DNA of 64,000 nt from Nannocystis bainbridge (GCF_028368995.1 NZ_JAQNDL010000002.1:737724-801723), one strand, 5' to 3'; shown: positions 1 to 64,000, numbered from the stretch's first letter. Made by a program: numbers and translations. Notes: generated from the sequence alone by a model not told the origin.

Positions 1-665
1 TCGCGGCCGCGCTGACGCGGGCGCTGGAGGACCTCGGGCGGCGCGCCGACGTGCGCGCGTGCGTGATCGCGGGCCTGCCGGAGGTGTTCTCCGCCGGCGG
101 CGACCGCGACGTCCTGCTCGGCCTCGCCGACGGCACGATCGCCCCGTACGACCTCCTGCTGACGCGCGCGCTGCTCGAGGTGCCGGTGCCGACGATCGCC
201 GCGATGGCGGGCCCCGCGGTCGGCGGCGGGCTGGTGTTCGGGCTCGCCTGCGACATGGTCGTGATGGCCCGCGAGAGCCGCTACGGCCTCAATTTCATGG
301 ACCTCGGGTTCACGCCGGGGATGGGCGCGACGCGGCTGGTGCAGTTCGCGTTCGGCGAGTATGTCGGCGCCGAGATGCTGCTGGGTGGCCAGTACTTCCG
401 CGGCGAGCAGCTGGCGGGGCGCGGCCAGATCAACGCGGTCGTGCCGCGCGCCGAGGTGCTGCCGCGGGCGCTCGACATCGCGGCCCGGATCGCCGACAAG
501 CCGCGGGCTGCGCTGCTGTTGCTCAAGCGTGCGCTGGCGTTGCCGCGCCGGCGCGCGTTCGAAGAGGCGCGCACGGTCGAGTCGATGATGCACGAGGTAT
601 GCTTCGCCGACCCGGAGACGGTGGCGCGGATCCGCACCAACTACGGGCCAGGCCAGGGAGGATGA
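1..665 (+). CDS. enoyl-CoA hydratase/isomerase (crotonase) family protein, 5'-truncated at window edge
   Basis: The frame is open from nt 3 (AAALTRALEDLGRRADVRACVIAGLPEVFSAGGDRD...). It shows the crotonase-fold pattern V-x-G-x-G-x-F-x-AG-D. Stop at 663-665, followed 4 nt later by the next gene. Confidence 0.7.
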   Translation, partial: AAALTRALEDLGRRADVRACVIAGLPEVFSAGGDRDVLLGLADGTIAPYDLLLTRALLEVPVPTIAAMAGPAVGGGLVFGLACDMVVMARESRYGLNFMDLGFTPGMGATRLVQFAFGEYVGAEMLLGGQYFRGEQLAGRGQINAVVPRAEVLPRALDIAARIADKPRAALLLLKRALALPRRRAFEEARTVESMMHEVCFADPETVARIRTNYGPGQGG

Positions 666-668
666 CGC

Positions 669-1484
669 TTGCTCAATGACTTCAAGGACAGGGTCGTCTT
701 GATCACGGGCGGGACGCGCGGCATCGGCCTCGCGTGCGGGCTCGCGTTCGGGCGCCAGGGCGCGCGCACGGTGCTGACGCACCGCTGGGGCTCGGCCGAC
801 GAGAACGACATCAAGGCCCGCTTCACCGCCGTGGGCGCCCCGGCGCCGCTGGTGCTCGAGGCCGACGCGTCGCGCGAAGAGGACACCGACAGGCTGACCG
901 CGCGGCTCAAGGAGGAGTGCGACGGCGTGTGGGCGTTCATCAGCAACGTCTGCGTGGTCCAGCGCGGCGACGGCCCGGAGAAGCACACCCGGCGCGCGCT
1001 GTACAAGAGCCTCGAGTACTCGAGCTGGCCGTTCGTCGGCTACCTGCAGGCGCTGCACGCCGCGTTCGGCCGCTACCCCCGCTACGCGCTGGCGATGTCG
1101 TCCGACGGGCCCGACACCCACTACCCGGGCTACGACTTCGTGGCGGTGGCCAAGGCGGTGCTCGAGACGTTCGTGCGCTACATGAGCACGCACCTCTACG
1201 AGCAAGGCTGCATCGTCAACGCCTTGCGCACCCGCCAGGTCATGACCGAGAGCTACGAGCAGATGTTCGCCGCCCAGCAGCGCGAGCTGGCCGGCAAGTT
1301 CCCCGAGTTCGCGTGCACCGTCGACGAGGTCGCCGACACCACGCTGGCGCTGTGCAGCGGGCTGTTCGACGCGATGGGCGGGCAGGTGCTGACGCTCGAC
1401 CGCGGGGCCGCGTTCGTCGACAACGTCGCCACGCTCGGGCCGCGGCTCGTCGGCGGCAGCGACAAAGAAGGAGCTCCGGCGTGA
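669..1484 (+). CDS. FabI-like enoyl-[acyl-carrier-protein] reductase (SDR superfamily), paralog 1
   Basis: TTG start 8 nt after the RBS AGGGAGG. N-terminal VVLITGGTRGIGLA Rossmann motif. ...AMSSDGPDTHYPGYDFVAVAKAVLETFVRYMS carries the Y-x6-K catalytic spacing and VRYM motif of FabI-type reductases. Its stop TGA (1482-1484) overlaps the GTG start of the next gene. Confidence 0.7.
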   Translation: MLNDFKDRVVLITGGTRGIGLACGLAFGRQGARTVLTHRWGSADENDIKARFTAVGAPAPLVLEADASREEDTDRLTARLKEECDGVWAFISNVCVVQRGDGPEKHTRRALYKSLEYSSWPFVGYLQALHAAFGRYPRYALAMSSDGPDTHYPGYDFVAVAKAVLETFVRYMSTHLYEQGCIVNALRTRQVMTESYEQMFAAQQRELAGKFPEFACTVDEVADTTLALCSGLFDAMGGQVLTLDRGAAFVDNVATLGPRLVGGSDKEGAPA

Positions 1485-2296
1485 TCCTCCGCAACGATCT
1501 CAAGGGCAAGGCCGTCATCGTCACCGGCGGCACGGCCGGCATCGGGCTGGCGACCGGCCTCCTGTTCGGCAAGCACGGCGCGCACGTCTATCTGACGCAC
1601 CGCTGGGGCTCGGCCGACGAGGACGAGCTGCGGGCCCAATTCGAGGCCGCGGGCGCGCCGGCGCCGACGATCGTCGAGGCCGACGCGTCGCAGGACGAGG
1701 ACACCGAGGCGCTGATGCAGCAGGTGAAGCGCGACCACGACGCGGTGTTCGCCCTCATCAGCAACGTGTCGTTCGCCCACGTCAGCAAGTCGCACGAGGA
1801 CCTCGACAAGAAGAGCTTCCTGCGCAGCCTCGGGTACAGCGCGTGGCCGTTCGTCGGCTACCTGCAGGCCATCCACGAGACCTTCGGCCGCTGGCCGCGC
1901 TACGCGGTGGGAATGTCGTCGCGCGGGCCCGAGTACTTCCTGCCGGGCTACGACTTCGTGGCCGCGAGCAAGACCGTGATGGAGACCTTCTGTCGCTACC
2001 TCACGGCAGATCTGCTCAGTGAGGATGTTCGCATCAACATCCTGCGCGCGAACCCGGTCGAGACTGCATCGCTGGAGGCGACCTTCGGGCCCGAGTTCGT
2101 CCCGTTCTGCAAGAAGTACTACTCGGAAGGCTGGTTCATCCAGCCAGACGAGGTCGCGGCCGCGGCGCTTGCTCTTTGCAGCGGCCTCATGGACGGGGTC
2201 AAGGGGCAGATTCTGCTACTGGACAGGGGCCTCGGTTTCGCCGACAACGTCGTTCGCCTGTTTTCGGCGCGCGAGCGTCACGGGCTGAATTTTTGA
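1481..2296 (+). CDS. FabI-like enoyl-[acyl-carrier-protein] reductase (SDR superfamily), paralog 2
   Basis: GTGA start/stop overlap with paralog 1. AVIVTGGTAGIGLA motif, then ...GMSSRGPEYFLPGYDFVAASKTVMETFCRYLT (Y-x6-K). It aligns along its whole length with the upstream paralog (a tandem duplicate). Confidence 0.7.
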   Translation: MILRNDLKGKAVIVTGGTAGIGLATGLLFGKHGAHVYLTHRWGSADEDELRAQFEAAGAPAPTIVEADASQDEDTEALMQQVKRDHDAVFALISNVSFAHVSKSHEDLDKKSFLRSLGYSAWPFVGYLQAIHETFGRWPRYAVGMSSRGPEYFLPGYDFVAASKTVMETFCRYLTADLLSEDVRINILRANPVETASLEATFGPEFVPFCKKYYSEGWFIQPDEVAAAALALCSGLMDGVKGQILLLDRGLGFADNVVRLFSARERHGLNF

Positions 2297-2359
2297 CCTT
2301 CGCTTCCTGCGAGATTCGCTGCGGGCAACCTGCACCGCGCCCACCAAGGAGAACCGAGA

Positions 2360-2626
2360 ATGAGCACCCGCGATGATGTCTTGGCCGTCGTCAAGCGCCA
2401 CCTCGTGGACACCGTCGAAGGGATCGATGTGGCCCAAGTCGACCCCGCGAAGTCGATGAAAGACCTCGGCGCCAACAGCCTCGACATCGTCGAGGTCGTC
2501 TCCTGCAGCATGCGCGAGCTCAAGGTGAAGATCCCCCGCGCCGAGCTCAACAGGCTCACCAACATCGACGAACTCGTCGACCTGCTGCACAAGACCCTGC
2601 AAGAGAAGCAGGCCGCCGCGTCCTGA
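2360..2626 (+). CDS. acyl carrier protein
   Basis: 88 aa. The DLGANSLDIVEVV phosphopantetheine-attachment motif contains the Ser. An AAGGAGAA RBS sits 7 nt upstream of the ATG. Confidence 0.85.
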   Translation: MSTRDDVLAVVKRHLVDTVEGIDVAQVDPAKSMKDLGANSLDIVEVVSCSMRELKVKIPRAELNRLTNIDELVDLLHKTLQEKQAAAS

Positions 2627-2634
2627 ACCGCGGC

Positions 2635-2680
2635 GGTGCATGTCCCCGGGGCCAGGGTCCTGGGGGGACATGTCCGACCA
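2635..2680. repeat. Palindromic hairpin of the GGACATGTCC repeat family (GCATGTCCCC...GGGGGACATGTCC) immediately 3' of the ACP gene. Terminator-like.
   Basis: Inverted repeat CATGTCCCC / GGGGACATG around a 17-nt loop that is itself palindromic. A second element, CCTGTCC-TTCG-GGACAGG, lies at 2917-2934 just before the stop of the convergent gene. Confidence 0.6.
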
Positions 2681-2949
2681 GCCAGACCTTCGCGCCCGCG
2701 CTGCGCATGCCGCAGCCCGGGCGCGCTCGTCGTCGCGGAACCCGGACGCGCTGCGTCGCGCTCGAGCGTCGTGACGCCGAGCGCTTCGCGGCGTGTCTCG
2801 GCTCGCTGCGTCTGGGACGCTCGACGAGCGGGCGGGGCTGTCCGTCGCTCGAGCCGCGCGGGTCAACGTCGTGATCCCGACGGGGTCGGGGCGCGCTGGC
2901 GCTGCGGTGATGCGTGCCTGTCCTTCGGGACAGGTGAAACGGTGCGACC

Positions 2950-3726
2950 TCAGGCCGGCGGCAGGCGGCGGACCAGCGCCTCGGCGCGGCGCCAGGCCGA
3001 CACCACGAGCAGGCCCCACGCGTTGAGGCCGAGCGCGACCGCGAGGGCGACTGTCCAGAAGGACAGGTCGAGGCGGATCGCCGCGCACGCCGTGGCGACG
3101 TAGAGGAGCGCGAGGTGGGTGTCGTGGCCGAGCAGGGCCGCCATGCGCATCGGTCCGGCCAGCAGCGAGCGAGCGGCGCCCGGCGCCGGGAGCGGTCCGC
3201 TGTGCTTCGGCCCGAGCAGGGCGGCGGCGATGTCGTGGAACACCGCGGGGCCGCGGACCTGCGAGGCCGGCGCGTCGTCGCCGACGGCGCCGGTGAGGTC
3301 GCGGAAGCGACGGCGCAGCTCGGCGTGGAGGCCGACCTGGATCAGCGCGCTGACCACCGCCAGCGACGCGAGCGTACAGGTCCATGGGTTGGCGGGCGCG
3401 GTACGAGTCGTCAGCGCGAGCCAAAAGGCCGCGCCGACCGCAAACTCGAGCGTGCCGGCCTCGACCTCGGCGGCACCGGCCACGAGCCGGCGGCCGCGGC
3501 TGGCGACGGTGAACGCGAACAGCAGCCAGGCGGGGAAGATCCAGTCCACGCCGTGCGGCGCGGCCAGCAGCACGGCGACGGCGCCGGTGAGGCCGACCAC
3601 GAGTCCGGCGAGGGTCAGCAGCTCGACGCTCGGCGCCGGTCGCACCCGCGCGAGCACCCACGCTGCGAGCGGCCGATGGAGGTGGCGATCGAGGATGCCC
3701 TCGGTGATCGGATCGTCGTCAGCCAT
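2950..3726 (-). CDS. integral membrane protein (multi-TM; weak resemblance to CDP-alcohol phosphatidyltransferase N-terminus)
   Basis: 258 aa with several hydrophobic helices (LLTLAGLVVGLTGAVAVLLA, WLLFAFTVAS, LASLAVVSALIQVGL, FWTVALAVALGLNAWGLLVV). The family DG..AR motif is absent, so function is unassigned. Confidence 0.45.
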   Translation of the reverse strand: MADDDPITEGILDRHLHRPLAAWVLARVRPAPSVELLTLAGLVVGLTGAVAVLLAAPHGVDWIFPAWLLFAFTVASRGRRLVAGAAEVEAGTLEFAVGAAFWLALTTRTAPANPWTCTLASLAVVSALIQVGLHAELRRRFRDLTGAVGDDAPASQVRGPAVFHDIAAALLGPKHSGPLPAPGAARSLLAGPMRMAALLGHDTHLALLYVATACAAIRLDLSFWTVALAVALGLNAWGLLVVSAWRRAEALVRRLPPA

Positions 3727-3790
3727 CGCCCCGGAGGGTGGGCGGGGCTCCGGGCGCTGTCAAGCGAGCCCCGGCGCCGCCGAAAACCGC

Positions 3791-4015
3791 TCAGGAACGC
3801 GGCTTGACGTTGTCGGGGAGAACGAGCCCCTGGCCGTCGAGCGTCTTCCAGAACGCGGGCCAGCGCGAGATCTCGCGCAGGGTCGGCAGCACGTCGACGG
3901 GGTTGTGCGGGTACGTGCGGCGCAGGAACAGCACCGCGGCCTCGGCCGATGGCGCCTCGAGGAAGTGGGCCTCGCCGGGCGGATACTCGTAGCGGAACTT
4001 GAGCAGCGGCGGCAT
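3791..4015 (-). CDS. small hypothetical protein (74 aa), translationally coupled to PduO-type adenosyltransferase
   Basis: Its ATG (4015-4013) overlaps the TGA of the upstream gene (ATGA). Non-Arg-rich composition: MPPLLKFRYEYPPGEAHFLEAPSAEAAVLFLRRTYPHNPVDVLPTLREISRWPAFWKTLDGQGLVLPDNVKPRS. Confidence 0.45.
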   Translation of the reverse strand: MPPLLKFRYEYPPGEAHFLEAPSAEAAVLFLRRTYPHNPVDVLPTLREISRWPAFWKTLDGQGLVLPDNVKPRS

Positions 4016-4620
4016 CACGGGGCGGGGCTCCGGCGGTGCGTATCCCACAGCACCTCGGGCACGGCGAAGGCGTGGGCCGCGGCGCGGGCGACGACGAAGA
4101 AGTAGTCGCTGAGGCGATTGATGTAGCGGACGGCCTCGCCGCGGACCGGCTCGACGCGGCTCAGCGCGACCACGGTGCGCTCGGCGCGGCGACACACGGT
4201 GCGCGCGAGGTGGGCGTGGGCGCCGAGCGGCCCGCCGCCCGGCAGGATGAAGCTGCGCAGCGGCGGGAGGTCGGCGTTCCACGCGTCGAGCTCGTGCTCG
4301 AGGCGCGTCACGTCGGCCTCTTCGACGCGCAGCGGCGCCTTGCCCTCGGTCGCGCCCGGCGTCGCCAGCTCGGCGCCGAGGTCGAACAGCTCCTGCTGGA
4401 TCTGCCCGAGCTGGGCGTCGAGCGCCGCCAGGAAGTCGCGGCGCTCGCCGGGCTCGGTGCGGGCGACCTCGACGCGCAGCACGCCGATCACGGCGTTGAG
4501 CTCGTCGACTTCGCCATAGGCGGCGACCCGCGGGGCGTCCTTGCCCACGGTGTCACCGCTGGCGAGCATGGTGTCGCCGCGGTCGCCGAACTTGGTGTAG
4601 ACCTTGCTGATGTAGACCAC
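4015..4620 (-). CDS. ATP:cob(I)alamin adenosyltransferase, PduO-type (MMAB family)
   Basis: VYISKVYTKFGDRGDTMLASGDTVGKDAPRVAAYGEVDELNAVIG matches the PduO-type N-terminus (IYTKTGDKGET..., YG.VDELN). GTG start proposed at 4620. The ORF-track start at 4674 reads through a palindromic repeat (MRLLQSTCPRE) and is probably an artefact. Confidence 0.75.
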   Translation of the reverse strand: MVYISKVYTKFGDRGDTMLASGDTVGKDAPRVAAYGEVDELNAVIGVLRVEVARTEPGERRDFLAALDAQLGQIQQELFDLGAELATPGATEGKAPLRVEEADVTRLEHELDAWNADLPPLRSFILPGGGPLGAHAHLARTVCRRAERTVVALSRVEPVRGEAVRYINRLSDYFFVVARAAAHAFAVPEVLWDTHRRSPAP

Positions 4621-4675
4621 GGGGCTGTCCGATCGGCCAGGTTCGCGGGGGCAGGTGCTTTGAAGCAGGCGCAAA

Positions 4676-4701
4676 GGGACATGTTCGTCAGAACATGTCC
4701 C
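4676..4701. repeat. perfect hairpin GGGACATGTTC-GTCA-GAACATGTCCC (repeat family member) between co-directional genes
   Basis: 11-bp perfect inverted repeat with a 4-nt loop. Located between the end of the DUF4388 gene and the start of the PduO gene. Confidence 0.7.
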
Positions 4702-4715
4702 TCAGAACAGCCGGG

Positions 4716-5639
4716 TCAGCGGTTCTTCAGCGCGGCGATGAGGCGGGGCTGGAGCTCGGGGATGATGACGAACACCCACCCGAGCTGAGCCTTGACGCCG
4801 TCGACGAGGATCGCCCAGCGGTGGCGATCGTCGAGCTCGATGACGAAGATCAGGAGGCCGTTGTCGCCCTCGATGATGAACTTGTTGATGCCCTTGGCGA
4901 GGGCGTCCTCCGAGCGGGTCAGCGCCGTGTGCAGCTGCTCGGACAGACGGTTGAACATGGCGCAGGCCTTGGGCGCCGAGTTGATGCCCGCGAGCGACAT
5001 GCCCGAGGCTTTGCTGATGATGTCGACGCTGATGAGGCCGCCCATCAGGTGGTCGTCCAGCTCCTCGAGGATGGCCTTCACGACCTTGAGGTCCATGTCT
5101 GACAGCTCCTTGTCGCGCGCTGCAACGTTGGGGGCGGCCGCGTAGGCCGGCGTCGGTGTAGAGAGGGGCAGCGGCGGAAGTGGCGGGACGGTGACCGGCG
5201 CAGCTCGCTGCGGCTTCTCGATCACAGGCACCGGCGGAGGGGAGGGCGGCGTCGCGGACCGCGGCTCGTGGCGAGCCGGTGGTTCGCGTGGCGGCGGGTC
5301 GTGACGCGGCGGCGGCTCGTTGCGCGAAGCCTCGTCGCGTTGCCGCGCCCGATCCATCAACAGCGCGACGATCGAAGTGTGTCGCACCGTCTGCGGGCAG
5401 TTCTCCGGCAACTGCGACGACGAGACGCTGCCTTCGCGCCAATCGAGGATCGTGTTGACGGCGTCGTCACCCTGGGCCGCGCCGGTCTCGGCGTGGACGA
5501 GGTTGCCGCCCTGGAAAAACATCGCGCCGACGCCATGCGGCGACTCGACGGACAGCTTGATCGACATGCGCGATGTCTGCGCAAGTTGCAGGATGTCCCA
5601 AAGTTCAAATCCACCGATCTGGGCGATCGTGGTTGCCAT
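4716..5639 (-). CDS. DUF4388 domain + roadblock/LC7 (MglB-like) domain protein
   Basis: ATG at 5639 preceded by GGGGAGG. N-terminal GFELWDILQLAQTSRMSIKLSVES...GAMFFQGGNLVHAETG...AVNTILDWREGS resembles myxobacterial DUF4388. Pro-rich linker. C-terminal DLKVVKAILEELDDHLMGGLISVDIISKASGMSLAGINSAP resembles roadblock/LC7. Confidence 0.65.
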   Translation of the reverse strand: MATTIAQIGGFELWDILQLAQTSRMSIKLSVESPHGVGAMFFQGGNLVHAETGAAQGDDAVNTILDWREGSVSSSQLPENCPQTVRHTSIVALLMDRARQRDEASRNEPPPRHDPPPREPPARHEPRSATPPSPPPVPVIEKPQRAAPVTVPPLPPLPLSTPTPAYAAAPNVAARDKELSDMDLKVVKAILEELDDHLMGGLISVDIISKASGMSLAGINSAPKACAMFNRLSEQLHTALTRSEDALAKGINKFIIEGDNGLLIFVIELDDRHRWAILVDGVKAQLGWVFVIIPELQPRLIAALKNR

Positions 5640-6024
5640 TATTCGCCTCCCCGTGGCCCACGTGGGCCGCGACCGCGATCGGCGGGACAGCTCCCGCCGG
5701 TGTTGGTCTGGGTACAATACCGCGCCTGCTCATATCTTTGGGACAGGTTCTTCACGCGAGCCTGCGGCGACGCCATCTCAGCCCAGGTTCGTGGGGCCGT
5801 AACGGCATCGCGTGTGTCCCGTCTCACTCGGATTACGAGGTTTGGCGTCCGAACTAGCATCCGCGCTCGCCGGGCAAGCCTGCGGTCAAGGCTTTTCGCC
5901 CGCCACGCTAACACCAGCTTCAGAAGAAAGCTACGTTGGAGACGCCGGGCACGCAGCGCGCTGAGTGCGCAGCGCCGCACCGATCCCTCGGGACCTGCCG
6001 GTCGAGTCTGTCTCGCGTCTGGCA

Positions 6025-7323
6025 TCACCGCAGCAGGGCGTAGGCCGACGTCATCAGCAAATTCGCGATCGCCAAAGGCATCGCGGTTCGCTCGAGAAAG
6101 TTGAGAGCAGCGCGCGCACGCGAGCCGGTGACCGCCGCGTGAAGCCGCTGCACGAGCCATACGACGGCAGCGATCTTCGCCGTCGCCACGACTGCGCTGA
6201 TGAACAGCACCACGCCGTGGCTGCTGCCCGTCAGCGTCGCGGCGGGCAGACCACCGCCGAGGAAACAGGCGACGAACGCAGCGGCGAAGGCCCAGCGCTC
6301 GAGTCGTGTCGACGGCGGCGCGGCGGCGACCGCGAGCGCGACGGCTGCGGCGATCGGTTGCACGAAAATTCCCCAGGCGGGGGGGATCGCAGCGCTGCCG
6401 ACGAGGGCCGTCGCTTGCTCCCCCACGAGATGCCGTGGATCGAGGGTGCCAAAGGCCAGCAAAGGGCCGGCGAATGCGGCGGCGAGGGCGAGGTCGCGCG
6501 ACGCGAGCCGACGCGCCACCGCGGTCCGCTCGGCGAGGCGAGCGAGACCCGCGAGCACGAGGGCCACGAGGTAGACGAGCCAGCCCTCGCCCACGGCCAT
6601 CAGCGACAGCGGGACACCGCCCCGCCCGACGGCGCACTGCTCGACGTCCGCCGCGGAGAGGCTGCGACCGACAGCGTCGAGGCATAACCCCGGACCGAAC
6701 GGGAACAGCGCGACGACGGCGATCAGCGGCAGCCATGAGGTCCAGGCGAACCGCGTACGCCGCGTCGAGAACCACCCCAGCGCGACGAGCGCGAGCAGCA
6801 ACCCGGTACGAAGCGCGGTGCGGCGTAGATCGCCTGCGAGGTCGGGCTGCTCGTAGCGGAGCTCGACGATCTGGGGCGCCTCACCCGCTGCGAAGAGGAG
6901 GCGGGCGCTGCCGGAGCGAGCCGCGCCGCCGCGGGTGAAGTGATCGCGGTCGACGCGGAGGCGCAGGCTCACGGCCCCGCCGGCAGCGATCTCCCGCGGG
7001 TACTCGCGGTTCTCGATGGCGAAGGCGCCCCAGTCGGGCGTGCGCGTGTCGAACCGGATCCGCGACAGCGGCACGGTCGCCTCGCCGTGATTCACGAGGC
7101 GCAGCTCGAGTCGCTCGGCGGCGGGAGTGAACACGAGCGACCCGGGCTCGGCGCGCACGCCGGCGAGCGGGGTGCCGCAGCCGAGCGTGAGCGCGAGGAG
7201 GGCGAGGCAGGGAAGGGCACGCGTGGCGCCACGCGACGGCGACGAGACGATGCGCGGCGAGGAGTCGTGCTCGCCGATGGGGGGCACGGTACCTGCGTCG
7301 GGTCTCGTCGGTGCGCACGTCAT
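6025..7323 (-). CDS. lipoprotein-signal-containing polytopic membrane protein (periplasmic beta-rich domain + ~8 TM helices), function unknown
   Basis: A lipobox LALLALTLGC follows ATG 7323, though the n-region is long and the true start may be an internal GTG. ~140-aa soluble domain, then hydrophobic helices to the C-terminus. The 834-aa ORF-track call (6025..8529) is a composite that overlaps the macro-domain gene in another frame. Confidence 0.5.
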   Translation of the reverse strand: MTCAPTRPDAGTVPPIGEHDSSPRIVSSPSRGATRALPCLALLALTLGCGTPLAGVRAEPGSLVFTPAAERLELRLVNHGEATVPLSRIRFDTRTPDWGAFAIENREYPREIAAGGAVSLRLRVDRDHFTRGGAARSGSARLLFAAGEAPQIVELRYEQPDLAGDLRRTALRTGLLLALVALGWFSTRRTRFAWTSWLPLIAVVALFPFGPGLCLDAVGRSLSAADVEQCAVGRGGVPLSLMAVGEGWLVYLVALVLAGLARLAERTAVARRLASRDLALAAAFAGPLLAFGTLDPRHLVGEQATALVGSAAIPPAWGIFVQPIAAAVALAVAAAPPSTRLERWAFAAAFVACFLGGGLPAATLTGSSHGVVLFISAVVATAKIAAVVWLVQRLHAAVTGSRARAALNFLERTAMPLAIANLLMTSAYALLR

Positions 7324-7460
7324 GGCGAGCGCAGACGGGGCGAGGTTGATCTTCCTGGCGAGCGCGGACGCGTGGGTCGCCGCGAAGTTGTCGGTCGCGG
7401 CGGTGAGGGTCATGTCGAGCGCGGACTCCATGACGAGCGTGCGTGCAGTGTTGTTGTCGA

Positions 7461-7640
7461 CACCGCGATGCACTTCGGGCTCGATGACACCGCGATGCAC
7501 TGCGAGCTCGTCGAGGCCGCGATGCGCCTCGGACACGACGAGACCGCGATGCACTGCGAGCTCGACGCCACCGCGATGCACTGCGAGCTCGTCGATACCG
7601 CGAGGCAATTCGAGCGCGACGCCACCGAGGCTCGCCTCGA
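7461..7640. repeat. 27-bp direct tandem repeat x ~6.5 (consensus CACCGCGATGCACTGCGAGCTCGTCGA)
   Basis: Units at 7461, 7488, 7515, 7542, 7569 and 7596. The period of 27 nt is 9 codons. On the minus strand it reads ELAVHRG-type 9-aa repeats, open in the frame upstream of the 6025-7323 gene. Confidence 0.7.
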
Positions 7641-7727
7641 TCTCGACCTGCGGCATCATGAGCACGAGCATATCGTCGCCGCGGCTCGCCGACGCGGGCG
7701 TAGGCGAGGCAGCGGCGCGCGGGCGGC

Positions 7728-8081
7728 TCATGGTGCGCGGGTCAGCGAGGGCCAGGCGATCGCGGTCGCCAGGCCGAGCAGACCGAGGCCGGCGGCGCTG
7801 ACCCAGAGAGCAGGTCCTTCGGGACATGTCGTACTGGACAGGCAGACCGCGGCGGTCGGCGCGAACAGGACCAGGGCCAGCGCGAGGGCGAAGCCGAGGC
7901 CGGCCAGCGCCAGCAGACCGCCGGTGTCGACGGGCTGACGCGGACGCAGCCGGACCAGACCCTCGCCCGCATCGGACCCCGGCGCGGCTTGCTGCTTGGC
8001 GTGGGCGCGGACGAGACCCGCGAGGACAACGACGAGCCCGACGGCTGCGACGAGCGGCAGATAGTCGAGCAGGGGTCCCAT
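7728..8081 (-). CDS. possible small membrane protein (117 aa, 3 predicted TM)
   Basis: ATG 8081 directly abuts the TAG of the macro-domain gene at 8082-8084 (coupling). Hydrophobic segments LPLVAAVGLVVVLAGLV, LLALAGLGFALALALVLF, LWVSAAGLGLLGLATAIAW. The ORF contains a copy of the palindromic repeat (encoding STTCPEGP), so it may be spurious. Confidence 0.3.
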   Translation of the reverse strand: MGPLLDYLPLVAAVGLVVVLAGLVRAHAKQQAAPGSDAGEGLVRLRPRQPVDTGGLLALAGLGFALALALVLFAPTAAVCLSSTTCPEGPALWVSAAGLGLLGLATAIAWPSLTRAP

Positions 8082-8609
8082 CTACGGGATGTTCCCTTCC
8101 ATGGCGAGCTCGAACACCTCGACGTCGTCGGCGTCCTTGGCCATGAGGAAGGCGCGCAGCGGGCGTTCGCCGCGGTACACCTTGAGCTCGCTGTGGATCG
8201 CCCGCGCGGCCTCTTCGGCCGGGATCCCGAGCTCGAACGCCCCCATCAGCGGGACGGCGACGCTCGTGAAGCCCTTGACCTTGCAAGCGACCAGCACCGC
8301 CGCGGTGGCGCGCAGGACATCCTCGACCTGGACGCGACCGCCGGGGCGATCGGTGTTGGGCACGTGGATGAGGTACTTGGCCTTCATCCGGCCCGCCGGC
8401 GTGACGAACGCGGCGCCGATCGCCAGCGGGGTGTGCTCCTTCACCATGACCTCGATCTCGCGACCGGCGAGGTCGCGGATCTTGTTGGCCGGGAAGTGAC
8501 TCATCACGCCCTCGGAGTTGGTCGGACACACAAAGGCGTCGACCGCGATCTGCTCCCAGGGCAAGGTCGAGATCTGGATCTCGACGGACTCGTTGATGTC
8601 GGTGGCCAC
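8082..8609 (-). CDS. macro domain protein (ADP-ribose / O-acetyl-ADP-ribose binding or processing)
   Basis: 175 aa. VDAFVCPTNSEGVMSHF, LIHVPNTD and VAVPLMGAFELGIPAEEAARA are typical macro-domain segments. Confidence 0.8.
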   Translation of the reverse strand: MATDINESVEIQISTLPWEQIAVDAFVCPTNSEGVMSHFPANKIRDLAGREIEVMVKEHTPLAIGAAFVTPAGRMKAKYLIHVPNTDRPGGRVQVEDVLRATAAVLVACKVKGFTSVAVPLMGAFELGIPAEEAARAIHSELKVYRGERPLRAFLMAKDADDVEVFELAMEGNIP

Positions 8610-8622
8610 GCGCGGACCTTAC

Positions 8623-9114
8623 TCAAGCCTGCAGCATCGAGTCCAGCTCAGCGGCGATCGCGGACTCGGGCTCGTTGCGGACGGTCGAGAGCTCGCGGAT
8701 GACCAGGTTCCGGGCGGTCTGCAGCATCTGCCGCTCGCCGTGCGAGAGGTTCTTGGTGTGCTTGAGCAGGCTCAGGTCGCGGTAGACCTCGCCGACCTCG
8801 AACAGCGAACCGGTGCGGATCTTCTCCATGAAGCCGCGGTAGCGCCGGTTCCAGGTCTGGCGATCGCAGGGGACCTCGTGGTCGCGCAGCAGATCGTACA
8901 GCTCGTCGATCATCTCGCCGTCCGCCAGCGCCCGCATGCCGTTCTCTTCGGCCTTGGCGACCGGCACGATGATCTTCAGCCCGGAGCCGAAGACGCGCAG
9001 GTGATAGAACTGGAACGGGCGCGACTCGATGATTTTCGTCTCGAGGGCCATGACCTCGGCGACACCGTGAGTCGGGTAAACGGCCTTCTCACCAACGTTG
9101 AATCGGGGTTGCAT
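8623..9114 (-). CDS. cdnL: CarD/CdnL family transcriptional regulator (RNA-polymerase-binding)
   Basis: 164 aa from ATG 9114: MQPRFNVGEKAVYPTHGVAEVMALETKIIESRPFQFYHLRV... matches CarD_CdnL_TRCF. The size matches myxobacterial CdnL. The longer ORF-track N-terminus is Arg/Pro-rich read-through. Confidence 0.85.
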   Translation of the reverse strand: MQPRFNVGEKAVYPTHGVAEVMALETKIIESRPFQFYHLRVFGSGLKIIVPVAKAEENGMRALADGEMIDELYDLLRDHEVPCDRQTWNRRYRGFMEKIRTGSLFEVGEVYRDLSLLKHTKNLSHGERQMLQTARNLVIRELSTVRNEPESAIAAELDSMLQA

Positions 9115-9496
9115 CGGCAGTTCGTCTCCAGGCGTTTGCGCGCGCCCCTCTGCACCTCTTGTGCCGCCGACTGGTCGGCGCGCAGGGTGGGGGACAAAAT
9201 CCCCCATCTTCAGGGTAGTTCGGGACAGTGGGCCCGGTGCAGGCCAGCTCGGCGTCGATGCAGGTGCCTTTAAGCGGAAAAAAGGCCCAGGGGGCCGATT
9301 GGGGCAGTCCTGCGGGTGACGGCGCGGCGTGTGGATGGCGCGGCGGAAAGGGCGAAGAAGCAGCGACAAGCCAAGGGGGGTCGAAAACGCGGACGGCCGC
9401 CCGGACACCGGTCGGCCACTTGCCGGCATCGCTGGAGCCGGCGCGTCAGGTGGCTACTGCGGGTGGCAACGACTGTCGCCACCACGGACGAGCGGG

Positions 9497-9517
9497 TTTG
9501 CCCGCCTGTCGGGCAAA
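9497..9517. terminator. perfect hairpin TTTGCCCG-CCTGT-CGGGCAAA in the 460-bp intergenic region upstream of cdnL
   Basis: 8-bp stem and 5-nt loop. It lies 3' of the minus-strand lipoprotein gene (9577) and upstream of cdnL. There is no T-tract, so it could be a terminator or a regulatory structure. A second hairpin GTGGCAACG-ACTG-TCGCCAC is at ~9456-9480. Confidence 0.35.
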
Positions 9518-9576
9518 GTAGATAGCAGCGGGCCAAGGCGCGTCCAGTGAAAAGAACGGCGTGAACCTGGCATATC

Positions 9577-10299
9577 TCACTGCAGGGCCACGATCCGCCA
9601 TCCCTGAGGAGTCTGCTCGAGCGTCAGGGCCCTCCCGGGCTCGTAGCGCAGGATCGCACGCTCCATCCCGGGCGTGTACTCGATGGAGCCCGGTTGCTTC
9701 AGGAGTTGCTCCAGCAGGTCCGCACGCCGATTCCAGTCGTCCCGGAGGCGCGAAGAGAGATCGTCCGCGAGCAGCGCGGAAAGCGCGCCGAGATCGGCCC
9801 GCCGTACGGCCGCCAGAAAGGCCCGAATCGCGCTCGCTGGGGTCGAGAGGTCCGGCAGGCCCGGCAGCCCGGACACGACCTGGTACCGGCCGCCCACGAA
9901 CGCCCACGCGAGGGCGGCGCCGTCGTGGACGGTCTCGCCCCCGCGCAGCGGTGCCTCAAGCGCGGGCGGCAAGGTCTCGATGGCGGCCCTGGCGGCGGAG
10001 CGCTCACCAGCCTGCGCCTTCCAGCGCGCGGCGAACGCCGCTTTGGAGGTGGCAGCGCGAAGCTCGGGGCTGAGCAGAGCGTAGGCCGCTGCTGGATCGT
10101 CGGCGGCCAGGGCGCGGGCATAGGCCTCGCGCAAGGCCTCGGGGCTGCGCGCGCCGCCACCGCCGCGACAGGCGAGCAGCATCGCGGCGAGCAGCAGAGG
10201 CGCCGCGCGGCGAAGCGTCGAACGAAGCGCGCCGGAGGGCACGGCGCCGATCGCGACGGAGGAGCGACGGACGCTGGAGGCGTTGCGGGGCGAGGGCAC
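9577..10299 (-). CDS. hypothetical lipoprotein
   Basis: The signal RRAAPLLLAAMLLAC carries a lipobox, and the composition is Ala-rich but not Arg-biased. The start is uncertain (ATG 10299 or an internal GTG). Confidence 0.5.
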   Translation of the reverse strand: MPSPRNASSVRRSSVAIGAVPSGALRSTLRRAAPLLLAAMLLACRGGGGARSPEALREAYARALAADDPAAAYALLSPELRAATSKAAFAARWKAQAGERSAARAAIETLPPALEAPLRGGETVHDGAALAWAFVGGRYQVVSGLPGLPDLSTPASAIRAFLAAVRRADLGALSALLADDLSSRLRDDWNRRADLLEQLLKQPGSIEYTPGMERAILRYEPGRALTLEQTPQGWRIVALQ

Positions 10300-10336
10300 G
10301 GGCTGGGGAGCTTCCTGTCGGAAAGGCCAGGTCGGC

Positions 10337-11950
10337 TCAGGCCTTGGGCCCGCTGCGCTTGTCGAGGATGATGTCGTGGGCGAGGTCGTCGCGCATCGCG
10401 GGGTAGTCGATGGTGTAGTGGAGGCCGCGCGACTCCTTGCGCTGGCGGGCGCACTCGATGATGAGGCTGCCGACGAGGGAGATGTTGCGCAGCTCGAGCA
10501 CGTCGCGGGTGACGCGGAACTTCCAGTAGTACTCGAGGATCTCCTCGCGGATGAGGTCGAGCCGCCGGCGCCCGCGCTCGAGTCGCTTGTCCGAGCGCAC
10601 GATGCCGACGAAGTTCCACATGGCGGCGCGAACCTCCTCCCAGTTGGCCGAGACCATGACGGCCTCGTCGGAGTCGCGCGCGGCGCCCTCGTTCCACGGG
10701 CTGACGTGGTCCGGCGGGCCGCGACCGAAATCGTCGCAGGCCTGCGCCGCGCCGTCGGCCAGGACCACGGCTTCGAGCAAGCTGTTGGACGCGAGGCGGC
10801 AGGCGCCGTGGAGGCCGCTCATGGCGACCTCGCCGATCGCCATCAGGCCGGGGACGTCGGTGCGGCCGTGGCGATCGACGACGATGCCGCCGCACATGTA
10901 ATGGGCCGCGGGGACCACGGGGATGGGGTCCTTGCGCATGTCGATGCCGACCGACATGCAGCGAGCGTGGATCGCCGGGAAGCGGCTGACCACGTAGTCG
11001 GGATCGAGGTGCGTCATGTCGAGGAACACGCAGCGCTCACCCGACCGCTTGAGCTCGGCGTCGATCTCACGGGCGACGACGTCGCGCGGGGCGAGCGAAC
11101 CCATGGGGTGGCGCTCGGCCATGAGGTCACTGCTGTCGGCCCGCCGCAGGATGCCGCCCTCGCCGCGCAGCGCCTCGGAAATAAGGAAGGTGTTGGCGTC
11201 CGGGTGGTGCAGGCAGGTCGGGTGGAACTGCATGAACTCGAGGTTGGCGACCGGGGCGCCGATCCGGTACGCGATCGCTACCCCGTCGGCGGTGGCGACC
11301 GCGGGGTTGGTGGTGTAGCGGTAGACCCGGCCGGCGCCGCCGGTGGCGAGGACGGTGATCGGGGCGACAAAGGCCTCGACCCGATCGGCGGCGCTGTTGA
11401 GGGCATAGACGCCGAAGCACCCGCGGCTGCCGTCGACCTTGGTCCAGCTGAGGAGGTCGATGACGGTGTGGTGCTCGTGGATGGTGATGTTGGGGTGGGC
11501 GTGCGCGGCGGCCAGCAGGGCGCGCTCGATCTCGTGGCCGGTGGTGTCGCGGTGATGCACGACGCGCCGGCGCGAGTGCCCGCCCTCGCGCCCGAGCTCG
11601 AACGGGGCGTGCTCGTCGCCGCCGACGCGATCGAAGTGGACGCCGTAGCGCTCGGCGAGGCGGCGGACGAGGGCCGGGCCGCGCTGGACGGCGTAGGTGA
11701 CCATGTCGCGGTTGCAGAGGCCGGCGCCGACGGTCAGCGTGTCCTCGATGTGCTCCTCGAGCGAGTCGTCGCCGGAGAACACGGCCGAGATCCCGCCCTG
11801 GGCCCAGCGGGTGTTGCTCGACTCGGCGCGGTGCTTGGTGAGGATCACCACCGGACCGCGGTCAGCGACCTCGAGGGCGAAGTAGAGGCCCGCGAGCCCG
11901 CTGCCGAGCACGAGGTAGCGCGCGTGGTGGATCGGCGTGCCCGCAGTCAT
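10337..11950 (-). CDS. nadB: L-aspartate oxidase
   Basis: 537 aa. N-terminal FAD site YLVLGSGLAGLYFAL. Also RWAQGGISAV, HYMCGGIVVDRHGRT and the C-terminal RKESRGLHYTIDYP motif. Full-length similarity to NadB / fumarate-reductase flavoproteins. Confidence 0.9.
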   Translation of the reverse strand: MTAGTPIHHARYLVLGSGLAGLYFALEVADRGPVVILTKHRAESSNTRWAQGGISAVFSGDDSLEEHIEDTLTVGAGLCNRDMVTYAVQRGPALVRRLAERYGVHFDRVGGDEHAPFELGREGGHSRRRVVHHRDTTGHEIERALLAAAHAHPNITIHEHHTVIDLLSWTKVDGSRGCFGVYALNSAADRVEAFVAPITVLATGGAGRVYRYTTNPAVATADGVAIAYRIGAPVANLEFMQFHPTCLHHPDANTFLISEALRGEGGILRRADSSDLMAERHPMGSLAPRDVVAREIDAELKRSGERCVFLDMTHLDPDYVVSRFPAIHARCMSVGIDMRKDPIPVVPAAHYMCGGIVVDRHGRTDVPGLMAIGEVAMSGLHGACRLASNSLLEAVVLADGAAQACDDFGRGPPDHVSPWNEGAARDSDEAVMVSANWEEVRAAMWNFVGIVRSDKRLERGRRRLDLIREEILEYYWKFRVTRDVLELRNISLVGSLIIECARQRKESRGLHYTIDYPAMRDDLAHDIILDKRSGPKA

Positions 11951-12021
11951 GGTCGTGCCGCGAAAGTAGCAGAGCGGCGGGGCCGGTCGACAAGGGTCGG
12001 CGGCGGCGATAGGCTGGACCT

Positions 12022-12771
12022 GTGGGAGCGGATCGGCCCCTGTCGCCCCTGAGAGCCGGACTGGCGGTGCTGGCGGCGATCGTGATCGCGTCGGCCGCGA
12101 GCTCGGCGCGAGCGGCCGAGCCGACCTACCGCCGCTACACGGACGCGCAGGGGGTGGTCCACGTGACGCCGGTTCGCGCTGTCGGCGCGGGCAGCCGCCG
12201 CGAGGCCGAGGACATGCCCGGCAGCGGCGGCGAAGCGGGGGCGCCGAAGACGGCCGCGTCCGAGGCAGAGACGGGGGCGCCCCGCCGCGATCTGCAGGTC
12301 GAGGTCGCCGAGGCGCTGGCCGACGAGCGCTCGCGCCGGTGGGAGACGCACATCCGTGGGGCGGCGCGGCTGTATCAGCTGCCGGAGTCGCTGGTGCGCG
12401 CGGTGATTCACACCGAGAGCAACTACCACCCGGGCGCGGTCAGCAGCACCGGGGCGATGGGGCTGACGCAGCTGATGCCGTCGACGGCGCGGTTCCTCGG
12501 GGTCCAGCAGCCGTTCGACCCGCGGCAGAGCATCTACGGGGGGGCCAAGTTCCTGCGGCTGCTGGCCAATCGGTTCGGCGGCGACATGGTGCTGGTGGCG
12601 GCCGGGTATTTCTCGGGGGCCGGGGCGGTGCAGAAGTACGGCGGCGTACCGCCTCACGCGGGGGTGCGTGCGTACGTGAAGGCGGTCCTGCGCCGGTTTT
12701 ACGCGTACGAGCGGCTGCTGCAGGACGGGGCCGGCGGGGCGAGCCCCGCGCGGGCGATCGCCGGGCCGTGA
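12022..12771 (+). CDS. lytic transglycosylase domain protein (SLT family) with signal peptide
   Basis: Signal peptide LAVLAAIVIASAASSARA. The SLT catalytic region is LPESLVRAVIHTESNYHPGAVSSTGAMGLTQLMPSTA. Confidence 0.8.
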   Translation: MGADRPLSPLRAGLAVLAAIVIASAASSARAAEPTYRRYTDAQGVVHVTPVRAVGAGSRREAEDMPGSGGEAGAPKTAASEAETGAPRRDLQVEVAEALADERSRRWETHIRGAARLYQLPESLVRAVIHTESNYHPGAVSSTGAMGLTQLMPSTARFLGVQQPFDPRQSIYGGAKFLRLLANRFGGDMVLVAAGYFSGAGAVQKYGGVPPHAGVRAYVKAVLRRFYAYERLLQDGAGGASPARAIAGP

Positions 12772-12848
12772 GCCGCGGCGATTTCGCCGGGCCGCGCGTC
12801 TTGTCCTTGGACCTGGACCGCGCTTCGCGGTAGGCTCCCGCGGCTTTT

Positions 12849-13448
12849 GTGAAGAGGTATGAAGGCTTCCGCCGGGAGATCCTGAATCTCCCCAACATGA
12901 TCACCATCGGCCGGGTGTTCCTCATCCCGCCGGTGCTCATGCTGATCGACAAGACCGATCCGTGGCGCTGCGTGCTCGCGTCGCTGCTGTTCACCGTCGC
13001 GTCGCTGCTCGATCTCATCGACGGCTGGCTGGCGCGCCGAGCCGGCCTGGTGACGGTGTTCGGCAAGTTCGTCGACCCGCTCGCCGACAAGATCATGGTC
13101 TCGGCGGTGCTCATCTATCTGGTGATGGATGACCGCGCACCGGCGTGGCTGGTGGTGCTGCTGCTGACCCGCGAGTTCTACATCAACGGGCTGCGCTCGC
13201 TGGCCAGCTCGGAGAACATCATCATCGCGGCCAGCGCCGGCGGGAAGGCCAAGACGGCGTTCCAGCTGACGGGCATCTCGTTCCTGCTGATGCACTTCCG
13301 CTACCGCCTGCCAGGGGTCGAGGAGGCGCTCGACTTCCATCGCATCGGCCTGGTGCTGCTCGGGCTGTCGGTGTTCGTGTCGATCAAGAGCGCGGTCGAC
13401 TACACGTTCGGCTTCCGCGAGGCGCTGGCGCAGAAGAACGCCGAGTGA
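12849..13448 (+). CDS. pgsA: CDP-diacylglycerol--glycerol-3-phosphate 3-phosphatidyltransferase
   Basis: NLPNMITIGRVFLIPP, then DLIDGWLARR...GKFVDPLADK, the CDP-alcohol phosphatidyltransferase D-G-x2-A-R...G-x3-D-x3-D motif. 199 aa. GTG start; ATG 12897 is an alternative. Confidence 0.85.
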   Translation: MKRYEGFRREILNLPNMITIGRVFLIPPVLMLIDKTDPWRCVLASLLFTVASLLDLIDGWLARRAGLVTVFGKFVDPLADKIMVSAVLIYLVMDDRAPAWLVVLLLTREFYINGLRSLASSENIIIAASAGGKAKTAFQLTGISFLLMHFRYRLPGVEEALDFHRIGLVLLGLSVFVSIKSAVDYTFGFREALAQKNAE

Positions 13449-14710
13449 GCCGGGCTCGCCAGATCGCGGCCCTGGCCGCGTCGGAGCCGGGTGGGGCGCT
13501 GGTGTGGCTCGACGGCGGCGATGGGCGCGGGTTCGTGGCGCTCGAGCCCGACATCGAGATCGTGGCCGACGACCTCGAAGGGTTGGCGGCCGTCGAGGCG
13601 CTGTGGCGCGCCGAACCGGAGTTCCCGTGGTTCGGCTGGCTGACGTACGAGGTCGGCACGGCGGCGCTGCTCGGCCGGCCGCCGGTCGCGGCGACCCTCC
13701 CCGGGCTGGTGCTGCGGCGCTATCGAGCGGCGCTCGAGCTGGGGGAGCGTGAGCGGATCGTCGGGGATCCGCGTGCCGGGGCAGCGTTGATGGCGCGGCT
13801 GGAGCGGGGGTCCTGGCCTTCGGGACAGTCGTGGCCGCTCGGCCCGGTGGAGGCGCAGGTCGCCGCCGACGACTATCGGGCGCGGGTGCGTCAGGCGCAG
13901 GCGTTCATCGCCGCGGGGGAGACGTACCAGATCAACCTGACGCAGCCGTTCGTGGCGGAGTGGTTGCCGGAATGGGCCGGTCGGCCGCTGGCGGCCAGGG
14001 CGGCGGCCGTGTACGCGGCGCTACAGGCGGCGACGCCGGCGAGCATGGGGGCGCTGCTGGCGGTCGAGACCGGGCGGCCGTGTGGGCGCTGGGTGATCTC
14101 CAACTCGCCGGAGACGCTGCTGGCGATCGAACTGGGGGCGGGGGAGGACGGCGGCGACCTGGCGCGGTCGTGGCCGATCAAGGGGACGCGCCCACGAGGC
14201 TCCGATCCGGAGCGCGACCGGGCGGCCCAGGAAGCGTTGAAGCAGAGCACCAAAGATCTGGCCGAACACGTGATGATCGTTGACTTAGTTCGCAGCGATC
14301 TCGGCCGGCTTGCGCGCCCCGGTTCGGTCCGGGCGCCGGCCCGCCCGGAGCTGGTGACGCTGCCGACGGTGCACCACCTGGTGTCGGAGGTCCGCTGCAC
14401 GCTGCGGCCGGACTGGTCGCTCGCGGAGGTGATCGCCGCGGTGTTCCCCGGCGGGAGCGTGACCGGGGCGCCGAAGCGGCGGACGGTCGAGCATATCGAG
14501 CGGCTCGAGCAGCGGGTCCGTGGGATCTACTGCGGGGCGATCGTGGCGCTGACGCCCGACGGGCTGCGCTGCAGCATCCCGATCCGCACGGGGGTGGCCG
14601 ACGCGGCCGGGCTGTGGCTGCAGAGCGGCGGGGGGATCGTGATCGACTCCGACCCGGAGGCCGAACGCCGCGAGTGCTGGGCCAAGATGCGGGCGTTCGA
14701 GCGGGAGTGA
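13445..14710 (+). CDS. chorismate-binding enzyme, aminodeoxychorismate synthase component I (PabB)-like
   Basis: Its GTG start overlaps the pgsA stop (GTGA). C-terminal motifs PIKGTRPRG, EHVMIVDLVRSDLGR, VHHLVSEVRCTL and FPGGSVTGAPKRRTVEHIERLE...RGIYCGAIV. It is short at 421 aa, so the exact substrate is not assignable. Confidence 0.7.
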   Translation: MSRARQIAALAASEPGGALVWLDGGDGRGFVALEPDIEIVADDLEGLAAVEALWRAEPEFPWFGWLTYEVGTAALLGRPPVAATLPGLVLRRYRAALELGERERIVGDPRAGAALMARLERGSWPSGQSWPLGPVEAQVAADDYRARVRQAQAFIAAGETYQINLTQPFVAEWLPEWAGRPLAARAAAVYAALQAATPASMGALLAVETGRPCGRWVISNSPETLLAIELGAGEDGGDLARSWPIKGTRPRGSDPERDRAAQEALKQSTKDLAEHVMIVDLVRSDLGRLARPGSVRAPARPELVTLPTVHHLVSEVRCTLRPDWSLAEVIAAVFPGGSVTGAPKRRTVEHIERLEQRVRGIYCGAIVALTPDGLRCSIPIRTGVADAAGLWLQSGGGIVIDSDPEAERRECWAKMRAFERE

Positions 14711-14982
14711 GCCCCTACGCGGTGCTCGATGTGCCCTGACCTGCGAGAGGCTGGGCAGGCAGGCTGTTCGGGAGCAGGGGGGCGGGAGGGGCGTAGCCCA
14801 CGCTCCGGCGCCCCTGGGGCGTTTCGCAGGCTTGGGGGCTCGGTGGGGCTCCCCGACGTCAATCGTGGCAGGAGCCGCTCACAGCTCGTACAGGCGGGTC
14901 GGGTAGAGAGCACCACGCTCGCGGCGGCTCCGAGCTGAGTCCCTGGGGCCTCGAGGGCTGCTCGGGGGCTGCTGAGGCTTTC

Positions 14983-15006
14983 GCTGCCGGTCCAGCGACC
15001 GGCAGC
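14983..15006. terminator. perfect GC hairpin GCTGCCGGTC-CAGC-GACCGGCAGC in the 450-bp gap between convergent pabB-like and lspA genes
   Basis: 10-bp perfect stem and 4-nt loop. No flanking T-run, which is common in high-GC genomes. Confidence 0.4.
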
Positions 15007-15159
15007 CGCCAGTGCGAGGCTTCACCGCGGCAGAGCCCCACGCAGCTCGCAGGGGCCTTCAAGCCGCGGTTTGGGGCCCTGGGGCTGGCGCTGTCGAAGC
15101 CGGTGCGGCGCGGCTGATCGGTCGTGGGCAAAGGCCGGGAGGCGCCTTCGTGGCGATGC

Positions 15160-15750
15160 TCAGCCGGTGGACTCTGGCTTGGGAGAATTCTCGGATGTTT
15201 CAGGCGGTTGCGCATGAAACATCAAGTAAGGGATGAGCAGCGCCACGCCGACGACGAGGGCGACGTCGGCCACGTTGAAGTTGGGCCAACAGTAACCGCG
15301 GGGGCTCCACGGGGCGCAGACGCGGATGAAGTCGACCACGCCGTAGTGGAGGTCGCCGAGGTGGTCGGTGTCCTGGCGCAGCAGGCGGTCGTGCATGTTG
15401 CCGAGGGCGCCGCCGATGATGCTGCCGATGGCGAAGAAGCCGTAGAGGCGGTCGGTCGGCAGCTTGCGGACCAGGGCGGCCATGTAGACGACCGTCACCA
15501 AGGTGACGACGATGAACACGGGGCGCGAGAAGTCCTGGCCGCGCATGAAGCCGAAAGCGGAGCCCGTGTTGAAGCTGTAGGACCAGTGGAACCAGTTGCC
15601 GATCGCGGCGATCGCCTTGTTCGGCGGCCGGAGGTTGTTCCAGGCCCAGCTCTTGGTCACGAGGTCGAGGATCAGGAACACCGCGGCTGCCGACGCGGTG
15701 ACGAGGATCGCCCGGAGCCGGGCGGACTTCGAAGCTGGCGTGTCGCTCAT
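15160..15750 (-). CDS. lspA: lipoprotein signal peptidase (signal peptidase II), copy 1
   Basis: ATG 15750 (MSDTPASK). Four TM segments. The conserved NLRPPNKAIAAIGNWFHWSYSFNTGSAFG and WPNFNVADVALVVGVALL (FN-x-AD) segments match the LspA family. Confidence 0.8.
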   Translation of the reverse strand: MSDTPASKSARLRAILVTASAAAVFLILDLVTKSWAWNNLRPPNKAIAAIGNWFHWSYSFNTGSAFGFMRGQDFSRPVFIVVTLVTVVYMAALVRKLPTDRLYGFFAIGSIIGGALGNMHDRLLRQDTDHLGDLHYGVVDFIRVCAPWSPRGYCWPNFNVADVALVVGVALLIPYLMFHAQPPETSENSPKPESTG

Positions 15751-15957
15751 GTAGGGCCGAAAGCCCGGCCAGTGTACCCGAGGCAACCGGGCGAGCAAGC
15801 GCGGCCGCCGCTGGCGCCGGCGGTGTTTTACGGCGATCGGTGGGCTCGCGCGGACCCACGAAGATGAGCGCCGCAGCGCTGCCGGGGACGGCGGCGCGGC
15901 TGGGCGCTCATGCAGCGGCGGCTTCGAGGCGCGCCAGGACGATCGCTCGGGCCGCGC

Positions 15958-16494
15958 TCACGCGGCAGGGCGGGCGTCGGGGGGCGCATCGGTGCGCGGG
16001 AGCACGAGCAGGAACAGGAGCACGCCGGCGACGAGGACGGCGTCAGCGATGTTGAAGGCCGGCCAGGTCTTGCCGCCCCACAGGTAGACGACGATGAAGT
16101 CGACGACGCAGTAGTCGCCGGCGTAGACCCGCACGAGGCGGTCGTGGAGGTTGCCGAGGGCGCCGCCAGCGATGAGGCCGATGGCGACGAAGGCGGCGCG
16201 GCTGGTGGTCGGCAAGGTCCGCGCGAGGTGGACGAGGTAACCGACGGCGGCCAGGGTGACGACGATGAAGAAGTAGCGCGCCCAGTCGACGCTGTTGAGG
16301 AACCCGAAGGCCGAGCCGGGATTGCAGGCGAAATCGAAGTGCAGCAGCTTGTCGCTGACCTTCACTGCCGCCTGGTCACGCAGGTTGTTCCACACCCACG
16401 CCTTGCTCCAAAGGTCGAGACCGAGGCTGAGACCGGCGATGACCGCTGCGAGGGCGATCCGCGATCCGCGTGTGGGTTCGGGTGGGGCGGCCAT
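15958..16494 (-). CDS. lspA: lipoprotein signal peptidase (signal peptidase II), copy 2
   Basis: ATG 16494 (MAAPPEPTRG). WVWNNLRDQAAVKVSDKLLHFDFACNPGSAFG and WPAFNIADAVLVAGVLL. It is a clear paralog of the adjacent copy 1. Confidence 0.8.
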   Translation of the reverse strand: MAAPPEPTRGSRIALAAVIAGLSLGLDLWSKAWVWNNLRDQAAVKVSDKLLHFDFACNPGSAFGFLNSVDWARYFFIVVTLAAVGYLVHLARTLPTTSRAAFVAIGLIAGGALGNLHDRLVRVYAGDYCVVDFIVVYLWGGKTWPAFNIADAVLVAGVLLFLLVLPRTDAPPDARPAA

Positions 16495-16867
16495 GGCGGG
16501 CGCGGAGCATACCAGGCCCGCGCGCCCCGTGAAGCCGTTAGCGAGGCGCGGGCCGTGATGTCGACCTCGTCCCGGCACGACGGCCTGGAGCCGCCGGGCG
16601 GACCTCGCGGCCGCCGCGACCGAGGAATTCGAGAGGGGTCGCAGCCTGGTCGATCGCACCGAGGAGCGCGCCTCGATGGATGGATCGTGAGGACAGAGAC
16701 TTCGACCGGCCGATGCGGCGGCGACGTCGCTTCGCCGCGTCCTGGGGTCGAGGTCGGATCTCGGGGCCGCTACGGCCTCCAGGTTTAGGCCTCGATCGCT
16801 CGCCGTGACCGGAGTCGCCGGATCTTCAGGGCGGGTGATTCCGGCTCTGACGCTGCGGCGAACGATC

Positions 16868-17764
16868 TCAGGCGCGCTGGAGCAGGTCGAACAGGGCGGG
16901 ACGGCGGCGGCGCGGCCAGGTCGAGCGCGGGTGGGCGAGCGCACGGCGGCCGCGAGAGACGCGTTGGTCCATGGCCTGGCGCGTCATGCCGTCGAGGGCC
17001 AGGGGGCGCTCGGCCTGCAGGTCGGCGAGCTCGCGCCGCTCCTCGCCGAGCAGCGCGGCGAGGGCGTTCTCCAGCAGGACGGCCTCGGGGAGGCGGAGCT
17101 CGCGGAGGGCGGCGCGGAGGCGGGCGCGCATGCGCAGCTCCTCGCGGGTGTCCTCGCCGGTGTCGCGCAGCTCCTCGGCGCGTGACTGGGCGTCGCGGGC
17201 CAGCGAGACCGACGCCGACGCGAGCAGGACGGTCAGCGGGCGGACCTCGGGGTCGGCGAGGTCGGGGTGATGCAGCAGCGTGGCGACCTCGGCGTAGGCG
17301 ATCGCGTCGATGTCGGACTCCTCGCCGCCGACGACCTCGAACTCCTCGCCGCGGAACGCGGTGACGAACAGGCGCAGGCGGATGGCCTCGAACACCAGCA
17401 GCTCGGCGAGCGCGGCCTGGAGGGCGCTGCGCCGGTCGTCGTCGCTGCCGCGGGCGAAATCGAAGAGCATGTGCTGCAGCGGCGGGTTGCCGGCGCCGTT
17501 GGCCGCCAGCCGCGCCCACGGCTCGAGCTCTTCGGGGATCTCTAGGAAGAGGGCGTCGCGCAGGCCCTGGTGGAAGCCATGGAGGGCCGGGAAACGCGGG
17601 TCGCGGACCGCCGACAATAAAGAAAGGCCCTGGCGGCGCGCGCGCAGGGCCTCGTCGGCGAGGACGTCGAGTTCGGTCTGGAGCTCCACCACGTCGAGAG
17701 GAGCGGCGATGCCGCCGCCGGCCGGAAGAGGAAGGAGGTGGGTGACGGCGGCGGCGACGTTCAT
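16868..17764 (-). CDS. hypothetical protein
   Basis: 298 aa from ATG 17764. Acidic, Leu/Ala-rich, with no obvious Arg bias or TM segment. No recognisable motif. Confidence 0.4.
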   Translation of the reverse strand: MNVAAAVTHLLPLPAGGGIAAPLDVVELQTELDVLADEALRARRQGLSLLSAVRDPRFPALHGFHQGLRDALFLEIPEELEPWARLAANGAGNPPLQHMLFDFARGSDDDRRSALQAALAELLVFEAIRLRLFVTAFRGEEFEVVGGEESDIDAIAYAEVATLLHHPDLADPEVRPLTVLLASASVSLARDAQSRAEELRDTGEDTREELRMRARLRAALRELRLPEAVLLENALAALLGEERRELADLQAERPLALDGMTRQAMDQRVSRGRRALAHPRSTWPRRRRPALFDLLQRA

Positions 17765-17806
17765 GGCGTGCTCAGGGGTTTAATCACCCGGCGAGGGCAC
17801 GCAAGC

Positions 17807-18688
17807 TCAGGGGTTCTCCGGGGTGTGAGAGGGATGCAGGAGGGTCACCCGCAGGAGCGTCTTCAGGCGCGCGTTGGCGACCCGCTTGCCGACCGCGGCC
17901 GGACCCGGCGGTCGCTCCCACCGCGGCGGCGGTCGGCCAGCGAGGGCGGCCAGGCGGGCGAAGATCTCGCGCCGCGGCGTGTGGTCGTCGTCGACGACGT
18001 TGACGACCCCGCGCTGCTCGGGCTCCAGGGCCAGGGCAGCGAGGACCGCCTGCACGGCGTCGTCCCGGTGGACGAGGTTGGTCGGCTGCATGCCGTCGCC
18101 GGGGAGGACGGCGTCCTCGCCAGCGCCGCGGTACAGGCGGAACAGCTCGCGGCCCGGACCATAGAGGCCGGCGAGGCGGAGGATCGTCCACGGCAGGTCG
18201 TGGCGGGTGCAGGTGTCGCGCACGAGCTCCTCGGCCTCGCGCTGGACCCGGCCGCGCGGCTCGTCGGGCCAGTCGGCGCAGTCGTCGTCGAGCCAGGCGT
18301 CGCGGTCGGGCAGGGCCGAGGTCGAGGAGACGTAGACGAGGCGCGTCGGTCGCAGCATCACCGCTGCCGCGAGCAGGCGGCGGGTGCCCTCGACGTAGAG
18401 CTCGCGGCGGTCCTGCTGCTTGCCGGGGGCGTAGCAGACGACCAGCGCGCGCGCGCCGGCGAGGGTCGCGGCGATGTCGGCGGGGGCGAGCGCGGCGACG
18501 TCGAGCGGGCGGACCTGGATGCCCTCGGGGACATGTCCGTTGGGCCATGTCCCGGAGCGCGAGGTCGCAAGGACAGGTGAGCCGCCGACGCCCGCCGGGT
18601 CCGCGAGCGCGGCGGCCACGGGGGCGCCGAGGAAACCGGCGCCGACGACGGCGATCGGGCGGGCGATCGGGGACGCGCCGGTGGGCAC
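17807..18688 (-). CDS. NAD(P)-binding epimerase/dehydratase-like protein (atypical SDR)
   Basis: IAVVGAGFLGAPVAAAL Rossmann motif 14 nt after the upstream gene stop. GTG start proposed. The C-terminal part matches the NmrA/epimerase fold. It carries an in-frame copy of the palindromic repeat at 18527-18555, encoding SGTWPNGHVPEG. Confidence 0.55.
   Translation of the reverse strand: MPTGASPIARPIAVVGAGFLGAPVAAALADPAGVGGSPVLATSRSGTWPNGHVPEGIQVRPLDVAALAPADIAATLAGARALVVCYAPGKQQDRRELYVEGTRRLLAAAVMLRPTRLVYVSSTSALPDRDAWLDDDCADWPDEPRGRVQREAEELVRDTCTRHDLPWTILRLAGLYGPGRELFRLYRGAGEDAVLPGDGMQPTNLVHRDDAVQAVLAALALEPEQRGVVNVVDDDHTPRREIFARLAALAGRPPPRWERPPGPAAVGKRVANARLKTLLRVTLLHPSHTPENP
18527..18555. repeat. 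GGGGACATGTCC-GTTGG-GCCATGTCCCGG palindromic repeat copy lying in-frame inside the coding sequence
   Basis: Same core as the intergenic repeat family. It translates in the epimerase frame as ...TSRSGTWPNGHVPEGIQV... in the loop after the Rossmann beta2 position. Confidence 0.6.
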
Positions 18689-18699
18689 GCGCGGCTCGC

Positions 18700-19452
18700 T
18701 CAGAACGATACGCCGCCGCCGAGCAGGAGGTTCAGGCGGGCGATGAAGAACGCCGGACACGCGCCGGGAGCGGCCCCACAGCCGTAGCCGTAGCGCGGGC
18801 CGAAGCTCATGTCGAACTGCGGGAACTGCAGCCACACGATCCAGCGGTCGTCGAGCATGAGCTTGACGCCGACGCCGAACTGCAGGTTCGCGGCGTGGTT
18901 GGTGTAGTGGTAGTAGGCGCCGTTGTAGTAGTTCCAGCGGTCCGACAGCAGATGGTAGCCGAGCGAGATGTTCGGCGAGATGTACAGGCCGAGGTCGCGC
19001 TTGACCTGGATGTCGTAGGTGAACTTGGGCGCGACGACGAAGCCGAAGCGGCGGTAGCCGAACTCCTCGTTGAGGAGGATGCCGAGCGCCGGGCCGGAGG
19101 CGTTGCCGCTGAAGTGGCCGCTGAACTCCTGCGTCAGCTTGAACGCGCCCCAGTAGCCGAAGCCGCCGTAGCGACAGGGGAAGCCGGGGGCGCCACAGCC
19201 GGGGCCGTAGTAGCCGGAGTCGTAGTAGTGCGACGAGCCGCCGATGCCCCACGAGGGGCCGATACCGAACAGGAACTGCATGGGCCGGGTGCCCGGTCGG
19301 AGCACGCGGGGCACGGCCGCTTCAGCGTCCGTGGGGGCGACCGTGCTGCCGAGGAGCGCGGCGCCGAGCGCCGCGGTGGCGAGGCCGAAACGACGTCGGC
19401 GACGACCAGAGGTGACAGGCAGGGGACGGTCCGAGGAGGTGGCCTGGGTCAT
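18700..19452 (-). CDS. secreted Gly/Tyr-rich protein (possible outer-membrane beta-barrel), Tat-like signal
   Basis: ATG 19452. MTQATSSDRPLPVTSGRRRRRFGLATAALGAALLG signal. Rich in Y/G/F with alternating aromatic residues and a C-terminal F. Confidence 0.5.
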   Translation of the reverse strand: MTQATSSDRPLPVTSGRRRRRFGLATAALGAALLGSTVAPTDAEAAVPRVLRPGTRPMQFLFGIGPSWGIGGSSHYYDSGYYGPGCGAPGFPCRYGGFGYWGAFKLTQEFSGHFSGNASGPALGILLNEEFGYRRFGFVVAPKFTYDIQVKRDLGLYISPNISLGYHLLSDRWNYYNGAYYHYTNHAANLQFGVGVKLMLDDRWIVWLQFPQFDMSFGPRYGYGCGAAPGACPAFFIARLNLLLGGGVSF

Positions 19453-19623
19453 GGGGACTCCTGCGAGCGAGGGATGAGGCACGCTCCGTAGACCGGGGCG
19501 CGCGCGGTGATTCTAACGTGTCTTGCGGCGGGCGCGGAAGTTCGGGGTTCCTCGGAGAAGCTCCGGGGGGGCATGGCACCCAGGACGCTGCCGCCGACGC
19601 GAGTGTGATCTACGCTGCGGTCG

Positions 19624-20346
19624 GTGCCAGGTGATCGAGGCGACGAAGCTGCGCTGACCATTCGTGCGCAGACGCGCACGGCTCGACACCAGCGGCTCGC
19701 CGCAGCGATCGAGACGCGTCGGCTCGAGCGGCGCCGACGCGCCAAGATCCTGGCGATCTGGGCGCTAATCTCGACGATCGCGGTCTTCGTCACCGCGCTC
19801 ATCCGTGGCGTGTTTGACCCGCTCGAGCTGGTGTTTTTCGCCACCACGCTGGGGACGATCGCGTTCGCGTCGTTCTCGGGGGTGCTCGCTCGCCCGCTGC
19901 CGTTGATGGAGCGGCAAGCGCTGGCGGGCGCCGACGCGGCGCTGGCCCTCGACCACCTGCCGCCCCGCGTGGCCGAGCTGGCCCGAGAGACACGTGCGCT
20001 ACGGCTCGCGGTCGAGGCCGCCGATCCGGCCGACGAGGCGATCGACGCGTGGGTGTGGAGCTGGATCCGCAGCGTGCGCGAGCTCGGGCCGGAGGAGCGC
20101 GAGCTGGTCGCGCATGTCGGGATCTCCACCGGCGACATCGAGGCGGTGCTGCTCGGCGAGGCGCTCGACGCCGGCCCGGTGGACCTGTCCCCGGCGACAG
20201 GGGAGCGGACGACGGCTCGCGGGCCGCGGCTGGCGCCGGTCGAGCTGGCGGCGTTGATCCGCCGGGTCGAGCTGCTGGCCGAGCACTTCGAGGCGTTCGA
20301 GGTGGCGCTGCTGCGCTACCGACCCGGGACCTACCGCGGGTCGTGA
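19624..20346 (+). CDS. hypothetical membrane protein
   Basis: Two TM segments near the N-terminus (ILAIWALISTIAVFVTALI, LVFFATTLGTIAFASFSGVL). The start is uncertain. The stop lies in front of a palindromic repeat cluster. Confidence 0.4.
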   Translation: MPGDRGDEAALTIRAQTRTARHQRLAAAIETRRLERRRRAKILAIWALISTIAVFVTALIRGVFDPLELVFFATTLGTIAFASFSGVLARPLPLMERQALAGADAALALDHLPPRVAELARETRALRLAVEAADPADEAIDAWVWSWIRSVRELGPEERELVAHVGISTGDIEAVLLGEALDAGPVDLSPATGERTTARGPRLAPVELAALIRRVELLAEHFEAFEVALLRYRPGTYRGS

Positions 20347-20427
20347 AGGACATGTCCGAAGGGGCATGCCTGAAGGGACATGCCCGTCACGACATGCCCG
20401 TCACGACATGTCCTTCAGGACTCGCGG
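20345..20427. repeat. cluster of five GGACATGTCC / GGGCATGCC palindromic units forming a large nested hairpin between convergent genes
   Basis: GAAGGACATGTCC GAAGGGGCATGCC TGAAGGGACATGCCC GTCACGACATGCCC GTCACGACATGTCCTTCAGGAC. The outer arms TGAAGGACATGTC / GACATGTCCTTCA are perfect complements. Confidence 0.75.
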
Positions 20428-21326
20428 AAGCTGACCATGACGGCGTGGGCGTCGTGCTTGTGCTCGAAGTTGGTGGCCCGGCGGAAGGCGGTGGCGTCGA
20501 CGACGATCGGGTGCTTGATGTGGGCGACGGCGCCGGGCGGCAGGTAGGGCAGGCCGAAGCGGCCGGCGCTGTACTTGAAGAGCGGCTCGGGGATCGGGAT
20601 CGGCTGACGGCCGGTGCCGCGGGCCAGCGTCGAGAGCGGGACGGGCGGCGGGCCGGCGACGTTGTAGATGCCGTTCAGCTGATGATCGACGGCGCGGACG
20701 ATCGCCTCGACGCCGTCCTCGTCGTGCATGAAGTGGTAGAGCGGGTCGAAGCCGAGGATCGTCGGCACGCGCGGCCCGGCGAGGAAGCTGGCGAGGGTGC
20801 CGCGGTGGGTCGGGCCGAGCATGTAGACCATGCGCAGGACGGCGGTCTTGAGCCCGGGCCAGCGCCACAGCGCGGCGGCGGCGAACAGGTCGGCGGCGAC
20901 GAGGTCGGCCAGCTCGGGGAAGGTGGAGACGGCCAGCGGCGGCTCCTCCTCGGTGCGGTACAGCGGGGCGTCGGGGGCGGCGCCGTAGATCGTGTGGCGA
21001 CCGACGAACACGGCCTGCTTGACGCCGAACTCGTGGCAGTACTCGAACACGAGCCGCGTGCCGTGGAGGTTGATGCGCAGCCGCTCCTCGGCGCTGGCGG
21101 TGAAGTGGGTGATGGTCGCCATGTGGATGACGACGTCGGGCCGGTGCTGGCGGAACACGTCGGCGGCCGGCCGCTTGCGCACGTCGGTCTGGAACACGTG
21201 CACGCCCTCGGGCGCGTCGGGCCAGGGGCGCCGGTCGATGCCGAGGATCTCGTCGCCGCGGGCCCGCAGGCGCAGGGCGACCATGCGCGCGTGGGCGCCG
21301 TTGATGCCGGTGATCAGGATCTTCAT
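20415..21326 (-). CDS. NAD-dependent epimerase/dehydratase family protein
   Basis: [20 protein letters not shown] Rossmann motif. 303 aa. Its ATG overlaps the stop of the upstream acyltransferase (ATGA). Confidence 0.75.
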
Positions 21327-22234
21327 GGTTCGGAGTCGGTCGGCTCGGAGGTCGAGGGGGCGTCGGCGAGGTCGTCGGACGGGCTGTCCTTTGGTTCCTG
21401 TGCGAAGGTCCCGTCGGCGCGCTGGCGGTGGAGCGCGCAGCCGCGGAGGACCAGCAGCTCGACGACGCTCTTGACCTGCTCGACGTAGCCCTCGATGACC
21501 TCGTCAGGCTCGCGGCCGGTGCCGGGGAAGTGCATCGGCTTGCCGTAGTGAATCTCGCAGCCGAGCGGCAGCGGGAACGGCACGAGGTAGGGCGGGACCG
21601 GCCAGTAAGGGGCGCCGACGAGCTTGGCCAGAGTCTTGGCGTGGTAGACGGTGGGCAGCGCTTCTTCGCCGCCGATGAAGGCGAAGGGGACGATCGGCGC
21701 GCCGGTCTGCAGGGCGATCCGCATGAAGCCGGTGCCGAACTGGACCAGGCGGTAGCGGTCCTTGAACAGCTTGCCGGTGCCGCGCGCGCCCTCGGGGAAG
21801 ACCATCAGCAAGCGGCCGTCCTGCAGCAGGCGCAGGGCGTGCTCGGGCAGGCCGGGCAGCTGGCCGACGCGCGAGAACCACTCCGAGACGAACGGCCAGT
21901 TGCCGGCGAACTTCTCGACCATGCCGGTGGCGTGGCGCGGGAGCTCGCGGGCGAAGAACAGCGAGGCGAGCACCATGCCGCCGTCGACCGGGAGGCCGCC
22001 GGAATGGTTGCCGACCAGCATGGCACCGCCGCGCTCGGGCACGTTGTCGATGCCGAAGCACTTGACGCGGAAGTACGTCTTGTAGAACACCTCGAGCATC
22101 GAATAGAAGACGCCGAGGTGCTTCTTCGAGATCCCGAAGGGGTCCATGCCGTATTGATTGAACGGGAGCTCGAGACGTTCGAGGCGGTCCCGGACGTCGC
22201 GGCTGGTGATAGTCTCGAGGCGGAACGGTCCCAT
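21323..22234 (-). CDS. 1-acyl-sn-glycerol-3-phosphate acyltransferase family (PlsC-like lysophospholipid acyltransferase)
   Basis: [12 protein letters not shown] (H-x4-D acyltransferase motif) and VFPEGARG (FPEG motif). ATG 22234 (MGPFRLE...). The ORF-track N-terminal extension is not needed. Confidence 0.8.
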
Positions 22235-22348
22235 CCGGCGCGAAGAAGTCTCAGGCGGGCCGGGTCCTGAAGCAAGTCGCACGCGAGAAGCCGCGGCGAG
22301 CGAGGTTCTGCGCGGTCCAGGACGCTGCGGGCCGGACCGCGCGCCGGG

Positions 22349-23446
22349 CTAAGGCGAGCACTTCAGCGTGCTGCCGAGGATGGTCGAGGTCGCGTTGCCG
22401 CCGTGCGAGCTCTTGATCTTGGTCACCTGGTAGTAGACCGACTTGGCGATGCCGAAGTCGGCGAGCGGGCCGAGGGCGATCCGCGGGTCCGCGCCGTCGA
22501 GCTCGATGGCGACGGCGGGGTTCGAGCACGGGAAGCCGCCGGCGTCGGTCGAGGCCCCCAGCGTAAACGCGGTGGCCTTGGCGGTCGGGTTGCCGGTGCG
22601 CAGCTTGCAGAACGCGTCGGCGTCGGCCTGGTCGCAGCCGGACGGGCCGCCCCACGAGCAGGTGCCGGCGCAGTACAGCTGCGTGACCTGCGAGAAGTCG
22701 AAGATGCAGTCCTCGGTGCAGCCGACGCCCATGAACGGGGCGGCGCCGTCGCAGAACTCGAAGCCCTTGGGGTTGTTGATGTCGACCTTGTCGACGGTCC
22801 CGTCGCCGCAGTGCGGGCCGAGCTTGCTGCAGCCGGGGGCGCAGCCGTTGTAGTCGTTGTCGTTGAAGCCGTCGTCGCAGACCTCGACGCCCTCCCAGAG
22901 GATGCCGTCGCCGCACACCGCGGCGACACAACCCTCGAGGCACGCGTCTTCGTCCTCGTCGTTGGCGTCGTCGCACTCCTCGCCAGGCTGGGTCCAGCCG
23001 TCGCCGCACACGGGCAGCAGACACTCGGCAGTACAGCTGTCGGTGTTCTCGCGGTTGCCGTCGTCGCAGTCCTCGCCCTCGTGCTGGATGCCGTCGCCGC
23101 ACTCGGGCAGGCGGCACAGCGAGGTGCAGCTGTCGAAGTCATTGGTGTTGCCGTCGTCGCAGGCCTCGCTGCCCTCGAGCACACCGTTGCCGCACTCGTG
23201 GGCCGGATCGGTCGTGGAGGAGGTGGGCTCGCTGGTCGGGCCCTGCGAGGTGTTGCTGGTGCCCTCGCTCGGATCGCTGGACGCAGTGCCGTCGGTCTCG
23301 GTGGTCGGATGCCCGGTGACGGTCTGGATCCCGGTGCCTTCGTCTTCGGTGGTCGAACCGGTGGTCGACGTCGGCTCCGCGGTGGGGTTGTTGTTCTGCG
23401 TCGGCGTGCAGGCCGCGAGCGCCAGCATCCATCCTAATCTGCGCAT
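22349..23446 (-). CDS. lipoprotein with Myxococcus cysteine-rich repeats
   Basis: Signal and lipobox [13 protein letters not shown]. Thr/Ser-rich linker. Repeated C-G-[ND]-G-x5-E-x-CDDGN modules ([80 protein letters not shown]) match the myxobacterial cysteine-rich repeat family. Confidence 0.75.
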
Positions 23447-23609
23447 AACCGAACGTTAGGCCGGGCAGTGCGCGATTGCAAGCGTGATTGCCGCGCCTGC
23501 TTGAAGCATCGACGCGAAACGACGATCGGAGCGCAACTCCGCGCCGACCCAAAACGAAGGGCCCGGATGTCACGAGGACATCGCGGGCCCTTGCGCGCGT
23601 GATCGCAGC

Positions 23610-25698
<2,089 letters not shown>

Positions 25699-25699
<1 letters not shown>

Positions 25700-26664
25700 C
25701 AGGTCGCCTGGCCTTTCCCGTAGGGCAGGAGGGCCACCAGCTCGCGCACGGCGTTGGCCGAGACCTCGAGCATGCCCTTCTCCTTGTCGCCGAGCTTCAT
25801 CTCGATGATCTTCTCGACGCCGCCCTTGCCGAGGACGCAGGGGACGCCGATGAACAGGTCCTTGTAGCCGTACTCGCCGCCGAGCAGGGCGGCGCACGGG
25901 AGCACGCGCTTGCGGTCGCGGACGATCGACTCGACCATCGCCACCGTGGCGGCCGCGGGCGCGTAGTAGCCGGAGTAACCGAGCAGTCCGACGATCTCGC
26001 CGCCGCCGCCGCGGGTGCGCTGGATGATGGCGTCGATCTTGTCCTGCGGCAGCAGCTCGGTCAGCGGGATGCCGGCGACCGAGGTGTGGCTCGGCAGCGG
26101 GACCATGGTGTCGCCGTGGCCGCCGAGGACCATGCCGTGGATGTCGTCGACGCTGACGTTCAGCGCCTCGGAGAGGAAGTACTTGTAACGCGCCGTGTCG
26201 AGCACGCCGGCCATGCCGATCACGCGCTCCTTGGGGAAGCCCGACTCGGCGTGCATGACGTGGCACATGGCGTCGAGCGGGTTCGAGACGCAGATCAGCA
26301 CCGCGTTCGGCGAGCGGCTGGCGATCTCGCGGGTCACGCCGCCGACGATCTTGCGGTTGATCTCGACGAGCTCGTCGCGGCTGGTGAACTTGCCGGTGAC
26401 CGGGTCCTTCTTGCGCGGGACGCCGGCGGTGATGACGACGACGTCGCTGTCCGCGGTCTCGTCGTAACCATTGGTGCCGACGATCTTGAGGTCGAAGCCC
26501 ATGACCGGCGAGGCCTCGGCGAGGTCGAGCGCCTTGCCCTGCGGCACGCCCTGGGCGATGTCGACGAGGACGATGTCGCCGAGGTGCTTCTGGGCGGCCC
26601 AGTGCGCGGCCGTCGCCCCGACGTTGCCGGCTCCCACGATCGTGATCTTGTTGCGACGTGACAT
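25699..26664 (-). CDS. mdh: malate dehydrogenase (LDH-like family)
   Basis: [21 protein letters not shown] Rossmann motif, plus GVPRKKDP..R substrate arginine and [10 protein letters not shown]. Its stop overlaps the sucC start (TGATG). Confidence 0.9.
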
Positions 26665-26842
26665 GTGCGAGATCTTTCCCCCTAGGAGGTCCGCGCTGCA
26701 TATACCAGCCGCACAGGCATCGGAGCAACGGCGGCGGAGCTCCCGATGAACGCTGATCTCGCGCCCCGCCGTGATTCACCGCGACCCGCGCGAGATCGCG
26801 CCACGGTCGGACGACCGACCGAACACGAATCGGACCCGAAGA

Positions 26843-28654
26843 CTACCGACGCGTGGGGGCCGCCGGCGTGATCGAGAGCTCGACCCTGGCGCCCTCGCGC
26901 ACGACGACGATCGGCACAGCGACGGCCGGCTGCAGCTCGGCGAAGCTGGCCATGTAGTCGTCGATGTTGTGGATCTCGCGCTTGCCGATCTGGACGATGA
27001 CGTCGCCTGCCTTGAGCCCGGCGGCCTCGGCGGGGCTCTGCGGGCGGACGCCGGACAGCTTCATGCCGTCGGCGTTGGCGGCGTAGTCGGGGACGGTGCC
27101 GAGCGAGACGCGGAAGCCGCCGGCGCGCGGGGCCGCGGCGGCGATCTTCTTGAAGTCGAGGACGGGCTGCTCGCGCAACATCAAGGCGACGAGGCGGACG
27201 CTGAGGTCGGCGATCGCGGTGGCACCCTCGAGGTTGATCTTCTCGAAGTCGTCGGTCGGCCGGTGGTAGTCGTCGTGGGCGCCGCTGAAGAAGTGGAGGA
27301 CGGGGATGTCGGCGGCGTAGTAGCTGGCCTGGTCGGAGGCGCCGAAGCCGTCCTCGCTGGGCTTGAGGACGAGGGTGCGCGCGGCGTCCCGCGGGTCGAC
27401 CTTGGCCCGCTCGAGCAGGCCGGGCCAAACGCTGCTGGTGCCGGTGCCGACGACGACGACGGTGTTGTCGCGCACGCGTCCGACCATGTCGAAGTTGAGC
27501 ATGGCGACGATGTCCTGGCGCGCCTCGGGCGAGAGCGACTCGACGACGCGCTTGCTGCCGAGCAGGCCCATCTCCTCGGCGGCGAAGGCGACGAACTGGA
27601 TGTCGAAGGGGCGGGCCTCGGGCGGGAGCTGGGCGAGCGCCGCGGCGACGCCGAGGAGGGCGGCGACGCCGGAGGCGTTGTCGTCGGCGCCGTTGTGGAT
27701 GGAGTCGACGCCGGGGGCGAGCGAGGAGTTGGTGCCGTGGCCGAGGTGGTCCATGTGCGCGCCGAGGACGATCCGCTTGCGACCTGTCCCTTGGAGCAGG
27801 CCGGCGACGTTGGCGGTGGTGGCGGTGACGCGCTGGACGGGGCTGTGCAGCGAACCCCGGCCGACGGCGCCGACCTTGAGGCCGCCGTGCGGGTTCTCGG
27901 CGGTGACGGGGCCCTTCTTGCCGAAGGCCTTGAGGAGGTCGGGGGTGCCGGCGGCCGAGACGGCGAGCGCGGGCAGCTGGAGGTCGTTGGCCTCGCCATG
28001 GTTGGGGTAGGGCGCGGTGGCGTCGGGTTCCCACAGGACGAAGCCGACGGCGCCGCGATCGCGGGCGGCGATGACCTTCGATTGCACGCGGGTCTTGGCC
28101 GGATCGAGGTGCGGGTCGTCCGGGGCGCCGCTGCGCGCGACGACGATGGCGCCCTTCACCTTGTCGAGGATCTTGGCGTAGTCGCCGCTGTCGGGGGTGT
28201 CGCCGGGGATGCCGTGACCGACGTAGACGATCTTGGCGCTGACGGGCGCGGCGGAGTCGGCGGAGAACGGGACGAGGGTGTGGAGGATGGGCTTGCCGCC
28301 GAGCTGGAGGGCGCTCTGCTCGCCGGCGCGGAGGGTGACGCCGTCGGTGAACTCGAAGCTCTGGCGGAAGCTGTCCCCAAAGCCAGGTTGAAGGCCGAGC
28401 TGACGGAGGGCCTGCTCGATGTGCGCCTCGACCCGCTGGTCGGCGGCGGTGCCGGGCGGGCGGCCCTCCTGGGCGTCGTCGGCGAGGAAGGCGAGGTGGC
28501 CGCGCAGGCGCTCGAGGTCGACGGGCGGGGGCTCGCGCAGGGCGCTGCGGGCGGCGGTGCCCTCGGGGGTGTTCGCGGGCTCGGGTGCGGTGGTCGGCTC
28601 GGACCGGCAGGCGAGCGCGAAGGCGAGGAGGAGCCACGAGGCGCGGAGCGACAT
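26843..28654 (-). CDS. M28-family zinc aminopeptidase lipoprotein with PA domain and C-terminal PDZ domain
   Basis: ATG 28654 with signal and lipobox MSLRASWLLLAFALAC. M28 motifs: HMDHLGHG, NGADDNASGVAALLG, EEMGLLGS. PDZ-like C-terminus: LKAGDVIVQIGKREI. Confidence 0.75.
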   Translation of the reverse strand: MSLRASWLLLAFALACRSEPTTAPEPANTPEGTAARSALREPPPVDLERLRGHLAFLADDAQEGRPPGTAADQRVEAHIEQALRQLGLQPGFGDSFRQSFEFTDGVTLRAGEQSALQLGGKPILHTLVPFSADSAAPVSAKIVYVGHGIPGDTPDSGDYAKILDKVKGAIVVARSGAPDDPHLDPAKTRVQSKVIAARDRGAVGFVLWEPDATAPYPNHGEANDLQLPALAVSAAGTPDLLKAFGKKGPVTAENPHGGLKVGAVGRGSLHSPVQRVTATTANVAGLLQGTGRKRIVLGAHMDHLGHGTNSSLAPGVDSIHNGADDNASGVAALLGVAAALAQLPPEARPFDIQFVAFAAEEMGLLGSKRVVESLSPEARQDIVAMLNFDMVGRVRDNTVVVVGTGTSSVWPGLLERAKVDPRDAARTLVLKPSEDGFGASDQASYYAADIPVLHFFSGAHDDYHRPTDDFEKINLEGATAIADLSVRLVALMLREQPVLDFKKIAAAAPRAGGFRVSLGTVPDYAANADGMKLSGVRPQSPAEAAGLKAGDVIVQIGKREIHNIDDYMASFAELQPAVAVPIVVVREGARVELSITPAAPTRR

Positions 28655-28967
28655 GGCGAGAGGATGCGCGAGCGCGGGCGAGCGACGCAAGAGGTGGCCG
28701 ACCGGGCGCGCGGGCCGGCGATCCCCGCCTGTCCCCGAAGACATGACTCGTGGGACTTTTAAAAGGGGAGATGCGCGGCAGGTTCGAGCGGGTCGTGACG
28801 GGACTTACGAGCGGGGGGCGGGGCGCTCGCTCTGCATCGGGAGGCGGGAATTGCTCGTAGGTGGGTCGTTTGCGGGGAAGTTCGAAGGGCCGCAGGGGTC
28901 GGTGGACGGCAGTCGAGCGCGCGAAGTGGCGGGACCGGTCCCCGCATGACGGGCGCGGCCGTGTATC

Positions 28968-29050
28968 GGGAGTGGCGAATGGGACATGTCGCATCGGGCA
29001 TGTCGAATGGGCCATGTCTTTGAGAACATGCTCATGGAGGCATGTCCTTT
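28968..29050. repeat. cluster of palindromic repeat units (GGGACATGTCG / GGGCATGTCG / GGCCATGTC / GGCATGTCC) between co-directional genes
   Basis: Several CATG-centred half-sites with GGG/CCC flanks within 80 nt, between the peptidase M28 start and the M3 peptidase stop. Confidence 0.65.
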
Positions 29051-29072
29051 GGGGCATCCGTGACGGAGCCGG

Positions 29073-30779
29073 TCAGAGGTCGAGGAGCTCGCGGCAGGCG
29101 GCGGCGGTCCGGCTCACGGTGCCGCGGTCGGTGCCGAACTGCAGGCCGGCGGCGGCGAACAGGTCGGGCAGGCGGGCGCGGGCGCCGAGGCCGAGGGCGC
29201 GGCGGAGGTCGGCGACGGCGGCGGCGGGCTCGGCGAGGGCGCGGCGGTGCAGCTGGACGGCGCCGAGGCCGGCGATCGCGTACTCGATGTAATAAAAGGG
29301 CAGCTCGAACACGTGAAGGCGGCGCTGCCACAGGGCAGCGCGGTCGGCCTCGAGGCCGCTCCAGTCGACGCCGGGGCACAGGCGCTCGTGCTGCGCTCGC
29401 CAGGCGGCGTCGCGGGCCCGGCGATCGCGGGCGGCGTCGGGGTGGGTATAGACCCAGTGCTGGAAGGCGTCGATGGCGGCGGCGAGCGGGAGGAACAGGA
29501 CGAGCTGTTCGAGCTGGTGGCGGGCCGCGAGGGCGCAGGTGTCGGCGTCGTAAAAGGCGCGCAGGTGAGGGGCGGCGAGCAGCTCCATGCCCATGCCGGC
29601 GACCTCGCAGAATTCGATCGGCGGGCGGCGGTTCCAGATCAGCGGGTCGGCGGCGCAGGCGAGGGCGTGGAAGGCGTGGCCGCCCTCGTGGAGGACGGTG
29701 AGCAGGTCCTCGTGGCGGCCGACGGCGCCGGCGAACACGAACGGGAGGCCGCTGGCGTGGAGGTGGACCTGGAAGGCGCCGACGGCCTTGCCTGGCCTTG
29801 ACATCATGTCCAAAAGGCCATGTTCGGCGAGGCGGGAGAACTGGCGGGCGAACTCGGGGTCGACGGCCTCGAAGGCGCGAGCGCAGCCGGCGACGAGCTC
29901 TTCCTCGCGGGTGAAGGGGGCGAGCGGGCCGCCGGTCATGACGGCGAGGTCCCACGGGCGCAGGCCGGCGAGGCCGAGCGAGGCGGCGCGGCGGCGGAGG
30001 ACCCGAGCGGCGAGCGGGCCGAACTCGGCGGCGATGGCGTCGTGAAGGGCGAGGCAGTCGGCGGGGCCGTAGGCGAGGCGGTCGAGGCGGCGGAAGCGAT
30101 AGGCGCGGTAGTCGGGCAGCTCGGCGGCGGCGGCCTGGGCGGTGCGGTTGTCGAGGAGGCGGTCGAACAGGTGATCGAGCTCGGGCTTCACGGCGCGAAA
30201 ACCGGCGGCGACGGTGCGCCAGGCGGCCTCGCGGCGATCCCGGTCGGGTTCGTCCTCGCCGCGCTCGACCCGGGCCAGCGGGACGTCGGCGCCGTCCCAG
30301 TGGAAGCGCATGCCAGCGCGCAGCTGGCCATAGGCGGCGCACAGGTGCAGCTCGGCGGCCTCGAGCGGGACCAGGGCGGGGCGGTAGAGGTCGGCGCGGT
30401 TGCGCAGGACGGCGAGGGCGCAGGCGTGGCCGGGAGGCAGGCGCGCGGCGGCCGGATGAGCGGCAAGTCGTTGTGCGAGGGCGTGGCGCAGCGGCTCGCA
30501 GGCAGGACCGAGGACGTCGACGTGGACGTGCCAGGCGCGCGCGGCCTCGAGGTCGTCGGCGCTGCAGCTGGTCTCGATCTGCCGCCGCGCCTGGACCTCG
30601 GCGAGGTGACTCTCGAGCTCGGACCAGTCGCGCAGCCACTGCCCCAGAGTCCACGGGTCGTCGAGCGGCAGGGGTCGCTCGCCGAGCTCGCCGTAGCATG
30701 CCTCGAGGTCGGCGAGCCGATCGAGGCGCACGCCGGCGGGCAAGTAGCGCCGCGGCGGCGGCGGGAGCGAGCCAAACAC
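29073..30779 (-). CDS. M3-family oligoendopeptidase (PepF-like)
   Basis: 568 aa. HEGGHAFH zinc-binding HExxH motif at the conserved position, with the downstream E expected of the M3B family. Confidence 0.8.
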   Translation of the reverse strand: MFGSLPPPPRRYLPAGVRLDRLADLEACYGELGERPLPLDDPWTLGQWLRDWSELESHLAEVQARRQIETSCSADDLEAARAWHVHVDVLGPACEPLRHALAQRLAAHPAAARLPPGHACALAVLRNRADLYRPALVPLEAAELHLCAAYGQLRAGMRFHWDGADVPLARVERGEDEPDRDRREAAWRTVAAGFRAVKPELDHLFDRLLDNRTAQAAAAELPDYRAYRFRRLDRLAYGPADCLALHDAIAAEFGPLAARVLRRRAASLGLAGLRPWDLAVMTGGPLAPFTREEELVAGCARAFEAVDPEFARQFSRLAEHGLLDMMSRPGKAVGAFQVHLHASGLPFVFAGAVGRHEDLLTVLHEGGHAFHALACAADPLIWNRRPPIEFCEVAGMGMELLAAPHLRAFYDADTCALAARHQLEQLVLFLPLAAAIDAFQHWVYTHPDAARDRRARDAAWRAQHERLCPGVDWSGLEADRAALWQRRLHVFELPFYYIEYAIAGLGAVQLHRRALAEPAAAVADLRRALGLGARARLPDLFAAAGLQFGTDRGTVSRTAAACRELLDL

Positions 30780-31357
30780 GCGGGCGAGGGTAGCACCGCG
30801 GAGGGCCCACGCTGGTGGTCCGCGGAATCGCTCGGGGGGTGCGGCCCCACGTCGAGGTCGCCGCCGAAATCAGGCTGGTCGAAGGGACAGGTCCGTCGTG
30901 GCGCAGGCCGCGGGTGACGACGCCGATCGTGCGGTCGTTGTCGTCGTCCCACGGGCGACCGGGCAGGATCGCCAGGCGTCGCCGTCGAGGGTGCCGAGCA
31001 AGATCCGCAGCACGGTCTCCGGTCGTCGGATGACGGCGAGCAACTCGGGGACGCTGTGGCGAGCGCTGTGGTGAAGCACCGTCGCTCGCGGCTCCGGGCG
31101 GAGCGGGACCTCTTGCAGGAAGATCCGCGGGGCCGGCACTTGGCGGAGACGTGTGGGCCGAGCGCTGGCGCTTAGCGACCTGGTCCTGGGTACAGGCGAC
31201 GCGGAGAGGCTCGGCGATCCATCCGGTGCGGTGGTCCGCGGGTGGAGAGTGGGCGGGCCTGAGCTCGTGCTGCTCGGGCCCGACATGCACGACGGCGGGT
31301 GGGCGCCGCCCGCCCGATCGTTGCGGGCCCACGCGACGCGATGGTCTCGCGGCGCGG

Positions 31358-31720
31358 CTACTTGTGATTGAGGCCGAAGTACGCGGCGAGCAGGCCGAGC
31401 AGCGGCGCGACGATCCAGAGGACGCGACCGGCTCCGGGCTTGCGGGCGAGCAGCGCCGGGGCGGCCGCGAGGCAGATCCACGCGAGCAGCTTGGGGTGGA
31501 CCCAGCCGGGCATGGCGCCGCCGTACTTCACGCCGAGCATGCCGAAGCCGGCGGCGACGATGAGCAATGTTCCGACGCCGTGCGTGGCGGAGACCAGGCC
31601 GCGCGCGGGGTTGGTCTCACGCGTGCCACCGGCGATGCCATGAAACGCGAGGCCGCCGAGGCCCATAAAGAGGAGGACGATGCCGAAGATGTGGAGGACC
31701 AGGAAGAGCTCGTAGGACAC
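31358..31720 (-). CDS. small integral membrane protein (4 TM), function unknown
   Basis: 120 aa. MSYELFLVLHIFGIVLLFMGLGGLAF... and three further hydrophobic helices. Not Arg-biased. Confidence 0.5.
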   Translation of the reverse strand: MSYELFLVLHIFGIVLLFMGLGGLAFHGIAGGTRETNPARGLVSATHGVGTLLIVAAGFGMLGVKYGGAMPGWVHPKLLAWICLAAAPALLARKPGAGRVLWIVAPLLGLLAAYFGLNHK

Positions 31721-31796
31721 GGCGGCGCCGAGCCTCGCACGCCTCTGCGCGATTTGACAAGCTCGCCCCGGCCCGAAGGCTGATACACTCGCCGCG

Positions 31797-32582
31797 ATGT
31801 CGATCCAGGGCTACAGCGCATCGGAGTTCACCCACGAGGGCGTCACCAAGACGGTCTATCGGCGCGGGCAAGGGCCCGGGGTCATCATCATCACCGAGGT
31901 CCCTGGCATCCACGAGGCGGTGGTCGCGTTCGCCAACCTGGTGGCCGACGCGGGCTTCACCGTGGTCCTGCCCGACCTGTTCGGCGAGCCGATGAAGCCG
32001 GTGTCCGGCGGCTACCTCGCCAGCACGATGCTCAAGCTGTGCGTGAGCAAAGAGTTCAAGCTGCTCGCCGGCCACGAGTCGAGCCCGATCACCCACTGGC
32101 TGCGCGGCCTGGCTCGCGCGCTGCACAAGGAGCTCGGCGGCAAGGGCGTCGGCGCGATCGGCATGTGCCTCACCGGCAACTTCGCGCTGTCGATGGCGGT
32201 CGAGCCGTCGCTGATGGCGCCGGTGCTGTCGCAGCCGGCGCTGCCGCTGCCGGTCGGCAAGGCTCGCCGCGGCCAGCTGGCGATCGCGCCGGACGAGCTG
32301 GCGACGGTCAAGCGCCGGGTCAAGGACGAGGGCCTCAAGGTGCTCGGCCTGTGCTTCACCCACGACGGCAAGGTCCCGCGCGAGCGGTTCGAGACGCTGA
32401 AGCGCGAGCTCAAGGAGGGCTTCGAGGCGATCGAGATCGACTCGGGCCCGGGCAACGCCCACGGCATCAAGTCGTCGGCCCACAGCGTGCTGACGGTCGA
32501 CCTGGTGCGCGAGACCGGCCACCCGACCGAGCAGGCGCTGCAGCGGACGCTGTCGTTCCTGCGCGAGCGGCTGCAGGCGTAG
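31797..32582 (+). CDS. dienelactone hydrolase family protein
   Basis: 261 aa. GAIGMCLTGNFAL nucleophile elbow (C-x-x-G in place of G-x-S-x-G, as in DLH). DLH-like length and spacing. Confidence 0.75.
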   Translation: MSIQGYSASEFTHEGVTKTVYRRGQGPGVIIITEVPGIHEAVVAFANLVADAGFTVVLPDLFGEPMKPVSGGYLASTMLKLCVSKEFKLLAGHESSPITHWLRGLARALHKELGGKGVGAIGMCLTGNFALSMAVEPSLMAPVLSQPALPLPVGKARRGQLAIAPDELATVKRRVKDEGLKVLGLCFTHDGKVPRERFETLKRELKEGFEAIEIDSGPGNAHGIKSSAHSVLTVDLVRETGHPTEQALQRTLSFLRERLQA

Positions 32583-32604
32583 GGCGCAGGGCGCACGAGA
32601 ACGC

Positions 32605-32700
32605 GGGGGCATGTCCGAAGGGGCATGCCCTTTTGTTTATGCCCGATCGGCCATGTTCGTTCGGACATGCGCTTGCGAGCATGTCCTGAAGGTCATGGCC
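32605..32700. repeat. cluster of palindromic repeat units (GGGGCATGTCC GAAGGGGCATGCCC ... CGGACATGCGC ... GCATGTCCTGAAGGTCATGGCC) between convergent genes
   Basis: It runs from the stop of the dienelactone hydrolase gene to the stop codon of the minus-strand PepSY_TM gene. It contains GGGCATG....CATGCCC inverted repeats. Confidence 0.7.
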
Positions 32701-33274
32701 CGCCGGACAGGGTCACGTAGACCACGGGGACGGCGATCCCGAGCAGGACCAGCAGGCCGCCGCGACCGAGCAGGCCCTTGCGGCCGGGCAGCATGAACAT
32801 CCCCGAGGCGGCGAGGAACAGCAGGAACACCGCGTAGCTGTCGGCGACGAAGGTCCAGGCCTGCTTGCCGCGGTTGAGGTGGAGCCAGTTGGCGATCCGC
32901 AGCAGCAGGCGGGGGCGCTGGCCGTCCTCGGCGACGACGCCGCTGTCGAGGTCGACGTGGAGGGTGCTGCCGTCGAGGAGGATCGAGAGCTCGCGCGCGT
33001 CGCTGCGGTAGACCTCGGTCGGCGGCACGGTGATGGCGAGCGCGGCGAGCACCGTGTCGGCGGCGGCGCGGTCGTCCTCGGGCAGCGGCACGGCGACCTG
33101 GTGGCGGGCCTCGTAGTTGTGGAAGTTGGGGTCCCAGTCGGCGATGTGATTGACCGCGAGGCCCGACAGCGCATAGACGAAGGTCAGGCCGACGGCGACG
33201 TAGCCGATGTCGCGGTGGAGGGCGCGCAGCCACGGCCGCCAGCGAGCCGGACGCCGGCGCTCGGGCTCAGGCAT
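32693..33274 (-). CDS. PepSY-associated TM helix domain membrane protein
   Basis: 193 aa. WLRALHRDIGYVAVGLTFVYALSGLAVNH resembles the PepSY_TM N-terminal helix; three further TM helices. The 5' end overlaps the upstream molybdoenzyme gene by 8 nt. Confidence 0.6.
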   Translation of the reverse strand: MPEPERRRPARWRPWLRALHRDIGYVAVGLTFVYALSGLAVNHIADWDPNFHNYEARHQVAVPLPEDDRAAADTVLAALAITVPPTEVYRSDARELSILLDGSTLHVDLDSGVVAEDGQRPRLLLRIANWLHLNRGKQAWTFVADSYAVFLLFLAASGMFMLPGRKGLLGRGGLLVLLGIAVPVVYVTLSGGP

Positions 33275-33989
33275 AGCGCTCTTCCTTCCACGGGTCAGCG
33301 TGGTTGTGGTAGCCGCGGGTCTCCCAGTAGCCGGGCTCGTCGCGGGCGACGAACTTGATGCCGGTCAGCCACTTGGTGCTCTTCCAGAAGTAGAGGCCGG
33401 GGACCATCGCCCGCACCGGGCTGCCGTGCGGGCGCGCGAGCGGCTTGCCGGCGTGGCGGTGGGCGACCAGGACGTCGGGCGCGAGCGCCTCGCCCAGCAG
33501 GACGTTGGCGGTGTAGCCGTGGGCGCCCTCGAACACCACGTGGCGCGCGGTCTTCTTGAGACCAGCCTTTTCGGCCAGGTGACTGACGCGCACGCCCTTC
33601 CACGCGGCGCCGAGCAGCGACCAGCCGGTGACGCAGTGGACGTCGGCTTCGATCTCGGTCTGCGGCTCGGCGAGCAGGCCGTTCCAGTCGAGCTCGAACG
33701 GCTTGTCGACCTCGCCGTAGATCTTGATCTTGACGTCGGCGGGGCTCGGCGAGCCAGGGACGCCGCCCATGGGCCGCAGCGCCTCGAGCACGCGCTGGCC
33801 CGGCGGGAGGCGCGGGCGACCGTCGGCGAGGGTCATGGCCTTGGCCTCGCCCGTGAGGCGGTCGCTGAGCACCCACAGCATGCCGCCGCCCATGGCTGCG
33901 ACGACGGTGCCACTGGCGGCGCGGGACAGGAAATCGCGCCGGTTCATGGCGGCGAGGGCGGCGGGAGGCAGCGGGCGCGAGGCGGGCAT
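33267..33989 (-). CDS. molybdopterin-dependent oxidoreductase (sulfite-oxidase fold, MsrP/YedY-like) with Tat signal
   Basis: ATG 33989 preceded by AGGAAGG. Tat motif NRRDFLSRAASG. Moco-binding core HCVTGWSLLGAAWKGV (Cys ligand). 240 aa. Confidence 0.75.
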   Translation of the reverse strand: MPASRPLPPAALAAMNRRDFLSRAASGTVVAAMGGGMLWVLSDRLTGEAKAMTLADGRPRLPPGQRVLEALRPMGGVPGSPSPADVKIKIYGEVDKPFELDWNGLLAEPQTEIEADVHCVTGWSLLGAAWKGVRVSHLAEKAGLKKTARHVVFEGAHGYTANVLLGEALAPDVLVAHRHAGKPLARPHGSPVRAMVPGLYFWKSTKWLTGIKFVARDEPGYWETRGYHNHADPWKEERYA

Positions 33990-34032
33990 CGTGGGACCTT
34001 CCTGCTCGGGCAACGCGGGCCGGCGGCGAGTG

Positions 34033-34437
34033 TTACGCCGGCCCGCGGACGCGTAGCCGCAGCGTACCGTCGACGGCCTGGGTGGTGTCGACGGTGAGAC
34101 CGGCGGCTGCCGCCGCGGCGCGGACCCGGGCGGCGGCGAGCGCCTGGGTGAGCGGGGCCACCAGGCGCTCGGCGAGGACGGCGCGATCGTGCTCGCCGCA
34201 CACGAGCACGAAGGTGGGGCCGGCGGCGCGCAGGCCGAAGTCGCCGACGGCCGCCAGCGTGCCGGCAGGCAGGCGCAGGTCGACCGGCTCGCCGGCGCAC
34301 TCGAAGTTGCCCTCGAGCATGAGGCCGCCGGGGATCTCGGCGACTTCGGCGCGGAGGCCCAACTCGGCCAGCGCGGCCTCCAGGTCAGCCCGCGCCAGCT
34401 CGCGGGCGCCGAGGTCGAGGCGGACGTAGCGGCTCAT
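34033..34437 (-). CDS. hypothetical protein
   Basis: ATG 34437 (MSRYVRLDLGARELA...). 134 aa, no recognisable motif. Its start overlaps the stop of the small zinc-ribbon ORF upstream. Confidence 0.4.
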   Translation of the reverse strand: MSRYVRLDLGARELARADLEAALAELGLRAEVAEIPGGLMLEGNFECAGEPVDLRLPAGTLAAVGDFGLRAAGPTFVLVCGEHDRAVLAERLVAPLTQALAAARVRAAAAAAGLTVDTTQAVDGTLRLRVRGPA

Positions 34438-34616
34438 GGCTGGCTGTCCTTCGGGGCATGACACAAAGGACAGGTCGCCTCGGCGTCGAGCACGAGCCAG
34501 CCGCAGCGCGCGCAGACCGTCGCGGACGTCGGCGGGGGCAGGTCGGCGACGTCGGTCGGCTCGTCCAGCGCGGGCAGCTCGAGCTGCTGCTGGGCGAGGT
34601 TGCGGGCGCGGGCCAC
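34434..34616 (-). CDS. possible small zinc-ribbon protein (60 aa)
   Basis: CARCGW...CPLCHAP has two Cys pairs. GTG start with no good RBS. Its stop overlaps the ATG of the downstream gene (ATGA). Confidence 0.3.
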   Translation of the reverse strand: MARARNLAQQQLELPALDEPTDVADLPPPTSATVCARCGWLVLDAEATCPLCHAPKDSQP

Positions 34617-34714
34617 GACGGGAGGCTGACCTGAGCGGGCCAGCCTTGCAAATTCTCGCCCGACGCGCGCGCCCGAACCCGGGCAGGGGCGCGCTCAGGG
34701 CCGCGCAGGGCGGC

Positions 34715-35449
34715 TCAGGGGCGGGGCGGGGCGGCGGGCTGGCCGGCGAGGCCCTCGGTCGCCCACAGGACGGCGAGGCGGCGCAGCTGGTGCGCGCTGT
34801 GGGCCCCGAGCTTGAGCTTGAGGTTGGACTGGTGGGTCTCGACGGTCTTGATCGAGATCTTGAGCGACTCGGCGATGTTGCGGGTGTCGTGCCCGCGGCC
34901 GAGCAGCTCGAACACCTCGAGCTCGCGGTCGCTGAGGTTCTCGATGCCGGTGCCGGCGCGCGGGCGGGAGACCATGGCGTTCAGCATCGTCTCGGCCAGC
35001 TGCTCGCTCACCGCCAGCTCGCCCTTCAGCGACTTGCGGATGGCGCCGACGATCCGCTCGGCCGGCACGTGCTTCATCAGGTAGCCGTGCGCGCCGGCCC
35101 GCAGGACCCGCTCGCCGAACAGCTGCTCGTCGTGCATCGACAGCACCAGCAGCTTGAGCTCGGGCCAGGCGGCGCGGATCTGCTTGATCAGGTCGATGCC
35201 GCTGCCGGTCTTGAGCGAGAGGTCGACGACCGCGAGGTCGACGGGCTTCTCGCGCAGGATGGTCAGGGCGGCCTCGGCGTCCTCGGCCTCACCGACGATC
35301 TCGAGATCGGCCTCGGCTCCGAGGAGCTGCGCGAGGCCGAGGCGGAAGATCGGGTGATCGTCGACGAGGAGGACCCGCGCCGGCGACGAGGGCTGGTCCG
35401 CGGGTCCTGTTCCTTGAGACAGGGGAATGGTCGGCGGCTGCACGGTCAT
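34715..35449 (-). CDS. two-component response regulator, NarL/FixJ (LuxR-type HTH) family
   Basis: REC domain with VLLVDDHPIFRLGLAQLL...DLAVVDLSLKTGSGIDL (phospho-acceptor Asp). C-terminal LSDRELEVFELLGRGHDTRNIAESLKISIKTVETH LuxR HTH. Confidence 0.85.
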   Translation of the reverse strand: MTVQPPTIPLSQGTGPADQPSSPARVLLVDDHPIFRLGLAQLLGAEADLEIVGEAEDAEAALTILREKPVDLAVVDLSLKTGSGIDLIKQIRAAWPELKLLVLSMHDEQLFGERVLRAGAHGYLMKHVPAERIVGAIRKSLKGELAVSEQLAETMLNAMVSRPRAGTGIENLSDRELEVFELLGRGHDTRNIAESLKISIKTVETHQSNLKLKLGAHSAHQLRRLAVLWATEGLAGQPAAPPRP

Positions 35450-35728
35450 AATGAGCGCTCGTACAGTATCCCATAGCCGTGATCACAGTGTCACGCACCT
35501 GGAGCCCGCAGGTCGGGTGGGACCCTGGCGCGAAAATTCCCACAAGCCTCGCAGCAGGTTTGGCGGTGCGAGTCACGTTCGCTCGCGACATCGTGCTCGC
35601 TTGAATTGTGTTCAACAACACGCTCCGCGCACCACCGTTCACCGGTTCACGTCGGGCGATTGCAGGCTTTGTGCACACATTGCGTGACCATGGGTCACGC
35701 ATGAAATTGGAACTAAAAGACAGGTCCC

Positions 35729-37225
35729 TCAGGCCCGCCGGGCCGCAGCGGTCGCCCATGCCCGCAGGGCCGCGATTTCGCCGGCACGGCTGTGACTGAG
35801 CGGGATCGTCGCGGAGAGCGCGCGAGCGAGGTCGTGGCGCGCGAGGGGTCGCGACTCGGCGAACGCGTCGAGCCGAGCTTCCACGATCGCGCCCTCGATC
35901 TCGGCGCCGGACAGTCCGTCGGCCGCGCGTACGAGGTCGACCAGGTCGGGCAACGGATCAGCGAGCACCGGGGCGGCGCCCATGTGCGAGCGCGGCGCAT
36001 GTTCGAGATGGATCTCCGCGATGGCGGCGCGTTCGTCCGCGTCCGGCACATCGACAAAGAAGATCTCGTCGAGCCGCCCGCGACGGGTCAGCTCGGGCGG
36101 CAATCGCGTGACCTGGTTGGCCGTGGCGACCACGAACACCGGCCGCCGGCGCTCCTGCAGCCACGTGAGCAGCCCGCCGAGCACGCGCGCCGCGGTGCCC
36201 GCGTCGCTGGCACCACCGTCGCTGCCGGCCAGGCCCTTGTCGAGCTCGTCGATCCACAGGGCGACCGGGGCGATGCGCTCGACCGTATCGGTGACGCGGC
36301 GCAGGTTGGCCTCGCTCTCGCCGAGGGTGCCGCCGTAGAGCCGCCCGGGCTCGAGGCGCAGCAGGCCGAGGCCGAGCGCGTGGGCGCAGACGCGGGCGGC
36401 CAGGCTCTTGCCGCAGCCCTGCACGCCGACCAGCAGGACGCCGCGCGGGTCGGGGATGCCGGCGGCGCGGGCCTCGGGGCGGAGCGCGAGGGCGCGGCGG
36501 GCCAGCCACTGCTTGAGCTGCGCGAGCCCGCCGAGCATGTCCGAAGCGACAGGTTCGACGCGCTCGAGCAGACCTCCGCGTCGCAGCAGCTCGGCCTTGC
36601 CCGCGGACAGCTCGGCGAGCGCGCCGGGGTCGTCGGCGACGTGGGCCGCGCGTCGCAGCAGGCGCCGCGCCTGGTGCTCGGACAGGCCGAGCGCGGCGTG
36701 GGCCAGCAGCGGGGCCCGGCTCGCGAGCGCGATCGCGGGGCCAGGACGGCCGGCGATCCGCAGCTCGTCGGCGAGGTCGGCGGCGAGGCCGGCGAGCTCG
36801 TCGGCGTCGGGCAGCTCGAGCTCGACGAGCTCGAGCTCGGGGATGGCGACGACGGCGCCGGCGAGCTCCCCGACGACGACGACGGCCGGGCCGACGCTGC
36901 GCTGGGCGAGCTCGCGGAGGGCCCGCAGGGCGACGGGGTCGAGCGGGGGCGGATCGAGGAGCACCCACAGGCCGGGGTCGGGGTCGCGCAGGAGGCCGCG
37001 CAGGAGCTCGACCAGCGGCTCGGGGGCGCCGAGGCCGTCGCGCCCGCCGGCCGCGCTCCAGGTGTGCACCGGCCAGTCGAGCCGATCGCCGACGTCCTCG
37101 CACAGCCGCACCGCCCGCGCCTCGTCGACGGCGCGCAGCCCGAGGCCGCGCGCGCCGGCCTGCAGCGCCTCGCGCAGGCGCTGCCGGGCGCGCGCGAAGG
37201 GGGTGTCCTTCGGGTCATGTCTCAT
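35729..37225 (-). CDS. AAA-family ATPase with ~250-aa N-terminal domain of unknown function
   Basis: Walker A GVLLVGVQGCGKS, Walker B ALWIDELD, sensor/second region of homology VVATANQVTRLPPELTRRGRLDE. The first codons (MRHDPKD) are encoded by a palindromic repeat copy, so the start is uncertain. Confidence 0.7.
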   Translation of the reverse strand: MRHDPKDTPFARARQRLREALQAGARGLGLRAVDEARAVRLCEDVGDRLDWPVHTWSAAGGRDGLGAPEPLVELLRGLLRDPDPGLWVLLDPPPLDPVALRALRELAQRSVGPAVVVVGELAGAVVAIPELELVELELPDADELAGLAADLADELRIAGRPGPAIALASRAPLLAHAALGLSEHQARRLLRRAAHVADDPGALAELSAGKAELLRRGGLLERVEPVASDMLGGLAQLKQWLARRALALRPEARAAGIPDPRGVLLVGVQGCGKSLAARVCAHALGLGLLRLEPGRLYGGTLGESEANLRRVTDTVERIAPVALWIDELDKGLAGSDGGASDAGTAARVLGGLLTWLQERRRPVFVVATANQVTRLPPELTRRGRLDEIFFVDVPDADERAAIAEIHLEHAPRSHMGAAPVLADPLPDLVDLVRAADGLSGAEIEGAIVEARLDAFAESRPLARHDLARALSATIPLSHSRAGEIAALRAWATAAARRA

Positions 37226-37320
37226 GGAGCATGTCCCTCGGACCCTGTCATCCGCGCGGCGAACCGGGTGTCCTTCGGGTCATGTCTCATGGAGCATGTC
37301 CCTGGGACCATGCCATCCAC
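37201..37320. repeat. tandem duplication (2 x ~59 bp) of a palindromic-repeat-containing unit GGGTGTCCTTCGGGTCATGTCTCATGGAGCATGTCCC[T/-]GGGAC...
   Basis: Near-identical copies at 37201-37260 and 37261-37320. Copy 1 contains the AAA ATPase start codon. Copy 2 encodes the last 13 codons (…AWMAWSQGHAP) of the upstream hypothetical gene. Confidence 0.75.
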
Positions 37321-38033
37321 GCGGCGAGCAGGTGGCCCTGGGCGGCGACCGAGACCGGGCCGTCGTCGGCGAAGCAGAAGCCGTTCAGCCACAGGCGGGC
37401 GCCGCGGAGGCGGGCGAGGCGGCCGTGCAGCAGCGCGAGGTCGCCGGCGCAGGCGCGGGCGAGGGCGGCGCGCGGGCGGGGCGGGAGCGTGTCTGGCCAA
37501 AAGGACAGGCGGTAAGCGGGCTTGCCGTCGACGCGGAGGACGTCGAGCCGCAGCGCGCCGCTCGGATCGGCGGCGACGAGCTGGGCGCGGCGCAGCAGGT
37601 CGGGGAACGGTCGCGCCCGCGAGCCGCGGAAGTCGAGGGCGAAGAACACCGGCGCGGCGGCGGAGCCGGGGAGGGCGCGGGTGAGGCCGCGGGCGAGGGC
37701 GCGAGCGACCGCCTCGAGCGCGCCCGGGACCTGGGGCAGGGTCAGGAGGCCGGCGGTCGCGGCGGGCGTGCCGGCGGCCGCCAGGGCGGCGACGACGGCC
37801 CGCAGGCGGCCGGGGGCGCGCGGGCCCAGGGCGACGAGGCGAGCGACCGCGAGGTCGTCCGGCGCGTCACGGGCGAGCAGGTCGTCGAGCTCGCGCAGGG
37901 CCTCGGCGGCGTCGCCGACGTCGGGCGGGGCGGAGGGCACGAGCCAGAGGTGCGGGGCGGGCTCGTCACGGGCGCGGTCGAGGGCCGCGAGGGTGTCCGA
38001 TGGGACAGGTCCGTCGGAGCCCCGACCGCTCAC
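37287..38033 (-). CDS. hypothetical protein
   Basis: 248 aa. Its ATG at 38033 overlaps the smpB stop. Ala/Leu-rich with no motif. The C-terminus reads into the tandem repeat. Confidence 0.4.
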   Translation of the reverse strand: MSGRGSDGPVPSDTLAALDRARDEPAPHLWLVPSAPPDVGDAAEALRELDDLLARDAPDDLAVARLVALGPRAPGRLRAVVAALAAAGTPAATAGLLTLPQVPGALEAVARALARGLTRALPGSAAAPVFFALDFRGSRARPFPDLLRRAQLVAADPSGALRLDVLRVDGKPAYRLSFWPDTLPPRPRAALARACAGDLALLHGRLARLRGARLWLNGFCFADDGPVSVAAQGHLLAAWMAWSQGHAP

Positions 38034-38509
38034 GTCCGCTCCCGAATGGCCCGATCGATCTCACGCTTCTGCTCGCGCTCCTTGATCGAGGCGCGCTTGT
38101 CGTAGGTCTTCTTGCCGCGGCACAGCGCCAGCTCGAGCTTGATCCGGCCGTTGCGAGCGACCATCGACAGCGGGATCAGCGTGAGCCCGGCCTTGTCGAC
38201 GGACTCGGCCAGGTGCTCGAGCTCCTTGCGGTGCAGCAGTAGCTTGCGCGGGCGCAGCGGCAGGTGGTTGCGGTCGTGCGCCTGCGTGTACTCGCCGATG
38301 TGCGATTGATAGAGGAACAGCTGGTCGCCCTGGAACTGGCAGTACGACTCGCCGAGGCTGACGCGGCCGTCGCGGATCGACTTGACCTCGCTGCCCATGA
38401 GCATGAGGCCGGCCTCGTAGCGCTCGAGGACCTCGTACTCAAAGGTGGCACGGCGGTTTTGAACGAAGAGGTGGCCGTCCTTCGTCGCGGTCTTGTCGGT
38501 CTTCTTCAC
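38030..38509 (-). CDS. smpB: SsrA-binding protein
   Basis: 159 aa. FVQNRRATFEYEVLERYEAGLMLMGSEVKSIR... and the C-terminal basic tail KRASIKEREQKREIDRAIRER are typical SmpB. Confidence 0.9.
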   Translation of the reverse strand: MKKTDKTATKDGHLFVQNRRATFEYEVLERYEAGLMLMGSEVKSIRDGRVSLGESYCQFQGDQLFLYQSHIGEYTQAHDRNHLPLRPRKLLLHRKELEHLAESVDKAGLTLIPLSMVARNGRIKLELALCRGKKTYDKRASIKEREQKREIDRAIRERT

Positions 38510-38524
38510 GGCGGGGGTGGAAAG

Positions 38525-39164
38525 CTACAAAGCGGATCGCAGGAGGGCAAGTCCGGCGGCGCGAGCGGCCCCTGCGGCCCGCACAGCGCGGAGACAGGCG
38601 TTCAGGGTGGTGCCGGTGGTGGTCACGTCGTCGACCACGAGCACCCTCCGGCCGGCGAGCGAGCGCCCGGGCCGGACGGCGATCGCCCCGCCGAGGTTGT
38701 CGCGGCGCGCGGCACCGTCGAGCTCGGTCTGCGGCAGGGTCGCACGCAAGCGCTGCAGCAGCCGCGGCGCCACGCCAGCACCCTGGGGGTGCTCCCGCGC
38801 CGCCCAGCGCGCGAGCAGGGCCGCCTGGTTGTAGCCGCGAGCGCACGCGCGGCGCCAGTGCAGGGGGACCGGCGCGACGAGATCCCAACCCTCGCGCCAC
38901 ACCGGCGCGTGGGCCAGGAGCCGGCCCAGCGGCCCGGCGAGCTCGAGCTCGCCGCCGTACTTGAGGCGGCGGACGGCGACCGCCAGCGGGCCTTCATAAA
39001 GGAAGCAGGCCTCGATGTCGCCGAGGCGCCGCGCGGATGGTTCGAGCCGCGCGAGCTCGGGGGCGCAGCGGCTGCACAGGGGCGGCACGCCCCCTGAGAC
39101 CGGGGCCCGCAGGAGATGACGACAGGCGAGACAAACGGGCGGTGAGAAGAAGTCGAGTAGCACA
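38525..39164 (-). CDS. ComF family protein (phosphoribosyltransferase-domain, competence-related)
   Basis: GTG 39164. N-terminal zinc finger PPVCLACRHLL...PLCSRCAPEL. C-terminal PRTase motif RVLVVDDVTTTGTTLNA. The 517-aa ORF-track call is a GC-driven read-through. Confidence 0.7.
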
Positions 39165-39442
39165 CGGAGAGGTCGTACGCATCGCCTCCGTTGTTGCACG
39201 CGCAAGAGATCGTGCTGGAGATCGCGTCGATTTCGCAGCGTCAGAGGCGTGTGAAGATCATTTCGCCGGGCGATGCAAGCGGGCCACGAAGCCGCCGATC
39301 GCCAGCGAGGCTGGGAAATTCGCCGGATCCGCGGTCGTGCTCGCGATCCACGGCGGAGGAACAGGCACACATCGCCGCTGAGCCTGATCTGACGTGCAAA
39401 TCGCGGCGGTGGGCGGCACGCTAATTCCAAGGAGGCCGCGTC

Positions 39443-39970
39443 ATGCTCGTACACGATCTCGGATCTCTCAGCGTCGGAAGTGTCTTGACGACTTCCACGT
39501 TCACGGTGAAGCCGGTCGATCTGACCGCGCACGTGGAGTCCAGCTTCTTGGGGCAGGTGGTGGGTTGCGGCGAGGAGACGCTGTCGACCGGCAGCGTATC
39601 CGGCGGCGGCGCGCCGCAGCCGTGGGGAAGGCTTTGTCCGCTGCCGGTCGTGCTCGGCCGAGCGCTGTCGGCCCTGGCCCACAGCGAGCCGTTCCGCGAG
39701 GTCGCGCTGACGCTGCGCAGCATCAGCCGCGTGCGTCGCTTCGGTGAGATGCTGGTGGGGGAGCCGCTGACTGCGATCGCTACGGTGCGCTTCCGCAGCG
39801 GCAGAGTCCCGAACGCCACGCACGTGACGCTGGCCGTGGAGGTGCACCGCGAGAGTCAGCGCGGCCGCGTCGGCGCGACGGCGTTGAGCTTCGAGGTCGG
39901 GCTCGAGCTGCGATCGCTCCGCGGCGCGACTGCAGAGGTTCGCATGAGCGACGGCGCCGCCGCCGCGTGA
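39443..39970 (+). CDS. hypothetical protein (possible hotdog-fold)
   Basis: AAGGAGG RBS 9 nt upstream of ATG 39443. 175 aa. Weak resemblance to MaoC/thioesterase hotdog beta-strands. Confidence 0.5.
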   Translation: MLVHDLGSLSVGSVLTTSTFTVKPVDLTAHVESSFLGQVVGCGEETLSTGSVSGGGAPQPWGRLCPLPVVLGRALSALAHSEPFREVALTLRSISRVRRFGEMLVGEPLTAIATVRFRSGRVPNATHVTLAVEVHRESQRGRVGATALSFEVGLELRSLRGATAEVRMSDGAAAA

Positions 39971-40265
39971 CACGGCACCCGACCGCTCGACACTCGCGCC
40001 CGCTTCGCTCGCTTGCGTCATGGTTCTCCGACCATGTCCCAAGATGCAGTCCGCCTCGTGCCACGGTCGTGCGCGCACGCGACCTGCGCAGTGGCCCGCG
40101 GTCCGGTAACGCCTCCGGGTGGTCTTCGAGACAGGACCCGACGGGACCTACGAAGGACAGCACAGCGCGTTTCCGCGCCAGGGCCGAGATAATCTTCTCG
40201 GCCATGATCGGGTGGGCATCGGCTTGCCAAGGCGGATCCCCTGTGTGACCTTCAGTCTGCGGCGC

Positions 40266-41360
40266 ATGCTCTACGAGGACCGCTACAAGCTGATTTTGGC
40301 CGCGTGCCAGGACATTCGCCGGCATCGCGAGGAGGTCGCCAAGACGGTGATAGCGAGCCAGCTCCTCGACGCTCTCGACGTCGATGTCCCGAGCGACGCG
40401 CTCTTGTCCCACATCGTCGCCGAGTCGCTGCTGCGACGGATCGACCGTAACCTGCTGTCCGGGCGGAACTTGTACCTGCAAGTCGAGAAGCGGCCGCAGA
40501 TCGATCTGTTCACGCTGCTGCAGCGGGCGATCCCGGCCGTGCCGCAGGGCTATGCGCTCGCCAACCAGTATCTGGTCCACGCGATGCGGCAGTCGAGCAC
40601 GCCGACGCTGCTCGAGATCGGGATCGGCAAGGGCTTGCAGGTGGTCGCGCTGCTGCGGGCGCTCGCGCGCGACCCGGGGAAGATCGAGCGCATCCGCGTG
40701 ATCGCGCTCGACCCCAACCGCACGGCGTTGACCGAGGGCGTGGCGGCGATCGACGAGGTCCGCGCCGAGCTGCCGTTCGACATCGAGATCTACCCGCTGG
40801 TCAAGCTGATCGAGGTCTGCGAGGATGCCGACTACGCGCACTTCGAGGCGCTCGCCGAGGGGAGCTTGTCGATCAACGCGGCCTACACGCTGCACCACAC
40901 CACGGGCCCCGACAGCGACGCGCGCACTCGACTGCTGCGGCGGCTGCGGGCCCTGAAGCCGCGGGTGTTCACGCTGGTCGAGCCGAGCTCGGACCACGAC
41001 ACCGAGCACCTGACCCGGCGCATGCACCACTGCTGGCAGCACTTCGCGACCGTGTTCGACCTGGTCGACCGCAGCGACGCGTCGCCCGACGAGAAGTTCG
41101 CCATCAAGGAAGGCTTCTTCGGCCGCGAGGTCCGCGACATCCTCGGCACCAGCGACGCCTTCCGCTGCGAGCGCCACGAGACGCTCGAGTCGTGGCTGCT
41201 GCGGCTGAAGAAGTCGGGCTTCGTGCCGTACCCGGAGATCGAGCTCGACGTCGACCTGCCGGAGTACTGCCGCTCGTCGGTCAGCTCCGGGCTCGTGCGG
41301 CTGTCCTACCGCAGCGTGCCGATCATCGCCGTGTTCGCGTTCGCGGGGGAGGCGGGATGA
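40266..41360 (+). CDS. bacterial GRAS-domain protein (Rossmann-fold methyltransferase-like)
   Basis: 364 aa from ATG 40266. It carries GRAS-like motifs in order: TLLEIGIGKGLQVVALLRALA (VHIID-like G-x-G), RIRVIALDPN, SINAAYTLHH, LKPRVFTLVEPSSDHDTEHLTRRMHHCWQHFATVFDLVD, FFGREVRDILG (PFYRE-like), RCERHETLESWLLRLKKSGFVP (RVER/SAW-like). GTG 40119 is an alternative start. Confidence 0.75.
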   Translation: MLYEDRYKLILAACQDIRRHREEVAKTVIASQLLDALDVDVPSDALLSHIVAESLLRRIDRNLLSGRNLYLQVEKRPQIDLFTLLQRAIPAVPQGYALANQYLVHAMRQSSTPTLLEIGIGKGLQVVALLRALARDPGKIERIRVIALDPNRTALTEGVAAIDEVRAELPFDIEIYPLVKLIEVCEDADYAHFEALAEGSLSINAAYTLHHTTGPDSDARTRLLRRLRALKPRVFTLVEPSSDHDTEHLTRRMHHCWQHFATVFDLVDRSDASPDEKFAIKEGFFGREVRDILGTSDAFRCERHETLESWLLRLKKSGFVPYPEIELDVDLPEYCRSSVSSGLVRLSYRSVPIIAVFAFAGEAG

Positions 41361-41899
41361 GCGACGGGTCCGAGCCGAGCGAGCCGGTGGTCCACGGGGC
41401 GTTGATGGCCGGCTTCGCCCAGGCGTGCGTCAACCTCAACATCGTCGCTGGGCGCCGGGCCACCGCGCTGCTCGCCGACATCGACATGGGTCGGTGGTTC
41501 CCGCTCGCCAAGTGGATGGAGATCGAGCAGATGGTCGGCGAGTCGTACGCCAACGTCGAGCCGATCCGGCTCAAGCTCGGCATCGAGATGATGACGCTGT
41601 GGTACCACCGTGGCCCCGGCAAGGCGCTCATCCACCGCGGCGCCGACTTCCTGCACTTTCAGACAGGTAGCCACGGCATCGCCAGCGTGATCCGCGGCCC
41701 GCGCGGGATGGTCGGCTCGTTCGACCTCGAGGACTTCGACGCCGAGCGCGGCCACGCGGTCATCCGCTCGTCGACGCCGTTCGACAAGACGATCGAGCGC
41801 GGGGTGCTGATCGGCGGGGTGATGGCGCCCGGCGACCTCTACTACGTCGACGTGACCAACGACGGCGATCCCAACCGGCTCGTGGTGGAGTTCCACTGA
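41357..41899 (+). CDS. hypothetical protein (180 aa), translationally coupled to GRAS gene
   Basis: Its ATG overlaps the GRAS stop (ATGA), with GGAGG upstream. Balanced composition. No recognisable motif. It may be a myxobacterial paralogous family. Confidence 0.55.
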   Translation: MSDGSEPSEPVVHGALMAGFAQACVNLNIVAGRRATALLADIDMGRWFPLAKWMEIEQMVGESYANVEPIRLKLGIEMMTLWYHRGPGKALIHRGADFLHFQTGSHGIASVIRGPRGMVGSFDLEDFDAERGHAVIRSSTPFDKTIERGVLIGGVMAPGDLYYVDVTNDGDPNRLVVEFH

Positions 41900-41900
41900 G

Positions 41901-42827
41901 ATGACGCTCGACGAGATCCTCCAGGGACGAGATCCCGATCGCCTGTCCGAGCTGTCGCGCGAGGACATGCGCCGACTGTTCTGGATGTACAAGGGCCTGC
42001 TCAAGGGCGTCGAGCGCGACACCGCGTACTGGCAGGCGACCAACGACAACCTGCGGACCGCGTACGAGCGGCTCGACGAGCAGGAGCGCGAGCTGGCCCG
42101 CGCCTACCAGACCATCCGCCAGGACCTCGAGATCGCCCAGCAGGTCCAGCACGCGCTGCTGCCCAAGGACCACCCGGAGATGCTCGCGCGCTTCGAGTTC
42201 TCGGTCTACCACAAGCAGATGACCGAGGTCGGCGGCGACTACTACGACTTCTACCGCCTCCGCGACGGCTGCCACGCGATCGGCGTGTTCGACATCTCCG
42301 GCCACGGGGTGTCGGCGGCGCTGATCATGGCCTACCTCAAGGCCCAGTTGGTCCAGACGATGGAGCAGGTGTCGCGCCCGCGCGACATCGTCGAGTACCT
42401 CAACAACGCCACCGTCGGGTTCCTCCGCGAGGTCCGCCGCTACGCGACCGTCAACTTCGTCGCGTTCGGCGAGCGCACGTTCCGCTACGTGTGCGGCGGC
42501 GGCTACGGCGTGCTGGTCCGCGGCGACCAGGTCCACACGTTCAACAAGGGCGACCCGTTCATCGGCCTGCGCCGCCGCGCCTACAGCGAGTACGAGCTGC
42601 CCTTCGAGACAGGTGACGTGCTGGCGCTGTACACTGACGGTCTGGTCGAGGCTCAGGACAGCACCGGCGCCGACTACAGCACCCGCCGCCTGCACGAGCT
42701 GGTGCGCGCCAACGCCGACTTGCCGGCCAACGAGATCCTGCAGCGCTGCCTCGACGACTACGGTCAGTTCCGTCGCGTCGACGCCGACGACATCACCCTC
42801 ATCGTGCTCCGGAGGCGGGCCGCGTGA
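41901..42827 (+). CDS. PP2C-type protein phosphatase, SpoIIE/RsbU family
   Basis: The start is 2 nt after the upstream stop. N-terminal coiled-coil. PP2C core motifs GGDYYDFYRL, DISGHGVSAAL and YTDGLVEA. Confidence 0.8.
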   Translation: MTLDEILQGRDPDRLSELSREDMRRLFWMYKGLLKGVERDTAYWQATNDNLRTAYERLDEQERELARAYQTIRQDLEIAQQVQHALLPKDHPEMLARFEFSVYHKQMTEVGGDYYDFYRLRDGCHAIGVFDISGHGVSAALIMAYLKAQLVQTMEQVSRPRDIVEYLNNATVGFLREVRRYATVNFVAFGERTFRYVCGGGYGVLVRGDQVHTFNKGDPFIGLRRRAYSEYELPFETGDVLALYTDGLVEAQDSTGADYSTRRLHELVRANADLPANEILQRCLDDYGQFRRVDADDITLIVLRRRAA

Positions 42828-43339
42828 ACGACCACGAGCTCGACGACGAACCGATCACGACCAGCGTCGGCCTGACGCTGACGGTCGCGCCCATGGGCGA
42901 CGTCGGCGGCAACCTGGCGGCGACCGTCGGCGAGTCGCTGCTGGCGATGCTGACGGTGTTCTACCCGCAGGCGCTGTGCAAGAAGGCCAACGTGGTGATC
43001 ACCGAGCTGGTCCAGAACGTGATCGACAACGTCAACGATCCGGCCAGCCAGATGCGCGTCGACCTGCGCATCGACGGCGACGCGCTGCAGGTCCAGGTCA
43101 CCAACAAGGCGACGCCGGAGCAGTTCCAGGACGTCAAAGATCGCGTCGAGCAGCTGACGACCTCGACCGATCCCAAGCGCCTGTTCGCCGACACGCTCCG
43201 CGCCCGCCGCATGCAGCGGCTGCGCGGCGGGCTCGGCCTCATCCGCCTGGTGTCCGAGAACCGCTTCCGCCTGTCCGCGACTTACTCCGGCGAGCAGCTC
43301 ACGATGCAGGCGGTATTTCCTTTGCGAGGTGCGCAATGA
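42824..43339 (+). CDS. anti-sigma regulatory factor-like Ser/Thr kinase (RsbW/SpoIIAB family, HATPase_c)
   Basis: Its GTG overlaps the phosphatase stop (GTGA). N-box ITELVQNVIDN and G-box RGGLGLIRLV of GHKL ATPases. 171 aa. Confidence 0.75.
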   Translation: MNDHELDDEPITTSVGLTLTVAPMGDVGGNLAATVGESLLAMLTVFYPQALCKKANVVITELVQNVIDNVNDPASQMRVDLRIDGDALQVQVTNKATPEQFQDVKDRVEQLTTSTDPKRLFADTLRARRMQRLRGGLGLIRLVSENRFRLSATYSGEQLTMQAVFPLRGAQ

Positions 43340-43743
43340 ACGTCCTCACCTACGGCGAGATCATGGACGGCGGCGTCAGTGTGTTCCACTGCGTCGCACG
43401 CGAGGACGAGGGGAACTTCTCCCTCACGTTCTCGGGCGTGGTCCGCATCGACAACCCCTATCGCTATCTGTCGGCCCTGCTGCAGGACCTGCGCGAGATC
43501 TTGCCCAAGCGCGAGGTCCAACGCAGCGTGCTCGACTTCACCGAGCTCGAGTTCTGCAACTCCAACGGCTTCTACGTGATCATGGACATCGTCGAGCTGG
43601 TCTACCTGCTGCTGCCCGGGCCGGTGCTGGTCCGCCGCCTGCAGGAGGACGACTGGCAGCAGGAGACGCTGCCGATCCTGCTCAACCTCGACGAAGAGAC
43701 CATCGCCGCCCGCACGACCTTCGAGGACGTGCGAGAGTTCTGA
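43336..43743 (+). CDS. STAS-like putative anti-sigma-factor antagonist
   Basis: Its ATG overlaps the kinase stop (ATGA). 135 aa. The segment SVLDFTELEFCNSNGFYVIMDIVEL resembles the RsbV/SpoIIAA phosphorylation-loop region (DLSGV.F.DSSG). Confidence 0.5.
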   Translation: MNVLTYGEIMDGGVSVFHCVAREDEGNFSLTFSGVVRIDNPYRYLSALLQDLREILPKREVQRSVLDFTELEFCNSNGFYVIMDIVELVYLLLPGPVLVRRLQEDDWQQETLPILLNLDEETIAARTTFEDVREF

Positions 43744-43744
43744 C

Positions 43745-44833
43745 ATGGTGGCCCTCCTCGAGCTGGTCGAATCGATCGCGCTGCGCGTGGACGCCGAAGG
43801 TCGCGTGACCGCGGCGTCGCCCGCCGCGGCCCGCTGGCTGGCCGCGCGGACCGGGGCGCCCGGCCTCGGCGCGCTGTTCGGCGCGGCGTCGCCGGAGTCG
43901 CTGCGCGGCCTGGTCGAGAGCGGCGGCAAGGCGGTGCCCGCAGAGCCATGGCCCGAAGGACCTGTCGTATGGGACCTGTCCTTGGAGCCATCCGACGCGG
44001 TGCTGGCGGTCGGGGTGGCGATCCGCCCGGCGCGGGCGCTGGCGTCGCAGCTGGCGAGCGCGACGCTGCTCGACAAGAGCCTGGCGCTGGCGGTCCTGCC
44101 GCGTGAGGCGGCGGCGCCGCTGGGCGAGCGGCTCCAGCCCAAGGCGTACCGCGAGGCGACGGTGATGTTCATCGACGCGGTCCAGTTCTCGCGCCTGGCC
44201 GCCCGCGTCGACCCGGTCACCTGCCTCAAGCAGCTCGATTTCTTCTTCTCGGCCTTCGACCAGATCACCTCGGCGTTCGTGGTCGAGAAGCTGCGCACGG
44301 CCGGCGACACCTACGTGGCGGTGTCGGGGATCCCCCAGCGCCGCCTGTCCCACGCGGTCGACGCGACGTTCGCGGCGCTGCGCTGCGCCCAGGTGGTCGC
44401 GTCGGGGCTGACACCGATGGTCGACGAGTGGGACTGGAGCTTCCGCATCGGCCTCCACTCGGGGCCCTGCATCTCCGGCGTGCTCGGCTCGAAGAAGCCG
44501 GTCTACGACCTGTGGGGCGACACGGTCAGCGTCGCCAGCCACGTCGAGCGCATCGGCCAGCCCGACTCGGTGTGCGTGTCGGGGGCCGTCCGCCAGCTGA
44601 TCGAGCCGTTCTTCGCGCTCGAGTTCATGCAGACGACGGTGACCCGCAGCGTCGGCGAGATCGAGGTGTTCGCGGTCCGCGGGCTGCTCCCCGAGCTGCA
44701 GGCCGACGGCCAGGCGCTGGTCGCCAACGCGGAGTTCGCCGAGCGCTACGAGTCGCGCTTCGGCACGCCGTGCCCGGCCGCCGCGCTCGAGGCGCTCGGG
44801 GTCGAGCTCGGACAAGGGCTCGAAGACTTCTGA
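43745..44833 (+). CDS. class III adenylate/guanylate cyclase with ~130-aa N-terminal domain of unknown function
   Basis: Start 2 nt after the upstream stop. Cyclase motifs ATVMFIDAVQFSRL, KLRTAGDTYVAVSG, IGLHSGPCISGVLGSKKPVYDLWGDTV. The N-terminal domain contains a degenerate palindromic-repeat copy (43946-43992, encoding WPEGPVVWDLSLEP). Confidence 0.8.
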   Translation: MVALLELVESIALRVDAEGRVTAASPAAARWLAARTGAPGLGALFGAASPESLRGLVESGGKAVPAEPWPEGPVVWDLSLEPSDAVLAVGVAIRPARALASQLASATLLDKSLALAVLPREAAAPLGERLQPKAYREATVMFIDAVQFSRLAARVDPVTCLKQLDFFFSAFDQITSAFVVEKLRTAGDTYVAVSGIPQRRLSHAVDATFAALRCAQVVASGLTPMVDEWDWSFRIGLHSGPCISGVLGSKKPVYDLWGDTVSVASHVERIGQPDSVCVSGAVRQLIEPFFALEFMQTTVTRSVGEIEVFAVRGLLPELQADGQALVANAEFAERYESRFGTPCPAAALEALGVELGQGLEDF

Positions 44834-44847
44834 GCGGTGGGATGGCT

Positions 44848-44915
44848 GATCGGGCATGTCCGAAGGGGCATGCCCGTCGGGCAATGTCGTCGAGGACATG
44901 TCCTCGAGTTCAGGC
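44848..44915. repeat. palindromic repeat cluster (GGGCATGTCC GAAGGGGCATGCCC ... GGACATGTCC) 3' of the cyclase gene
   Basis: GGGCATG...CATGCCC inverted repeat plus a GAGGACATGTCCTC perfect palindrome. Between convergent gene ends. Confidence 0.7.
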
Positions 44916-45058
44916 CGCGTCGCTTGGGGGCGGGTAGCGACGAGCAGGGGCCGCCGGGCGCGCCGAGTGAGAACGCGGGCGACGAGCGTGCCCGAGGTGT
45001 GCGACGCCTCGCGGGCTCGATCAGGCGCCTGCGCCGGCGCCCGGACCCGAGCGCCCGT

Positions 45059-45643
45059 TCAATCGCGGCGGTAGTCCTTGAACAGGTAGGCGTAAAAGCC
45101 GACGACCTCGCGTAGCAGCGACCACGGCTCGCGCAGCTCGAGGTCGAGCTCGGCGTGGGCGGCGGTGGCCTCGACGCCGAAGCGACGCAGGGCCAGCTTG
45201 GTGCGGGTGAGGTGGTAGTACTGGCTGACGGCGATGGCGGAGCGCTCGCCGCGGGCGCGCAGGTCGGCGGCGACGAAGCGGGCGGTGGCGTGGGTGTTGA
45301 CGCCGCCGCGGTCGACGGCGATGCGCTCGGCCGGGACGCCGCGGGCCACCAGGTAGTCGCGCATGACGTCGGCCTCGTGCGGGCTGCCGGGGTCCTGGCC
45401 GCCGCTGACGATGAGCCGCGGGACCAGGCCGGCGGCGTAGAGCTCGGCGGCGCGATCGAGGCGCAGCTGTAGGCGGCGCGCGGGCTCGCCGGCGGGGCTG
45501 ACGTGGTTGCCGAGCACGACGGCGACGTCGGCGGGGCGGCCCTCGTCGGTGCAGCCGTCGACGCTCAGGACGAGCAGGTGCACCAGGCCCCAGGTGCACA
45601 GCAGGGCGAGAAGGCGGAGGATGGTCTTTCGCACATGTGCCAT
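45059..45643 (-). CDS. DUF218 / YdcF-ElyC-SanA family protein
   Basis: ATG 45643 (MAHVRKTILRLLALL...) with N-terminal TM. DVAVVLGNHVSPAGEP...LIVSGG... matches the DUF218 core. The ORF-track start MRTCRM is encoded by a repeat copy. Confidence 0.7.
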   Translation of the reverse strand: MAHVRKTILRLLALLCTWGLVHLLVLSVDGCTDEGRPADVAVVLGNHVSPAGEPARRLQLRLDRAAELYAAGLVPRLIVSGGQDPGSPHEADVMRDYLVARGVPAERIAVDRGGVNTHATARFVAADLRARGERSAIAVSQYYHLTRTKLALRRFGVEATAAHAELDLELREPWSLLREVVGFYAYLFKDYRRD

Positions 45644-45654
45644 GCGACATGTCC

Positions 45655-46620
45655 TCATGGACCTGTGATGGTCGCGGCGGGCGGGCGCACGGCCAGGCAG
45701 GTGAGCTGGGCCGAGTCGGGGGCGTAGCGGAAGCCGGCGTGGGCGGCCAGGAGGCGGCGCACGTAGCCGTGGAGGCGCTCCGGTCGCATGGGCCGCGAGG
45801 CGACGCCGGCGGCCCCGGTGGTGTCGAACACGCGCACGCGGCCGAGGCGATCGCGGGCGGGGTCGACGATCATCATGTGATGGTACATGCGCTCGCCACC
45901 GCGGGCACGGGCGCGGTGCGAGACGCTGCAGAGATGAAGGGCGTCGGCTGCGAGGGCGGCGAGCAGGCCGGCGGCGCCGAGGCTATCGAGGCGAAGGTCG
46001 AGCAGGTCGAGGCCGCGTGGGAGGGCGCCGGCGGGCAGGCGCGCTGCGATCTGGAGGAGGGCGGCGCGGCCGGCGTGGGCGCCGTCCTGGCACGACTCGA
46101 AGCCGCCGGGCGGATCGCAGGGGACGAGGTCGGCGAGCTCGAGCCGCGGCAGCCACAACAGGCGCACGCCCTCGAGGAAGCCGCCGAGGCAGCCGAGGTC
46201 GTATGTCCCCGGGGACAGCTTGATGGGGCGACCGGCGTCGGTGCGGCAGAAGCCCGCGGGCTCGCCGAGGCGGATGTGCCCGAGGCGCTCCCAGGCGTCG
46301 ATCTCGGCCCAGCGATCCGGCTCGAAGGCGAGTTCGAGGCCGCGGAAGACGCCGGCGGGGTCGCGCGCGCGCAGGGCCGCTGCGAGCGCGGGCGGGACGC
46401 GCGGGTAGTGGGCGAGCGAGGGCCAGCGCGTGAGCAAGTCAGCGTCGCGGGGGTCGACGGGCTCGCGGTGCACGGACGGGCGCGCCGGGGCGCCGGGGAC
46501 GGGCGCTGGCTCGACGCCGGGAGGGAGGTCGGCGGGCGCATCCGGAGCGGTCGGCTCGCCGCAGGTCAGCGCGGCGGTCAGGCCAGCGGAGAGCAGCTGC
46601 GACCGGCCCATCGGACGCAT
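45655..46620 (-). CDS. hypothetical secreted protein / lipoprotein
   Basis: N-terminal LLSAGLTAALTC signal/lipobox-like segment. 321 aa. No motif recognised. Confidence 0.4.
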   Translation of the reverse strand: MRPMGRSQLLSAGLTAALTCGEPTAPDAPADLPPGVEPAPVPGAPARPSVHREPVDPRDADLLTRWPSLAHYPRVPPALAAALRARDPAGVFRGLELAFEPDRWAEIDAWERLGHIRLGEPAGFCRTDAGRPIKLSPGTYDLGCLGGFLEGVRLLWLPRLELADLVPCDPPGGFESCQDGAHAGRAALLQIAARLPAGALPRGLDLLDLRLDSLGAAGLLAALAADALHLCSVSHRARARGGERMYHHMMIVDPARDRLGRVRVFDTTGAAGVASRPMRPERLHGYVRRLLAAHAGFRYAPDSAQLTCLAVRPPAATITGP

Positions 46621-46837
46621 CTACCGCAGCGGTGGGCTTTCGTCGAGTCGTCGCGCAAGCCGGCGCCGGCGGCTCCTCGAGGCGAGCATGGCCGCGCACT
46701 TGCGTCGATGCGTGCAAGGGGTGAGGCCGTGAGGCGCAGCGAGGGCGCTCGTCATCATGCAGGACGAAGCGGGCTGCGATGCCGCGGTCACGGCCGGTGG
46801 GAGCGCGTTCGGGCATGGCGAACGTACGTGGCTTTCA

Positions 46838-47080
46838 GGGCATGTCCCGGGGGACATGCGTGGAAACCGGTCGGGCCGGGCCGATTGATGGGTGTCCGAT
46901 CGGGCATGTCCCAGGGGACATGCTTATGAACCGGTCGGGCCGGGCCGATCGACGGTGTCCGATCGGGCATATCCGAGGGACATGATTGGGAACCGGTCGG
47001 GCCGGGCCGATCGACGGGTGTCCGATCGGGCATGACGCAACGGACATGCCTTTTAAAAATTGTCGGAAGGGGCGTGCCCG
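46838..47080. repeat. tandem array, ~64 bp x ~3.5, built from palindromic-repeat modules (GGGCATGTCCC-GG-GGGACATGC + AACCGGTCGGGCCGGGCCGATCGA + GGGTGTCCGATC)
   Basis: Units start at ~46838, 46902, 46965 and 47028 (the last partial, diverging into TTTTAAAAATTGTCGGAAGGGGCGTGCCC). Identity between full units is ~85-90%. The array fills the 470-bp gap between two minus-strand genes. Confidence 0.8.
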
Positions 47081-47090
47081 CGAGTGCAGG

Positions 47091-49181
47091 TCAGTGCGAG
47101 GCGGCGATCACGGCGATCGTGCGCCGCAGCACCAGGAACTGCCAGGTGTCGGTCAGGGGCAGGGCGGGGATCGTCACGCTGCCGTCGGGGCCGGCGACGA
47201 CTTCGCCGTGGTCCTGACCGAACGACCAGGCGACGCGCTCACCGGGGCGGCAGCGGAACGCCTGGGTGCGGCGCGGGGTGACATCGACGAACGCGGGCAG
47301 ATCGGCCATCACGCGGTCACCCTCGCTCGGGTAGCCGGGCGCGGGCGGGTTGGCCCCGTCGCCGTCGTGGACGCGCAGGGCGAACTGCAGGCGATCGACG
47401 GTGTCGACCACCGAGGCGCCGTCCCAGCGGAGGAACCGGCCGAGCGCGCCAGCGACGGCGCCCTCCCAGCCGGTGTCGCCGGCGACCGCGACCGTGCCGG
47501 CGAAGCCCTTGCTGGCGCTCCAGTCCTGCTTGCCGTTGCCAGCGCCGACGCCCGGGTCGTCGTCGAGCGACGAGTAAGAAAAGGCGGGGAACGCCCGGTC
47601 GCGGCGCAGCGTGGCCTCGTCGCCGTGGATCGGCGCCCACGAGCCGGTCCACCAGCTGTCCCCGAGGACAGGATCGGCGACGCCGTGGCCGCCCTCGTCC
47701 CAGATGGCGAAGTGGCCGACGCCGCGGCTCTGCAGCGCGTCGTAGAGGCTCTCGCCGGTGCGCGGGCTCGGCAGCACGGCGGCGCCGAAGTGGATGGTCG
47801 GGTCGTCCTTGCCGTGCTTGAGGAACAGGAACTGGTCGCGGGCCTCGCTCGAGTCGGCGAGCGCGCGCGTCAGGTCCATGTGATCCCAGGCCGACAGGCC
47901 GCCGCCGCCGTCGAGGTCGAGCTCGGGGGCGCCCCACCAGCTGGACAATTGGGTGATCCGCGAGGGTCGGTGGTTGCGCGCGATCGCCTGGCCGAGGCGG
48001 GCGTCGACGTAGGCGAAGTGACGCCCGCGCAGGAGGCCGAGCAGCATCGCCCCGGCGCCGCCCATCGAGCTGCCGAAGACGTGCACGCGCTCGGGGTCGG
48101 CCTCGGGGTGGTGACGCAGCACGTACTCGACGAGGTGGAGCACGCGGCGCACGGTGTAGTCGGGGGCGGCGCCGCCGGCGGTGGGGTCGACGTCGGGCAA
48201 GGACGCGGCGTAGCCCCACCAGTAGGTGTTGTCGGGGTCGTGCGGGGAGATCCGGATCTCGCTGGCCGAACCAGTGCCGCCGGGGTTGGCGGTGCCGAAG
48301 CCGTGGAGGCCGATCCGCACCGGCACGCCCTCGGGCGGGACGTCGAGCGGGACCATGACCTTGGCGACGAACTCGCGGCCGGCGTAGCCCGGGCTGTCGA
48401 GGTAATCATCTGTCTTTTGGGACAGGGTGTAACGGACGTAGCCGCTGCCGTCGAGGAACTCGGTGTCGACGACCTCGGGCCACGGCGGCTGGATGGTGTC
48501 GCGCACGACGACCTCGAAGGTGGTCTCGACGCGCGACTCGCCGTCGTGGGCGAGCACGGTGACGGTCCAACTGTCGCCGCCCTGGGTGAAGTCGGGGGTG
48601 AAGCGGAAGGTGCGGGTCGGCTCGTCCCAGGTGGCGCCCGGCGGCAGGCCCTGCAGGTGGACCCGCAGGGCGCCCGGGTCGGCGACGTCGACGACTTCGA
48701 GGACGAGACCGACCTCGGTGTCCTCGTCGACGCCGACCTCGGCCGGCACGAGGATCCGCGGGGCCGAGCGATCGACGGCGAGGGTCAGCGGTGCCGAGTC
48801 CTCGTCGTCGCGGCGCACGAACACCGGGTAGTCGCCGCGCTTGCGCGGGCCGCTGCGGGCGTGCAACTCGCCGCCGGAGACGAAGGTGGTGGGTAGCGCC
48901 TGGCCGGCGACGACGACGACGCTGGAGCGAGTGAAGCCGGCGCCGGTGACGTGGAGGTCGAACTCGACGCTGCCAGGGGCCGGGTCGGGCGAGAGGGCGT
49001 CGAGCTCGAGCGGCGCGAGCTCGGGGCCGCCGATCGGACCCTGGCTGGCGGGCGGTGGTCGGGGCGAGGACGGCGTTTCATCCGCGGGAGCGGCACCGGA
49101 CGGGCCGCTGTAACAGCCGGCGAGGACGAGCCACGCGAGCGTGAGGCACGCGCGGGAGACCTGGCCAGAGCACGACAACAT
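47091..49181 (-). CDS. alpha/beta-hydrolase-fold lipoprotein (esterase/depolymerase-like) with N-terminal beta-sandwich domains
   Basis: ATG 49181 with lipobox signal MLSCSGQVSRACLTLAWLVLAGC. Nucleophile elbow HVFGSSMGGAGA (G-x-S-x-G). 697 aa. Confidence 0.7.
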   Translation of the reverse strand: MLSCSGQVSRACLTLAWLVLAGCYSGPSGAAPADETPSSPRPPPASQGPIGGPELAPLELDALSPDPAPGSVEFDLHVTGAGFTRSSVVVVAGQALPTTFVSGGELHARSGPRKRGDYPVFVRRDDEDSAPLTLAVDRSAPRILVPAEVGVDEDTEVGLVLEVVDVADPGALRVHLQGLPPGATWDEPTRTFRFTPDFTQGGDSWTVTVLAHDGESRVETTFEVVVRDTIQPPWPEVVDTEFLDGSGYVRYTLSQKTDDYLDSPGYAGREFVAKVMVPLDVPPEGVPVRIGLHGFGTANPGGTGSASEIRISPHDPDNTYWWGYAASLPDVDPTAGGAAPDYTVRRVLHLVEYVLRHHPEADPERVHVFGSSMGGAGAMLLGLLRGRHFAYVDARLGQAIARNHRPSRITQLSSWWGAPELDLDGGGGLSAWDHMDLTRALADSSEARDQFLFLKHGKDDPTIHFGAAVLPSPRTGESLYDALQSRGVGHFAIWDEGGHGVADPVLGDSWWTGSWAPIHGDEATLRRDRAFPAFSYSSLDDDPGVGAGNGKQDWSASKGFAGTVAVAGDTGWEGAVAGALGRFLRWDGASVVDTVDRLQFALRVHDGDGANPPAPGYPSEGDRVMADLPAFVDVTPRRTQAFRCRPGERVAWSFGQDHGEVVAGPDGSVTIPALPLTDTWQFLVLRRTIAVIAASH

Positions 49182-49395
49182 GCTTTGATTCTTCCCACGA
49201 CGATCGCCGATCCGCCAGCGACGCCGGCGAGAAATTGTGTGACGTCGTTGCAAGGGCAACGAGCGGGCGTCCTGCGATCCGGCGCACACGTGGGTCCACG
49301 TGGCCTTCCTGGGGCGATCGTTCGCCGTGGCCAGCCCGCGGACCTCGGTGCTCGCCGGAGGGCGATTGCCACATGGCGGAAAGGACAGGCGACGA

Positions 49396-52300
49396 TCAGT
49401 TCGGGTGGCGCTCGAGCCAGGCGTCGACCTCGGCCCGGTAGTGCTTCGCCCCTGCCTTGCGGAACAGGGTCTGCGCGGAGACGGCGAGGGACCGTGCTCG
49501 AGCGCGGTCTCCGCGGCTGTCCCAGAGGACCTGCGCCAGCTGGAACTCGGCGTGGGCGCGCTGGATCGGGGCGTTGCGCGGGTCGAGCAAGCCGAGGCTG
49601 CGCTCGAGGTCGCGGCGCGCGTCGTCGAAGCGCGCCTGGCCCTGCCGCACCTTGGCGCGGGGGGTCAAGACCTCCGACATCCACAGCGAGTCGACGCCGT
49701 AGTTGCGCTCGATCGCGGCGACGGCGGCGTCGGCCTCGCGCTCGGCCGCGGTCAAGTCGCCGAGGCCCGCGAGGGCGACGGCCCGCATGGCCCGACTGAC
49801 GGCGGTATAGAGGTTGTCCTCGCCGAGCACCGTGGCCGCGAGCGGCAGGGCGAGGTCGATGTGGTCGCGGGCGGCGGCATAGTTGTTGCGGGCCAGCTCG
49901 ATCTGGGCCAGCGCGAGGTGGGCCAGTACGGTGCCCTGTGGATCGGGGCTCTGAGCCGAGCTCCAGATAGCGAGTGCGCGAGAGGCGTGCTGCTCGGCCA
50001 GGCCGAGCTCGCCGCGCACGAGCTGGACCGAGGCGAGTCGCTCGAGCATGGCGGCGACGCGGGTGCTCTCGGGGCCGAAGTTGTGCTCCCAGATCGCGCG
50101 CGCCTCCTCGAAGGCGTCGAGCGCGGCGGTGAAGTCGCCGCGCTGGGCGGCGATGTCGGCCAGGGCCGAGAGCGGGAAGGCGAGCCGCTCGTGGCGCGGG
50201 GGCAGGGCGGCGCGGAGGATCGCCAGGGCGGCGCGCTGGTGCTGCTCGGCGGTGTCGAAGTCGCCGCGCAGGGTGGCGACGTTGCCGAGGTCGGCCAGCG
50301 AGAAGGCGTTGCTCGGGTGAGCCTCGCCGTAGATGTCGCGGCGCAGGGCCAGGAGCTCGTCGAAGATCGTCTGCGCCGGGCCGAGCTGGCCGAGGCTCAT
50401 GTGGACGTTGGCGAGGTTCTGCCGGGTGGTGACGGCGGCGGCCGAGCGCTCGGGCACGCCCTCGAGCGAGCGGCGGTAGTGGTCGATGGCGGTGACGTAC
50501 TCGCGGCGCGCCTCGGCGATCTGGCCGCGGCGGAACTCGAGGTCGCCGCCGAGGCCGGGCGGACGTCCGAGGCGCTCGTAAAGAGCCTCGGCGTTGCGCA
50601 GCCACGGCCGGGCGTCTTCGGGGTGGCCGAGGGTCTGCGCGAGGCGGCCGGCGAAGGCGCTGGCGGTGGCGAAGGCCAGGCGATCGTGGCCGACGGCGAG
50701 CGCGCCCCAGTAGGCCTCGCCGTATACGCGGGTGCCGTCGTCGTACTTGCTGGCGACGAACAATTGCTCGGCGAGCTCGGCCAGCACCTGGGTGTGCAGC
50801 GGGCGGTAGCCGAGGGCGCGTGCGCGCTGCTCGGTGGCCTCGAGCAGGGCCAGGCCGGCGCCCGGGTGACCGGCGGCCGCCTCGGCGGTGGCGACCGAGA
50901 GCTGGTCGCGCAAGGTCTGGACGGCGTCGACGATCGCGGGCGCGGGCGCGTCGACCTCGGCCTGCAGGGCGTCGAGGTCGGCGCAGCGGGCGGGCGGGGG
51001 CAAGGCCTCGACGGCGTCGTGGGCGTGCTCGACGGCGTCGGCGTCGGCTCCGACGAGCACGCCGAGCAAGGCCTCGAGCTCGTGGCGGCGATCCTCGAGG
51101 CAGTGCATGCGCCTGTCCAAAAGGTCATGTGATTGTTCGCCGCGGATGTTGGCGGCCGCGCACGCGTCGGTGTGACCGGCGATCCACGCCTCGGCCCAGG
51201 CGTCGACGCGGGCGCCGGCGCGGGCGGCCGCGTCGCGGGCGTAGGGCAGGCCGGTGGCGGCGAAGGCGGCGTCGAGACCGGCGCGCCGCTGCGGGTTCCA
51301 GGTCGGGGCGAGCGCCTCGGCGGCGCCGGTGCACAGGGCGGGGGCGTCGGGAAGGACGGCGAAGGCGATCGCGCCGGCGATCAGCGCCGCGCCGCCGCCG
51401 GCGAGGGCCCAGCGCCGACGGTCGCGCCGCAGCGGCCGTTCGAGCGCGCCGAGCAGCGCCTGCATCGAGGGCCACCTGTCCCCGGGTTCAGGTGAGAGGC
51501 CGCGCAGGATGGCGCGGTGGATCGCGGGCGGGACCCGGATCGCGCGCCGCGGCGGATCGAGGCGGCCCTGGGACTTGGCCGCCTCGAGGGCGAACAGGTT
51601 GTCGCCGCTGAACGGGCGGTTGCCGTAGAGGCCCTCGTAGAGGGCGACGCAGAAGCTGAACTGATCGGCGCGCTCGTCGATGGCGGCGCCGCCCCGCTGC
51701 TCGGGGGCCATGTACGCCGGGGTGCCGACCACGGTGCCTACGCGGGTGAGCGGGCCGGACACCAGCGACGAGGACAGCGGATCGAGCGGAGCGTCGAGGT
51801 CGGGGGTGGCGCCGGCCGGGTTCACCTCGACGTCGCCGGCGGGCCGCGCCAGGCCGAAGTCGAACACGCAGATCCGACCTGTCTCTCCGACCAGGACGTT
51901 GCCGGGCTTGAAGTCGCGGTGGATGACGCCGACAGCGTGGGCGGCGATGAGGCCGCGGCCGGCGGCGAGGAACACTTCGACGATCTCGCGGACGCCGCGG
52001 ACGCGATCGTCGAGCCACTGCGCGAGGGTGATGCCGGGCACGTACTCCATCACCAGGAACACGCCGCCGGCGTGCGGTGATCTGGCCTTCGGGACAGGAT
52101 CGGTGCGGCGCGGGCCGATCCTCATCGTCGTGAGCGCGTCGGCGTCGTACGAGCCGACGTCGTGGACGGCGACGACGTTGCCGTGCGACAGCCGGGCCAG
52201 CGCCTGGGCCTCGCGCAGCAGGCGGGCGTGGGCGGCGTGGGCCGGACCGTCGCCGGGAGCGACGCGCAGCAGCTTGATCGCGACCTTGCGATCGAGGCTG

Positions 52301-52629
52301 GGATCGTAGGCGAGGTAGACGACGCCCATGCCGCCGGCGCCGAGGCGACGCATGAGCACGTAGCGGGTGAGCTGGAGCGCGCGCTCGCGCTGCGACAGCG
52401 ACGAACGATCGAGGTCCGGCGGCCGGGCCGGGGCGCGCGCCGTGGGCGAAAGATCTCCGGCCAGAGTCGCGTCGGTGGCGAAGTCGGGGCGCGGAGGAAG
52501 GTCGCCGACAAGCGTGGGATCGGGGTCCGGCCCAGAGGATGGTGGGGTGGGATCACCGCCGGCGCGCGACATCTGCGGGTCCAGGTTATCCCGGCGTCGC
52601 ATCGATGTCGTGCCGGGCTTGAGGCGCAA
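49396..52629 (-). CDS. eukaryotic-like Ser/Thr protein kinase with C-terminal TPR-repeat domain
   Basis: Kinase subdomains LGAGGMGVVYLAYD...VAIK, HRDFKPGNVLV, DFGLARP, GTPAYMAPE. Predicted TM helix (WALAGGGAALIAGAIAFAVL), then ~600 aa of TPR-like repeats. The start may be 52629, 52602 or 52572. Confidence 0.8.
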   Translation of the reverse strand: MRLKPGTTSMRRRDNLDPQMSRAGGDPTPPSSGPDPDPTLVGDLPPRPDFATDATLAGDLSPTARAPARPPDLDRSSLSQRERALQLTRYVLMRRLGAGGMGVVYLAYDPSLDRKVAIKLLRVAPGDGPAHAAHARLLREAQALARLSHGNVVAVHDVGSYDADALTTMRIGPRRTDPVPKARSPHAGGVFLVMEYVPGITLAQWLDDRVRGVREIVEVFLAAGRGLIAAHAVGVIHRDFKPGNVLVGETGRICVFDFGLARPAGDVEVNPAGATPDLDAPLDPLSSSLVSGPLTRVGTVVGTPAYMAPEQRGGAAIDERADQFSFCVALYEGLYGNRPFSGDNLFALEAAKSQGRLDPPRRAIRVPPAIHRAILRGLSPEPGDRWPSMQALLGALERPLRRDRRRWALAGGGAALIAGAIAFAVLPDAPALCTGAAEALAPTWNPQRRAGLDAAFAATGLPYARDAAARAGARVDAWAEAWIAGHTDACAAANIRGEQSHDLLDRRMHCLEDRRHELEALLGVLVGADADAVEHAHDAVEALPPPARCADLDALQAEVDAPAPAIVDAVQTLRDQLSVATAEAAAGHPGAGLALLEATEQRARALGYRPLHTQVLAELAEQLFVASKYDDGTRVYGEAYWGALAVGHDRLAFATASAFAGRLAQTLGHPEDARPWLRNAEALYERLGRPPGLGGDLEFRRGQIAEARREYVTAIDHYRRSLEGVPERSAAAVTTRQNLANVHMSLGQLGPAQTIFDELLALRRDIYGEAHPSNAFSLADLGNVATLRGDFDTAEQHQRAALAILRAALPPRHERLAFPLSALADIAAQRGDFTAALDAFEEARAIWEHNFGPESTRVAAMLERLASVQLVRGELGLAEQHASRALAIWSSAQSPDPQGTVLAHLALAQIELARNNYAAARDHIDLALPLAATVLGEDNLYTAVSRAMRAVALAGLGDLTAAEREADAAVAAIERNYGVDSLWMSEVLTPRAKVRQGQARFDDARRDLERSLGLLDPRNAPIQRAHAEFQLAQVLWDSRGDRARARSLAVSAQTLFRKAGAKHYRAEVDAWLERHPN

Positions 52630-52660
52630 TGCCGCGCGCCTGTATCATCCCGCCGATCGC

Positions 52661-53686
52661 ATGACCGTCCTCGTCACCGGCGCCGCGGGTCACATCGGCG
52701 CGAATTTAGTCCGAACGTTGCTGTCTCGCGGCGAGCGCGTCCGCGTGCTCGTCCGCAATTCCCAGCGCGCGCTCGCAGGACTCGACGTCGAGCGGGTCCC
52801 TGGCGACGTGCGCGATCCAGACGCGGCGCGCCGCGCGACCGCGGGCGTCGATGTCGTCTATCACCTCGCGGCCCAGATCTCGATCTCGGGCGATCCGCGG
52901 GGCCTGGTGCGCGCCGTCAACGTCGACGGCGTGCGCTCGATCGCCGAGGCGGCGCTGGAGACGGGCGTGCGGCGCCTGATCCACTGCAGCTCGGTGCACG
53001 CGTTCGACCTCTACCGCGAGGGCACGAGCGGCGTGGAGGTCGACGAGCGCTGGCCGCGGGTCCCCGACGAGCCGGGCCACTTCGCCTACGACCGCTCGAA
53101 GGCGGCCGGCGAGCGGGCGCTCCGCGAGGTGATGGGCCGCGGCCTCGACGCGGTGATCGTGCACCCGTCGGGGGTGATCGGCCCGTACGACTTCGGGCCG
53201 TCGCGCATGGGCCGGCTGTTCCTGCAGCTGTACCGGCGGTCGCTGCCGAGCCTGGTCGACGGCGCGTTCGACTTCGTCGACGTGCGCGACGTGGTCGCCG
53301 GGATGCTGGCGGCCCAGACCCAGGGCGTGAACGGCGAGAACTACCTGCTGACCGGCCACACGGTCCACGTGCGCGACATCGGGGCGACAGCCGAGGCGAT
53401 CACGGGGGTGAAGCCGCCGCGGCTAGTGACGCCGATCTGGCTGGCCCGCGTCGGGGTGCCGTTCTTCGGGGTCGCCGGCGCGGTGATGCGGCAGGAGCCG
53501 CTCTACACCCACGAGTCGCTGTCGGTGCTCTCGACGGGCGCCCGCTTCGACCACGGCAAGGCCGAGCGCGCGCTCGGCTACACGGTGCGGCCGTTCGCGG
53601 AGAGCGTGCGCGACATCTACGCGTGGTTCGACGCGGCGGGCATGCTCGGCAAGCGGCGCCTGCCGGGCAGCGGCACGCAGGTCTGA
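52661..53686 (+). CDS. NAD-dependent epimerase/dehydratase family protein (cinnamoyl-CoA/dihydroflavonol reductase-like SDR)
   Basis: MTVLVTGAAGHIGANLVRTLL Rossmann motif, YDRSK (Y-x3-K) catalytic dyad. 341 aa. Confidence 0.8.
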   Translation: MTVLVTGAAGHIGANLVRTLLSRGERVRVLVRNSQRALAGLDVERVPGDVRDPDAARRATAGVDVVYHLAAQISISGDPRGLVRAVNVDGVRSIAEAALETGVRRLIHCSSVHAFDLYREGTSGVEVDERWPRVPDEPGHFAYDRSKAAGERALREVMGRGLDAVIVHPSGVIGPYDFGPSRMGRLFLQLYRRSLPSLVDGAFDFVDVRDVVAGMLAAQTQGVNGENYLLTGHTVHVRDIGATAEAITGVKPPRLVTPIWLARVGVPFFGVAGAVMRQEPLYTHESLSVLSTGARFDHGKAERALGYTVRPFAESVRDIYAWFDAAGMLGKRRLPGSGTQV

Positions 53687-53699
53687 GCGGGCTGTCTCG

Positions 53700-53875
53700 C
53701 AGGACATGGCCGAAGGGTCATGTCCGCCGAGGCGCGCCCGAGCGGCAGGGGAGCGCCCGACCGCGCTCGCGGCGGTCGCATCCTCGCCAAGAAAATGCCC
53801 CGCGAGTCGGCTGACTCGTGGGGCATGTCGAAAAGAGCAGGTCCCTTCGGGCATGTCGTGAAGGACATGCCCCAA
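53700..53875. repeat. palindromic repeat cluster plus hairpin CCCCGCGAGTC-GGCT-GACTCGTGGGG between convergent genes
   Basis: Contains GGACATGGCCGAAGGGTCATGTCC, GGGGCATGTCG, CCCTTCGGGCATGTCG and GAAGGACATGCCCC modules. Confidence 0.7.
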
Positions 53876-53878
53876 AGT

Positions 53879-54163
53879 TCACCAGGACGGTTTCTCTTCC
53901 TCGGGGCCGGGGTCGGGCTTGGCGGCGCCGCCGGCCGGCTTGTCCTCGACGACGGGCGGGGTCGCGGGCGGGGCGGCCTCGGGCGCGACGGGCGGGGCAG
54001 CGACCGGCGCGGGGGTGGGCTGGGGCTGGGCAGGCGGAGGGGCCGCGGTCTTGGTGTCGGCCTTGGTCTCGACTTTCTTGGCGTCCTTGCTGCCGCAGGC
54101 CGGGGTGGTCGCGGTGGCGAGCAGCATGGTGGCCGCGAGGAACTTCTCCAGATCGATCTTCAT
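53879..54163 (-). CDS. small Pro/Ala-rich lipoprotein (94 aa)
   Basis: AAGGAGACGG RBS. Signal MKIDLEKFLAATMLLATATTPAC with lipobox. The mature part is low-complexity P/A/K. Confidence 0.5.
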   Translation of the reverse strand: MKIDLEKFLAATMLLATATTPACGSKDAKKVETKADTKTAAPPPAQPQPTPAPVAAPPVAPEAAPPATPPVVEDKPAGGAAKPDPGPEEEKPSW

Positions 54164-54386
54164 CGCCGTCTCCTTCGTGGCGCGGTCGCCGCGCCGATGT
54201 CGCGCGAGTATAACCCTGTCCGCCCGGCTCGCCATGGAACCGGCCGGCGCGCGGGCGGGGCGATCGGGCTCGGCCGCGCTGCGGTTCGGGATTCGCGGCG
54301 CGGCCGAGACCTGTCTCAAAGGCCATGTGCCGGAGCCGCGGGCGGGGCGGCGCGCGACGAATGCGTCGCCGGCCCGGTCGCTCCTT

Positions 54387-55172
54387 TCAAGTGCCGGAGA
54401 AGCGGGCGGCGCGGCGCTCGACGAACGACTGCATGCCCTCGCGCGCGTCGTCCGAGCCCATGATCGCGCGGACGTCGTCCATCATGGTGGCGAGGGCGGC
54501 CTCGGGCCCGCGCTCGACGGTGGTGCGGGCGGTCGAGAGGGTGGCGCGCACGCCGAGCGGGGCCTGGGCGGCGATGGTGGTCGCGATCTCGAGGGCGCGC
54601 TGGACCTGCTCGCCGGGCGCGACGACCTCCTGGACCAGGCCGATCCGCAGCGCCTCGGCGGCGTCGAAGTTGTCGCCGGTGAGGAGCCAGCGCATGGCGT
54701 TGCCCCACCCGGCGACCTGCGGCAGCCGCAAGGTCGCGCCGCCGAACGGGAAGATCCCGCGCCGGATCTCGATCTGGCCGAAGCGCGCGTCGCTGGCGGC
54801 GATCCGGATGTCGGCGGCCAGCATCAACTCGATGCCGAGCGTGAGGCAGAAGCCCTGGACGGCCAGCACGACCGGCTTGCTGCGCACGCGGCCGTGGAGG
54901 CCGAGCGGGTCGACGGCGCCGGGCGGGAACAGCAGCTCGCCGCGGGCGACGGCGGGGCCGACCTCGGCGAGGTCGAGGCCGGCGGTGAAGTGGTCGCCGT
55001 GGGCGAACACGACGGCGCAGCGCAGCTGCGGGTCGTCCTCGAATTCGGTGAAGGCCTCGGCGAGCTGGCGCAGCATGGCCAGGTCGAAGGCGTTGCGCTT
55101 GGCGGCGCGGTCGAGGCCGATCATCTGCACATGGCCGTGTGTCTGGGTCGAGAGCCGGCGGTCGGTGGACAT
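54387..55172 (-). CDS. enoyl-CoA hydratase/isomerase (crotonase) family protein
   Basis: 261 aa. LRCAVVFAHGDHFTAGLDL, IAASDARFGQIEIRRGIFPFGG and C-terminal GMQSFVERRAARF are typical crotonase-fold segments. Confidence 0.8.
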   Translation of the reverse strand: MSTDRRLSTQTHGHVQMIGLDRAAKRNAFDLAMLRQLAEAFTEFEDDPQLRCAVVFAHGDHFTAGLDLAEVGPAVARGELLFPPGAVDPLGLHGRVRSKPVVLAVQGFCLTLGIELMLAADIRIAASDARFGQIEIRRGIFPFGGATLRLPQVAGWGNAMRWLLTGDNFDAAEALRIGLVQEVVAPGEQVQRALEIATTIAAQAPLGVRATLSTARTTVERGPEAALATMMDDVRAIMGSDDAREGMQSFVERRAARFSGT

Positions 55173-55237
55173 GCGCGCGAGTCTACCCCGCCGGGGCGAG
55201 GCGGGGGAGGCGGGTCACGTGGTCGGAGGGACATGTC

Positions 55238-56881
55238 TCAAGGAACATGAGAGGAGCTCGCGCGGCGACGGCGACGGAGGGCGAGCAGGCTGGCCATAAG
55301 GACAGGCGCGAACGGAGCGTCGATGCGGCAGCCGCAGCCGCCCTCCGGCGGGCCCGCGCCGGCCGAGTCGCTGCCCTCGCTGGTCCCGCCGGTGCTGGCG
55401 GGCGGCTCGGCGCCGGTGGTGGGGTCGCCGGTGGTCGGCGATTCGGGCGAGAGCGGGGCGAGCCACAGGTGGTTGGTGACGGTGCGTGGCTGGCCGTCGA
55501 CGAGGACCTCGGCGCGGACGCGCGAGTGGCCGGCGGCGGGCGGCTCGACGACGAACGCGTGGGTGAACGGATCGCCGACGACGGGCACGGGCTCCTGCGG
55601 CTGGCGGTCGCGGACCAGGCGGACGCTCGCGCCCGCGGGCGCGCCGGTGACCCGCACGGTGAAGGTGGCGGCGGCCGATTCGAAGCTGTCCCCGGGGACA
55701 TGTGTCCCGGAGGACAGCTCGAGCATGGGGTCGGCCGGGCCCTGCAGCTTGACGATGGTGCGGCCGGCGCGGAGGCCGGCAAGCATGGCGTCGACGGCGA
55801 GCGCGTCGGCGTACACGAGGGTGGTGGGGTCGCCGATCGGGCTGTCGAAGCCGCCGAGCTCGAGGCCGGCCTTGTGATCGTCGCTGCCGCCGATCGGGGC
55901 CGGGCGATGGCCCTGATCGCAGAGGTCGTCCCAGAAGCGCATGGCGTCGTCGGTGAAGAACTTGCCGGCCTTGTCGAGGCCGCCGGTGGCGATCTCGACG
56001 GCGCCGAGGCGCGCAGGATCGAGGTCCAGCTCCCAGGCGCAGCCGATGCACAGGTCGCCGAGCGCGAGCGCAGGGTGGTTGGCGCTCAGCACGGCGCCCT
56101 GCTGATCGTAGGCGTCGGCGGCGGCGGTGATGGTGACGCCGGGCTGGCCGAGCTTGTGGTCGACCCACGCGGTCGCGCCGATGGCGTTCATGTGGCCGGC
56201 GTAGGTCGTGAACTCGCAGCCGGGGACGAACAGGAGGTCGGGGTGGCGCGCCTGGGCGTCGGCGAAAAAATCGAGGTGGGTGGTGGTGTTGTGGTCGGTG
56301 ACGACCACGAAGTCGAGGCCGCGGCCGCGCGCGAACTCGGCGATGGCGTCGAGGCTCGGCGAGGCGTCGCCGCTCTCGCGCGAGTGGACGTGAAAGTCGC
56401 CGGCGTACCAGCGCGGCGCGCCGCCGAGAGCAGCAGGCTGATAGGGCGCGCGCTCGGGCTGTGCGGGCGAGGTCGGGGCGTCACGCAGGGTGACGGTGAT
56501 CAGGTACTCGCCGGGCGGCGCGGCGAGCTTGGCCTTGCCGACGACGACGCTCCATGTACCTGCAGCGAGCGGGCCGGGCACGTAGGAGCGCGAGGCGGCG
56601 GCCTCGCCGATGACGGCGTTCTCTTCGTTGCCGCCGCCCCAGCCGCGGAACACACCGCGCGGGTCGACGAGGCCCCAGTCGAGGATGTTGTCGTCCGAGA
56701 GGTCGTCGTGGGCGATCTCGATCTCGCGCGTGCCGACAGGGACCTCGAAGGCGACGAAGAAGTGGTCCAGGCTGTCTATCGGGACCTGTCCCTTGAGCTC
56801 CTGGACGGTCTCGGCGGCGCTCGCCCGGGCGAGCGGGACGAGCAACGCGAGCGAGGCGAGGGCCGGCCAGAGACGGGTCAT
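55238..56881 (-). CDS. secreted PHP-domain metallohydrolase with C-terminal MYXO-CTERM-like sorting tail
   Basis: Signal MTRLWPALASLALLVPLARASAAE. PHP His motifs GDFHVHSRESGD...FVVVTDHNT. C-terminal ...PPEGGCGCRIDAPFAPVLMASLLALRRRRRAS (Cys-rich, hydrophobic, Arg cluster). The last codons are encoded by a repeat copy. Confidence 0.7.
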   Translation of the reverse strand: MTRLWPALASLALLVPLARASAAETVQELKGQVPIDSLDHFFVAFEVPVGTREIEIAHDDLSDDNILDWGLVDPRGVFRGWGGGNEENAVIGEAAASRSYVPGPLAAGTWSVVVGKAKLAAPPGEYLITVTLRDAPTSPAQPERAPYQPAALGGAPRWYAGDFHVHSRESGDASPSLDAIAEFARGRGLDFVVVTDHNTTTHLDFFADAQARHPDLLFVPGCEFTTYAGHMNAIGATAWVDHKLGQPGVTITAAADAYDQQGAVLSANHPALALGDLCIGCAWELDLDPARLGAVEIATGGLDKAGKFFTDDAMRFWDDLCDQGHRPAPIGGSDDHKAGLELGGFDSPIGDPTTLVYADALAVDAMLAGLRAGRTIVKLQGPADPMLELSSGTHVPGDSFESAAATFTVRVTGAPAGASVRLVRDRQPQEPVPVVGDPFTHAFVVEPPAAGHSRVRAEVLVDGQPRTVTNHLWLAPLSPESPTTGDPTTGAEPPASTGGTSEGSDSAGAGPPEGGCGCRIDAPFAPVLMASLLALRRRRRASSSHVP

Positions 56882-56961
56882 GGAGGCACGATAGCGCACC
56901 GGCGGGCGGCGCGGTCGGGGCCGTCGCGGGCGACCGGGACGCTCGGGTACACTCGCGACCG

Positions 56962-58068
56962 ATGGCCGAGCGCGACCCCGAAACCAACGTGGCCCTCGGC
57001 GAGGGCAAGCTGACGTTCCCGTGCGAGCAGTGCGGTTCGGCCCTCGAATACTCGCCCGGATCGGACCACCTGCGCTGCAGCCACTGCGGTCACACGCAGA
57101 CGATCGGCGGCGAGAAGGCGGTCCTGGAACATGACTTTCAGGACATGTTGCACCGGCTGTCGCGCGCGCCGGCGTCGACGCTGGGCGGGCACAGCATCCA
57201 GTGCGAGGGGTGCGGGGCGCAGGCGATGCTGGCGGGCCAGGCCGGCCGCTGCGCCTTCTGCGGCGCGCCGGTGGTGATGGACGTGAAGGAGCTGGGCGAG
57301 ATCGTGCCGCCCGAGTCGCTGCTGCCGTTCGGCATCGACGGCGCCAAGGCGCGCGAGGCGTTCTCGAGCTGGGTGCGCAAGCTGTGGTTCGCGCCGAACG
57401 ACCTCAAGCGGCTGGCGCAGGTCCACGGCATCGACGGGGTGTACCTGCCGTACTGGACCTACGACTCGCAGACGACGACCCGCTACAAGGGGCTGCGCGG
57501 CGATCACTACTACGTGACCGAGTCGTACAACGACGCGCAGGGCAACCGCCAGACGCGGCAGGTGCAGAAGACGCGCTGGCGCCCGGCGAGCGGGACCGTG
57601 CATGTCGGCTTCGACGACGTGCTGGTGTGCGGGTCGCCGTCGCTGCCGCGGCCGCTCATCGAGAAGCTCGAGCCGTGGGACCTCGACAACCTGCGCGGCT
57701 TCGAGGCCGGTTACCTGAGCGGCTTCATCGCCGAGCGCTACCAGATCGGGCTCGAGGACGGGTTCCAGATCGCCGACGAGCGCATGCAGCCGGAGATCCG
57801 CGGGGCCATCCGCAGCGACATCGGCGGCGACGTGCAGCAGATCCTATCGATGAACGTCCGCCACGCGGACGTGAAGTGCAAGCACGTGCTGCTGCCGCTG
57901 TGGATCTCGAGCTTCCGCTACAAGGAGAAGGTGTTCCGCTTCATCGTCAACGCGCGCACCGGCGAGGTCGCGGGCGAGCGGCCGTGGAGCGTGGTCAAGA
58001 TCGTGCTGACGGTCCTGCTGGTGGCGGCGGTGATCGCGGCGATCGTGGTGATCGCAAAGTCGCGCTGA
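56962..58068 (+). CDS. multi-zinc-ribbon protein with C-terminal TM anchor, function unknown
   Basis: CEQCGS...CSHCGH and CEGCGA...CAFCGAP Cys pairs. C-terminal WSVVKIVLTVLLVAAVIAAIVVIA helix. 368 aa, normal composition. Confidence 0.55.
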   Translation: MAERDPETNVALGEGKLTFPCEQCGSALEYSPGSDHLRCSHCGHTQTIGGEKAVLEHDFQDMLHRLSRAPASTLGGHSIQCEGCGAQAMLAGQAGRCAFCGAPVVMDVKELGEIVPPESLLPFGIDGAKAREAFSSWVRKLWFAPNDLKRLAQVHGIDGVYLPYWTYDSQTTTRYKGLRGDHYYVTESYNDAQGNRQTRQVQKTRWRPASGTVHVGFDDVLVCGSPSLPRPLIEKLEPWDLDNLRGFEAGYLSGFIAERYQIGLEDGFQIADERMQPEIRGAIRSDIGGDVQQILSMNVRHADVKCKHVLLPLWISSFRYKEKVFRFIVNARTGEVAGERPWSVVKIVLTVLLVAAVIAAIVVIAKSR

Positions 58069-58083
58069 GGTCGGCGAGTGCGG

Positions 58084-58145
58084 GCCTGTCCGGATGGACA
58101 TGGTCCAGGACACATGTCCGCAAGGACAGCGACACCCTGTCCGTC
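58084..58145. repeat. palindromic repeat cluster (CCTGTCC-GGAT-GGACATGG, GGACACATGTCC, CAAGGACAG, CCTGTCCG) between convergent genes
   Basis: Four CTGTCC/GGACAG-type half sites within 60 nt, directly after the stop of the zinc-ribbon gene. Confidence 0.65.
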
Positions 58146-58148
58146 GGG

Positions 58149-59015
58149 TCAGCCGTGCGGCGAGCGGTACCAGTCGTCGACGAGCGGGCGGATGGCCGCG
58201 AGGATCTCGGAGTGGTGCGCGCCGTGCGAGGCGACCAGGCCGTTGTCGTGGCCGAGACGCCGCGGATCGTAGGTCAGCGGGTGTCCCCACAGATCGGTGA
58301 GCGCGCCGCCGACGGCCCGCAACAGCGCCCACGGCGCGCAGGTGTCCCAAAGCTTGGTGCCGCTACGCGGGTGGACGTAGAGGTCGGCGTCGCCGCGCGT
58401 GATGACGCCGACCTTCACGCCGACGGAGCCGAGGCGAAGGTTGCGCTCGGGCGGGATGGCGAGGACTCGCATGACCTCGAGGGTCTTCGGGGAGGCGTGA
58501 CTCAGGCTGCTGACGAGTCGCAGCTCGGTGAGCGGGCGAGCGCTGGCCTTCAGCGGCGCGGCCGCGCCGCTGTCGTCGACCACGAACGCCTCGCGCCGGT
58601 CGTGCGTGCAGACGCCCCAGGACAGTCGTCCGGCGCCCGCCTCATACACGACGCCGAGGACGGGTTCGCCGCCGATGCAGAGGCCGATCTGAATCGCCCA
58701 GCACTTCTCGCCGCGCGCGTACTCGGCGGTGCCGTCGATCGGATCGATGTACCAACAGCGCGCGACGTCGGCGGCTGCAGCGGCGTCGTCGGCGGACTCC
58801 TCGGCGACGACGGCGTCGCCGGGGAAGGCCGCGCGCAGCGCAGCGACCAGGCGTGTGTTGATCTCGGTGTCCGCGCGCGTGACCGGCCCGGCGTCGTCGG
58901 GCTTGTCCCGGGCCTGCATGACGTCGGCGCCACCTGTCTGATAAGCCAGGGCGAGCGCGCCGGCTTCACGGGCGAGCGAGAGGGCGAGTCGGAGCTCGGG
59001 TTCGAAAGTGGCCAC
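58149..59015 (-). CDS. inositol monophosphatase family protein (CysQ-like 3'(2'),5'-bisphosphate nucleotidase)
   Basis: Metal-binding motifs AEESADD, WYIDPIDGTAEY and the WD..A segment. 288 aa. Confidence 0.75.
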   Translation of the reverse strand: MATFEPELRLALSLAREAGALALAYQTGGADVMQARDKPDDAGPVTRADTEINTRLVAALRAAFPGDAVVAEESADDAAAAADVARCWYIDPIDGTAEYARGEKCWAIQIGLCIGGEPVLGVVYEAGAGRLSWGVCTHDRREAFVVDDSGAAAPLKASARPLTELRLVSSLSHASPKTLEVMRVLAIPPERNLRLGSVGVKVGVITRGDADLYVHPRSGTKLWDTCAPWALLRAVGGALTDLWGHPLTYDPRRLGHDNGLVASHGAHHSEILAAIRPLVDDWYRSPHG

Positions 59016-59287
59016 GCGGAAACGCTTTCCGGCGCCCCTCGGGCGCTCTCTGAAGGGGCTGGAGAGATCTCACTGATGACCCGGCAAGGACGGGGTTATC
59101 AGGGGGTGCCCGATATGTAGGTTGAACTCAGGTAACCTGGCGACAAAACAGCGGAAATCTGCCCACTGTCGAGGCTGGCATTTTTTTCGCTGAACGTCAT
59201 TTTTGGGGGTTACGAACCTTGTTCCAAGTTGCGCTTCCCGCGAAATCCAAGGTTCCGTCAGGCCAAAAAACCTGATAGTCATGAGGA

Positions 59288-59899
59288 ATGTCACGTGTTC
59301 AGCGAGCAGGCCTACGACAGGGAATCATTCAAACCAGCCTCGAGATTGGGAGCGAACGCGGCGAAGAAGGGCTGACGATGCGCGGCATCGCGGCGCGTCT
59401 CGGCGTCAGCGCCACCGCGCTCTATCAGCACTTCGAGAGTAAATCGAAGATTCTCCGCGAGATCCGGATCTACGGCGCCGAACTGCTGCAGAGCGAGGTA
59501 TTGGAGCCCGCAGCCGCGACCGACGACCCGGCGGAGCGCCTCGTCATCGCCGGCCGCAACTATGTGCAATTCGCAAAGTCGCACAAGTGGCTGTACTCGG
59601 TGATGATGGGGAACGAGCAGCTCGACTGGTCGCAGCACAACGCCGAGGAGGTCGACCTCCTCCTGCGCCCGCTGAAGACGTTCCAGGGCTGGCTGGAGGA
59701 GGGTACGGCGCGCGGCTGCTGGCGCGGTGACGTCGACCTGCAGCTCGCCTCCTTCCGCATCTGGATGTCTCTCCACGGGCTCTGCACGATGCTGCTGTCG
59801 GGGCGCATCAACGAGGGGCATCCGGCGTTCCCCCGCAAGGACGAGCAGAGCTTCGTCGACGAGTTCATCGCTTCGATGGTCGCCTGTCTCAAGCCCTGA
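59288..59899 (+). CDS. TetR/AcrR family transcriptional regulator
   Basis: N-terminal HTH GLTMRGIAARLGVSATALYQHFESKSKIL. 203 aa. Preceded by a locally AT-rich promoter region. Confidence 0.8.
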   Translation: MSRVQRAGLRQGIIQTSLEIGSERGEEGLTMRGIAARLGVSATALYQHFESKSKILREIRIYGAELLQSEVLEPAAATDDPAERLVIAGRNYVQFAKSHKWLYSVMMGNEQLDWSQHNAEEVDLLLRPLKTFQGWLEEGTARGCWRGDVDLQLASFRIWMSLHGLCTMLLSGRINEGHPAFPRKDEQSFVDEFIASMVACLKP

Positions 59900-59904
59900 G
59901 GGGC

Positions 59905-60759
59905 CTACGCGGGGACGAAGCAGGCGCCGCTGCTCTCGAAGCCGGGGGCGGGGGCGGGGAACAGGGGCTCGCAAAGGGAGGGCGATGCGCACTGCGCGTC
60001 GCCCTCTTTCGTGTCGCAGGTCGAGGTGCAGCAGTTGCTCGAGCCGCAGTTCGGCACCAGCGCGCCCGGCATGCACACGTACGTGGCCGCGCAGCCGCGA
60101 CCGGTGAACTCCGAGCAGTTGGCGCCCTCGGTGCCCATGTCGACCTCGAGCATCATCTCGCAGATGAATCGATCCTTGCCCTGTCGACAGCCGAGTCCCG
60201 GCGGACAGATGGCCACGATCGGATCACAGCTGTCCGCGCAGTAGGTCGTGCCGCTGAACGGGCTGGTGGTGCACAGGCCCGGCTCGCAGTCGATGTCGTT
60301 GCGGCAGATCGGGAAACAGAGGCCCGAGGTCGGATCGCCGTCGGTCAGCGAGAGGCACACGGTCCCGGCACCGCACGCGTCCTGCCCGCTCTCGGGCGCG
60401 GGCGTGCACACCTCGAGCGGGAGCAGCGCGCCGTCGTCGGGCACGCACTTGAAGTGGTTCTGCAGGCCGCCCTCGCTGACGGCGGTGCACTTCTGTCCTT
60501 CGGGACATGCGGGGGTGCCGGACGGTTCACAGTCGAAGACCGGGGTGAGGTCCGGCGGCGGCTCGGACACGCCCGTGGTCGGATCGCTGTCGCTCAGGCC
60601 CTCGCTGTCTCCGCCGTCACTGTCGCTGTCGCCCTGGTTGCCCGCGCTGTCGTCGTCGTCGTAGGGGACGCGCTGACATGCTCCAAAGGACAGGAACGCG
60701 AGGACAGTCGCGAGGCGAGCGGCGGCGACGCCGGGGCGGCGAGGGTGGGCGTCGAGCAT
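59905..60759 (-). CDS. Cys-rich secreted lipoprotein
   Basis: Signal MLDAHPRRPGVAAARLATVLAFLSFGAC (lipobox). Asp/Ser-rich linker. ~30 Cys in the mature part with repeated C-x-P-G / CxxxxC spacing. Two segments (CPEGQKC, SFGACQ) coincide with palindromic-repeat-like DNA. Confidence 0.55.
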   Translation of the reverse strand: MLDAHPRRPGVAAARLATVLAFLSFGACQRVPYDDDDSAGNQGDSDSDGGDSEGLSDSDPTTGVSEPPPDLTPVFDCEPSGTPACPEGQKCTAVSEGGLQNHFKCVPDDGALLPLEVCTPAPESGQDACGAGTVCLSLTDGDPTSGLCFPICRNDIDCEPGLCTTSPFSGTTYCADSCDPIVAICPPGLGCRQGKDRFICEMMLEVDMGTEGANCSEFTGRGCAATYVCMPGALVPNCGSSNCCTSTCDTKEGDAQCASPSLCEPLFPAPAPGFESSGACFVPA

Positions 60760-61439
60760 GCGCTCACAGTAGCAGGTGCTCGTGCGTCCGGCCTGATGCG
60801 TGCCGCGGACGGAAGGGCGGGTCCGATCGTGGACCGATGCTGGTCGAGGTCGATGCGCCGCGGACTGATGTCCGCGGTCCGCGGCCGTGCATGAGATGGC
60901 GACGAGCGAGCGACGTGACGCGGAGGAAGCCGACGGACGATCGTCCGTGCTCGCGTCGCGAACGGAACGCATGCGAGAGTCGGACTGTTGTCCGCATCGC
61001 GATCGACGCGATGTGCATAGCGATCGAGGCGAGCCGTAACCACTACAGTGGCTGGATGCGACGACGAGGGTGGTGGTCGCTCGAGTCCTCGCGCGGTGTG
61101 AACTGCGGACAGCGACTTCTCGCATCGGCGTAGCGAGGTCGACGCGCGGGCCGCACGAGAGGGACGCGCACGTCGGTGTTCGCAGACGCGGGACGAGGAT
61201 CGTGCGCTGCGAATTTCGCGGACGCGAAGGTCCGTCCTCGCGGGCTTCGAGTCGCGCGAGGTCGACGCGTGAAGAGGTGCACTTTCGGTCTTCGCGGTCG
61301 CTCGCTCGCGCGGTGTCCCGGAGGCGCGGCACCTCGGAGGCGCGGCACCTCGGAGGCGCGGCAGCGACGCGGAGGGCGGGGCGGGTGCGCGACTTCGGGC
61401 GCGCCTGGCACACGCGCCAGCGCGGCCGAGGCGCGGCCG

Positions 61440-61925
61440 TCACTGGGCGGCGGTGCGCAGGTCGGCGAGGGCGGCCGCGCAGGCGTGGACGACCGTGCGG
61501 GCGTGGTCGAGGCCCTGCTGGGCGGCCTGGTTGGGCCCGCGGTGGAGCTGCACGAGCGCCTCGGAGCCCGCGGGGCCGGTGGTGACGGCCACGGGGATGG
61601 TCATGAGCGCGCGAGCGGCCTCGGCGGCGCGTGGTTCGAGCGGGGCCTGGTCCTCGGGGCGGCAGTCGCCGAGCAGCCGCAGGTGGTCGACGTAGCTGCG
61701 ACCCCAGCGCGACTCGGCGGCCGCCAGAGCGTCGGCGGTGCCCTGGGCGCGGGCCCAGGCGACCAGGACGGCGTTGAGGGCCATGCCGGCGGCCCGGCGG
61801 GCGTGGGTGAGGGCGGTGCGGCGGGCGGCCACGTGGTCAGCGCCCGCCTCGAGCTCGGTCAGGGCGGAGCGCATCCACGCATCCGCATCGAGGCGCCACA
61901 GCCAGTGGGCCTCGGCCTCCGTCAT
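61440..61925 (-). CDS. hypothetical protein
   Basis: 161 aa. Its ATG overlaps the stop of the upstream lipoprotein gene (ATGA). Helical, Ala-rich. Confidence 0.4.
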   Translation of the reverse strand: MTEAEAHWLWRLDADAWMRSALTELEAGADHVAARRTALTHARRAAGMALNAVLVAWARAQGTADALAAAESRWGRSYVDHLRLLGDCRPEDQAPLEPRAAEAARALMTIPVAVTTGPAGSEALVQLHRGPNQAAQQGLDHARTVVHACAAALADLRTAAQ

Positions 61926-62521
61926 CCGGAGGAGCTCCCGGAGCTGGTCGAGCTGGTCGAGTCGGTGGTCGAGCCCGTGGTGGTCGTCGTCGAGTCGGTC
62001 GAGGTGCTCGAGGTCGAGGTCGAGTCGGTGGTCGACGAGGTGGTCGTCGTGTCGGTGGTCGACGAGGTGGTCGTCGTGTCGGTGGCGGTGCCGTCGGTCG
62101 TCGTCGAGTCGGTGGCGGTGCCGTCGGTCGTCGTCGTGCTGTCGCTGGTGCCGGTCATCGACGAGGCGGTCGCGGAGCCGTCGGTCGGGCCGCTGGCGCT
62201 CTCGCTGTTGCTGTTGCTGCCCGGGCCGGCGAGGTCACGCTTGGACGGGAGGTCGTCGCGGATCGGCATGTCGGGCAGGCCGGGGCCGGCGGAGTCGGTG
62301 TCGACGCTCTCGGACACGACGCACTGACCGATGATGCCGGGCTTGAAGCAGACGTCGCCGGTCAGGATCTTCTCGCCCTCGGCGTAGCACTCGAGGCCGA
62401 CGCCGCAGTCGCTGCCGCAGCGGCACGGGTCGCCGGCCTTGGGCCGACATGCGCCCAGCACGGCCAGCATGGCCAGCATGACGCCGGTGGCGAAGGTCGG
62501 GCGCGGGCGCAGCGGCGTCAC
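61922..62521 (-). CDS. lipoprotein with Cys-rich N-terminal module and Thr/Ser-rich low-complexity tail
   Basis: Its ATG overlaps the greA stop (ATGA). Signal MLAMLAVLGAC. CRCGSDCGVGLECY module. The C-terminal ~100 aa are T/S/D repeats (TDGTATDSTTTDGTATDTTTT...), encoded by imperfect DNA tandem repeats at ~61960-62160. Confidence 0.55.
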   Translation of the reverse strand: MTPLRPRPTFATGVMLAMLAVLGACRPKAGDPCRCGSDCGVGLECYAEGEKILTGDVCFKPGIIGQCVVSESVDTDSAGPGLPDMPIRDDLPSKRDLAGPGSNSNSESASGPTDGSATASSMTGTSDSTTTTDGTATDSTTTDGTATDTTTTSSTTDTTTTSSTTDSTSTSSTSTDSTTTTTGSTTDSTSSTSSGSSSG

Positions 62522-63006
62522 GTGATCGCCTTGTACTCGATGCGGATGACCTCGTACTCGCGGTCGCCCTTGGGCAGCTTGACCACGACGTCCTCGCCGA
62601 CGCGCTTGCCGAGCATGGCGCGGGCGATCGGGGCGCCGAGCGAGATCTTGCCCTGGGTGGCGTCGGACTCGTCCTCGCCGACGATGCTGTAGACGACCTT
62701 CTGGTCGTTCTCGACGTCGTGCATCGTCACCGTGGCGCCGAACGTGACCTTGTCTTCTTTGACAGTCTCGGGGTCGATGACCTGGGCCATGCCGATGCGC
62801 GACTCGAGGTAGCGCATGCGGCCGTCGAGCTGGGCCTGGCGCTCCTTGGCGGCGTGGTACTCGGCGTTCTCTCGCAGGTCGCCGTGGCCGAGCGCGGTCT
62901 CGATGTCACGGACGTTCTCGGGCCGATCGACTTCCTTGATCTGCTTGAGCTCGGCGCGCAGCTTGGCGTGGCCGGCGGGGGTCATCGGGATCTTCTGCTC
63001 GGTCAT
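62518..63006 (-). CDS. greA: transcription elongation factor GreA
   Basis: 162 aa. IPMTPAGHAKLRAELKQIK, GDLRENAEYHAAKERQ and C-terminal FKBP-like VVYSIVGEDESD...ISLGAPIARAMLGKRVGEDV. Confidence 0.9.
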   Translation of the reverse strand: MTEQKIPMTPAGHAKLRAELKQIKEVDRPENVRDIETALGHGDLRENAEYHAAKERQAQLDGRMRYLESRIGMAQVIDPETVKEDKVTFGATVTMHDVENDQKVVYSIVGEDESDATQGKISLGAPIARAMLGKRVGEDVVVKLPKGDREYEVIRIEYKAIT

Positions 63007-64000
63007 GGCGTGTCCTGAGTCGCGGACGGAGGCGCAGTCTCTCGATGATAATCCTGCAGGGTGCGAGCGACGAGGGTTTTTTCGCCGCTGCGCACCGCCT
63101 GGATCGCGCGCGCCGCGGCCATGGCGGCGGAGATCGTCGTAAAGTGCGGGATCTTCTGCATCAGGGAGGTGCGGCGGATGCTGAAGCTGTCGCGGATGGC
63201 CTGCGCGCCGACAGTGGTGTTGATGACCATGGCGATGGTGCCGTTGACCAGCGCGTCAACGATGTGCGGGCGGCCCTCCTTGACCTTGTTGATGAGCTCG
63301 CAGTCGAGGCCGGCGGCCCGGATGGCGACGGCGGTGCCGCGGGTGGCGACGATGCCGAAGCCGAGGTCGACGAGGTGGCGGACGACCGGCATGACGAGGT
63401 CCTTGTCGTCGTCGCGGACGCTGACGAAGACCCGGCCCGTCTGCGGCAGGACCACGCCGGCCGCCAGCAGGCCCTTGTAGAACGCGGCGCCGAAGTCGGC
63501 GGCGACGCCCATGACCTCGCCGGTGCTGCGCATCTCCGGGCCGAGGATGGTGTCGACGCCCGGGAACTTGTGGAAGGGGAACACCGAGACCTTGACGCTG
63601 ACCTGGGCCGGCATGCGCTCGCGCAGGCCCATGGCGGCGAGCGGCTCGCCGGCGGCCACGCGCGCGGCGATCTTGGCGAACGGGACGCCGGTGGCCTTGG
63701 CGACGAACGGGACGGTGCGGCTGGCGCGAGGGTTGACCTCGAGCACGTAGACCTCGTCGCCCTGGCGGGCGAACTGGACGTTCATCAGGCCGACCACGCC
63801 GAGCTCGCGCGCGAGGGCGACGGTGGTGCGCCGGATCTCCGCGAGCACGCCCGGCGGCGCCAGCACCGGCGGCAGCGAGCAGCCGGAGTCGCCCGAGTGC
63901 ACGCCGGCCTCCTCGATGTGCTCCATCACCCCGGCGATGACGACGTCCTTGCCGTCGGCGACGGCGTCGACGTCGAACTCGGCGGCGTTGTGGAGGAACT
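63003..64000 (-). CDS. carB: carbamoyl-phosphate synthase large subunit, C-terminal part (the gene continues beyond the window end)
   Basis: Second ATP-grasp end (EVNPRASRTVPFVAKATG) and MGS-like allosteric domain (RVFVSVRDDDKDLVMPVVRHLVDLGFGIVATRGTA...INTTVG). Stop at 63003 overlaps greA start region. Confidence 0.85.
   Translation of the reverse strand, partial: FLHNAAEFDVDAVADGKDVVIAGVMEHIEEAGVHSGDSGCSLPPVLAPPGVLAEIRRTTVALARELGVVGLMNVQFARQGDEVYVLEVNPRASRTVPFVAKATGVPFAKIAARVAAGEPLAAMGLRERMPAQVSVKVSVFPFHKFPGVDTILGPEMRSTGEVMGVAADFGAAFYKGLLAAGVVLPQTGRVFVSVRDDDKDLVMPVVRHLVDLGFGIVATRGTAVAIRAAGLDCELINKVKEGRPHIVDALVNGTIAMVINTTVGAQAIRDSFSIRRTSLMQKIPHFTTISAAMAAARAIQAVRSGEKTLVARTLQDYHRETAPPSATQDTP

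Follow-up and report, generated by a model that had tools for sequence, protein, structure and literature searches.

A lineage-specific tandem array within a Nannocystis-wide family of phased GGRCATGYCC hairpins

How transcription ends is poorly understood in bacteria of very high GC content such as the myxobacteria, where canonical U-tract terminators are scarce. Intrinsic terminators described in high-GC bacteria include 'I-shaped' forms, which do without a U-tract, and tandem-hairpin forms. The BIMEs of E. coli have been reported as gyrase or nucleoid-protein sites; the uptake sequences of Neisseria (DUS) and Haemophilus (USS) are over-represented 10–12-mers that often occur as inverted pairs inside terminators; and mycobacterial minisatellites of the MIRU type are tandem units of 40–100 bp that lie between same-strand genes, as does the array described here. 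REP elements carry a tag: one end of the palindrome bears a conserved terminal tetranucleotide, GTAG or CGTC (PMC3733652).

Here, we describe an intergenic tandem array in a 64,000-nt stretch of the Nannocystis bainbridge genome (hereafter, the window) and the family of hairpins to which it belongs. The overall explanation that we consider best, and favor with moderate confidence, is a lineage-specific tandem amplification within one member of a Nannocystis-wide family that marks the ends of transcription units. We are highly confident in the structural and evolutionary part of this account, which covers the anatomy of the array and how recently it arose, the existence of the family, and the finding that its members sit at 3′ ends and are conserved between species.

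Anatomy and ancestry of the array

The initial annotation had proposed an array of ~64-bp units, assembled from palindromic modules, in the 470-bp gap between two minus-strand genes, and our analysis agrees on each of these points (Table 1). TRF reported a repeat at 46838–47049 with a period of 64, 3.3 copies, 84% matches, 3% indels and a score of 299. A repeat search placed the hairpin arms at 46838, 46902, 46965, and 47028, giving intervals of 64, 63, and 63 nt between unit starts, and recovered the inverted repeat of the previously named 'hairpin A' in every unit; all three sub-modules described earlier are present. The array is made up of four family hairpins with three copies of a 40-nt linker between them (unit of 63–64 nt) and has a hairpin at both ends. 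A 24-nt module, AACCGGTCGGGCCGGGCCGATCGA, occurs three times in the window at up to one mismatch, in each case inside the array and against an expectation of zero. Hairpin A is no local oddity: it consists of two adjacent copies of a 10-bp palindrome, GGRCATGYCC, and is a member of the family described below.

Table 1 Features of the 46838 locus (window coordinates)
Feature	Position	Strand	Basis or remark
Downstream gene, 321 aa	45655–46620	−	No Pfam family; orthologues called in L023 and L024
Conserved element CTCGACGAA-N10-GCTGCGGTAG	46621–46647	−	Directly 5′ of the ATG of the 321-aa gene
Tandem array	46838–47051	−	TRF, repeat search, unit alignment A1; not in any relative
Hairpin u1, GGGCATGTCC cggg GGACATGCGT	46838–46861		Two motif copies in 14-nt phase; 8-bp stem plus tetraloop; sense-strand RNA fold −13.1 kcal/mol
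Linker copy 1, 40 nt, with 24-nt module AACCGGTCGGGCCGGGCCGATTGA and GGGTGTCCGATC	46862–46901		Repeat and module searches, A1
Hairpin u2, GGGCATGTCC cagg GGACATGCTT	46902–46925		Sense fold −13.0 kcal/mol
Linker copy 2, 39 nt	46926–46964		Repeat and module searches, A1
Hairpin u3, degraded, 1-nt deletion, GGGCATATCC gag GGACATGATT	46965–46987		Sense fold −6.4 kcal/mol; A1
Linker copy 3, 40 nt	46988–47027		Repeat and module searches, A1
Hairpin u4 (ancestral slots 4–5), degraded, GGGCATGACG caac GGACATGCCT	47028–47051		Sense fold −9.3 kcal/mol
Ancestral post-stop cluster, five 14-nt slots kept in the window	47028–47093	−	Phase comparison of seven orthologous loci
Upstream gene, 696 aa, alpha/beta-hydrolase / prolyl-oligopeptidase-like (S9-peptidase-like)	47091–49181	−	Weak Pfam Peptidase_S9 match

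The units differ at ~16% of their positions, in addition to indels (A1). This divergence argues against an actively slipping array and also makes an assembly collapse or expansion unlikely, since artefactual copies would be identical. Apart from being repetitive, the sequence has nothing of a falsely expanded repeat or, alternatively, of a CRISPR-like or small-RNA locus, and we regard these explanations as hardly credible. The array is not CRISPR-like, as previously held: whole 63–64-nt units repeat, including the 40-nt segments between the hairpins, and there are no unique spacers. Nor does it resemble a small-RNA gene, in that Rfam gave no match to it at the gathering threshold or at E ≤ 1, a tRNA/tmRNA search found none, and a promoter/terminator scan of positions 44000–48000 returned nothing at the array and no promoter-like site there (its single match, at 47582–47596, is unrelated). 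CRISPR, small-RNA, and coding-repeat readings of the array were accordingly rejected on anatomy. On the sense strand, none of the four hairpins is followed by a U-tract, and the array as a whole folds better as antisense RNA (−144.8, z −5.9) than as sense RNA (−109.1, z −3.2).

The gap extends from the stop of the upstream gene at 47091 to the start of the downstream gene at 46620, with 217 nt between the array and the latter. Homologues of the upstream gene have 694–698 amino acids and are named alpha/beta hydrolase in Nannocystis punicea; from alignment with them, we placed the ATG at 49181 and not at 49289. The gene is 83–88% identical in N. punicea, N. exedens, N. radixulma, N. pusilla, and Nannocystis sp. 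RBIL2, and its closest relative is a Logan contig (L023) with 90% amino-acid identity, above which a protein search found none. At the other end of the gap, an element of the form CTCGACGAA-N10-GCTGCGGT(T)AG is kept in seven Nannocystis genomes, the remaining gap being unalignable, and the L023 gene call for the downstream gene begins at the ATG right after it. This element may be a promoter or a translation-initiation region; from its conservation, the downstream gene would have its own expression, and transcription of the upstream gene would have to stop inside the gap.

In seven of the seven relatives that share this gene order (N. punicea, N. exedens, N. radixulma, N. pusilla, RBIL2, and two metagenome relatives), a phased cluster follows directly after the same stop codon and begins with the TGA itself; in the window, likewise, the TGA (47093–47091) forms the first three bases of slot 1. 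Printed in 14-nt phase on the sense strand, all seven loci have the same slot order, typically TGACMTGGCY in slot 1, GGCCATGTCC in slot 2, an AT-rich slot 3 (CGACATTTTT aaga), a hairpin in slots 4–5, and then slot 6. Across these relatives the slot cores are kept, with spacers and the rest of the gap unconserved. The window retains slots 1–5, which read TGACCTGCAC tcgc GGGCACGCCC cttc CGACAATTTT taaa AGGCATGTCC gttg CGTCATGCCC on the sense strand; slot 3 is the AT-rich stretch CGACAATTTT taaa at 47052–47065, and slots 4–5 are hairpin u4. The AT-rich 'tail', which the initial annotation had taken for a decayed last unit, is thus ancestral: every orthologous locus has conserved it in this position.

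In L006 and L023, slots 4–5 read GGACATGCTC-nnnn-GAGCATGTCC followed by TTTT and form a perfect 10-bp hairpin (−17.7 to −17.8 kcal/mol) that, going by sequence, is a canonical intrinsic terminator. Hairpin u4 is orthologous to this terminator-like structure and, relative to it, has lost both the perfect stem and the U-tract. The duplicated hairpins u1 and u2 (−13.1 and −13.0 kcal/mol) are stronger than the ancestral u4 (−9.3 kcal/mol).

Neither the 64-nt array nor the 24-nt module is found in any of the seven relatives, the 90%-identical L023 included, arguing that the array is a lineage-specific amplification. A mobile repeat that had slipped was the origin suggested previously. Of this, tandem duplication stands, as does the membership of the hairpin in a dispersed family; the 24-nt module is locus-specific and was rejected as a mobile repeat, since neither the rest of the window nor 22 related loci nor a metagenome collection holds another copy of the 24/22-nt sequence. 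In the scenario we propose, an ancestral six-slot cluster starting at the hydrolase TGA would have been extended by duplication of a 63–64-nt segment—hairpin slots 4–5 plus 40 nt of local sequence—to produce the four hairpins with their three linkers. Family hairpins probably slipped or exchanged unequally in the process; such an event between two of them would leave an array that starts and ends with a hairpin. The array would then be a neutral or mildly reinforcing by-product, and it may compensate for the decayed ancestral terminator hairpin.

A phased palindrome family at gene ends

GGRCATGYCC has 76 matches in the window (both strands, up to one mismatch), as compared to 8.6 ± 3.3 in shuffled sequences. 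Over the window and eight Nannocystis loci, the spacing between nearest-neighbor sites was 14 nt in 63 cases, 28 nt in 17, and 13 or 15 nt in none, and the 14-bp spacing is strict also between hairpins. A position weight matrix of 150 slots reads G G R C A T G Y C C with a CATG core that is 90–97% conserved, followed by four variable, AT-enriched spacer bases, about half of them A or T. As the motif core is palindromic, neighboring copies are direct and inverted repeats at once, and two adjacent copies give a 10-bp stem with the 4-nt spacer as its loop on either strand. Clusters comprise two to eight copies, with 15 clusters in the 64-kb window, and the hairpins are stable on both strands (mean of ~−18 kcal/mol). 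One of them, at 32607 (GGGCAUGUCC-GAAG-GGGCAUGCCC-UUUUGUUU; −20.6), carries a U-tract and looks like a canonical terminator.

The 14-nt phasing is seen in all Nannocystis loci compared and is essentially absent from the more distant Polyangia loci L007, L009, and L010. A scan for perfect 8-bp-stem hairpins in L007, L009, L010, L013, L014, L016, and L022 revealed no recurrent stem sequence, and in viral contigs the motif pair had four isolated matches, with no presence of the family. Neither a literature search nor two REP surveys described the motif or reported REP-like elements from Nannocystis or any other myxobacterium; with no published account found and no matching Rfam family, we consider the GGRCATGYCC hairpin family previously undescribed. 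The motif matches the consensus of the eukaryotic p53 half-site (RRRCWWGYYY), and its inner RCATGY is the recognition sequence of NspI-type restriction enzymes, both of which we presume to be coincidence.

Clusters start ~0–40 nt 3′ of stop codons, at the ends of transcription units. Gene maps of the window and L001–L006 were made with a crude caller (third-codon-position GC; cross-checked only for L023, L024, and L026). Where neighboring genes were 30 nt or more apart, a strong phased pair lay within ~80 nt on 27 of 94 stop sides and on 2 of 88 start sides (Mann–Whitney p = 1e-10). By orientation, clusters occurred in 13 of 17 convergent and 10 of 40 tandem gaps, but in none of the 12 divergent ones; in tandem gaps of 250–470 nt, the cluster was always on the stop-proximal end. 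Independent gene calls of L023, L024, and L026 agree, placing clusters in convergent gaps and behind operon-terminal genes, and none at operon-internal junctions or in divergent gaps. The pattern extends to metagenomes: two adjacent consensus copies were found at 120 or more loci, mostly on contigs of 69–78% GC, and among the matches listed, 137 of 184 adjacent pairs were nearest a stop codon. The median distance from pair to stop was 18 nt over all stop-classified pairs from the metagenome matches listed and Nannocystis.

Two convergent gaps of the window may be described individually. At 53687–53878, one family cluster follows each stop, and orthologous gaps in L001, L004, L005, and L006 likewise have one cluster per stop; a hairpin outside the family follows the four-slot cluster and shows a compensatory change (CGAGTC...GACTCG in the window, CGAGAG...CTCTCG in the relatives). 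At 20344–20421, a five-slot cluster exactly fills a 68-nt gap, both stops lying in its flanking 'tgaa' spacers, and, whichever strand is taken, folds into a single long nested hairpin (−35.7 and −39.7 kcal/mol).

Perfect motif sites fall outside called genes in 12 of 13 cases, even though called genes cover 72% of the window; the single site inside a gene compares with ~0.5 expected, as estimated from base composition. This bears on the idea of an uptake signal akin to the Neisseria DUS or Haemophilus USS, which would fit a strongly over-represented 10-mer that is often paired in terminator-like hairpins at gene ends. Coding sequences, however, show no enrichment (the 1 of 13 sites being about the chance number), phased arrays of up to eight copies are foreign to DUS and USS, and a literature search showed no documented competence in Nannocystis, so that we think an uptake function very improbable.

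The family is prone to tandem amplification, at different unit sizes. A second lineage-specific duplication of a family cluster, at 37188–37327 on the minus strand (TRF, 65 nt × 2.1), overlies the ATGA stop/start overlap of two operon genes, a region that is single-copy in the relatives L002, L004, L005, and L006. It creates a chimeric mini-ORF of 22 codons (MRHDPKDTRFAARMTGSEGHAP*), which starts on the ATGA of the upstream gene and ends on a second ATGA, the start of the true downstream gene (37225); by bridging both, it preserves translational coupling, as in mycobacterial MIRUs. At the hydrolase locus itself, N. pusilla (L005) carries an independent 185-bp × 2 duplication (12079–12450) that copies the last ~110 nt of the hydrolase gene together with the post-stop cluster, the stop of the second copy being mutated. 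On metagenome contigs, a hairpin with a 13–16-nt linker is repeated four times between convergent stops (L097, 1615–1766; 37–40 nt × 4), and eight perfect copies of the 14-nt unit GGGGCATGTCCTGC adjoin a stop codon (L067, 1–117). Within the window, TRF also detected period-14 slippage at 20344–20421 and 28976–29018. Other TRF repeats of the window—7458–7627 (27 nt × 6.3), 22997–23169 (93 nt × 1.9), and 61982–62187 (27–30 nt × ~5)—are probably coding-sequence repeats, given periods that are multiples of three.

Could the family be a selfish, REP-like element without host function? It would then have spread by a RAYT-type transposase (REP-associated tyrosine transposase) or by gene conversion, its copies would survive only where they are harmless, that is, downstream of genes, and slippage would have left the array behind as debris. 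The family does look like REP families: it is an extragenic palindrome of shared sequence and high copy number, amplified in tandem at several scales and, as REPs are, restricted to convergent and tandem gaps. Yet the clusters are inherited vertically, slot for slot, across 78–90% protein identity amid intergenic DNA that is otherwise randomised, which implies purifying selection or continual homogenisation; they abut the stop (median of 18 nt) instead of being spread over permissive gaps of 250–470 nt; and they lack a GTAG or CGTC tag. We consider a selfish origin doubtful, and because of the vertical inheritance and the abutment to stop codons it fits less well than the protein-binding alternative weighed below.

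RNA hairpin or DNA site

The family most likely marks the ends of transcription units. As to how, a hairpin terminator or a protective 3′-end hairpin is the function to which we lean tentatively, giving it slightly less than an even chance; the family would then act like REP/BIME elements and 'I-shaped' terminators, i.e., hairpins without a U-tract. Pointing to this reading are the position at transcription-unit ends, the stable tetraloop hairpins, and the subset of members with a U-tract, as well as the cluster after each convergent stop at 53687–53878 and, for the family, cores that are conserved between species amid diverged spacers and flanks. Five adjacent pairs are perfectly complementary despite arms that are not self-palindromic, and no identical direct copies of non-palindromic arms were found.

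Statistical signatures of an RNA stem are faint. Pairing between neighbors scored 6.72 versus 6.52 ± 0.09 with shuffled partners, so covariation is weak; two of six position-pair tables were significant (odds ratio 2.0, p = 0.016; odds ratio 5.7, p = 0.002), and the direct-repeat correlation was about as strong as the pairing correlation. On the sense strand, G·U showed no excess over A·C (69 vs 71, and 68 vs 57), and sense RNA was not stabler than antisense (−17.8 vs −18.7, with antisense better in 44 of 67 clusters). Most family clusters lack a U-tract. Strand-specific hints are limited to two: across the family, sense spacers have slightly more T than A (110 vs 81, p = 0.04), and the first position of the loop, read on the sense strand, is rich in T (43 T, versus 22 A at position 4). 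The earlier idea of terminator or insulator blocks thus fares unevenly, the gene 3′-end position fitting it and the tests for an RNA-strand signature being negative; the function we assign, like the protein-binding array that the annotation also raised, is inferred.

The negative RNA-strand tests and weak covariation keep a DNA-level role a serious rival, if one that we rate as rather unlikely. Here, a dimeric protein would bind each GGRCATGYCC in its double-stranded form, the arrays at gene ends would serve as roadblock terminators, insulators, or topological barriers, and the tandem array would just add sites. Constraint acting per site and not per pair, the CATG-core palindrome kept across species and loci, neighbor pairing that barely exceeds that of shuffled partners, the lack of strand asymmetry, and the strict 14-bp spacing even between hairpins are all consistent with such binding. 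Moreover, the near-invariant CATG core and the strict 14-nt spacing exceed what a simple hairpin needs, arguing for sequence-specific recognition or common descent. Against this, no candidate protein is known, the five adjacent pairs with asymmetric arms are nonetheless perfectly complementary, some members with U-tracts resemble canonical RNA terminators, loop position 1 is T-rich on the sense strand, and at the orthologous loci each hairpin pair holds the phase, whereas the AT-rich slot 3, with indels in L023 and L005, breaks it.

A more specific version, which we consider improbable, is that phased GGRCATGYCC arrays are a lineage-specific boundary signal of transcription units read by a dedicated factor. 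Conservation of the palindrome at each site, the strict 14-bp spacing, and the missing RNA-strand signature are its grounds; the factor could, as one possibility, be a dimeric DNA-binding protein that makes the arrays a roadblock terminator, an insulator, or a topological barrier. Functional parallels exist in the termination systems of organelles and eukaryotes (mTERF, Reb1, and TTF-I), and we know of no genome-wide, factor-read boundary system of this kind in bacteria.

The array itself is an ordinary local amplification, and the family behind it is the more interesting result. Conserved throughout the genus and recognisable from sequence, the family is present in 13 of 17 convergent gaps and at many transcription-unit ends, and so would offer a direct handle for annotating operon ends in the 12–13-Mb genomes of Nannocystis. 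Its clusters are candidate insulator parts for engineering natural-product gene clusters, and the family is a test case for whether hairpins with a shared sequence act via RNA structure or a dedicated factor. As hot spots of segmental tandem duplication—three independent cases, two of them at the hydrolase locus in different species—the clusters also bear on genome assembly and on strain-typing markers.

Comparison with known systems

Ordinary intrinsic terminators share with the family a GC-rich hairpin with an 8–10-bp stem and a tetraloop a few tens of nucleotides after the stop; stable GC-rich hairpins shortly after the stop, with folds of −13 to −20 kcal/mol, are what we found. Family hairpins are likewise bidirectional by symmetry, and some members have a proper U-tract. 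Whereas the stems of ordinary terminators are unrelated to one another, however, the family has one shared palindromic sequence, mostly without a U-tract and with no bias of G·U over A·C. The DUS and USS resemble it as over-represented 10-mers in terminator-like hairpins at gene ends, and the family departs from them in having essentially no copies in coding sequence, in its long phased arrays, and in having no known link to uptake. Unlike a MIRU, the 46838 array stays clear of the stop and start codons on either side and has no coupled mini-ORF; a MIRU-like mini-ORF overlapping stop and start is present in the second array, at 37188–37327.

The 2013 and 2025 REP surveys make no mention of Nannocystis, Myxococcus, Sorangium, or Haliangium, nor the 2013 survey of Deltaproteobacteria. 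By analogy, it is REP/BIME elements that the family would work most like. Both these elements (E. coli, Pseudomonas; SMAG in Stenotrophomonas) and the family are short, high-copy imperfect palindromes of ~24 nt per hairpin; with its 24-nt hairpin unit, the family lies within the 20–40 bp of short extragenic palindromes of the REP/BIME type. Both are exclusively extragenic, downstream of genes and between convergent genes, both may form tandem-amplified clusters of palindromic units alternating with linkers, and the roles proposed for both include termination, mRNA 3′ stabilisation, and protein binding. The present unit of a hairpin and a 40-nt linker, repeated three times, resembles a BIME-2 array; like L097, it combines hairpins and linkers, although its linker is unique to the locus and not a family motif. 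The matrix of 150 slots contains no GTAG or CGTC tag and no conserved base outside GGRCATGYCC. What sets the family apart from REP/BIME elements is that each arm is itself a 10-bp palindrome, so that copies are direct and inverted at the same time and keep a strict 14-nt phase; to our knowledge, this combination of self-palindromic 10-mer arms and 14-nt phasing is unlike any REP family.
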